Source: Fonticula alba ATCC 38817
Lineage: Eukaryota; Protista; Nucleariida
Direction: 5' to 3' (one strand)
Length of the DNA stretch: 46,661 nt
NCBI GenBank assembly: GCA_000388065.2
Contig: KB932202.1
Translations under genes and position numbers: made by a program
Shown here: in pieces, positions 1 to 46,661 of the stretch
How the letters are laid out: each line of letters opens with the position of its first letter
Numbering within the stretch: position 1 is the stretch's first letter
Notes under the pieces: model-generated
Database searches by the model: none
The model's input: the letters and a program-made list of their open reading frames with translations, nothing else
What the model was told of the DNA's origin: nothing

Positions 1-93
1 CCCGCCCCCCTCCCCTCGGTTCCCTCCCCCCTTCGCGCTGCACCACACTGCACGCCCTCCACCCCTCTGCATATGGGGCCTCACTGGGCATAG

Positions 94-2225
94 ACCTCGA
101 GTTGGCGACCGAGGCCGCGCGAACCGACGAGGGCCAGGCCCTGTCGCGCGCCGGGTCCCAGGCCTCCCTGGAGTCGCTCGAGAGCCAGGTGGCCAAACTC
201 CAAGCGGACCTGGCCCATTCGCAGGCCGATGTGCAGAGTCTGACCGACGAGCAGGCCCGGCTGCGGGAGGCCAATCAGATCCTGCGGGCCGAGCTGGCCG
301 AGCGTCGCATGGCTCTGACCGACATCCGAAAGGAGGCCCTCCGGCTGCAGGACGAGCTGGCCGAGAGCCGGCGCGATGCGACCGCCATGCGGTCCTCGAC
401 GGCCCTGTTGCAGGCCCGGTGGACCGAGGCCCTGGGCCGGGCGGCGGCCGCGCGCGATGAGCTCGCCGCCTCCGAGTCGCTGGTGGCCGCCTCGGAGGAG
501 GCTCTTGCGGCGGCTCGGCGCGAGGCCGGCCAGGCCCGGGCCGATGCCGATGCCGCGCGCGTCGAGGCCGCCACCTCCAAGCGCCGTGTGACGGACCTCC
601 AGCGGCGCGTGGACCGCCTGGCCAACGAGCCCTGCTCCCGGTGCCAGGCCGGCGGCGGCGGCGGCGGCGGCGGCATGGGGGCCGACCTGTCCGGCGGCGG
701 CCGGAGCCCGGGAGGGGCCTCCCTGGCCGATGCCGGCGGCGGGCTGGACTCCCCGCTGCCGGTGAATACCCTGTCCAGTGGGTCCTCCTCATTGCGTGCG
801 CGTCTCCGCATGACCGCGCGCCCGGTGCTGGACATGACCGCCTTCTCGCCGGCCGTGGCCGCGGCCGCCGAGTCGGTCGGCATGTCGCCGCGCACGGTGG
901 CCGCCGTGTCCGGGGCCGCCAACTGCTGTCCCGGTGGTCCCGGCGGCGGTGGGGCCGGTGGCATGGGCACCGGCGCGACCGGGGTCCGGGTCAGTGCCAC
1001 CACCGCCGAGGGCCTGGCCCTGCGTGCGGCCCGGCGCGACTCGGCCACCCGGCCGGCCGAGTCGTCACCGTTGCGCTCGCGCAGCGGCGTCCGCCCGGCG
1101 ACCAGCAATGGTGATGATGACGATGATGATGATGATGATGATGATGATGACGATGCCGGCGGCGGTGGCTGCGTGCAGGGCGCGGCCGATGCCACGGCAA
1201 CTGCCCCCATTCCCGGCTCCTCCTCTTGCTCCTCCTCCTCCTCCTCGTCCTCGGTGGCGGGGGCAGCGGCGGCGGCCGCAGTCGAGGTTGATACCCCGCC
1301 GCTCGGGAGGCTTGGCGGCGACGCCGGCCACCTGCCCGGCCCTGCCGGAGGGTCAGGCCGGCTCTCCTCTTCGGCCCCGGCGTCGACCATTCCACGGGCT
1401 GCAGCCACCTTGGAGGCGGACATCGCCTCCGGCGGGACCTCGCTCTCGCCGCTGTTGGCCACGCGCCCTGTGGCCGGATCGTCGCTGTCTTCCTCCTCCT
1501 CCTCCTCCTCCTCCTCCTCCTCCTCCTCCTCGTCAGGGGCGGCGGGGGCCACCGGGGATGGGCCCGTGCGCGGCCGCTACCGCGGCACCACCTCCTCCAC
1601 CCTGTCGTCGGTTTACGTGCCGCGCTCGCTGTCTCCCCCGTCCTCCGGATCGCACTACCACGCCGGCGGCCGGCCACGATCCTTCAGCGGTGCCGCGTCG
1701 CTCGACCCCGCCGACCGGCCTCGACCCAGCTCGATGTACGCCTCGCCGGCTGGCAGCAGTGTCTCCAGTTTCCCGACACCGCCCGCTGAGCCCGGGGCGC
1801 GTGCGTCCTCCCCCCCGTCCTCTTCCTCTTCCTCCTCTTCCTCTTCACAGATCCCCCCCTCCTTCCAGCTGTCGGCTCGGGTGGCCACGGCATCCGGCGG
1901 CGGCGGCGGCAGCAGCAGCAGCAACAGTCTCCGGTCGCGCAGCATGTCCTTCACCACGGCGCCCGATCTGGGCTCCGGGTCGGCCGGCGGCGGGGGCGGG
2001 GCCGGCGGCGGGGGTGGCGGCCATGCCGGCACCAGCGGCGGTGGCGGCCACCTGCGGTCGTTGTCCACGTCGTCCTTCAGCGGGTCCGGCTCCCCGGCGG
2101 TCGGTGCCGGCACCACCTCCCGGGCCACGAATGAGACTTACACCCCGGGGTCGCGGCGCATCTCGGCTCTCTTCGGCGAGCCGATCAACTTCACCCGGCC
2201 CAAGCTCCAGACCACGCAGCCCTGA
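94..2225 (+). CDS. 3' terminal exon of an unknown protein: N-terminal coiled coil (~175 aa) followed by a long Ser/Gly/Asp-rich low-complexity tail; 5' exons lie outside the window
   Basis: Pyrimidine-rich intron end with AG at 92-93, then an open frame to TGA 2223-2225. Heptad-like segment (LESLESQVAKLQADLAHSQADVQSLTDEQARLREANQILRAEL...) ends at CSRC. Poly-D, poly-S and poly-G tracts follow. No recognised domain. Confidence 0.75.
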
Positions 2226-3158
2226 TTCCCGGGGACGCGGAGGCCAAGAAGCCGGCGCCAGCGGGGGCCGCGAGGCCGGGGGACGTGTACCAATGGACAC
2301 GCCCCCTTCTCATTCCTCCAGCATCGCACAAGATGCGCGCATATGCTACCTGCTGCTGTTGTTGTTGTGGTTGGCGGTGGAGGCCTTTTTTTCTCTTTTG
2401 CTGCACTGCTGGTCTCATCGAGGCAGAGGGGGAAGTCTCTTCGAGCCCGCTCTTGGAGGATGCCAAGTGGGCAGGAGGGGAACGAGGGGGGGGGGGGGGG
2501 GGGGGGAGAGGGCGTTCGGACGACTCTTCCAGTCTTTCTTCCCACCCAGTCCTCCTCCCCCTCTCTGCTCTTTCCCCTCAATAGACACAGGGAGCGCTCG
2601 CTGCTTCTCTCAGCCTCTTCGGCCCGCACGCGCCCGTGTGAAGAAGTCTCTAGGCGGGGCGGAGAAAGGGGGTCCCTGGGCCGGGGGCGGGGCGCCATCT
2701 GCCGCGCCCTTCTTTTGGGCTCTTTCTTGCCAGACCCCCCCCGGTCCGGCCCCTGCGAGCCGGCCCCACCACCAGCCGCACAGCCCTGCCATCCACCCGC
2801 GCGCACGTCCCCCTCCTGCACACAACATATGCCCTTCATGCATCCGCCCGTACCAATAGACACATCTCGCAGGAGGAGGGCCCCCGATGCTCGCGAGAGG
2901 CGGGGAACCGGGAGCCGAGCCCGGCCGACGCGCCGATCGCAGCCCCCCCCCCCCCTCGCCTGGTGCCCCCGGACTACGCACGCGCCCCGGGGGGTTACAT
3001 CACTTCTGCCAAGGGGTGGGGGCGGGCGGGGGTAGCGGCGGCGGCCGATCATCCCCCCCCGGCCCCGGCGCCGAGGCCGGAGGCGGAGGAGCCCAGCCAG
3101 CCGGCCGACCATCGGTCCCCGAGCCCCAAGCACAGTGAGGTGGCCTCCGGGGGGGGGG

Positions 3159-3642
3159 NNNNNNNNNNNNNNNNNNNNNNNNNNNNNNNNNNNNNNNNNN
3201 NNNNNNNNNNNNNNNNNNNNNNNNNNNNNNNNNNNNNNNNNNNNNNNNNNNNNNNNNNNNNNNNNNNNNNNNNNNNNNNNNNNNNNNNNNNNNNNNNNNN
3301 NNNNNNNNNNNNNNNNNNNNNNNNNNNNNNNNNNNNNNNNNNNNNNNNNNNNNNNNNNNNNNNNNNNNNNNNNNNNNNNNNNNNNNNNNNNNNNNNNNNN
3401 NNNNNNNNNNNNNNNNNNNNNNNNNNNNNNNNNNNNNNNNNNNNNNNNNNNNNNNNNNNNNNNNNNNNNNNNNNNNNNNNNNNNNNNNNNNNNNNNNNNN
3501 NNNNNNNNNNNNNNNNNNNNNNNNNNNNNNNNNNNNNNNNNNNNNNNNNNNNNNNNNNNNNNNNNNNNNNNNNNNNNNNNNNNNNNNNNNNNNNNNNNNN
3601 NNNNNNNNNNNNNNNNNNNNNNNNNNNNNNNNNNNNNNNNNN
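3159..3642. other. Assembly gap (N run); other gaps at 7898-8362, 26836-27091, 28671-28900, 32735-32744, 34330-34339, 41862-42302, 44885-45069
   Basis: N runs, mostly flanked by G/C homopolymers or microsatellites. Confidence 0.99.
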
Positions 3643-6600
3643 TGTTTTCCGGCGCGCTGTCCTCCCTCTATTCTTCGGCTCCGGTGGTCGACCCTGTTCT
3701 CCTCCGGGCAGTCAGTGCGTCGCACATGCGCCAGTTCGTTCCCCTTGCGGCTCCGGTGCAGCCTGTCTGACATCCACCCCCCTCGCCTGGCAAAGCCAAC
3801 CTGACCATCGATGGCCGGGACGAGATCTCCTTCATCTCCGATCGTCTGGACATGGCCGAGAGCCTGCGTGATAACCCCACCAAGTGCGCCCCCCCCCCCT
3901 CCTTGCCTCGCTCTGGCGCCCCTCCAGGGCTCCCTTCTGACCCTGCTCTCTCTCTCTCTCTCTCTCCCTCCCCCCCCATGTGTCGGCCTGTTGGCTCTCA
4001 CGCAGGTCCGTCGACTTCGTCAAGGTGATCATCCAACGCATCAACGACCTGTTTATGAACGATTCCCCCAGCATGGACTACATCTCCCTCGAGCATGTTG
4101 TCTCGGTGCGTGCGCTTGCTCTCCTCCCCTCCGCTCCCCGTGTCTGGCGATCCGGACTGACCCCCGCATCCGCTCAGCTGCTGGATCTGTGTGTCAAGAA
4201 TTCCGGCCAGGCTTTCCACCAGGCCTTCCACGATAACCGGACCCTGCTCGATCGTCTGGTTGTGCTTCTCCACGCTCGCGTGCGTCCATCGGAAGGCACC
4301 TTCTTCGGCCATTTGTTCGGCCTCCCTCTGCCCTCCCCTTCCCGCCGGGCCGTGTATTGACTTCGCCTCGCGCTCCCCCTTCGGGCCTCTCCCCCTTGCG
4401 GCCGATAGAACGCGCCCCCTTCACTGAAGAACATGCTGGCCACCACATTCGGCGAGTGGGCATACCAAAACCCCCCGGCGCCCAACCAGCCCAATGACAC
4501 GCTGAGCTTCCTGCGTAATGAGGCCCACTCGCTCAAGGCCCAGGGCGTGCCGATTGTCTTCCCGAGCATCCGGAGCAGTAGCTCCGGCAGCGGGTCCAGC
4601 AGCGGCAGCGGCAGCAGCAGCAGCAGTTCCACCAAGCGGCGCTCCTCCCGGTCCAAGCGTTCAGGCTCCTCCAAGTCCGGGTCCTCCTCGTCCTCGTCCT
4701 CGCGCCCGACCGACGGCATCGACCCGGTGGCCCAGTCCGAAGAGGAGCAAATTGCCCTGGCCATTCGTCTGTCCCTCGAAGAGAGCGGCCATCAGAACCT
4801 GCCGGAGCAGGCCCCCGTGCCACACCTGGTCGCCGCCCACCATTCGCAGGTAGGTTACCTGGCGGTCCTCCTGGCTGGGCCTTTTTCTTGCTTTTTTTTT
4901 TTTTCACTGCTAAGCCCTGGCTGGGGTTCTTCTTTCTCACCCTCCCCATCGCGCCTGCTCTCTCTCTCTCATCTCTGATCTCTCATCTCTGATCTCCGAT
5001 TTCTTCCCCCCTCTCCCCTCCTCCTCCATCAACCCCTCTAGGCATCGGCGTTTGCCCCCGGGCAGCTGGTCATGGCTGTCCTCCCCCTGCGCGGGGAGTT
5101 GACCTTTGCGGTGGGCGACATCTTGCGCATCAGCGAAACCGCCAGCGCGGCCCACTGGCTCAAGGGTCATGTGGTGTTGGATGCGCAGTTCCGGCCGCCA
5201 GCGCACGAAGCCACCGGCACCTTCATGGCTCAGTATGTGCGCCCACTTGGGCCGGAGGAGACCGCCCAGGCTGAAGCGGTCCTGCTGGCGGCCGGTTCTG
5301 GCGGCGGCCCGGGCGGCTCGTTTGCCGAAGGGCGCGACGTTGTCTTCCCCACCATGGACTTTGTGCAGCTGCTGACCCGGGCACAGGCGCGCTTCGCCTC
5401 GACCGAGCCGCCCATTCGCGACCTCCAGGCTCGTGTACGTGTGCATGGGGGTGTGCCCACCCGCATGGGGCCCCTGGTCGATCCTCTTCTGTCGGCCGTC
5501 TTTTCCGCCTCCCCTCCTGGACTCTCGCTTTTTTGATCTTTTTGTGGTCCTCCTCCCTCGCCCTCTCTCCCTCTCTCGCCCATGCGCTCACCCACTCGTT
5601 CTTTTTTTCTGCCCATACTGTTGCATCTTGGCCACCGCTCAGCTGGCCTCCCTGCAACTGGAGAATGGCGTGGCCCCGGAGCAGCTCAACGAAATCAATA
5701 CCATGGAGTCCCGGGCGAAGTCCGTGCGGCCGGAAATTGTCGCCGGACTGGTGGACATCACGGATGCCCGGTCCAAGCTTGGCCGGCTGCGGGAGGAATT
5801 CCTCGAGGCGGTGTCCCTCTATGAAGGCCTGCTGGAGCAGGCAGTGTCCCATGCGGCGGCGGCGGCCGGGCCGGTTGGCGGCCCTGGGCCCGGGGCCACC
5901 ATGCACCAGGCCTTCTCCCATCCGGGGGCCGGTCCGTCATCCTACCCCCCGCCCTCGCCGTCGGCGGTCTTCCCGAATCCCAACCTGGCGGGCGGGTCCT
6001 TCGGTGGGGCGCCGGGGCAAGCTGCTCACCATATGCATGGCCCGGCTCCCGGCCACGGCAGCGGCCAGCACCCCCACCACTACGGTCAGCAGGGGCCGCC
6101 AAATCGGTCGGGCCATGGCGCCGCCGAGGCGCATGGTGTTGGCTCGCGGCCGAGTCCGTCAGTCTCGTATCAGCAGCAGCCGCCGCCGCCGCCGCATCAG
6201 CAGCCGCCGCCGCACCCGCAGCCGCATCACCCCCACCATCATCAGCAACATCACCATCATCAACACCACCAGCCGCAGGCGCAGCCCCATCAGCCAGAGC
6301 AGCAGCGCCCGCCGGCCTCCTACGCTGGTCAGCCGCCGCACCATCATTCTCCCCAGCCGACACCGCCGGGCCAGTATCCGCGGGCATCAGGCCAGCAGCC
6401 GCATCAGGCCTCTCCCCCTCAGCACCCGCAGCATCAGCTCCCTCAGCAGGGCGAGCCCGTGCCCCCGCCCCATCTTGCCCCCTCGTCTCCCTATCTTACG
6501 GCTTCCCACTATTCGGCTGAGCAGGTGCAGCCGTCGCATCCCCACCAGCCGTCGCATCCCCACCAGCCGTCGCATCCCCACCAGCCTCAGCAGCCTCAGC

Positions 6601-7655
6601 ACCATTATCAGCCCCAGCAGCCTCAGCAGCCCCAGCAACATTATCAGTCTCACCAGCCTCACCAGCCTCACCAGCCTCATCAGGCTCACCAGCCCCACCA
6701 GCCGCACCAGCCCCACCAGCAGACGGCTTCGGCTCCAGCTCCCCCGGTGGTCGAGCAGCAGCCATCCCTGCTTGACGTCTCGGGCCAAGGCACAGCTTCC
6801 GGCCCCGCCTCTCAGCAGCCACCTCAGCCGCAGATTAGCTCTCTTGACGCCTTGTTCAAGGACATGTCCCTGCTGACGCCGGCCATGCCGGTCACCGCGG
6901 CGGCCTCGCCCTCCCCCCCGCCATCGTCCTCGGTGGGCAATGCGGCCCCCGGGCCAGGCCAGCCCGGCAGCCCGCCCCACCCGAGCTACCACCCCGCGGC
7001 TGATCTCGGCTCGGGCCTCGGTTTGGAGCCCGCCTCGCCGAAGGCCGCTGCCCGCGTCGGTGCCTCGGTGTTCGATGGTCGGCCGAGCCAGTACCCGCAC
7101 CTGGCAACTGGCCCCCACCCATCGCACCATCACCCCCCGGGCATGATGATGTCGTCCCCCCCGCCGCAGAGCCACGCATCCAACATCCAGCCCCCCCCCG
7201 GGGCCGGTCCGCATGGCTTCCCCCAGGCGTCGCAGCACCCCCCCGGCGCGCCGGAGCAACCGCAGCCGCAGCCGCAGCCGCAGCCGCAGCCGCAGCAGTA
7301 CCCCGGCACCGGCCCATATCCTCCTCACCACTCCGGCCATCCTCACCAGCCGCACCAGCAGCCACTACCGCCGTCGCAGCAGCAGCAGCAGCAGCAGCAG
7401 CAACACTATTACAACGGCGGATCGCCCTCCAGCTATGCGGCCATGCCGGCGATGCCTGCTGCCGCCCCGGTGTCGGCCCCGGCGCCAGCCCCGCCGAAGC
7501 CGGCCGAAATCCGTGCGTCCCCACTGCCGGCCCCTGTGCCCGACATTCTGCCGGGGCGCATATTGCGCGCATACCCGCTCGCGCCCCGAAGCACCCCCAC
7601 TGACCCCTTTCCACGCACTGTTGCCACGCGTCACCGGACCATGCGCGCCCGGCCA

Positions 7656-7736
<81 letters not shown>

Positions 7737-7780
7737 GCGCTTGTGTCCCGGGACGTCCAGCCAATCTCATTGACCTCTGA
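3642..7780 (+). CDS. STAM: ESCRT-0 subunit STAM/Hse1 homolog (VHS-UIM-SH3-GAT-like, P/Q/H-rich tail), ~1028 aa
   Basis: Model join(3642..3714,3796..3883,4006..4105,4178..4279,4409..4849,5042..5434,5643..7512,7761..7780); phases are consistent, and the A of the ATG is the last N of the gap. VHS: LLDLCVKNSGQAFH...FGEWAY...LKAQGVPIVFP. UIM: EEEQIALAIRLSLEES. SH3: ELTFAVGDILRI...HWLKG...GTFMAQYV. A GAT-like helical region follows, and the C-terminus is NLIDL*. Confidence 0.9.
6528..6581 (+). repeat. Coding tandem repeat, 3 x 18 nt (CAGCCGTCGCATCCCCAC, QPSHPH) in the STAM tail
   Basis: Three exact consecutive copies read directly from the sequence. Confidence 0.9.
7659..7732 (+). repeat. (AC)n microsatellite in the last STAM intron
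   Basis: Uninterrupted AC run of about 37 units. Confidence 0.95.
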
Positions 7781-8362
7781 GCCAGGGCGAGAGGAGACAT
7801 GTGTAACACCCGGCGGAGAAGACGCGCCCCGCCGCACCGCCGGGGGGCGGGAACAGCCGCGCCGCCCGCTCTCCGTGGCCCCTTTTTTGTGCCCCCCNNN
7901 NNNNNNNNNNNNNNNNNNNNNNNNNNNNNNNNNNNNNNNNNNNNNNNNNNNNNNNNNNNNNNNNNNNNNNNNNNNNNNNNNNNNNNNNNNNNNNNNNNNN
8001 NNNNNNNNNNNNNNNNNNNNNNNNNNNNNNNNNNNNNNNNNNNNNNNNNNNNNNNNNNNNNNNNNNNNNNNNNNNNNNNNNNNNNNNNNNNNNNNNNNNN
8101 NNNNNNNNNNNNNNNNNNNNNNNNNNNNNNNNNNNNNNNNNNNNNNNNNNNNNNNNNNNNNNNNNNNNNNNNNNNNNNNNNNNNNNNNNNNNNNNNNNNN
8201 NNNNNNNNNNNNNNNNNNNNNNNNNNNNNNNNNNNNNNNNNNNNNNNNNNNNNNNNNNNNNNNNNNNNNNNNNNNNNNNNNNNNNNNNNNNNNNNNNNNN
8301 NNNNNNNNNNNNNNNNNNNNNNNNNNNNNNNNNNNNNNNNNNNNNNNNNNNNNNNNNNNNNN

Positions 8363-11300
8363 GGCGCCACGGCTGCGCTGGCCGCCGTTGCCGGTCGGCC
8401 TCCGCCGCCCGGTGGACGGCTCCCTAGCTGCCTGTCCCCCCACCGGGTAACCTGCTTCAGCCTGCTTGCCAGCAGCCTGCAGCCGCTGGGCGCGCAGTGC
8501 CCACACCGGCCGGGGTCCGAGGCGTCGGACGCCGCCGCGTCTCCGTGCGGCCGGTGCGTGTCACCGCCGGCCGGGGATCGGCCCTCGGCGCGCGACCTGG
8601 CCCTCGAGGTCCGCACCCGGCGCCTGCTGTTCATCCTCTCGGAGTTGACCCTGCACGAGGTTCGTGGCCCTGTTTCTTGATTGCACCACCGGTTGCGCTC
8701 CTGCCCCGGCCCCCTCGCCGGAGGGCGCATGTCACGCATTTCCCCGTCGCAGGCTGACTAATGCACGCGCCCGGGCCTCGCCCGGTCCCAGGGCAATGCC
8801 ACCGATGCGGAGCTGCTCTCATGCCGGGAGTTTCGCCGGCGCCTGGCGGCGGCGGCCGGCGTCGACGCGACCACCGGCCTGCGCGCGGCCGCCCTCCCGC
8901 CCAGCCGCCCGGCGGACCACCTGTTCTTCATGCAGCTAGGCCATGCCGTGCGTTCTGCTGGGCCTCGGGCCTTCCTTCTTTTTTCTTTTTTTTTTTGCCC
9001 CCTTCACCCGTGCGCTGTCCTGACCCGCGGGACCGGTCCCCTCCCCCCCCCCCCCGCACCCCGAGGGTATGCCCGCAGCCAAGGACTCCATCATCCAGCT
9101 GGCCAACTGTACGCCCCCCCTTCGATGTGCCTTCTGTCCGCCTCCGCCTCCGCCTCCCCCCTCCTACTCGCGTGTGCTCGCCCAGCCGGTGGGGCTCCGG
9201 CCCGGATGTGGCATTTGTGATTGCTCACGCTGGCGCTCACCGACCGGTCGCACAGACCTCCGCGGGCTCCTGGTCCTGGGCCTGCCTCTGGACCCCGAGG
9301 GCCCGCCGGCGCAGGACGCCGACGGGGTGGAGCTCCTCCTCCGGAACCCCTCCAGCCCGCTCGCGGTGCACACCCGGCGCTGGACCGTCGATGTGGTCCA
9401 GCTCCTGACGCGCACCGCCTCGGAGCAGCTCTTCTTCGTGGCCCGGCGCTCGCTGGCCGAGTGGGGGGCTCGTGGGCCCCTGGCCGCCGGCGCCGCCGGC
9501 CGGGCCTCGCTCGCTCCGCCCGCCGGCATCGACCCGTCGCCCCCCTGCGGCCGGTATCCCCGGTGCGTTTGCCGCCGGGCTGTTCCCTCCCCCCTTCCCG
9601 GACTCGCCCGGCGTCCCGATGCGCAGGCTGACCCTCTCCCTCCCCCCCCGCCCCCCGCCCCCCGCCCCCCGCCCCCCTCGCGAGGACAGCCTTGACCCGG
9701 ATGCCGAGCGTGCGCGCGTCCACGCCATCGTCGACCAGGGCCTTCGCTTTGGGCACCTGAATTCGGTGAGCCTCGGGCCGCAGCTGGTCACCGAGCACCG
9801 GGCCGCCCTGTCGCAGAGCCCGGGCCCGGTATGCTCCGGGGCGGTGTGGCAATTGGCCGCGGGCCGGCCGGTGGCCCCCCCGGGCTCCCCCTCGCCCGGG
9901 CACTTTCCCCTGTGCGTGGGATGGCTGCGCGCCTGGGCGGCGCTGGGGGCCAGATTGGCCGGGCTGGCGCGCGGGGCCCCCTCCCCCGGGGGGCTGGTGA
10001 CCGAGGCCCGGCGCCTGGCCCAGGACCAGGGCGACCTGGCATCCGTGGCCCGGCAGGACATCTGGCGCTCGCTGCAGCCCGGGGCCTTCGGCGTGCGGGC
10101 CGGCTCCCAGGCGGCCATTTTGGCCCGGCTGGCGGCCCTCCTGCAGGTGGCGCAGCAGGTGGAGTGCCTGCTGCTGCCGGACTCGGTCCTTCGGCAGGGG
10201 TTCTCCCTGGCTGGGAGTGGCTCCGGAGCCGGGGCCACCGGGGCCGGTGGCAGTGCCGGCGCCGGCGGTGGCACCGGGGCCGGCCTTGTGTCTCTGGTCC
10301 TCGGCGGCGGGCGGCTCTTTGGCCAGCGGGCCGGGCACCCTCCCCCCGGGGCCGGGTCGGCTCCCGGAGCCCCGGTGCCCCCGCTGAGTCCCATGCTGGT
10401 GGGAGCCATCCAGGCGGCGGCCAGTGCCGCGTACGATGCGGCCCCGTCAACTGGGCGCCGGCTGGCCGATGCATCGGTCGACGCGGCCCTTCGTGGCCTG
10501 TCGCTGGGCCTGGCGCGCTGGTTGCTCCTCGGTGGGGCTGGCCCCGGACCGGGCGCGCCCCAGGCCGGCATGGCCGGGCCCTGGGCCCGGGACACCGATG
10601 CCCCGGGCGATGAGGGCCCCCGGTCGCCGGCGGCCGAAGGCGCCCCGGCGGCCACCGGCGGCCCGGCCCTCAGCCAAGTCCTGGCGGCGCTGGCGACCAC
10701 CGGCATGCCGCTGCCGCCCTGGGTGTCGGCCGCCCTGGCCAAGACCCTGACCAACCCGGAGGAGACCTACTCGCCGATGGTGGCGGTGCCAAGCGGCCAG
10801 GCGGGCATCCCGGACGTGGCGTCCGGCGTGCTTGCGGCGCTGGACTTCGCCCGGCGGCCCACCCTCTCCAGCAGCCGCGAGGTGGAGCAGTGGCGCTTTG
10901 AGGCGCGGCTGACGGCCGCCCACTGCTGGACGCTCTTTGGTGCGTTTCCCCCCCCCCCCCGCCCGGCGTGGTCGCCTCCGCCGAAGAGGGCCTCGGCCCG
11001 CGGCTCGGGCCCGCTCTAGGGCACTAACCCATGCGGCATGTCTCCCCGTCCGTCCTCCGGCCGGCCGGGCCCCTCTTGTTCGTCGCCTTTCCCCCTTGAC
11101 CAGGCTTCACAACCATTGCCCAGCACTACCTGGGCGCCAAGCAACGTGGGCCGACCGGCGTCGCCCCGGCTGAGGTGCCGGACTCGGACATCCGCCTGCG
11201 TGTGTCCCGGTGGCAGGAGGTGCGCCCGTGCGCCGGCTTTTTCGACGGCAAAACCCCTTTTTGCTTCTGTCCTCCCATCGCCGGCTCCTTTTCTTGCTCC

Positions 11301-13213
11301 TCCTTCCTCTTCCTCCTTTCCTTTTTTCTTCTCTCCTCGCCCTTCTTCTCCTCGCCCTTCTTCTCCTTGCCCTTCTTCTCCTTGCCCTTCTTCTCTTCGC
11401 CCTTCTTCTCCTCCGCACCACACTCACATCCAACGCCCAGCTGCTGACCGAGAGCCAGCTCGAGCGTCTGGCGGCCGAGCTGGCAGCCGACCGGCCGACG
11501 GCCGGCCCGGATGCCCAGCATGTCGATGCCTTCCAGCTGCAAGTACATGCACGCGGCCTGCTCAGCCGCTTCCCCCTGAGGCATTGGCCGGTGGCCCCGG
11601 CTGGCATGCCGCAGGGTGCCATTGCCCCGCCCCCCCGGGCCGGGGTCTTCCCCGCGCCCGTGGATGATCGGCCCTTGGCGGTCATTTTGCAAACGGCCGC
11701 CGGACCCCTGGACCCGGTGGTCCGGGCACAGCTCCTGGCCCGGGTGGAGAACAACCCCGCACGGCATGCGGGCCTGCTACGCCGGTGGGCGGCCCTATGG
11801 CTGGCCCCCGGGGGCGGCCAGTGTGCCGGGTCGCTGGAGCTCCTGTCGATGCTGCTATTGACCGAGGCCAGCCCGGGGGCCGGGGCCGGGGCCACCAACC
11901 CGCTGCAGGCGGGCATCCCGCCGGGCGGGACGCGCGTCGGCCCGGTGGCGGCGCCGGACCAGTCGGACGCCCTGCAGGCGGCCATGTGCCAGCTGGCCAG
12001 CGTGGCCCTGCAGCTGGACTACCTGGAGGAGGTGTCCACGGCCGGGGACTGTGGCGGCGCGGCGGCCGCCGGGACCGGGGTGTGTGGCGACTGTGCCGGG
12101 CCGGCGGGCACCCGGTCGGGGCTCCTTCCCCCGACTCCGGCCAGCTGGCTGCCAACAACTGGCCGCGCGGTTGCCGAGCACCTGGCCGCGCGGAGGCCGG
12201 ACCCCTCGCCGGCTGGGGCCTTCCTGGCGCGGACCTTCGCCCAGTCGGCCCTCTTTGATGAGGAGGACGACCTGTCGGAGGAGGACGCATGGCCCGGCCC
12301 GCCGGCGGTGGCCGCCACCGCCACCGCCACCGCCGCCGACACGCCGGCCGCCCAGGAGGTCCTCTTTCAAATGCACCGGCGCGTGGGCGAGGACCTGGCC
12401 GCCGGCTCGGCCCCGGTGGGCACGCTCTTTGTGGACCAGGCGCGTAGTGCGCGCGCCTGCCGGCGCTCCGGCTCGGCCAGCCTATTCCAGCAGTCGCAGC
12501 TGGACCAGGTGCGCATCTGGCTGCGCCACGCCCTGGCGCTGGTCGGCCTGGCCGAGGCGTGCATCGGCCGGGCCGAGCACCGGCCCCAGGCCGGAGCCCC
12601 CCGCGGGCCGGCCCTCTGGCACACCCTCGCCGCGGCTCGGGCGGTGACCGACCGCCTGGCGGCCGCACTCGGGGCCATGGCCGCCCCTCGCCATGGGGCC
12701 ACTCTGGGCTCTTCGGTGGCCGGCGGGGCCGGGCTGTCCCGCGTGCAGGAGGAATGCCGCGTGCAGCTGCTCCTTTGCCAGGTGCGCCTGGCCGCGGGGA
12801 ATTTGGCCGGGCTTGCCACGCGCGCCGGGCAGCTGGCCCAGCCTGTGCCTTGCGCCCGGCGGCCGGCGGCTGGCCCGAGTGTGTCGCCCGGCGGCCGGCC
12901 GACCTGGATGCGGGGCATCCGCCCGGCCATGGCGGCCGGCCGGCGGCCTGGCCCCCCGACGGCCCCCCCATCAAATGCCCCGCCAACGCTGGGGGCTTCC
13001 TCGGCCGAGGCACTGCTCCAGGCAGCCGACAGCCTGCTGAAGTCCGCGGTCCAGGCCGAGGACAAGCGCCTGTTGGAAAGTGCGCTGGTGGTCCGGGCAG
13101 CTGTCCTGGACCTGGGGCAGAATTACACCGACGTGCCGTTGACACCGATTGCCAGCAGCAGTGGCCGCCAGTCTCAGTCCACCCGACAGTCGTTCCTCAG
13201 CCTGCAGGGGTAG
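8363..13213 (+). CDS. APC5: Large helical protein, probable divergent anaphase-promoting complex subunit 5 (APC5) with long Ala/Gly/Pro-rich insertions; 5' end in the gap
   Basis: Model join(<8363..8659,8792..8947,9084..9108,9256..9553,9690..10939,11104..11174,11441..13213); the small exon near 9084 is uncertain. Collinear motifs resemble remembered human ANAPC5: LSPHRVTCFSLL ~ VTPYKIAVLVLL; GLRFGH ~ HCRFGH; EARRLAQDQGD ~ EAIRIAQESND; HCWTLFGFTTIA ~ AIWRLYGRSTMA; AAMCQLA ~ VALCHLA; AEALLQAADSL ~ AEALEAAIENL. Confidence 0.6.
11336..11410 (+). repeat. Intronic 15-nt tandem repeat (CTCGCCCTTCTTCTC and variants), ~5 copies
   Basis: Read directly; lies inside intron 11175-11440. Confidence 0.85.
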
Positions 13214-13321
13214 GGGGCCGTCCGTCCGGTGCCTTCTTTCCCCCCCCCCCCCCCCCCCGGCACCCGGCTGGGCCCCCACCAATAGACATCTCGGCCTCGT
13301 CTGATGGGCCGGGGGAAAAAA

Positions 13322-13372
<51 letters not shown>

Positions 13373-13522
13373 TGCCAGGGGCCGCCAGGGCAAACCAAGA
13401 GCAGGCAGGCGCGCGATGGTGAATCAAAGGTGCTCATGTTTGGGTGACATTCTCAAGGACATGGGGAGGGGGGGGGAGGGGCGGAGGGGCGGGGCATGTG
13501 CGAATGCGCCCGAGGGGCGCCG

Positions 13523-16423
13523 CTACAGCGGGTCGACCCAGCCCTCGAGGCCAAAGGAGCTGGCCAGGAACTGCAGCAAGTCGCGTTCCCCGACGCGCGT
13601 GCTCCGGCCGTCGGGCAGCTGCGCGCGGATATACCCCCGCCGGGCGTTGAAGCTGATGGTGGAGCTAGATCGGCGGGCCAAGGGGGATCCCCGGGAGAAC
13701 CAAGGACGGAGAGAGGGGGTGTGTGCGCGTGTGAGAGGGGGCATTCGATGACAGAGGCAGAGGGAAAAGGGCGGGGCGGTCGCCCCCCCCCCTTCTCCCC
13801 CTCCCACTGCCCAGAGCAGGTGGAGGGAGGCCACGCACTGGTTGAAGGTGGCCGTGCCGACGTAGACCGCCGACGAGAGTGGCTCCAGATTGGCCGAGAA
13901 GGTGTCCGGCATGGGAGGACGCTCGGCCACGAAGGCATCCAGCGCGGGGAGCTCCTCGCCAGGCGCGAGCTCGGCCCCGAGGCGAGCACTGGCCGCCAGG
14001 AGGGCAGCCTGGTAGGCGCGCATGCGGGCGCGGTTCCGATGGCGCACGGCCCGGGCGATGGCGTCCGTCGCCTCGGCAAAGGCCTTGTTCGTGATGTAGT
14101 GCCGCAGAAGCCCGTATGTCTCATCTAGGAGCTCCGGACTGCCAGGTACGTGGGAGGAGCAGCGTGAGGGGGAGGCAGGTGAGGTGAGTGGCATGTCGGT
14201 GGGGAGGGGGGAGAGGAGGGGGTAGGGAGGGGTAAGGGGGCAGAAACAAGGAAGAACAGGGAAGAGCACGGAGGACCAAGGAGGGGCAGGAAGGGACAGG
14301 CAGAAATAAGGAGCAACATGCAGAGACAGGAGGACAGAGAGAGAGAGAGAGAGAGAGAGAGACACGTGGCAAAGGGGTGCGCGTACCCGGAGGAGGCGCC
14401 GCCAGCGGCCGCCGCCGCCGTCGCCGCCGAGAGGGAAAGCTGTGCGAAGGCCGGCTGACTGGTTGCCAGACCGGGGATGCAGGTGGTGGCGGAGATGGTG
14501 TCCCGCCGGCGGGAGAGCAACCCCCGCAGGGCACACCGACGCAGGTGGTGCGCGGCCGAGGAGCAAATAAAGGCATCCGCGTCCGGGCCCGGGAGCGGAG
14601 CCTCATCGGCCTCGGCCTGTTGGGCATCCTCCAACGGGGTGGTATTCCGGCCATAGCGGATGCCAAACCGGTGGAAGGAGTCCAATTGCATGTCGACCGC
14701 CGACTGGGGACCACCGGGGGCATTAGGCCCACCGCCGGGGCTGCCGGGCCCGGGCAGGCCGCCCGGGGCATTGGGGCCGCCAGCCGACCCGCCAGGGCCG
14801 GTCCCGGCATCCGTGGCATCACCCGGCCCCGGGTCGGTCCGGTGCTGCACAACCCCGTACGCCCGGCTGCTGGTGGCCTCGCGCGAGATCGAGCGGAAGA
14901 GCTCGCTCTCGAAGAGCTCCCGCTGAGCCGCCAGCAGGAACAGATGCGCCGGGTGGGTGAGACCATCTGCAAGCCGGGGATGGTTCACCGTCAAAGGACA
15001 CAGAGAGAGGAGCGGGGCAGGAGGGAGGAGGCCACCGAGCGTGCTAGGTAAGTAAGCAGGAGGAGGAGGCATGGGCAAGCATTCCCCGGCCGGAGGGACA
15101 TATGATAGCAGGCGAGGCCGCGGATGGGGGATAGAGAGAGCGCGCGTGCGAGAACGAGAGAGAGAGAGAGAGAGAGAGAGGGAACGAGTGAGAGAGAGAG
15201 AAGGGGGGGAGGGAGGCGCGGGAGACCGGATGCAGGACGGGGAGGAAAGGGAAAAAGAACAACGCACCACTCAGCGAGAACAGATGCTTCCCCTGGCCGT
15301 AGCTGCTGCCATTGACGTCGAACAGCGGCGTCGGCGAGGTGTTGGCAATGTAGAGATCCAGCTGGAAGAGCGGGGCCGTGGTGACGATCGCCTGGAGAAC
15401 CCAGTCCGGCAGGGCCGCGCATGCCGGATCGCTGACGATGAAGGCCGGCACGGTGGGCGAGAACCGGGGCTTCGGCGCGGCGAAGTACACCACCCCGGGG
15501 CCGTCATCGGCATCGTGCATGGGCACATCGGCCGGGCTGGCGGCATCGGCCCCGGCCGGCCCCGGCAGGCGGAGGGCCTTCGAGGGACGGAAGTACCGCG
15601 GGACATACTCGTCAGCCGGCGGGGCGGCCAGCGACCGGCGGAGCTCCCGCCGGCGCCGGCACAAGTAGCTGAACAGCTGCGGGGGCAGGGTGTCCAGCGG
15701 GAAGACCGCCCGCCGGGGCCCATATGCCAGGGACAGCCGGGGGACGCTGTTTTGTGCCAGCGGGGCCTCGGTCGGCTGGCCGGGGACCAGCTCCGCCAAG
15801 CCCGGCGACTGGAAGGCCGGCACGTCGCCCGGCGCATGGGGAGCCACCGACCGCGGCCGGTAGGAGAAGTCCACGGTCCAGGGCCGGAAGCCCGGAGCCC
15901 CGCCCCGGGGCTGGGGCTGGGTCTCAACCACCCACCGCCGGCGGAGGGACAGGACGTCGGCCTCGAAGCGCCGAGAGGCGTGGTGCTGCGCGCGCATTCG
16001 CGCCGCCTCCTCCTTCAGCCGGTCCGAGCACCGGGTGAAGGCCTCCCGCCGCTGGCCCAGTCCGCCCAGCAGGGAGCTCAGCTGCTGCGAGGGGCGCGGC
16101 CGCGAGGCCGCCGTGAAATCGATCGGCAGGAGGCTCAGCAGCGGGGCCGGCAGGACCGGGCCCGCCCCCGCCCCGGGAAGCCCGCCGGCAAAGTGGTGGC
16201 TCATGTCCTGCGCATGGTCCAGGATGTCGCGCACAATGGCCAGCTCATTGAAGGTGTGACTGGGAAGCCGCGTCAGCCGGTGGCGTGTGCCCGGGCTTCG
16301 GGGCGACAGGGCGAGGGGGATGCGCGGGCAGGCAGGCAAGTGACAGGGCTAGATCGCGACGGCGCACCTCAGGAGCTGGGACATCTCGGCCATCGGGGTG
16401 GTGTGCTGCTGAGCAGCTTGCTG

Positions 16424-16466
<43 letters not shown>

Positions 16467-17282
16467 GTGGTTTGCTTCGGGGAAATGGCCCCGGAAGAGG
16501 GATCGGCCGGAGCGCTGCCATCCGCCGACTCGGCCGACTCGGCGCTGGCCGGCCGCATCCGCCCAGCACGAGCGACACCCGAGAGGATGAAAGACTCGTG
16601 GACAATGCGCCGGAGGCGCTCGTCCGAAGTGACGATCCTGCAGGCAGGATGGCCCGGGGGGGGGGGGGGGGGGGGGGGAATGGCAGCAAGAGGGACGGTC
16701 AGGGCGCGGGTGGAACGCCCAGAGAAGGAGCGAGGCAGGAGACGAAGGAATGGAGCCCGCCCAGCAGGACAGGCCGCCACCGGGGGCCCGCCACGTACGG
16801 CAGATAGTCCACCTTGCTGTCCGGGTGCACAAGGTACAGCTCTGGCGGAGCCAGACGCGGCTCGAGCGGGAGGAACCCCACGTCCGAGGGGGCAGACGGC
16901 GGGCCGGCCGGCAGGTCGGCCCGTGGCAGCTCGACGAAGATGTCCGAAGTGCCATCCTCGGCATCGGGGTCATCGCGCCCGTTGCTGTGGCTTCCGCCGG
17001 GCGAGTCGCGCATCTCCACATCTGCGAGCACCCCCGGCCGGTGGGCAAAGAACGATCGAAGGCGGGTCAGAGGTGGGCACTGGCGCATAGGCGGGCGTGG
17101 GCCGGGCCGGGCCGGGCCGGGGCAATCCCCGCGGCGGGGAGGGCGGAGGGGGAGAGACACACACCTGTGCTATCTGAAGGGGAGCCCGGTGCCAGGGCGG
17201 GGCTGGGTGCGTCGGCCGGCCGGTCCGGCTGAAGATCCTCGCCACGGAGAGGGGAGGGGACGGCGGCACTAGGGGAGGACAT
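13523..17282 (-). CDS. MED17: Mediator of RNA polymerase II transcription subunit 17 (Med17/Srb4)
   Basis: Model complement(join(13523..13664,13839..14138,14387..14966,15268..16259,16368..16637,16799..17021,17165..17282)); phases are consistent. Motifs match remembered Med17: LLSHTFNELAIVRDIL ~ LRNALTEMCVLYDVL; FEADVLSLRRRW...VDFSYR ~ FNSELLRLRQHW...GDLSYR; AAQRELFESELFRSISREA ~ AAQNVLLCKEIFAQLSREA. Contains a poly-Q tract. Confidence 0.85.
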
Positions 17283-18174
17283 GGCACACCATGGGAGAGG
17301 GAAGCAAGCGACGTGGGGGAGGGAGGGGGAGAGAGAGAGAGAGAGAGAGGGAAAGAGGAGGGGGAGGGGGAGGGGCAGATGTCGGGCGGGGAGAAATGGC
17401 TGGCTGGGTGGTGGGGGGCGGGTGGTGGTGGCGGTCATCCGGGCGAGCCCGCGGTCCGGCAGCCTGGCGCGAGAAATAATCGACACTCGGCGGCCCCCCG
17501 CGCCCTGAGCATCTAACCAAGTCCAGGAGGGCAGACAGAGGGCGGGAAAACTGCCAGGCGGGATGCCAGGGCGGCACTTCGTTGGGGGTCCGTGCGCCGG
17601 CATTTAGGCATCTGAACATGTGACAGGGGCGATGTCCGGCTGATGCGCGCGGAGGGTCACGCCCGAGCGCGGGGCCTATTTCATTGCAAAGTCGGGTTCC
17701 GGGGGGACTAAATATGCCCGAGCATATATGCCTTCAGGTGCCATTCACGCCCGTGTTGGAAGAGGCAGCCCCCGGTACATCGCCGGCCGCTATCATGGCC
17801 CTTTGGCCGAAAAAAAGAAAAAAAGAAGCAAAAAGGCGGCAAGGAAGGAAGAAAAGAACAAGGTCTTTAACAGGAAGGGGTCTATATGTTCATGGGCGAA
17901 CGGAGGGACAGCCGCCGGGCCAGCCAAGAAAAGAGAGAGGGAGAGATGGAAAGGGCAGGGGAGGGCGCGGCACACATGCCGCGGGCAAGACAGGCGAGAG
18001 GGAGAGGAGGGGGCATGTGGCTGCTTCGGTCGAGGCTGCCCGTGGGCATGGCCGTAAATCGGTTCCCGCCGAGCCCAAGGGTCAACGGCAAGGAAGGGAG
18101 GGGGGAGGAAGAGAGAGAGAGGGGGGGGGGAGGAATCACAAGGACGGGGGAGAAAAAGGCGGACGGGAGGGGCG

Positions 18175-20815
18175 TCAAGTCTGGGAGAGGGAGAGGCCGG
18201 AGGCCGACCGCTCGCACAGGGGCTCGAGATAGCCGCCGCTGGAGCCAGGCCGAGGGTGGTGGTCGGCCGTCTGCTGGCTGGAGTGGAGGTGTTGATGATA
18301 GGTGTGGACCGCCGGCGGAGAGGCCGGGGCCGGCCCGCTGCCGCCGGCCCCGGGGCCAAGCTGCTGATGGTGCTCCGGGTGCGTCGGAGTCTGCGGCGAG
18401 GCCACCGATGTCGAGCGCGTGGTCAGCGACGGGGAGGAGGGCGTCGAGGAGAGAGACCGGTTCCGGTAGAAGACCGGCGACGAGGGGTGCGACAGGGGAG
18501 CCCCGGCGACCGAGGAGCCGAGGCCCGGGGTCGGCCCGGCGGGGGCGCCGCCCCGCGACCCGGCATGCGTCGAGATCGACAGGGCCGGCCGGGCCGAGGC
18601 CGACCGCAGCCGCTGGTACGGCTCCGGCGAGACCCCATTCCCGGGGCCGGTGGCCGCCGCGGTGGCCGCCAGCCCCGCCATCGGGCTGCTCGACAGGAAG
18701 GCGCCGGGCTTGCCGGAGACAGCAAGGGCATCGGCCCCGGCCCCGGCCCCAGTGCCCGGGGCCCCAGCCATGCCCGAGTGGTAGAACCCCCGCGTGTTGC
18801 GATGCATGCCGGGGCCGCCGGCCGGCGGGGAAGCCATGTCCAGCGTGGCCGGCGGGGAGGAGGGCCGCGAGTGCTTTGACGAGTACTTGTGCCCCCCCTG
18901 TCCGGGCTGGGGGAAGCCCTGGTGCGTGTTGAAGCCCTGCCGGAGCTGGGCCGACATCTTGCGGAAGGTGCCGATGAAGAACTTCGACAGCGACTCATTG
19001 ACCTCCTTCTGGGACACCTGCACCGGGGGAGCCAAGCGCGAGGGGTCCGTGTGCTTGAGCCACATGCGGGCCGCGTCGAGGGCCGCCTCGGACCCGGCCG
19101 GGTAGCCGGACAAGGCGGTCAGGGTCCACCGGTGCTGCTTGATTTGGGCGATGGTCAGTCGCTGCAGGGGGTTCTTGGTGAGCATCCCCTGGAGGAGGTC
19201 CACCAAATCGGGGTTCAGCCAGTCGGGGTAATGGGGCCTGCGGGGGGGGGGGGGGGGGGGAGTATGGCAGAACGATGGGGTGTGAGTGGCACATCGGCAA
19301 GGTGGGCGAACAGTGGCCAGGAGGGGGGCAGGCACACGCACTCGGTCTTCAGGATGACCTGGTAGAGCTCAAACTCGTTCTCCGCCCAGAAGGGCAGCTT
19401 CCCGGTGGCGAAGGAGTAGAGCGTTACACCGAGGGCCCAGATGTCAATGGCATGCGAGATGGGTGGCGATTCTATGTACGCGCGTGTGTGTGTGCGTGTG
19501 TGTGTGCGTGTGTGTGTGTGTGTGTGGTGGGGAGGGAAACGAGGTCAGCAAAGGGACACGCGAGGGAAAAGAAGCGAGAAAAACCGATGGAGAGAGAGAG
19601 AGAGAGAGGGGGGGGGGGGAACACCCCCACAAGACATGGGCGGGTCACGCACTGTTGCCGGAGGCAGGACCGGTGCCGGCGTCCACGGGCGACGGGCCGC
19701 CATGGCGCGACTGCCCGCCGCCGGCCGTGCCACCTCCAGACCCGCTCAGATGCAGGGAAATGTTCCGCAGGGCTGAGTCGGTGGCCGAGCGCCCGCGCTG
19801 CTGCTGGTACTGCTGCTGGGACACCCGGTCGATGGAGGAGGAGGACCCCCCCCCGGGACCGGAGTCGCTGGTGGACCGCTCGGACATCGCCCCCGCCGGC
19901 CAGGGGACCAGCCTCGAGGACGACTGCCCGGAGGAGGAAAAGAGCCCCGAGAGACGCCGCTGACTGCTGCCGACCGGGTGCTGCGGGACTGGCGTCGCCT
20001 GGGCCGAGCCAGGAGCATAATCGGCTCCCATCGAGAGCCCCGGCCCACCGGCCGAGCCACAGGCCGCCGTGGTCGAGGAGGTGGACGACACCGAGACCGA
20101 GCGCCGGTGCGCGGCGCCGGGGTCCCCATCGACCGGCCGGAAGGCCGGCGGCATTGGCGACTCCTCCGGCGCCAGGTAGGCAGACGAGGTGGAGCTCGAC
20201 CGGGATGACCTCAGGGACTGCGACAAGAGCGACACCGAGGAGGCACGCGACGAGTCACTCAGCGGCCCGGTGTTAAAGCGCCCAGTCACGCCGACCGGAG
20301 ACCCGGGGGCCGTGGACGCCGAGGACGTCGGGCCCGGCGTACCGGGCCCGGCCATCGGGCCCGAGACGGCCACCCCCGTGGCAGCACCATTCCCCGGGGC
20401 CGGGTCGGCATCAGCCCAGGCGTCGGTCGCCAGACGCAAATTCGTCGGCGACAGCCGGCTGAGGCTGGTGTGCGAGGAGTCAGCCGCCAAGGGCGCCTCA
20501 AAGAAGGAGTCCATGGTCGACGTCAGGCAAATGTCCTGGTCGGGACTGGCCGTGTCGTCGGCATGGGCAGGGGCCGTTGTCGGGGCCACCACCGACGATG
20601 ATGCCACCCCGGGCGGCACCGGCGGCCGCTCGGCCGCCGAGGGGAGGATGGTCACACGCGGGCCGGTCGGCAGGTCCGGCGCCGCGTCCACCGACTCGGT
20701 CGACGAGGAGGCAGTGCTGCGAGTGCGCTGGTGTGCCAGAGAGGAGCCGCTGGCGGCGACCACCGAATCCCGACGGAAGAAGCGCCCTGTTGACTCGACA
20801 CCCGAGGAAGAGGAG

Positions 20816-20847
<32 letters not shown>

Positions 20848-22020
20848 GGAGGAGGAGGAGGAGGAGGAGGCCACGGAAGCGGTGGCACTGCCATACCCAA
20901 AGCGGTCGCCGGACCCGCCGGCCGGGCCGGCATCCGCCCTGTCCTGATGGTCATGATGGTGACCATAGTGATGGTGAGGATGGTGATGGTGGTGGTGATG
21001 GTGGTGGACATGGTGCTGGGGGGGTTGCTCCTCGTCCTCGGCATCCTCGCCGGTCGGCGCCTGTCCCGGCACCCGGCCGTCCGTGTCTTCCAGCGGCTCG
21101 AGATGGTCGTGGAGCTGATGGTGGAAGTGCATGTGATGCATATGGTGCAGATCATCCAGCGGAGCCCCGCCATCCTCATCGTCATCATTATCGTCATCCT
21201 CGTCCAGCATGTCGCACAGGTACTCCCCGCCACCGCGGGCCATGGCAGAGGCCGAGCCCCCGCCGCCGGTGGACTCATCCTCCGAGTCCAGGCATAGGGT
21301 CCGCAGCAGCTGCGTCACATCGTCATCATCCACGGCGCAGAGCTCCGGCGCGAAGAAGGCCGGCGTGCCGGCCGTCTTGGCCAGGGCCACCTCCTCCGAT
21401 TCCTCGGACACATGGCTGGCCGTCCCGCCCCCGGTCAGGGGAGAGAGCCCGCCATCTGAGGCGCCGCTTTGCGTCCGCCGGCGGAAGCGCCGCCACAGGC
21501 GTGATGGGGCCCGGTGCTTGCTCGGGTTGACGACCTCGGGCTTCAGGTACGACACGCCGAAGTCCGAGATCTTCACATGCGAGCGGGTACTGTCGAGGAG
21601 CAGATTGGCCGGCTTGATGTCGCGGTGGACAATCCCCTGGTAGTGGACTGGGCGCGGGTGCAGAGCAAGGGCGACGAAAAGGCCGACAGAAGGGGGCACA
21701 TGGAGTCGGGGTCAGGACAGGGGGCGGGGGGGGGGGGGGGGCGCGGCAGAGGGCAAGCCTGGAGGATGGGAAGCCTGACGCACGGAATTCCAAGCCGAGG
21801 AGAATTTCACGGAAATAGTGCCGCACACGATCCTCGCACATGATCGGCCCATCGACGCTCGGGTCTTGGTAGGGGATGGCTCCGCCCTCCATGTATTCGA
21901 GGACTGGGGGGGGGTGTCAGAGGGCGATCGTCATTCACATAGGGGGGGGGGGGATCCCCCGCTGGGGGGGGAGGAAAGGAAAGAGCAGGAGGGAAAGGGG
22001 CGAGAAGAAACAGAACAAAT

Positions 22021-22051
<31 letters not shown>

Positions 22052-24270
22052 GGGTCGCGTACCCATGAAAATCTTGTTGCTCGACGGGTCGTCGATGACC
22101 TCGATCAGGCGCACCACATGCGGGTGGTTAACCTTCCGAAGGATGGCAATCTCACGGAGGGCGCGCGTGTGGGGATCATCGCCGGCCCGATTGCGCAGGC
22201 CGCCCCAGGACCGGCTGGACCGGGGGACCTTGTCGACGATCTTCATGGCATACACATTGGACGTGCGGGTGCAAATGCACCGGTACACCTTGCCATGGGC
22301 TCCGACGCCCACGACCCCGCCCAGGTGGTAGCCATTGATCATGCGCCGGCCGTCGGGGGCCTTGTCCACTTCGAGCGAGCGCGTTTCCCGGGTCGGCAGC
22401 GGAGGTGCAGGGCCCTGGCCGGGCACCGACCCAGACACCGGCCCGGCCCCCGGGAAGGGCATGGCCGGCGAGGGGGCCGGCGAGGGGTGCGGCGAGAGCA
22501 GCGGCGAGTGCGATGCCGATGCCTGGGCCCCGGCGTGATATGAATGCAGGTAGAGCCCGGCCCCGGGGCTCATGCTCTCCGGGTGCACATGGTACGAGTA
22601 CTGATACGGGTGGTGATGCGGGTGATGATACGGGTGATGGGGGGAGGCGTGGGGGGTGTCGGGGCCCTGCTGGCCGCCGGCCACCGGGGGCGCGTCATCC
22701 AACCGCGAGGACACATACAGCGGCGGGGACATGTCCAACACCGGCAGCGAGGGGGAGGACAGGGAGGTCGGCGACGGGCCGACCACCCCGTGCCCGGCCC
22801 CGCGCGAGGGGCTCTGCCCATAGGCCGTCATGGATGAAGTGCGCCCGAGGCGGATGAAGCGCCGGGCCCCGGAAGAAGACCCAGACCCGGACCCGGGGGT
22901 GCCGGCCCCGGCCCCGGTGCCGATGGCGGTCGCGGTGGCCGCCAAAGGCACCGGCATGCTGGCCGGCGGGTAGACCACCGCAAAGTGCCCCGGCGGCAGG
23001 GAAGCCAACGTGTGAAGGGAAGTGGTGGAGGAGGAGTGCGATGTGTGAAGGGAGCCCCCGGCCCCGGGGCCGAAGGCCACCGACTGCGAGGAGTAGGTTC
23101 GCCCGCGAAGCAGCGGCGCCGGGCCCGACGGGCTGACCAATGGCGGCCCCTCGGCGCCGGAGGACGATTGGGGCACACTGCCGGGCCAGGCCCCGGCGTC
23201 GCCACCGGCCGGAGACATGCCCAGCCCGGGGGAGGTGGCCCCGGTGATCGGGCAATTGGCCACGGCCGAGCTGAAGCTCAGGCGACTGCCGCGCGGGAGC
23301 TGGTGCAGGCCCTCCATGGACCCGGAAACCAGGGCCCCACCGCCACCGGGGAGGGGAGCCGCCACGCCGGAGGAAGCCGACGACGAGGCCGAGGACGATC
23401 CCGACCCGGAAGCCGAAGACAGCGGTGGTGACGCCAGTGCCAGGGAGGACGGCCCGGGGAGGAGTTCCCGATCGCCGCCCCAGGCCCGATTGGCATGGGA
23501 CCCTGGCTCCAGGCAGGAGGCTGCGCGAATGCGCCCGCCGCCGCCGCCGCCGCCGCCATGTGCCGGCCCCAAGTGCTCGGCAACCGGCCCGACCGGATGC
23601 GGCGAGGGGAAGAGCACACGCGTGCCGACTGGCCCGCCGGCGCCGGGGCCCTGCCCGCCGGGACCGGCACCGGCACCGGCACCGGGGGTCGGGTAGTGCA
23701 GGAAGGAGGATCCAGTGCAGATGGATGGCAGGGGCGATGCACACTTGAAGGGGGCCACCGGCGAGGCGCAGATGATGGGGGCCGCGGGCCCGGGGACCGG
23801 GGTCCCGGGCCCGGACATGGACAGCAGCTGCTCCGTGGACATGGAGGCAGGGTGCATGGCCAGCATCAGGGGATGCCCGCCGGGGGCGAATGGCAGGCCC
23901 GGCGGCGGCGGCGAGCCGGGGACCATGACCGGCGGGGGGGTCGGCGAGAAGACCTCCGACGCAAAGGGCAGCTGGTGCGTGGGCGAGGACACCGGCGAGA
24001 AGGAAGTGAAGGTCATGCTGCCGTTGCCGGCCATCAGGAACTCGGCTGAGGGGGCGCTCTCGACCATGGACACGCCGGAATCCTGCGAAGGCGACCCGAC
24101 GATGCAGAGACACTGTGTGGGGTTGTATGTCCGGACATCATTGGGTCGTGGGAGCCGGGGCCGGAGCAGGCAGGAGGGCCGAGGGCAGGCAGGAGGGGAC
24201 GAGGAGGTGAGCAGGAGGGCATGCTCCACAGCAAGATGTGGCCTCGGAAGGAGAGAGCGAGAGCGAGAGC

Positions 24271-24303
<33 letters not shown>

Positions 24304-26800
24304 CGAGAGAGAGCGAAAGAAAGCGAGAGAGCGCGAGAGAGCGAAAGAAAGCGAGAGAGCGCGAGAGAGAGAGAGAGAGAGAGCGAAAGAAAGAGAGAAA
24401 GAACGAGAGAAAGAGGCAGGGAGGCGACATACGTGAGGGGCATTGGTGGCCGAGGGGACATCGGGATCGGCGGCCACCGAGGGCGGCGAGCAATCGCACG
24501 TGCAGTCGCAGCGCTCGCCATCGAGGCAATCACCGCATGTGAAACCGCAGTCACAGGCGGCGGGCGGCGGGTTGGCGGTGGCCGAAGAAGTGGAGGTCCG
24601 GGCCCCGGGCCCGGCGCTGCCGGTGGACGAGGTGGACCCCCGGCCCAGGAGGTCGCCGCTGGCGCTGGGGCTCAGCAGCACGGCCGGGGTGTTGGTGTTG
24701 CTGTAGCACACGCAGCTGGCGTGCACGGCCGACGACAGGACCCGGATGCACTGGCACCCGCAGCCGCAGTGGTCCTGGCAGCGCTGGCAGAAGCCGCACC
24801 CGACGGCATTCTCGATGTCCGACTCGTCCTCATCCGACACATAGACATCCACCAGGTGGCCGGCCCCCGGCCGCAGCGAGGCCCTCGACGAGGAGAGCGA
24901 GCTCCCGGCATCCGGGGACCCGAGACCGCCACGCATGCCCGGGAAGCCGCCCGTCCCCAGGCGCGTCCCCCCGCCGAAGGAGGTGGAGAAGGAGGAGGAC
25001 AACGAGGAGGAGGAGGTCGACTCGCCGGAGGAAAAGCGCAAGGGGTTGGCGGTGTTGCTCCGCCGGCGCCCATGGTGGTGGCCCAGCAGGGACCCGGTGC
25101 TGCCACTGTAGGAGAGGGGCTCTTCGTAGGTGCCGACCGGGGGGCCTGGGGCCGGCGGCTGGTGTGCATGCTGCCCGGGGCCGGGGGGGCGGATGTGCAC
25201 CGGGGTGGCCAGCCCCACCGACGTGCCGTTGAAGGACCCCTTGCGCGCGAAGGAGCCCGAAGGCCCGGCCAGGGCCGAGGGCGAGCTGCAGGAGGACACC
25301 GGCGCCGAGGCGTGGTAAGAGGGCGCGCCGCGGGCGCTGCCGCCATTCAGATCCGGCGATGGCGGGTCCGAAGGGATGGCCCCGGTGGGCGGTGGAGCGC
25401 CGGCGCCGGCGCCGGCGCCGGCGCCGGCGCCGGTGCCGGACTGACTGGAGCCAATCGACCGGAAGAGGAAGGACAGGGCGCTGTTGAGGCTGGCACCCGA
25501 GGGGGAGGAGGGGGCCGTGGTGCCGGGCGTGGCGCTGGCCGAGGAGGGGCCCCCGGGCCCGGTGTGCCCCAGCTCCGGCACCTCGTCGGTGATGAATTCG
25601 TAGTCCCCCGGGTCGCCGGCCTCGCCGGTGCTGCTCCCAGCCGACAGGTCCGGCAGGCAGACAAAGCTGCCGGTGCTGCTGGCCGAGCCCCGGGCCGGGG
25701 GGCCGCCACCGCCGGGGCCCAGATCGGGCAGCCCCTCGCCGGGGCCGGCGGCAGCGGCATGTGCCGGCGGCAGCGGCGGCGGCCCGGTTGGCAGGTGGTC
25801 GACGACCACCAGCGACGACGAGAGCGCCGGCTGGGGGGGGGCCGCTTTGGCCGAGAGAATCGGGCTGCCGGGGGTCGAGCCGGCCGGGGCATTGCCCGCA
25901 GCCGGCGACGATGAGCCCGAGGAGAAGGAAAAGAGCGCCGACAGCCGGCGCATGGTGGAGGCCGGAGCCGGCACGGGGACCGGGGCCGGGCTGGGGACCG
26001 GCACGGGGACCGGCGACACCATGACCAGGTCCGACGTGTCGCCGGCCCCCCCGCCGGACATGCTGACATCCGAGAAGGAGGCCGAGGCCGACTGGCTGGA
26101 GGGGCTGAAAGCCGACTGGGCCGGGCGCGCGGCCAGGGCCACCGGCGTCAGGGAGGGAGGCCGGGCGCGCGGGGCGGCGCTCGCGGTGCCCGGGTCGGCC
26201 GGGACCTCCGAGGCCCCGGCCTCCGAGGCGGCTGGCGCACTGGGCCCCGACAGGGACGACAGCACCGACAACGAGCGCTTGGTGAAGCTGGTGAAGGAGT
26301 GCCGCCGGGAGCGCGTCCCCGGGGGCGAGGGGTTTGCAGGGCTGGCACCGCCGGCACCGCCGACCCCGGCGATGGCGGCCACGGCCGGGGGCAGCGATTC
26401 GAGCAGCTCATCTCGCGAGGGGGCCCGGGCCCGCTGGTGGAGGCTGCCAGGAAGAAAAAGGGCAAACGAGGTGGGGATGCCAGGGAGGAGGTCAGCGCGG
26501 GAGGGCGAGCATGGGGGGGGGGAGGGGGGGGGGAGCGGAAGGAGAGACGGAGGAAGCGCAGTGAGACACCGGGGGGAGGAGAGGGGCGGGGACGGGGGCG
26601 GGGCATAGTTACGTGGTAGGATCGCCGGCGGGAGGGGCTCCGCCGCCGGAGGCATCCGGCCCCGGCATGACCAGCGAGAGCGACGACTCCGAAGGGCCGG
26701 CGAGGTGGTGCTCATCGGAGCTGCTGTCGTCGCGGTCGGCGCCGGCGGGTCGGAGCTCCGGCGGGCTGTCGCCGGGCGCCTGGGCAGCTGGTGCGGTCAT
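18175..26800 (-). CDS. Giant (~2518 aa) Ser/Thr kinase of the CaMKK/Sak1/Ssp1 (Snf1/AMPK-activating kinase) family
   Basis: Model complement(join(18175..19237,19342..19471,19653..21647,21784..21903,22063..24112,24433..26443,26613..26800)); phases are consistent. All subdomains are present: GVGAHGKV, YAMKIV, REIAILRKVNHPHVVRLIEVIDDP, VLEYMEGG, HRDIKPANLL, DFG, TAGTPAFFAPEL, AIDIWALGVTLY, LLQGMLTKNPLQRLTIAQIKQHRW. RETR...GRRMINGY and the IDDP motif are CaMKK-like. Further 5' exons could hide in the gap at 26836-27091. Confidence 0.88.
24251..24415 (+). repeat. GA-rich compound microsatellite (GAGAGC/GA), intronic in the kinase gene
   Basis: Read directly; lies inside minus-strand intron 24113-24432. 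Confidence 0.85.
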
Positions 26801-29800
26801 GGCGGGTGGGTGTGGGTGTCTCGGCCCCCGGGGGGNNNNNNNNNNNNNNNNNNNNNNNNNNNNNNNNNNNNNNNNNNNNNNNNNNNNNNNNNNNNNNNNN
26901 NNNNNNNNNNNNNNNNNNNNNNNNNNNNNNNNNNNNNNNNNNNNNNNNNNNNNNNNNNNNNNNNNNNNNNNNNNNNNNNNNNNNNNNNNNNNNNNNNNNN
27001 NNNNNNNNNNNNNNNNNNNNNNNNNNNNNNNNNNNNNNNNNNNNNNNNNNNNNNNNNNNNNNNNNNNNNNNNNNNNNNNNNNNNNNNNNNNCGGGGTCAC
27101 CGGGGGGGCGGCCGGGCCGGGGGCCTGTGCGGGCCCCCGACACACCCATGCGTGCGTGAGATTGGCCCTCACCACCCCCTCCCCCCGGGGTACGAGGGGA
27201 GGGGGTGGGGGGAGGCGCCGGTGGGTGTGCCCCCCTCCCCCGCCGCGCCCGCCACTCGAGGTGGTTCGCGAGAGGAGGCACACGCGCACACATATGCATG
27301 CACACATCGACGCGTGTACACCCGACCACCGCGGACGCCCGGGGCTCGGGCTCTGGGTCTTTCTGGCTCTCTCCCGCGTCTCCCCCCCGCTGCCCCCCCC
27401 CTGTGTCGCTTTTGCGCCCGGTGCGGCCCTGGCCGCTGCCTGAGAATAGTGCGCGCCGCCGCGCAGGGCCCGGCCCAAACGCACCCTGATGGGTTTTTGG
27501 ATGGCGGGAGAGAGGTCTCGCGGGCCGGGTAAACACCCCGCGGGCATGCGGCCAGGGGGGGGGGGGGGGCGGGGGACCGGGCCGGGCCGGGCCGGGCCGG
27601 GCGGCAGCGGGCCTCTCCTGCCATGGACGCGCGCCGCCACTGCCTGGCAGCGCCAACCGGGGCCCCGCCCCAGGCCGCCGGGCTGCATGCGAGTGGCCAT
27701 CATGCGTGGCGTTCGCGCGCGCGCGCGCGCGCCCGCACCCACACACACACACACACACACACGTACTCGGAGCAGAGAGGCGCCTCGTAGTCAGTCGGCC
27801 CCTCCACGGAGAAGGGGCTGCGGCTTCGGGTAGTCGGTTACGTGCCACCGTACGGCCCGCCCCCCATTTGGACACTGGATGGCCGGCCTGGCGCGCGACG
27901 CCGGTGGCCGCGGTGGCGGCAGCCGCAACAGAGCGAGGAAGTGTTAATCTCGCCGCGGCCGCCGCCGGTCGGCCGGGGGGGGGGGCTGGTGGGATTGGCC
28001 CCGCGGCGGTCCTCCCCCGTCCCCGCCCGGCTGGTCTGGGGGCCGCCCGCAGGAGCCTTTCATGGAAAGTGACGCTCAGTCGTGCTGGCCCGGCCCGGCG
28101 CCTCCTCCGTCCCCATGGCGAGCGAGAGAGAGCGTGAGGGCCTGCGGCGCGGGGGAGCGCAGCGACAACAGCGGGAAGGGCGAAGAGGGCACCCCGGCGA
28201 CGCGGCCTGGGCGCCGCCGTCGCCGCCGCCGCGCTCGTCCCCCGGAGCGCGGCCGAGTGGCCAAATTAATAGGCCAGGACGCGGGGCGCGCTTGCACAGA
28301 CGATCGGTCCTCCGCTCGGGACGGTGCGTCCCTCCCCCCCCGCAACAGCGCCCCAACAATGCCCGGGCTCGCCCGGACGCGCCGCGGCCGGCCCGATCGA
28401 CAAGGCGGACACAGCCCTCTCGCCCGGCCCCCCGCCCTCCGCGCCCGGCCAACCGGCGCGTTCGATCTCCGCTCCCCAACCGCGATGTGCCCGGTGGTGT
28501 GGCCGGTCGCCCGGGCCGACGCGCCTGTCCTCGGGCCCGGCGGCGCCCGGCCGGGACGAACGGTCGGCCCGGGTGACACCGACCACCGCATTGCACATCC
28601 CCCGCTCTCCCCTGTCTGCGCCCCCGCTGGTTGGAGGCGGCCTCCGCGGATCGTCCCCCCCCCCCCCCCCNNNNNNNNNNNNNNNNNNNNNNNNNNNNNN
28701 NNNNNNNNNNNNNNNNNNNNNNNNNNNNNNNNNNNNNNNNNNNNNNNNNNNNNNNNNNNNNNNNNNNNNNNNNNNNNNNNNNNNNNNNNNNNNNNNNNNN
28801 NNNNNNNNNNNNNNNNNNNNNNNNNNNNNNNNNNNNNNNNNNNNNNNNNNNNNNNNNNNNNNNNNNNNNNNNNNNNNNNNNNNNNNNNNNNNNNNNNNNN
28901 CAGGCGGAGAGGGGCGCTGCCCCGGCGCCGGCGGCGTGCGTGCGTTCTCCCGAACGCGGCGGCGCCGGCGCGTAAAACGCACGCACGTCCCCGCCCCCCC
29001 CCCCCCCCCCCCCTGCGTAAATGGGCCGGGGGGAATGGCAGCACAGCGAGGACGCGCTGGCGCCCCGATCACCCGGGGCACCTGGCGAACCGCCCACGGA
29101 CAGCGGCGCCGCTGGCAACGAGCCCGGGCCCCGGGCCAGGCCGCAAGCGAGGGGGAACACCGGGCGCGGCCCCGGCAGAACGGCCTCGTCCCGCAACACC
29201 ATCACCACCCGCGCCACGCCCAGTGCCATGCACTCTCTGCCCACGGCAACAACAACAACAACAACAACAACAACAAAAACAAAAGACCGCGGCGCGCGCG
29301 GACCGGCCTCGGGGAGCACGCCCCCCGCCACCATATCCCCTTGAGCGAACCGAAAACAATGGGCCCAAAAGGGGATCGTCATGCCCGCACGCCGACACCG
29401 CATCCGGCGCGGGGGCACACACACACACACGCCCCGGCCCCCTTCGCTCAGGGCAGCCAGCCCTCCGCCCGATGAACAGGGAGAGAGGCACGGGGGCGGG
29501 GGACCGGGAGGGGGGGACAGCACGGCGGCGGCCGCCGCAGCCGCCACAACGAGGCCTCCGCACACCCAGCCACCAGGGCGGCGGTACGCCCCCGTCCGCG
29601 CGCGCGCGCGCGCACGCGCCGCGCCCCCCTCCCAGGCCCGCGGGGACGCTGGCAGCAATCCGACCACACGCAGGCCGGGACGGAGCCTGCGGGGGTTGTG
29701 CCGACATAACTCACCAGGAGCCCCCCGAAACTACGGGAAGAATGGTGTTCGGCGAGTCACGCGAACGCGTCATGGGATGGGTCGGATCGGGCTGCCGCAC

Positions 29801-30022
29801 CCCCGGCGGGCTTGAGGGGGGGGGGGGCGGACTGGCAAGGGGGAGGCATTCGGCGCCCGAAGAGCACCACCCAGTGCGCCTCATAGCCCTTCCCTCGCCG
29901 GGGCAGGCTCGCCCGTGCCCTGCGCCCCTCCCCTGTGTCCTTGACAGTGTGCGGCGATGGCAGGCCATGACACCCCTCCGCCGTGTCCGGCACACGGGAA
30001 ACGGGGCACGCACGGGCACGCG

Positions 30023-30068
<46 letters not shown>

Positions 30069-30620
30069 CACAAGGGAAAGGCGAGGACTTTGTGCTGTAT
30101 TTTTGGGGGGGGGGATTCACATGAGGGAAGGAAGAGGAGGGGGGGGCGTCTGTGCCCTGTTGTTGTTGCTTTTTTTTTTGTTTTTTTTTTTGTTTTTCGG
30201 AGCGTCGGATGCATCGCGATCCGGGGGGAACTTTCGGAAGCGCGCGGGGGGCCGGCCGCCCCGCTTTTGCTTGCTTCTCGCCGCGCTGCGCCCCTGACTG
30301 CTCCCCTGCCCCGGCCGCACTACACACGAGGACAGCCTCGTACGCAGGAGGGGGGCGGGAGAGGGGGGGATGAGTGACGGTGGGGCAGGGACACGCGCAC
30401 ACGAAGAAGAGGAGGCTGAAGGTGGGTGCCACACACACGGGGAGCACCCTCTCCCCGGGGGGGCGGGGGGGGGGGAACGCCGGGAGAGATGGGCAGTGTG
30501 GGGCGAGGGGGGAGGAGAGAGAAAAGGGGCAAGGGCCGGGCGCCTCCCGGCAGGTGGTGGAGGAGAGGAGCGGGGGAGGGAGGCGCGCGGCCCTTTTGAT
30601 GCGGGCATCGGCGGCCGCCC

Positions 30621-32728
30621 TCAGCGGCGCAGCAGACGGTTGCGGCCGCTCTGCTTGTCGGACTCGCGCTCGCTGATCTGGTTGTGAGTCTGGGCAATGC
30701 TGGCCTTGAGGGACTCGATCTTGCGGTTGTTCTCCTCGACCACCTCGGTCAGCTCCTTGAGGCGCTGTGTGTATGTGTGTGTATACACGGGGGGGGGGGG
30801 GGGGGCCATGGGTCAGGGGAAGGGGCGGCGCCAGGAAGCACATCCGGGAGGAGAGAGAGGCAGAGAGAGAGGCATAGGCATGGCGAGCGGAGGGGCAAGG
30901 AAGGGATCCCCCACGGAGAGGGGAAGCCCCGGGTGGGCGTGCCACGCACGTTGGTCAGGATGACGATCTCCGAATGCTGAGACGAGACCTCCTCCTGGAG
31001 GCGGGCGTTCAGGGACTCCTTGAGCTTGATGATGGGATCCGAGGTGGAGCCCATCAGGTCGCGAAGGTTGTCGCTAAAGGAGGCGGAAAAGGGAGCCAGG
31101 GCAGGGGGAGCGAAGAGGGGATCAGGGTGGGCGTAAGTCATCTGATAAGGGTGCGGTGGCAAAGCAGCCGACAGGCAGGGGGCGAGAGGGCAAGAGAGCA
31201 CTCTCAGGGATGCACGCACATGGCATTGCGACCGCGGTTCACCGTGTTGAGGAACCCGGTGCGGTAGCGCTCATACAGGACGTCGACCGTGTGCGAGCGG
31301 ATGTCCTCCAGGTTGAAGCGAATCAGCATGTGACGGAGCTTGGCGTAGTCCGAGTGCGACTCGTCCTCGATCGAGGCCTGGCCCCAGGGGAAGGTGCGGC
31401 CCTGGAAGGACGAATCACCGGAAGCCGCATCGTCGCACAGAACGCTGAAGGGCATGGCCCCGTTGAGGGTCTCCACCGAGGAGACAAAGTCCGGATCGTC
31501 AGCCGGCGAGACCGGGATCTCAAAGGTGGAGATGCCATTGGCGATGAGGTCGTCGCGGATCTGCACGGCGTCGGGCGGAGGACCAGGAAGGGAGGGCGAG
31601 GGGGGGGGGAGGGAGGGGAGATCAGTTTCGAGCCGGCCGTACGACAGATCCAGGCTGCAAAAGAGGCGGGGGAGGGGAGGAAGGGGGAAGAGAGAGAGAG
31701 GGGGGGGGATCGAGCAGAAAGAGCGAGATGGCGCGCACCCGGCGCTTGAGGACGCCCAGCTCCTTGGCGGTCAGAGTGTCGGCCTTGGAGATGATCGGGA
31801 TGACGGACACCAGGTTGTGCACCCCCTGCAGGAAGTAGATGTCCAGGGGGCTCAGACTGGGGCCCAGGGAGGAGGGGGGGGGGCGAGAGAGAGATCAGAC
31901 ACAGGTACATGCACGGACAGATGTTAGAAACGAGCATCAGTCGGAGCACCGAAGGCCGAGGAAAGGCGGCCAGGCGTGACAAGGCAACAGGGAAACACCA
32001 CCGGCGAAACAGAGGGCGAGACAGAGGGCGAGACAACAGAGGGAGAAGAAGGGCGAGAAGGCGCAAAGGGGAAGTGCCGGATGGCATGCGCACCCGCGGC
32101 TGCTGGGGTTGATGAAGTACAGGCAGGCATGGACCCGCAGGTCGGCCAGGTGCGCCGGGTGCGGCTGGCTGGTGAAGCACTCATGCTCCGACTCGAAGAG
32201 GACCGCCGGCTCCTGGACGAAGGGCGGGTTGTCGCCGAGGACCAGGGTGCGGGTCTGGCAGCGCTCATTGCTGAGCACCGTGTCCAGGCGGCTCTTGATG
32301 CAGCGGACCGCCCCATCCCACCCGTGGACATTGTTCACGCCGATGCCGAAGCCCGAGGTCTCCAGCACGGTCAGGCGCAGGCGGGTGCCGTTCTCCTCGA
32401 GGGTGGTCGAGTGCGTCAGGATCGGGAGGTTGCCCTCGGCGGCGGCGGCGGCCGCGGCCGCGGCCCGGCTGCCGGATGCCGAGGACTTGGACGAGCGGAT
32501 GGACCCGCGCGGGGAGAGCAGCGCCCCGGGGCGGCTGATCAGAGCAGCCTCCAGCTCGGCGGCCGAGGGGATGGCCGTCGGGCCGAACATCGTCCGGATG
32601 AAGGAGGTCTTGCCGAGCCCGGCCGCACCGGCCACCATGATGGTGAAGTCGAAGCCGGTGGCCATCGAGTGGCTGTGTGCCTGGTTCGGGATGTTGGAGA
32701 ACCCGACAATCGAGTTGAGGGAGATCTT
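30621..32728 (-). CDS. Septin (P-loop GTPase with C-terminal coiled coil); N-terminal exon(s) unresolved
   Basis: Model complement(join(30621..30764,30950..31073,31220..31560,31739..31856,32094..32728)). Motifs: VGFSNIPNQ...GFDFTIMVAGAAGLGKTSFIRTMF (G1), RLTVLETSGFG (G3), DLRVHACLYFI, LSPLDI, VIPIISKAD (G4), GRTFPWG, HSDYAKLRHML (septin unique element), then a coiled coil. Confidence 0.92.
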
Positions 32729-32840
32729 CTGCGGNNNNNNNNNNTGGTTCGGGATGTTGGAGAACCCGACAATCGAGTTGAGGGAGATCTTCTGCGGATG
32801 TCGGTGGCGCGCGCGCGGGGGGGGGGGGGGGGGGGGGGGT

Positions 32841-32906
32841 GCAGGGGTCAGCAGGGATCAGCAGGGATCAGCAGGGATCAGCAGGGATCAGCAGGGATCA
32901 GCAGGG
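32841..32906 (+). repeat. 10-nt tandem repeat GCAGGGATCA (~6 copies) in a septin intron
   Basis: One GCAGGGGTCA followed by five exact GCAGGGATCA; reads (TGATCCCTGC)n on the transcribed minus strand. Confidence 0.92.
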
Positions 32907-34843
32907 CGAGCCGGCGTAGGGGAAGAGGGAAGAGGGAAGGGGGAGGGGGTCAGCTGGGCGAGCCGGCAGGAGGAGGGACGTACACCTGCGGCCGCTGGGG
33001 AGGAGGAAGAGGGAAGCAACCGATCCGAAGGACAAGGAGAGAGCGGGGGGAGAGGATGGAGCGCGGGCGCTCGGGTCAGTGGCGATGCGCGCTCGGGGGG
33101 CGACGTTGCGCGGCGAGAGGCGGCGGAAGACCAAGGCATACTCATTTCCAAAGAGGTGGGAGGCTGTTCGGGGCAAGAAACAGAGGGGGGGGGAGGGGGA
33201 GGAGGGGCAGGGGAGAAGAAGGTTGCCTTGCGGTCTCGGACACGGACACGCCCCGGGGGGCGGCAGTTTTTCAGTGAGCCAACGGGGGGGGGGGCCGGCG
33301 CACGCCGGTTGACGACCGCCAGCCAGCCCGGTCGCAGCTCCCGCATGCAATGCTGGCGCCTCTTCCTGCACATCATGCCACCCCCACCAACACGCTCGGC
33401 GCACCCCTCCACGGTCAAATGCACGTAGACACCCCCCGCACGGGCGCTGGTGGGGTTGCCTTCCTGCAATTGGGCGCGCCAGGAAGAAGGGTGCACACTC
33501 GCCGGGCCGGGTGTCAGCCCCGGGCCCGGCGCGCGCCCGGGGCAGGACCACACAAACGCGCGAGTGCGACCTCGACGGCGCCCGGGGCTCGTGAAGTCAA
33601 ATGGTCGCCGCCGCTGCCGCCGCCGCCGCCCCTGCGAGGCCGGGCTGGCAACATTGTCGCCATGGGGTCTCAAAAATAGGGGCTCGCCTCCTGGGGGCGG
33701 GGGCGCGGGGGCGCGGGGGCGCGGGGGGGCGCGGGGGGGCGCGAGCGCCAAGCACCGGCCCTCCTCGTGCGTCGGGTCCCCTGGTATGTGGCTCTCGGCC
33801 TCTCAGGGGCACTAAAAAAGCTCGGGCAGGCAAGTGTCTGTGTGTATGTGCGTGTCCGGACGGTCGAGCGGCCGTGGGTGTGTGTGATGTGCGCGGGCCG
33901 CCCGGATATCCCCGGCCCCTGGCTGCCGGAGGGGACGCGAGCGCCCCCCTCCCCCGGGAAAGAGCCGGCGCTGGAAGGGCCGAGGGAGCAACGGGGGGGG
34001 GGGGCGGGGCGAGCGCGCCAGAGCCCAGGAATGCGCCCCGGGGGCGGGGCGCATGCACCGAATGCCTCGCCCCCCCCCCCCCCACCCCCCACCCCGCAGC
34101 CCACACTACACCCCCCCCCCCCACACTCCGGTCGCCCGTGCCGGTCAAAGAGCTCTTTCAGCAGCAACGCCCACGCCCGCGGCGGCGGCCGGGGGAAGCG
34201 CCAAGGGGGGGCAGGGCCTCCGTGTCGCCGGGATCGCGGGACGGCGAGCCTTGACCTTCGGGGAGGCGTGTGCCCGACCGGGCGGGCGCCCCCGCCAGAG
34301 CAGGGGGGCCGGCATATGCTCTGTTTGCGNNNNNNNNNNAGGGGGGCCGGCATATGCTCTGTTTGCGGCTGGCACACAGGGCGGGGTGCGCGGTGAGTGG
34401 CTGCGGACGGGTCGGTGTGATCGCCGGCGCGCGGCCCCACCCCCCCCCCCCCCCCCCCCCCCCCCGGCCCCGCCGCTCCCGGAAGGGTCATCCTCCAATG
34501 GAATATACCCTTGGCCAGCCAGACCCATGGACCTAGGTTCCCCCGTCCCCAGCCCCTTGTTATGCTTGCCACCTGCGGCCGAGGTTGGTCTCACCGCGGT
34601 GGTGTGCGTGGGAAGATGTTCCCCTCTCATCGGCCTGCGCCCAGAGGGGCGGGGGGAGGGGAGGACCACCCCCCCCCCCCCCTTCCCGACGGGGGACCCT
34701 CCCCACGCGCCCGGCCAGAAACGCGGACCCTTTTTTGTCATGATATATGCTTTTTTTCCGGCCAATTTCCCCGGATTTTCACTCTGGCGCCCCGGGGGCT
34801 GGAACAACGGGCAGGGAAGGCAAAAATCCCAAGGTCCATTCCT

Positions 34844-35557
34844 TCACAGATCGGCCGCCCCCGCCGCCGGTGCGAAGAGCGACAAGCTGACCAGGCCATC
34901 CGGCCCGGACCGCCCCAGGCCGGCCGCCAGCGTCCCCTCCGTCCGGTCCAGGGCCGCCTCCACCTGTGCACAGAGATCCGCCGCGCGGGACAGCAGCTCA
35001 TCGCCCGCCAGCAGGTCCAGCAGGAGACCCTCCCCGGGGCGGTCGACCGTCGTGCCCCAGTGGCGCGCACGCCCCGGATCCCCGGCGGCCGTGATCTCCT
35101 CCACAAGTTGCTCCATGCCCGGATCCATGGTGTGGGCCACCAGGAAATCCACATCCGGGGCCAGACACCCCGGGTCCGGGTCTTCCTGCAGGAGGGGCGA
35201 CTGGGGCAGCGTCGTGCCCGGCCCACGCCCCGTTCACTGGGTTAGTCTTTTGGACGGAACCGAGGGCGCGTGCGCGCATGTGTGCGTGCGCGCGGGTGTG
35301 TGTGTGTGTGTGCGTGTGCAGGCAGGCACACATGCACACAGGCGGCAGGATGCATGGGAAAAAAAGCGACCGCAACATGGCCGACGCACAAGGGACATCT
35401 CCAATTGACGAACTGCCTCGGTCTCCTGGTGGATGACATGCTCCAGGGAATCGATGTGCGAATGGAGCAAGTCACATTCACTGCGACGGCAGAAGGAAGG
35501 TCAGAGGACGAGCCAAAGAGGAAGGGAAGAGCGAGAGCAGGGGACACATCCTTGGTG

Positions 35558-35588
<31 letters not shown>

Positions 35589-36469
35589 CGGGGCGGGGGC
35601 AAGGGCACACGCATGCCGGGCTGGCGGCGACGCACTCGAGCAGCTGTCGGTTCTCCTGCTCCAGGGACCGGAGGGTGCGATTGCTTTCCAGTAACCGGGC
35701 GGAGGACTCCCGCTGTGGCGTATCGGCATACAGGTTAGTGTCGTGGCATGCACACACACACACACACACACACACGCTCACCCCGCGGGCTTGGAGCGGC
35801 AGCAGCTCCCACAGGCAAGAGGGCACGCACAATGAAGGTCGAAAGGGCCTCCGGGTCGTGGAAGGGGATGCCATGGTGTCGGGGCACGCTCAGCGACATG
35901 AGCACCGACTCGATGCTGAGCCAACCCAGAGAGGGGGAGAGAGAGAGGGAAGATTGGCGGGACAGCCCATGCCAGGGCGCCAAAAAAAAAAAAAGGGACC
36001 AGCGTCAGTCGACGTACGTGGGCCACTGGCCGGCACAGGGCCATCATCCCACACAAGCCGGAGGCCAGCGACAAATGGCGAAGAGAAAGGCAGCGAGCCA
36101 AGCAGGCACGTACAGGCCAAGGAGGCTGGTCAGCCGCTGGCGCACAATGGGTCCGCCGCGGACGGACTTCTCCACGATCAAGCTGCGCGACAGTGTCAGA
36201 CAAGGCGCAAACCCCCACCCCCCGCCCCCCAACGCAAACATGCGATCAACCATCAGGGCGCACTCGGTCAAGGAAGTCAGCAGAAGCATGAAGTCGCGCC
36301 GGATGGCCGGGTGGAGAGGCTGATTGCTGGTGGAGGCTCCGGCATTCTGTGGCCGGAATTCCGTCGGGCGGAACGCCAGCCGCCGGAGCCAGGCGTCGCG
36401 GCCCTGGTCGACCAGCGAAATGGGAAGCGGCCCGCCCGCGAGGCGATCATCACCGGCGGAATTCACCAT
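34844..36469 (-). CDS. Six-exon coiled-coil protein (~300 aa), possibly kinetochore protein Mis12/Mtw1
   Basis: Model complement(join(34844..35200,35390..35480,35636..35712,35831..35915,36114..36182,36240..36469)); phases are consistent and donors are mostly GTGCGT/GTACGT. Weak Mis12-like pattern: RLAFRP ~ FFGFTP; LTECALMVDRIL ~ LFEVMQAVEQVI; LSVPRHHGIPFHD ~ LRIPSNILLPED; then a coiled coil. The gene is well supported, the family call is weak. Confidence 0.7.
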
Positions 36470-37441
36470 AGCCCACACAGCGAGGGACGAGGGAAGGGAA
36501 GCAAGACACACACACACACACACACACACACGCGCAGAGGTCGAGCGAGTCAGGCGGGGGAGGGGAGGGCGGGCGCGGAAAGCGGCAAAAGGGGTGCGGC
36601 GTTATTTCCCGGGCCGCGTCCGTGCGGCGCGCCCTCGCCCCGGGGCCCCATCAATGCCGCTCTGGTAGATCGCGCCAACGGCGGCAGGCCGATCGGCTGT
36701 GTGTCCCTGTGCGATGTCCCTCCGCTCGAGCGCAAGCATGTGCCCCCCCTCCCCAGCCGCCAATGCTTGGGTGAATGCCCTGACCCCGAGGCATCCTCGG
36801 CTGCGGTCCCCGCCCACATTGGCCGATGCTCCGGCACCCCTGTCTCTTCCATGCCCCCTCCCCCCTCCCCCCCTGGTGGACATTCGTGTGTTGCTGCCTG
36901 CTCGCGCGTTGTCAGATCCCGACCGAGGATCACGCCTCGGCGCTTCACTCGGACGACAGATCACGCGGACACCCTAGATGACACCTCGCCCCTCGGCCCG
37001 CCCCCACTCCCCCCTGGCTCCCCAGCGAATAGATACGTCTTGTGCCCAATGCCGCCGCCCCGGCCAGGACCTCCAGCGGTTGTTCCTCGTTGCTCGGCGA
37101 CGGGCCACGGCGGTTGCCAGCCGATCGGCTTTTGATCGTGGACCGCTTTCTCCAGGCCCGTCCTCGCGTCTCCCCCCCCCTCCCCCCCCACCTCGCCGAG
37201 GTGCCCGGGCCGGTGATCTTCACGAGCGCGACCAGAAAAGGGCCCGCACAAGGCTGGGCCCGGTGTTGTCCCTCCAGCAGCCCCCCTGTTTCCTGGCTCT
37301 TGCCACCCCCTCCCCCCTCCCCCCTCCCCCCTAACACCCTCGCCTGCCCCTGCCCCTGCCCCTGCCCCTGCCCTCTGTTCTGTCTGTCCGTCTCTTTTTT
37401 GTCCCCGCTCGCTTCCCCTGTCCTCCTGCCCTCGTGTCACC

Positions 37442-38183
37442 ATGGAGTTCGTTCGCCAGCGCGTCTATGAGCCGGTGCGCAAGGCTCTCAGCTCGGGGAT
37501 CACCCCTCACGGCCTGGCCCTGGCAACGGCCTTCGCCTTCTCCGGCGGCATGGTACGCCCGCCGACCGGGTCCCCCCTTTTGCTGTCCTCCTCGTTCCCC
37601 CCACGCTGGGCCCCTTTCCCACACCGCCTCCTGACGGCCCCCTGTCGCGAGCAGTTCCCCGTGCCCGGCACCACGACCTTCGTGTGTCTCTTCTTCACGC
37701 TGCTGTTCAAGCTGAATGGCGCCATCGTCCAGGGTGCGTCCTTTGTGCGGCTTTGCCGGCACCCCGCCCCCCCCCCCGCCTTGCCCCATCTGGTCCGGTG
37801 TTGCTGACATCGCGCCGCCGGCCCCCGCCGCGCGGTCCCGTGCATGGCCGACCACGCGCCCAGTCGTCAACCTCCTCCTGACCCCGGTGGGCTTCATGAT
37901 GCTGCCGGTGTTCATCAATCTCGGGGGGATGCTGATCCCGGCGCCGGCCGGCTCCGACGGCGGGGTCCCCTCCTCCGGGCAGCTGCTGGCCCTTGTGTGG
38001 AAGGCCCTCAGCAGCCTGGACCCGGGGCCACTGAAGCCGGTGTTCGGGGCCTTCGCCGGGGCCGTGGCCGCTTGGTTCCTGGCGGTTCCCTTCATGACGG
38101 CCTGCGTGTATTTGCTCACGCGGCCGGTGTTCGGGTACTTCCTGCGCGACCGGGCCGGTGGCACCAAGCGCAAGCACCTATGA
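37442..38183 (+). CDS. DUF2062-like multi-pass membrane protein (short form, ~169 aa, ends ...GGTKRKHL*)
   Basis: Model join(37442..37552,37655..37733,37864..38183). Pattern GITPHGLALATAFAFSGGMFPVPGTTT...LNGAIVQVVNLLLTP...FINLG matches the remembered DUF2062 signature (TP..LA...A.G...G.FP..G..T...N....Q..N.L..P). Has 3-4 hydrophobic segments. Confidence 0.75.
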
Positions 38184-38187
38184 CTAG
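38181..38187 (+). other. Candidate programmed stop-codon readthrough signal TGA-CTA-G
   Basis: Sequence reads CAC CTA TGA CTA GCT CGG. UGA-CUAG is the established high-efficiency readthrough context, and the frame stays open for 310 codons downstream. Confidence 0.65.
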
Positions 38188-39116
38188 CTCGGCTGGAGCG
38201 TCTCCTTCGGCGGCACTGGCGCCGGGTTCACCGGCCCTTGGTGGCCTGGCTGCCGGGGCCTTTGCGGCGTCGGGCCGTCGGCTGGGCTCCGCTCGGGGGC
38301 AGCCCCCTGTTCGAGGGGGGCCCCGGGGCCGGCACGCCGGCCGAAGAGCTGGACCTGGGGGCTCTCGGTGGCTCTGAGTACCCGGCCTTCTCGTCGGCGG
38401 CCCTGCCGCGCGCGACGGAGCATGCCCCCGGACCCCCGGGCGCACCTCTCCTCGGCCAGCAGTACTACCACCAGCACCAGCACCAGCACCAGCAACAGTA
38501 CCAGATGGCCCCGCTCCAGCATCCTCACTCCGGTCCTCGAGCGTCCGGAGACTCCCTCCAGCCGGCCTTCAGCTGTGACCTTTCGGTTGGGGCCTCCTCC
38601 GCGTCGACGCTGGCCCTGGCCGCCGGCGAGCCGGGATCTGGCGGCCCCAAGCCCGGCGCCTGGCCACCTGGCGCCACGCCCACCGCACATACCTACAACA
38701 CCCCGTGGAGCTCACCGCCGGTGGGGGCCAATCCCCCTGTGGCCGGGTCCCTGGCAGCCGGCCGGCCATTGGCCACGATGCAGGACACGCCGGCCATCTC
38801 CAGCGTGGACCTGTCCTCGTCCGGCCTGCCGACAGGGGTCCTGCTGCCGGGGTTCGGCGGTGCCACGCCCGCCCCGCCGGCCGATCCCTCGGGCAAAGCG
38901 TCCCTCCTCTCGCGGCTGCCCCCCTCCTTGGGCCAGGCCGCCCTTCCTCTTCACGCCAATGGGTCCCTCCTCCCGGGCACTTCCTCGGTATTGCCGACGG
39001 CCTCCCTAGATCTCCACCACCACCATCATCACTCCCAGTCGCAAGCGAAGGCGCCACAGGCCGCCTCCTCGGATGCCCCGGTCTCGCCGGTCTCCTTCTC
39101 GCCTGTCGTCCTCTAG
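38184..39116 (+). CDS. In-frame 310-codon extension directly after the DUF2062-like stop (putative readthrough isoform tail)
   Basis: Same frame as the upstream CDS and open to TAG 39114-39116. Composition is coding-like (YYHQHQHQHQQQYQ, HHHHHH, Pro/Ala/Ser-rich), as in other exons here. It has no polypyrimidine acceptor or ATG at its 5' end. Confidence 0.6.
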   Translation, partial: LARLERLLRRHWRRVHRPLVAWLPGPLRRRAVGWAPLGGSPLFEGGPGAGTPAEELDLGALGGSEYPAFSSAALPRATEHAPGPPGAPLLGQQYYHQHQHQHQQQYQMAPLQHPHSGPRASGDSLQPAFSCDLSVGASSASTLALAAGEPGSGGPKPGAWPPGATPTAHTYNTPWSSPPVGANPPVAGSLAAGRPLATMQDTPAISSVDLSSSGLPTGVLLPGFGGATPAPPADPSGKASLLSRLPPSLGQAALPLHANGSLLPGTSSVLPTASLDLHHHHHHSQSQAKAPQAASSDAPVSPVSFSPVVL

Positions 39117-39831
39117 GCGCGCGCGCGCGTGCGCCCCTCCGCCCCCCCCCCCCCCTACATACCCGCGCTCTGCGCCGCCCCAGAATAAACACCCTCCTAA
39201 AGGCAGACGCCGGCCACGCAGCGCATGTCCCGAGACAGGGGAGGACCGACGGGGGCCGGTGGCGAGGGACCGAAGGCGAAGCCAGCCCAGGGGGCGCCGG
39301 GGCCGGGGACACTGTGCCAGACGCCGTGGTCATTGGGACCCCCTCCCCGGAGGCAGCCGCCAAGAGGACAGTGCATCAAGGTGCGCGGGACAACACCGCC
39401 AGGGCGGCGACACTGGCGGCCGGACACCGGGGGCAGGCGGAAGCAGCACCGGATGGAGCACGCGCCGGCGTGCACCCCCCCCCCCGCCCCCCGGCCCGGA
39501 GCGGCCCCTCCCTCGTCCGGCGCCGGTGCCCGAGAAGGCCCATGCTTCCGTTGGCAGTCGGGCGATCGGCCCCCAGATCGCGACCTCGCGGCTCGGCCGC
39601 CGGCATCCTCCGGCCGCCGCCCCTCCGGGGGACAAAGAGGGCTGGCGCGGACACAGGAGGGGCCGCTCCGGGCGCTTCGCCGGCTGCGGCTGCGGGCACA
39701 GTAGCATTCATTGCCTTGCCTCGCCCCTGCCCTTTCCCTCGGCCTCCCCTTCCCTCCCCCCCCCCGCCCCCTCCCTGGCCCCTTGGCCTGCCTCTCCCGT
39801 CCCTCGCGTCCTGCCCCCGCCCCCCTCACCC

Positions 39832-42800
39832 ATGGGCGACACCATGGCGAGGCCGTACGTGCCGCAGGAGTCCCGGCCGATGGACGCGGCCCAGGTCCTG
39901 CCCTTGCGCTCGCTCACCCTGCACCTGGTGGGGTTCGATCTGTCCCGCGCGGCGTGGCTGCCGCCCGATTCGTCGGCCGTGTCTGGGTCTCACATGCAGC
40001 CGGGTGCCCGCGTGGCCGGGGTCCCGGTGGGCGATCGCACGCAGCTGGACCTGGAGGCTACGCGCCACCTGGCCGGGCTGTCGTTCCTCCTGGCGGAGGT
40101 CCGCCTGCTGGAGCTGACGGCTCTTAGCCAGCTTGGCGGGGTGTTCATCCGCCAGGGGACGCGTTTGCACCTGGCGGGCCGTGCGGGGGTCCGCGTGCGC
40201 GTCGAATGCCGGGCACTGGTTCCGCTGTGTGCCGACGTGCCTGCGGCCGACCTCCGTCCCTGGTGCGCGGTGGTTTCCTCCACGGCCGTGTATGTGGAAG
40301 CCCCCCTGGGGGGCCTGCCCAGTGGCTTCGGCGCTGGGCCCCAGGGCCCGGCGGCCGCCGGCGCTCCCCGGGCCCCGGTGAGCCTGGCTCGGCAGGACTC
40401 CCTCTGGCTGGATGCCGGGGCGTGGCTTGGGCGGCTGTGTCCCGGGGTCTTCCACGGCCAGGGAGGCGCCCTGGCCGCGGTGACCGGCTACTGCTCGGGC
40501 TCCCTGGCCGGGGTCCCGGGCAGTCCGGCCCCCGGGCCGGTTCTCGTGTCCGGCCCGGCCGGCTGTGGCAAGACGTCACTCTGTGTTTGGGCCGGCTCCG
40601 GGGCCGGGGCCAAGGGGGCCGAGCCCGAGGGCGATGCCTGTGGCAGCGGCTCCCACGCGGCGGCCCCCCGGCGGGTGATGCTTCTCAGCCCGTGGGACAG
40701 CCCGGATCGACTGGTTGGCCAACTCACCCGGTTGGCCGGGTGGCTGGCGGCCGTCGGGCCCGGCAGTTCGGCCGTCCGGGCGACGCTGGTCCTGGATAAC
40801 TTGGATGGCTCGGACTTGGCACCGGCCCCCGGGGCACGGTCGCCGCTGCCGGCCATTCTCTTTGGCTTTGTCAACCGCCTGTTGACCACGCATGGGCCGG
40901 CCCTGCAGGTGCTTGGGGCTTGTCGCGACCCGGCCCGGGTGCCGGCTTCGCTGGCCCGTCTTTTCGAGGTGCGTCTCTCTCTCTCTCTCTCTCTCTCTAT
41001 GCTGGGCGAGGGCGGGCACCAGAGGGGGGGGGCGGGGGGCGGGGGGCGGCGGATGGCCCGCTGGGGCCTGGCTCAGCCTCCCGCCCGCCCCTGCGGGCAT
41101 GTCCCCCGTTGGCTTGGAGGGGCCATGTGCTAACATGGCGCCCGTGCGTTAGACCTCGGTGGCGGTGCCTCCCCTGACGGATGCCGCGCGCCGGGCCATC
41201 GGTGTGGCGCTCGCCCAGTGGGCCCCCCTACGCGGGGTGTGTCTCGAAGTGCGGCAGCCGGCGGATCCGGCCGCCATCGGGGCCTTTGTGGCGGCCGAGC
41301 TCCGGTCACATGCGGTGGCCGACGTGCTGGCGGTCTTCCGCCAGGCGTTGCTGCACCATGACGGGGCCCTGCCCCCGGCGGCCGGCGCCTACCAGGTTGC
41401 GTCGCTGTCGGCGGCTGGCCGGGCCGGGAGCTCGTCCTCCACCCGGGAGCTCTTCACCCTGGTCGAGCCTGGCACCGCCAGCTGGGCCGATCTCGGTGGC
41501 GTGGACCTGCTGCGCCAGCGCCTCGAGGAGGCCATTGTCCAGCCGATGCTCCACGCCCCGGGCCAGGGGTCCCTCTCACCCCTGGCGGCACTGGCCTACT
41601 CCAGCGGCATGGGGGTCGTTCTGTGCGTAAGCCGGCCATCTTCGCTTGCCCTGGGCATTTTGCGTCGCTCGGTATTCACCTCCTTCTTTGCCATGGGCCT
41701 TTTGGCTGGGGTTTGCCCCCTTCCCCCGCGCATATACACGTACATATGTGTGCATACATGTGCGTATGCACGCATGTATGCACGCATGTATGCACGCACG
41801 TATGCACGCATGTATGCACGCACGTCTGCACGCACGTCTGCACGCATGTATGCACGCATGTNNNNNNNNNNNNNNNNNNNNNNNNNNNNNNNNNNNNNNN
41901 NNNNNNNNNNNNNNNNNNNNNNNNNNNNNNNNNNNNNNNNNNNNNNNNNNNNNNNNNNNNNNNNNNNNNNNNNNNNNNNNNNNNNNNNNNNNNNNNNNNN
42001 NNNNNNNNNNNNNNNNNNNNNNNNNNNNNNNNNNNNNNNNNNNNNNNNNNNNNNNNNNNNNNNNNNNNNNNNNNNNNNNNNNNNNNNNNNNNNNNNNNNN
42101 NNNNNNNNNNNNNNNNNNNNNNNNNNNNNNNNNNNNNNNNNNNNNNNNNNNNNNNNNNNNNNNNNNNNNNNNNNNNNNNNNNNNNNNNNNNNNNNNNNNN
42201 NNNNNNNNNNNNNNNNNNNNNNNNNNNNNNNNNNNNNNNNNNNNNNNNNNNNNNNNNNNNNNNNNNNNNNNNNNNNNNNNNNNNNNNNNNNNNNNNNNNN
42301 NNCCCCCCCCCCCCCTCTCTCTCTCTCTCTTAGACACGGCCCCCCCGGAACGGGAAAGACGCATCTCGCGCGAGCGGCAGCCGCCGCCGCCGGGGCCAGC
42401 ATCATCTCCTTGTCGGCTGCGTCGATGGCGCGTGCGCATGTCGGCGAGTTGGAGGCCTCAGTCCGGCAGGTCCTGGCGGCCGCGCGCGAGGCAGCACCCT
42501 GCATCGTCCTGGTGGATGAGATTGACGCCCTGGTCGGGCGGGCCGATGCCGGTGCGGAGGACGCGGGAGCCCCCGGGGACGAGCTGCTCCTGGCGTCGCT
42601 GCTGGCCGAGCTGGATCAGTTGGCTGATGTCGCGGCCTCGGTGCGCATCATCGCCACCACCAACCACCTTCCTTGGCTGGACGCGCGGCTCCTCCGACCC
42701 GGGCGCCTGGATGTCCAACTGGAGGTCCCCCTACCGGACCATGCTGCGCGAATGGAGATCATCGGTGCGAGGCCTGCTTCCCCCTGTCGCTCCTCCCTTG

Positions 42801-43543
42801 ACCCTTTTCGCCTCTTTCCCGTCCCCATCTTCCCCCCTTTCCGCCCATCCGCCCACTAACACACACACACACACACAGAGCTTCTCCTGCGAAAGATTCC
42901 CCTCGCTGCCGGCCTTGACTTGTCGCTCGAGTTCCTTTGGAGCCTGGCCGACCAATGTGAGGGCTTCTCCGGGGCGGAGCTGGTCAACCTCACCCGGCAG
43001 GCGACCAATGCGGCCCTCTCGCGGCTTCTCTCCCAAGAGCAAGACACCCCCGATGGTGGTGCGGATGAGGAGGTACGCATGGCTTCCCTGGAGCCCGTTC
43101 ATCTGTCCCTCCGCAGCGCATTCACCCGAGCATGCTCCTCTGTTGCTCCGGCCAACCCCCCTGGCCGGCAGATTGCCATCCATGCCGCCGACATTGAGGC
43201 CGCACTCTCTTCGCTGGTGGCCGCACGCCCCGGCCCCCCTGGCCACTGCTGGCCCGCCGAGCCGGCGTACGACGAGTCCCCCTCGACCGACGACACCCCC
43301 ACGGGCGCCTCGTCAGCCGGCGACACCCCGGCCGTCCCGGAGCAGCCGTTTGTCTTCCGGCCACTGGCTTCGGCTGAGCCCACTGGCGCCGGGGCATCCA
43401 TGCAGCCGGCCCACGGCGGGACTGCCAATGGGCCGCCGGTCGCTCTCCCGTCGGTTGGCCCGGCCGCCGATCGGCGCGCCAGTGACACCGACACAACTCC
43501 ACCCCCGGCGGCTCCCTTCGTGTTCAAGCCTCTCGGACGGTAG
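39832..43543 (+). CDS. Tandem AAA+ ATPase of the CDC48/AFG2 group (SPATA5L1/AFG2B-like)
   Basis: Model join(39832..40968,41153..41622,42334..42764,42879..43072,43172..43543); intron 43073-43171 is in frame and inferred. D1: SGPAGCGKT and LVLDNLD. D2: WADLGG, VVLHGPPGTGKT, HVGELE, IVLVDEID, IIATTN..LDARLLRPGRLD, EGFSGAEL. Confidence 0.85.
41762..41861 (+). repeat. Intronic 12-nt tandem repeat (TGCACGCATGTA and variants) running into an assembly gap
   Basis: About 8 imperfect copies directly before the N run at 41862. Confidence 0.85.
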
Positions 43544-44024
43544 CCCATCTACTCCGTCAGAACGGTGCTACAATATACGACCATATCACGTGCACCGGGA
43601 TTGTGGGGTGCAGGAGTGAGCTGTAGCGCCAAGTGCAGCCCCCGTGGTGCGTCGTCCTGGAGGGGGGGGGGGAGGGGGGGTATGCGGGAGGGCGGGGGGT
43701 GCCTCCCGCGTGCCCGGCCATCGCGCTCTCTGCCTTGGGGTCCGGATGTTGTACCAGCCCCAGCATCGCCACTGGCCCGCAGGCAACATTGCCCGCCGAA
43801 CAGAGTGGCCGAGGCAAAAGAGCCAGCAGCCCACTGTCCTGGCCGCCGCCGATCCGGCATCTCCTTCGTTCACGCATTTGCCACTCGATCCCCGCCGCCG
43901 CTGCTTGACTTTGTGGCACCTTTGTCACGCCCTCGTGTGCCCCCCCCCCCCCCCCCCCCGCCGCTCTCCCCCTTTTTCGTCACGCCCCTTGCTCCGCATC
44001 TCTACATCGCCCGGCCAGGGAAAT

Positions 44025-44770
44025 ATGCTCCACCGGTCCGGACTCTTGACGGCGCGCTTGCCGCTGGCCGCAGCGGGCCAGGCAAGGCCGCGGCCATCGA
44101 TGTTGCCGCGACGCGTGCCGGCCGGAGGGGTGGCCCCCCTTCCACTCGCCGCCGGCCCGGTGTTCGGGGAGTTCGGCGGCGCTCATGCTGGAGGTGTGCT
44201 GGTGCGACGCCATCTGAGCCTTTCTCCATGGAGCGGAGGCAAGAAGCCCCCGACGCCGACATCCGCGCCGACACCCGGCCAGCTTGGGCCCAAGCCCGGT
44301 CCCCTGGGCCGCCTATCATGGTTCTTGGCCTCCGGGGCCGGGAAGCTGGTTCTCGGCTCCGGCAAGAAGGTTGGCTCGATGGCGTACGGGCTGGCCTCGC
44401 GCCTTGTAAAGGGCACCCTCATTGGCGTGGGTCTCTTCCTGGTGGCAAACTGGTGGGTACGTGTAGGGGGCAGTGGCCTCACTGGGGAGAGGTCTCGGGC
44501 GAGGGGGAGCCGGGAGGGGAAAGAAACACACACAGACACACAGACACGCAGACACGCAGACACGCAGACACACAGACAAAGACCCGCCCATAAGCCAGGT
44601 TGCTGACCCCCGGAATTGGCGGCCCCCAGTTCAACAAGGCCCTGGAACGCAAGAAGCAGGAGCTGTACGACCAGTATGTGCCGGAGTTCATCAAAAACAT
44701 GCCAGGCATGCGGGTCCCTTCGGATGGGCAGTCGCCGGTCCAGTCGCAGCCTCAGTCGCAGGATCTGTAA
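44025..44770 (+). CDS. Two-exon single-pass membrane protein with mitochondrial-presequence-like N-terminus (~199 aa), function unknown
   Basis: Model join(44025..44452,44599..44770). The N-terminus is Arg/Leu/Ala-rich and acid-free (MLHRSGLLTARLPLAAAGQARPRPSMLPRR), with hydrophobic segment TLIGVGLFLVANWLL, then FNKALERKKQELYDQYVPEFIKNMPG. Confidence 0.65.
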
Positions 44771-45091
44771 ATGCGCCATTGGTGCATGTGCCTTGGAAAG
44801 GTTGAATACATTCTATGAGAAAAAAAAAGGTAGAAGCAAGAAAAGAGGGGGAGGGCAGTCGAGTCGGCGGGGGCGGGGGCGGGGNNNNNNNNNNNNNNNN
44901 NNNNNNNNNNNNNNNNNNNNNNNNNNNNNNNNNNNNNNNNNNNNNNNNNNNNNNNNNNNNNNNNNNNNNNNNNNNNNNNNNNNNNNNNNNNNNNNNNNNN
45001 NNNNNNNNNNNNNNNNNNNNNNNNNNNNNNNNNNNNNNNNNNNNNNNNNNNNNNNNNNNNNNNNNNNNNGGGGGGGGACAGAGAGTGGTGT

Positions 45092-45097
<6 letters not shown>

Positions 45098-45149
<52 letters not shown>
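45098..45149 (+). repeat. (TG)n microsatellite between two convergent genes
   Basis: Read directly. Confidence 0.9.
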
Positions 45150-45153
<4 letters not shown>

Positions 45154-45380
45154 TAAACTTGGAGGGTATATGTTCAGAGAGCGGGAGCGGAAAAGATGGC
45201 ATGACCCGACTCTGTTCCCCAGTGCCCTCACACAAACACACAAACACACACACACACACACGCGCACAGAGGCTCACCCAGCCCCCAGCCACCCAGTGGC
45301 CCACTCAGGCGCGCCCAAATGTGAAACATCCCAGTGGGGATTTCGCGAGGCAGCATAGACGGACCGACCGAGCGACGCCC

Positions 45381-46581
45381 TCAGTCCGACGTGTCCTTGG
45401 CATCGGTAGCGATGCCATCGGCGGTGTCGACAGCAGCGGCAGCCTCGGCGGCCTCGGCAGCAGCAGCAGCGGCGGCGGCGGCGGCCTTCTCCTCATTGGC
45501 CAAGAGCTGCTTGGCGCGCTCCTCGGCCCAAAGCTGGCTGAAGGCATCGCTATCGGCGTCAGCCTGGCGGAGGCGCTCGGCGTCGGCGGCGGCCGCAGAC
45601 TCAGCACCGTCCCCGCGCGAGAGCAGCTCGCGAATCCACGACATCTCCTCGCGAATGCCGGTCCGATGGGCGGTCATGCGCTCGGACATCCGCTGGTTGA
45701 AGGTCTCAATCTGGCAGGGAGGGAGGGGGGGAGGAGGGGGGGGGGCAGGAGATGAAGGGCGACCGGTGGCCAAAGCACAAGCACGAGTCAGACAGTGGAC
45801 GGGGCGAAGGGGAAAAGGCGACAGCCAGGGGAAACGACAGCAGGGGGACAGGGGGGGGGGGCAGGAGGGCGGAGGCAGAGACAGAGGCAGAGAGAGGAGG
45901 GTCCGGCAGCGAGGGGAGCCCACATACATCCCAGGCATCCAAATACCACAGGGCTCCGTAGGTGACACTACCGACCATGGCAAAGGCCAGCACCGTGCCA
46001 ATTAGCAGGGCCTTGGCCGCGAAGAGGACCCGGTCCTGGGTGGGCGGCGCATCCGGGTGCACATACTGGTCGTCCATCGACATGAAGAGAACCTCGCGGA
46101 AGACGCTGTTCGACTGGCCGATGCTCAGGGGATTGACCGGCGGGGCCTCGTGGATGTTGAGGGCCGTGGCCACGCCCGGGCCGGAGGGGAGCTCCTTCAA
46201 GGGGCCCTCAGCCTCGGCCGGGGGATCGTCCGGGGAGCCGGCCGCAGGGCTCGCCGAAAGGCTGGCCGAGGCGGCATGGCGGTCGGCGGCGGCCGCCGCC
46301 GCAGCGGCCACGGCTTCCGGGCTCTGGCCGGCGCGCTTGGCGGCAGCGGCGGCCGAGGCGGCCGCCGCCGCGGCCGCCGGGCTGGCCACACCGGAGGCCG
46401 CGGCCGCCGGGCTGCTCGGCCGGCGCAGGCGAATGCGCTTCACACCATCCGAGCCACCGGGGGGCGGTGACCCGGCGGCCGAGGACAACATGCGCAGGCC
46501 GATGCCAAAGGCCGGGCCGGCCCGGGAGGCGGGGCCCGAGAGCAGCGCGCGGCCGCTCACATGCGACAAGCGGGAAAGCAT
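45381..46581 (-). CDS. Two-exon mitochondrial-type membrane protein (~327 aa), C-terminal part resembling TMEM242/DUF1358/Aim11
   Basis: Model complement(join(45381..45710,45928..46581)), donor GTATGT, phase 0. Presequence-like start MLSRLSHVSGRALLSGPASRAG. FAAKALLIGTVLAFAMVGSVTYGALWYLDAWDIETFNQRM resembles remembered TMEM242 [39 protein letters not shown]. Confidence 0.7.
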
Positions 46582-46661
46582 GGGAAACAGCAGGAAGGGC
46601 GGGCGGGAAAGCAAGCGAGGGTGGTTGCTAGAGTGGGTACGGGGGAGGGGGAGGGGGGGGG

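What the first reader, a model, noticed from the sequence alone, without database searches (positions are those of the whole stretch)
38178..39116. Candidate programmed stop-codon readthrough (TGA-CTA-G) adding a 310-aa tail to a DUF2062-like membrane protein
Seen: the spliced CDS ends CAC CTA TGA and is followed at once by CTA GCT CGG. The same frame stays open for 310 sense codons to TAG 39114-39116, with coding-like content (LARLERLLRRHWRRVHRPL..., YYHQHQHQHQQQYQ, His6). None of the other ten modelled stops has this context (TGA-TTC, TGA-GCC, TAG-GGG, TAG-CGG, TGA-CGC, TGA-GGG, TGA-AGG, TAG-CCC, TAA-ATG, TGA-GGG). Established: UGA-CUA(G) drives efficient readthrough in animals (e.g. AQP4, MDH1, LDHB) and fungi. 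Inference: two isoforms of ~169 and ~480 aa come from one mRNA. I know of no described readthrough in this family or lineage, and the extension is unusually long. Long ORFs arise easily in DNA this GC-rich, so the exact motif at the junction is the key evidence.
Basis: partly seen in the sequence, partly recalled or inferred. Interest (0 to 1): 0.85.

Follow-up and report, generated by a model that had tools for sequence, protein, structure and literature searches.

The report
Likely stop-codon readthrough in Fonticula
A small membrane-protein gene of the amoeba Fonticula alba stops at a TGA in the leakiest known context (TGA-CTAG), and 310 more codons that look like real coding sequence follow in the same frame and mRNA, so ribosomes probably sometimes read through to make a second, much longer protein, though translation itself has not been shown.

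Summary
The organism is Fonticula alba and the gene is H696_01486. A three-exon CDS of 169 aa ends CTA-TGA-CTA-G at 38181-38187. The same frame then stays open for 310 codons, to the TAG at 39114-39116.

- **Transcript:** contigs from four RNA runs splice both real introns. They then run unbroken from 37863 to about 39150, and the TGA is kept.
- **Public model:** the 470-aa model skips the stop with a 30-nt "intron" (38158-38187). No RNA contig shows it, and its donor (GTGGCA) does not fit the GTRCG donor of all six RNA-supported introns, which are 99-717 nt long.
- **Coding signal:** the extension looks like coding sequence in exactly this frame, along its whole length. The flanking non-coding DNA does not.
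- **Family:** homologues normally end where the TGA sits. None of them carries the tail.
- **Context:** in-frame CTA-G occurred 0 times in 4,290 coding-like codons.
- **Other recoding:** no SECIS element was found.

Programmed UGA-CUAG readthrough is the best explanation, at about 0.6. Translation past the stop is inferred, not shown. Rivals are a relic tail behind a recent nonsense change, a rarely spliced mini-intron, and a separate downstream cistron.

The scan's first readers noted other in-frame TGA cases elsewhere in this genome. I did not test those.

The parts
37380..37441 (+). 5' UTR (minimum extent; the stretch just upstream is a repeat that the read tool masked)
   Evidence: RNA contigs of X1, X2 and X3 start at 37380
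37442..37552 (+). Exon 1 CDS (ATG ... GGC ATG)
   Evidence: Joint 37552/37655 in RNA contigs, GT..AG; translation
37553..37654 (+). Intron 1, 102 nt, donor GTACGC
37655..37733 (+). Exon 2 CDS
37734..37863 (+). Intron 2, 130 nt, donor GTGCGT
37864..38180 (+). Exon 3 CDS up to the last sense codon (CTA). It completes the 169-aa DUF2062-like four-helix membrane domain and ends ...TKRKHL
   Evidence: homologues align to residues 1-165; AlphaFold model of residues 1-157 has pLDDT 92
38181..38183 (+). TGA stop of the short form; proposed leaky stop
   Evidence: Present in the genome and in the RNA contigs of four runs with 0 differences
38184..38187 (+). CTAG immediately 3' of the stop: the readthrough-promoting tetranucleotide
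   Evidence: motif function from Loughran 2014 (PMC4132726) and Stiebler 2014 (PMC4207609); in-frame CTA-G seen 0 times in 4,290 coding-like codons
38184..39113 (+). 310-codon in-frame extension. It starts with a basic helix of about 35 aa; the rest is a P/A/L/S/G-rich, His/Gln-rich tail predicted to be disordered
   Evidence: Open frame; coding periodicity chi2 33, p 7e-8; coding-model score +0.05 bits per codon, best of six frames in 11 of 11 windows; structure prediction
39114..39116 (+). TAG stop of the long form
   Evidence: it is also the annotated stop of H696_01486
39117..39189 (+). Short 3' UTR of the long form: a (GC)n run, a C-run where all RNA contigs end (39144-39150), then AATAAA at 39184-39189
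   Evidence: no coding periodicity downstream of the TAG
38158..38187 (+). 30-nt GT..AG 'intron' of the public gene model, which removes the TGA. Judged an annotation device, not a real intron
   Evidence: Deduced from P0001 (...RDRA|ARLERLL...); absent from the contigs of four RNA runs; donor GTGGCA against GTRCG in 6 of 6 real introns, which are 99-717 nt long

Best explanation
One mRNA of Fonticula alba gene H696_01486 encodes two proteins. Most ribosomes terminate at UGA 38181-38183 and make a 169-aa DUF2062-like membrane protein of normal family length, with a short basic C-terminus (...TKRKHL). A fraction decode that UGA with a near-cognate tRNA, because UGA followed by CUAG is a poor termination signal. 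They continue for 310 codons to UAG 39114-39116 and make a protein of about 480 aa. Its tail begins with a basic helix and is otherwise disordered. Shown: the gene structure, the retained UGA in spliced RNA, the context, and the coding signature of the tail. Inferred: that ribosomes actually read through, how often they do, and any function of the long form, for example burying the C-terminal KxKxx-like end of the short form.
For: - RNA contigs from four runs (two samples) splice introns 1 and 2, then run without gap or mismatch from 37863 to 39144-39150. The UGA and the whole extension are therefore on the mature mRNA.
- The context is exactly TGA-CTAG. UGA-CUAG gave efficient readthrough in four mammalian genes and deleting it nearly abolished readthrough (PMC4132726). 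UGA-CU(A) is sufficient in the fungus Ustilago maydis and in human cells (PMC4207609).
- The context is very rare here. CTA is used 1.9 times per 1000 codons, in-frame CTA-G occurred 0 times in 4,290 codons, and TGACTAG is unique in the window.
- The extension has codon-position periodicity in this frame: GC1/2/3 are .745/.619/.823, chi2 33, p 7e-8. Introns and both flanking intergenic regions have none (p 0.16-0.61). None of 300 open random sequences reached it.
- A position-specific model trained on four verified coding pieces of the window scores the extension +0.05 bits per codon. Verified CDS score +0.035 to +0.23. All frames of five non-coding controls score -0.20 or lower. The read-through frame is the best of six in 11 of 11 sliding windows, starting right after the stop and before the first in-frame ATG.
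- The antisense frame is rejected (A3 .17, G2 .43).
- The ORF ends about 35 nt before the point where the contigs end and about 70 nt before AATAAA. The extension therefore fills what would otherwise be a 3' UTR of at least 970 nt.
- In 81 homologues the tail after the conserved Pro151 has a median of 16 aa (quartiles 13-22, maximum 100). The short form has 18, so the TGA sits at the family's usual end.
- Neighbouring genes use TGA as an ordinary stop, in TGA-G or TGA-A contexts.
- There is no SECIS.
Against: - There is no direct evidence of translation past the stop: no Ribo-seq, proteomics or reporter data.
- The RNA evidence is assembled contigs, which drop minor isoforms.
- The tail has no homologue anywhere. 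Purifying selection on it, and conservation of the TGA-CTAG, therefore cannot be tested.
- The closest relative ends TGA-TAA with no tail.
- The coding signature shows that the tail is or recently was coding. It does not show that it is translated now.
- No unusual RNA structure follows the stop (z -0.96).
- The motif's activity has never been tested in Fonticula or any nucleariid.
Confidence: 0.6

Rival explanations
1. Relic tail. The ancestral Fonticula gene encoded a protein of about 480 aa with a long low-complexity tail. A recent nonsense change created the TGA, so the extension is now an untranslated 3' UTR that still looks coding.
For: The coding signature would persist for a long time after inactivation. 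An open frame of this length is easy at this composition (7%). Other in-frame TGA cases were noted by first readers in this genome, and a follow-up on one judged it an ordinary nonsense change (unchecked here). Some homologues have tails of up to 100 aa.
Against: A random nonsense change would have to land within the roughly 15 residues where the family normally ends. It would also have to sit directly in front of CTA-G, which was seen 0 times in 4,290 in-frame positions. The joint probability is well below 1e-3 per case.
Confidence: 0.15
2. Alternative splicing of a 30-nt mini-intron (38158-38187), as in the public model. The retained form gives 169 aa and the spliced form gives 470 aa.
For: GT..AG boundaries exist and removal keeps the frame. 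NCBI/UniRef carry this 470-aa model. CTAG would then serve as a TAG acceptor. Contigs can hide minor isoforms.
Against: No contig in four RNA runs shows the joint, although the same contigs splice both real introns. No public assembly other than the genome record encodes the exact 470-aa protein. The donor GTGGCA differs at +4 and +5 from the GTRCG found in 6 of 6 RNA-supported introns. Those introns are 99-717 nt long with a branch-like CTRAC 15-25 nt from the AG, whereas here the only candidate A lies 4 nt from the AG. No consensus donor exists anywhere in exon 3.
Confidence: 0.08
3. A separate downstream cistron or independent initiation. The tail region is translated on its own, from an internal or non-AUG start or from a transcript with its own start site, and its frame match with the upstream CDS is a coincidence.
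For: The coding signature alone does not say how ribosomes get there. An in-frame ATG exists at 38505. Contigs cannot exclude a nested transcript.
Against: The coding signature begins directly after the TGA: 38184-38504 has chi2 29.7, and the first windows already score as coding. A predicted helix starts at residue 2 of the extension. The same-frame coincidence (1 in 3) and the TGA-CTAG coincidence (about 3e-4 per position) would go unexplained.
Confidence: 0.07
4. Chance open frame in a GC-rich 3' UTR with a chance TGA-CTAG. Only the 169-aa protein exists.
For: The window is 60-78% GC and long ORFs occur in all six frames. 7% of composition-matched random sequences are open for 310 codons.
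Against: The frame-specific periodicity and coding-model scores match verified CDS and are absent from all non-coding controls. 0 of 300 open simulations and 0 of 39 control windows reached them.
Confidence: 0.05
5. UGA is recoded as selenocysteine or another specific amino acid.
For: UGA is the Sec codon. First readers noted in-frame TGAs at conserved Cys positions elsewhere in this genome (unchecked).
Against: No SECIS or any Rfam element was found in 37300-39500, even at E up to 10. There is no tRNA gene in the window. The codon lies in a non-conserved basic tail, not at a catalytic or Cys position. Neighbouring genes end at TGA.
Confidence: 0.02

Closest known systems
Mammalian UGA-CUAG readthrough genes (OPRL1, OPRK1, AQP4, MAPK10; also MDH1) - Loughran et al. 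2014, PMC4132726
   Same: The same seven nucleotides, UGA followed by CUAG. The stop is retained in the mRNA and an in-frame extension carries a coding signature. No downstream RNA structure is required.
   Different: The mammalian cases are proven by reporters and by motif conservation across vertebrates, and the one extension length I read there (MAPK10) is 13 aa. Here nothing is proven experimentally, no orthologues exist, and the extension is 310 aa, about twice the length of the main protein.
Fungal and animal UGA-CU(A) readthrough that adds peroxisomal targeting signals (Ustilago maydis glycolytic enzymes; human MDH1/LDHB) - Stiebler et al. 2014, PMC4207609
   Same: The same short context, shown to work in a fungus. 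Fonticula belongs to the sister lineage of fungi (Holomycota; my own knowledge). The logic is the same: two isoforms with different C-termini from one mRNA.
   Different: Those extensions are short and end in a PTS1. This tail ends ...SPVVL with no PTS1, is long and disordered, and would hide a C-terminal signal (KxKxx-like) rather than add one.
Drosophila long readthrough extensions such as kelch and headcase (my own knowledge; Jungreis et al. 2011; see also PMC5100048)
   Same: UGA readthrough adds hundreds of residues, so the long form is a substantially different protein.
   Different: The insect cases are supported by cross-species codon-substitution signatures and by antibodies. Their contexts differ and are often helped by RNA structure.
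DUF2062 (PF09835) membrane proteins, e.g. Treponema pallidum TP_0480
   Same: The 169-aa form has the family's length and helix pattern. 692 homologues were found. The structure model matches the TP_0480 model (TM 0.59).
   Different: The Pfam score is below the family threshold (14.2 against 27.4 bits). It belongs to a eukaryotic branch (Amoebidium, Balamuthia, Rhizamoeba). No family member has a comparable tail, and the family's function is unknown.

Membership tests
Programmed stop-codon readthrough, UGA-CUAG class | UGA stop immediately followed by CUA(G) | tested here: met
   CTA TGA CTA GCT at 38178-38189; unique in the window
Programmed stop-codon readthrough, UGA-CUAG class | The stop codon is present in the mature, spliced mRNA and the mRNA covers the whole extension | tested here: met
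   Contigs of four RNA runs are spliced at both introns and continuous from 37863 to 39144-39150 with 0 differences. They are contigs only, so minor isoforms are not excluded
Programmed stop-codon readthrough, UGA-CUAG class | The in-frame downstream region bears a protein-coding signature | tested here: met
   Single-genome signature only: periodicity p 7e-8; the coding model gives the best of six frames in 11 of 11 windows, at the level of verified CDS
Programmed stop-codon readthrough, UGA-CUAG class | Evolutionary conservation of the stop context and of the extension (PhyloCSF-type evidence) | tested here: inconclusive
   No homologue of the tail exists among 5.8 billion or 1.8 billion proteins. 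The nearest relative, at 43% identity, ends TGA-TAA without a tail. No close species is available
Programmed stop-codon readthrough, UGA-CUAG class | Translation beyond the stop demonstrated (Ribo-seq, MS, reporter, antibody) | not testable with these tools
   No such data for F. alba could be reached; raw reads were unavailable
DUF2062 (PF09835) | Score at or above the Pfam gathering threshold | tested here: not met
   14.2 bits against a cut-off of 27.4, E 0.043, covering profile positions 10-135 of 147
DUF2062 (PF09835) | Homology to recognised members, with the same fold and length | tested here: met
   692 phmmer hits, 54 of them at E<=1e-10. They include a JGI protein named 'DUF2062 family' and a relative with a weak PF09835 hit. 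The model (pLDDT 92) matches the TP_0480 model at TM 0.59
Selenoprotein gene | SECIS element in the 3' part of the mRNA | tested here: not met
   No SECIS or other relevant Rfam hit in 37300-39500 at E up to 10
Spliceosomal intron (the annotated 38158-38187) | Junction observed in RNA | tested here: not met
   Absent from the contigs of X1-X4, which do show the neighbouring junctions
Spliceosomal intron (the annotated 38158-38187) | Donor, branch and length typical of the organism's introns | tested here: not met
   GTGGCA against GTRCG in 6 of 6 introns; 30 nt against 99-717 nt; no branch-like site at the usual distance

The most novel reading that the evidence does not exclude
Fonticula alba may use UGA readthrough as a regular way of making long and short isoforms, with the public annotation hiding such cases under artificial mini-introns. 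In this gene the switch would decide whether a DUF2062 membrane protein exposes a C-terminal KxKxx-type ER-retrieval end (short form) or buries it under a 310-aa disordered tail (long form). That would be dual localisation by masking a signal rather than adding one. It would also push the UGA-CUAG mechanism back to the base of Holomycota. First readers flagged other in-frame TGA cases in this genome (one TGA-C followed by 577 open codons, two at conserved Cys positions); those are untested leads.
Probability: 0.15. Interest if true: 0.7.

Novelty: new member of a known kind. Interest (0 to 1): 0.55.

Why it matters
If confirmed, this would be the first readthrough gene described in nucleariids, the sister lineage of fungi (to my knowledge; my literature searches here did not cover this). 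It would show that the seven-nucleotide UGA-CUAG signal of animals and fungi also works there. Its extension is twice as long as the main protein, which is unusual. It also exposes a practical problem. The public protein (470 aa, "DUF2062 domain-containing protein") rests on a 30-nt intron that the RNA does not support. It therefore lacks nine or ten real residues (GGTKRKHL, the stop position and Leu; the Ala at the junction is ambiguous) and hides the stop codon. Similar mini-introns elsewhere in this annotation may hide further recoding or nonsense events. The function of the DUF2062 family remains unknown.

Tried and rejected
- **Raw RNA-seq reads.** Runs X12 and X13 ("organism B") held essentially nothing of the locus. 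Only assembled contigs of the 2012 runs were usable, so minor splice forms and readthrough-independent 3' ends could not be measured.
- **Homology search with the tail alone.** It found only the gene's own annotated protein. The exhaustive search with the 470-aa model matched only residues 1 to about 165.
- **The nearest relative's contig** (L002) ends 17 nt after a TGA-TAA double stop, so there is no conserved context.
- **Rfam scan** for SECIS or any readthrough-stimulating element found nothing.
- **Folding of the 120 nt after the stop** gave an ordinary result for this composition (z -0.96).
- **tRNA scan of the window** found none.
- **Antisense-gene explanation of the periodicity.** The codon-aligned minus frame is open from 38187 to about 39005, but its A3 of .17 and G2 of .43 do not fit coding, and its model score is -0.44. 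Rejected.
- **GC3-GC2 periodicity alone as a coding classifier.** It also passes a shadow ORF opposite the kinase gene. I therefore replaced it with a base-specific position model with leave-one-out controls.
- **Search for a better alternative intron across the stop.** There is no GTRCG donor in exon 3.
- **Fold searches for a function of the domain.** The only match was another uncharacterised DUF2062 model; nothing in the PDB.
- **Structure prediction of the tail.** Two helices at the start, the rest of low confidence.
- **KxKxx as a family feature.** Dilysine-like ends occur in only 2 of 81 homologues, so the ER-retrieval idea has no family-level support.
Full report
**What is there.** The window is from Fonticula alba. 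The extension ORF matches NCBI protein H696_01486 (470 aa, P0001) at 100% identity, on contig KB932202.1 of GCA_000388065.2.

Exons 37442-37552, 37655-37733 and 37864-38183 join into a 510-nt CDS that encodes 169 aa. The sequence at the stop is CAC CTA TGA CTA GCT. The same frame then stays open for 310 codons, to the TAG at 39114-39116.

**Transcript evidence.** Four public RNA runs from 2012 (X1-X4, two samples) hold the locus as assembled contigs.

- In three runs a single contig begins at 37380 and skips 37553-37654 and 37734-37863 (both GT..AG). It then runs without any mismatch or gap from 37863 to 39090-39150. The X4 contig covers 37863-39144.
- The TGA is therefore real and is retained in spliced mRNA, and the mRNA covers the whole extension.
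- All contigs stop in a C-run at 39144-39150. An AATAAA lies at 39184-39189. The long ORF thus ends about 35-90 nt before the 3' end. If the TGA were the only stop used, the 3' UTR would be at least 970 nt long.
- The raw-read runs on offer belong to another organism and held nothing. Minor isoforms therefore cannot be excluded.

**The public model.** P0001 reads ...FLRDRA|ARLERLL... This means the annotators removed 38158-38187 as a 30-nt GT..AG intron that contains the TGA.

- No RNA contig shows this joint.
- No public assembly other than the genome record encodes the exact 470-aa protein.
- The six RNA-supported introns in the window are 99-717 nt long. All six have the donor GT[AG]CG and a CTRAC-like branch 15-25 nt from the acceptor.
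- The mini-intron has the donor GTGGCA. Exon 3 contains no consensus donor anywhere.

I read the mini-intron as a gene-caller's device to join two coding-like regions across a stop.

**Is the extension coding?** An open frame alone is weak evidence. 7% of dinucleotide-matched random sequences are open for 310 codons, and 3-6% of inter-stop runs in the window are that long. The composition signal is much stronger.

- **Periodicity.** GC at codon positions 1, 2 and 3 is .745.619 and .823. This is the same order as in the upstream CDS (.639.473.911), with chi2 33 and p 7e-8. Introns and both flanking intergenic regions show none (p 0.16-0.61). The largest chi2 among 300 open simulations was 11.4. 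The signal is already present in 38184-38504, before the first in-frame ATG (chi2 29.7).
- **A caveat I had to handle.** GC periodicity also passed a shadow ORF opposite a kinase gene. I therefore trained a base-specific position model on four verified coding pieces: this gene, septin, kinase and AAA exon 1.
- **Model scores.** Leave-one-out scores of those pieces are +0.035 to +0.23 bits per codon in the true frame only. The extension scores +0.05 in the read-through frame and at most -0.27 in the other five frames.
- **Along the extension.** In 11 of 11 sliding 300-nt windows the read-through frame is the best of six. By contrast, 39 windows from five non-coding controls never exceed -0.08, even taking the best of six frames.
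- **Antisense.** The codon-aligned antisense frame is rejected (A3 .17, G2 .43).

The tail is, or was until recently, protein-coding in frame with the upstream CDS.

**Where the family ends.**

- The 470-aa model found 692 homologues. All of them match only residues 1 to about 165, and most are 150-250 aa long.
- Named members come from Amoebidium, Balamuthia and Rhizamoeba, plus a JGI protein named 'DUF2062 family'.
- In an 82-sequence alignment, the tail after the conserved Pro151 has a median of 16 aa (quartiles 13-22, maximum 100). The short Fonticula form has 18 and the long form would have 329. The TGA therefore sits at the family's usual C-terminus.
- The nearest relative (43% identity) ends TGA-TAA with no tail.
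- The Pfam hit to DUF2062 is below threshold. However, the domain models confidently (pLDDT 92), and its only structural match is another DUF2062 model, TP_0480 (TM 0.59). The family's function is unknown.
- The tail is predicted as a helix at its residues 2-21 and another at 25-34, and is otherwise of low confidence. Its first 40 residues carry 10 Arg/Lys. The rest is rich in P, A, L, S and G, with His/Gln runs.

**How the stop is passed.**

- UGA-CUAG is the context shared by the four efficiently read-through mammalian genes; deleting CUAG nearly abolishes readthrough there (PMC4132726).
- UGA-CU(A) is sufficient in Ustilago maydis and in human cells (PMC4207609).
- In this window CTA is a rare codon (1.9 per 1000). 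In-frame CTA-G was seen 0 times in 4,290 coding-like codons. CTAG occurs 16 times in 46.6 kb, and TGACTAG occurs once.
- The stops of six neighbouring genes are TGA-G, TGA-A, TAG-C, TAA-A, TGA-G and TGA-G. TGA is therefore a normal stop here, and none of the neighbours has this context.
- No SECIS was found. No tRNA gene lies in the window. No unusual structure follows the stop.

**Weighing the explanations.**

- **Chance ORF (0.05).** It fails on the coding signature.
- **Random nonsense change in a formerly long ORF (0.15).** The change would have to land both at the family's usual end and directly before CTA-G. That is jointly very improbable, even allowing for some tens of nonsense alleles per genome.
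- **Mini-intron (0.08).** It fails on RNA, on the donor and on length, but contigs cannot exclude a rare form.
- **Separate cistron (0.07).** It leaves the frame match, the coding signal from the first codon and the context unexplained.
- **Selenocysteine (0.02).** It lacks a SECIS and a rationale.
- **Programmed readthrough (0.6).** It explains all the observations, but it rests on inference for the key step, which is translation past the stop.

**Novelty.** The mechanism and the motif are known. The lineage, the family and the length of the tail relative to the main protein would be new. The public annotation of this gene is probably wrong at the junction. First readers noted other in-frame TGA cases in this genome. 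I did not test them, and they are leads only. The idea that the short form's KRKHL end is an ER-retrieval signal masked by readthrough (note s1-066230) has no family-level support, because only 2 of 81 homologues have a dilysine-like end.

Noticed in passing
38158-38187: The public model H696_01486 (470 aa) contains a 30-nt intron that no RNA contig supports and that exists only to skip the in-frame TGA. The deposited protein therefore lacks GGTKRKHL, the stop position and the following Leu. Other very short introns in this annotation may hide stops in the same way.
   Followed up: yes
37553, 37734, 40969, 41623, 42765, 43073 (donor sites): All six RNA-supported introns in the window start GT[AG]CG, which is an unusually rigid extended donor. 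They have CTRAC-like branch sites and are 99-717 nt long.
   Followed up: partly
38166-38183: The short form ends TKRKHL, with Lys at -3 and -5 (KxKxx-like). This was already noted by the scan (s1-066230). Only 2 of 81 homologues have a dilysine-like end, so it is not a family feature.
   Followed up: partly
20180-20944 (+) opposite 19648-21711 (-): A 255-codon shadow ORF lies antisense to a protein-kinase gene and shows coding-type GC periodicity (.73/.57/.84). GC3-GC2 alone is not a safe coding test in this genome.
   Followed up: partly
3159-3642, 7898-8362, 26836-27091, 28671-28900, 32735-32744, 34330-34339, 41862-42302, 44885-45069: Assembly gaps (N runs). They explain the apparent low-GC bins of the composition profile. 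One lies inside the 717-nt intron of the AAA gene.
   Followed up: yes
37302-37379 and 39117-39160: C/T-rich hexamer repeats (CCCCTC and CCCCTG units) lie just upstream of the RNA contig start. A (GC)n run and a C-run lie right after the TAG, and all RNA contigs break there, so the true transcript ends are not defined by the contigs.
   Followed up: no
runs X5-X24: The raw-read RNA runs offered under the 'same species label' belong to a different coded organism. The two I tried held essentially nothing of this locus, so they are not usable for Fonticula.
   Followed up: partly
39832-43543 (+): The downstream neighbour is an AAA-ATPase gene (867 aa in the public model) with at least four RNA-supported introns. 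Its RNA contig depth is lower than that of the DUF2062 gene.
   Followed up: no
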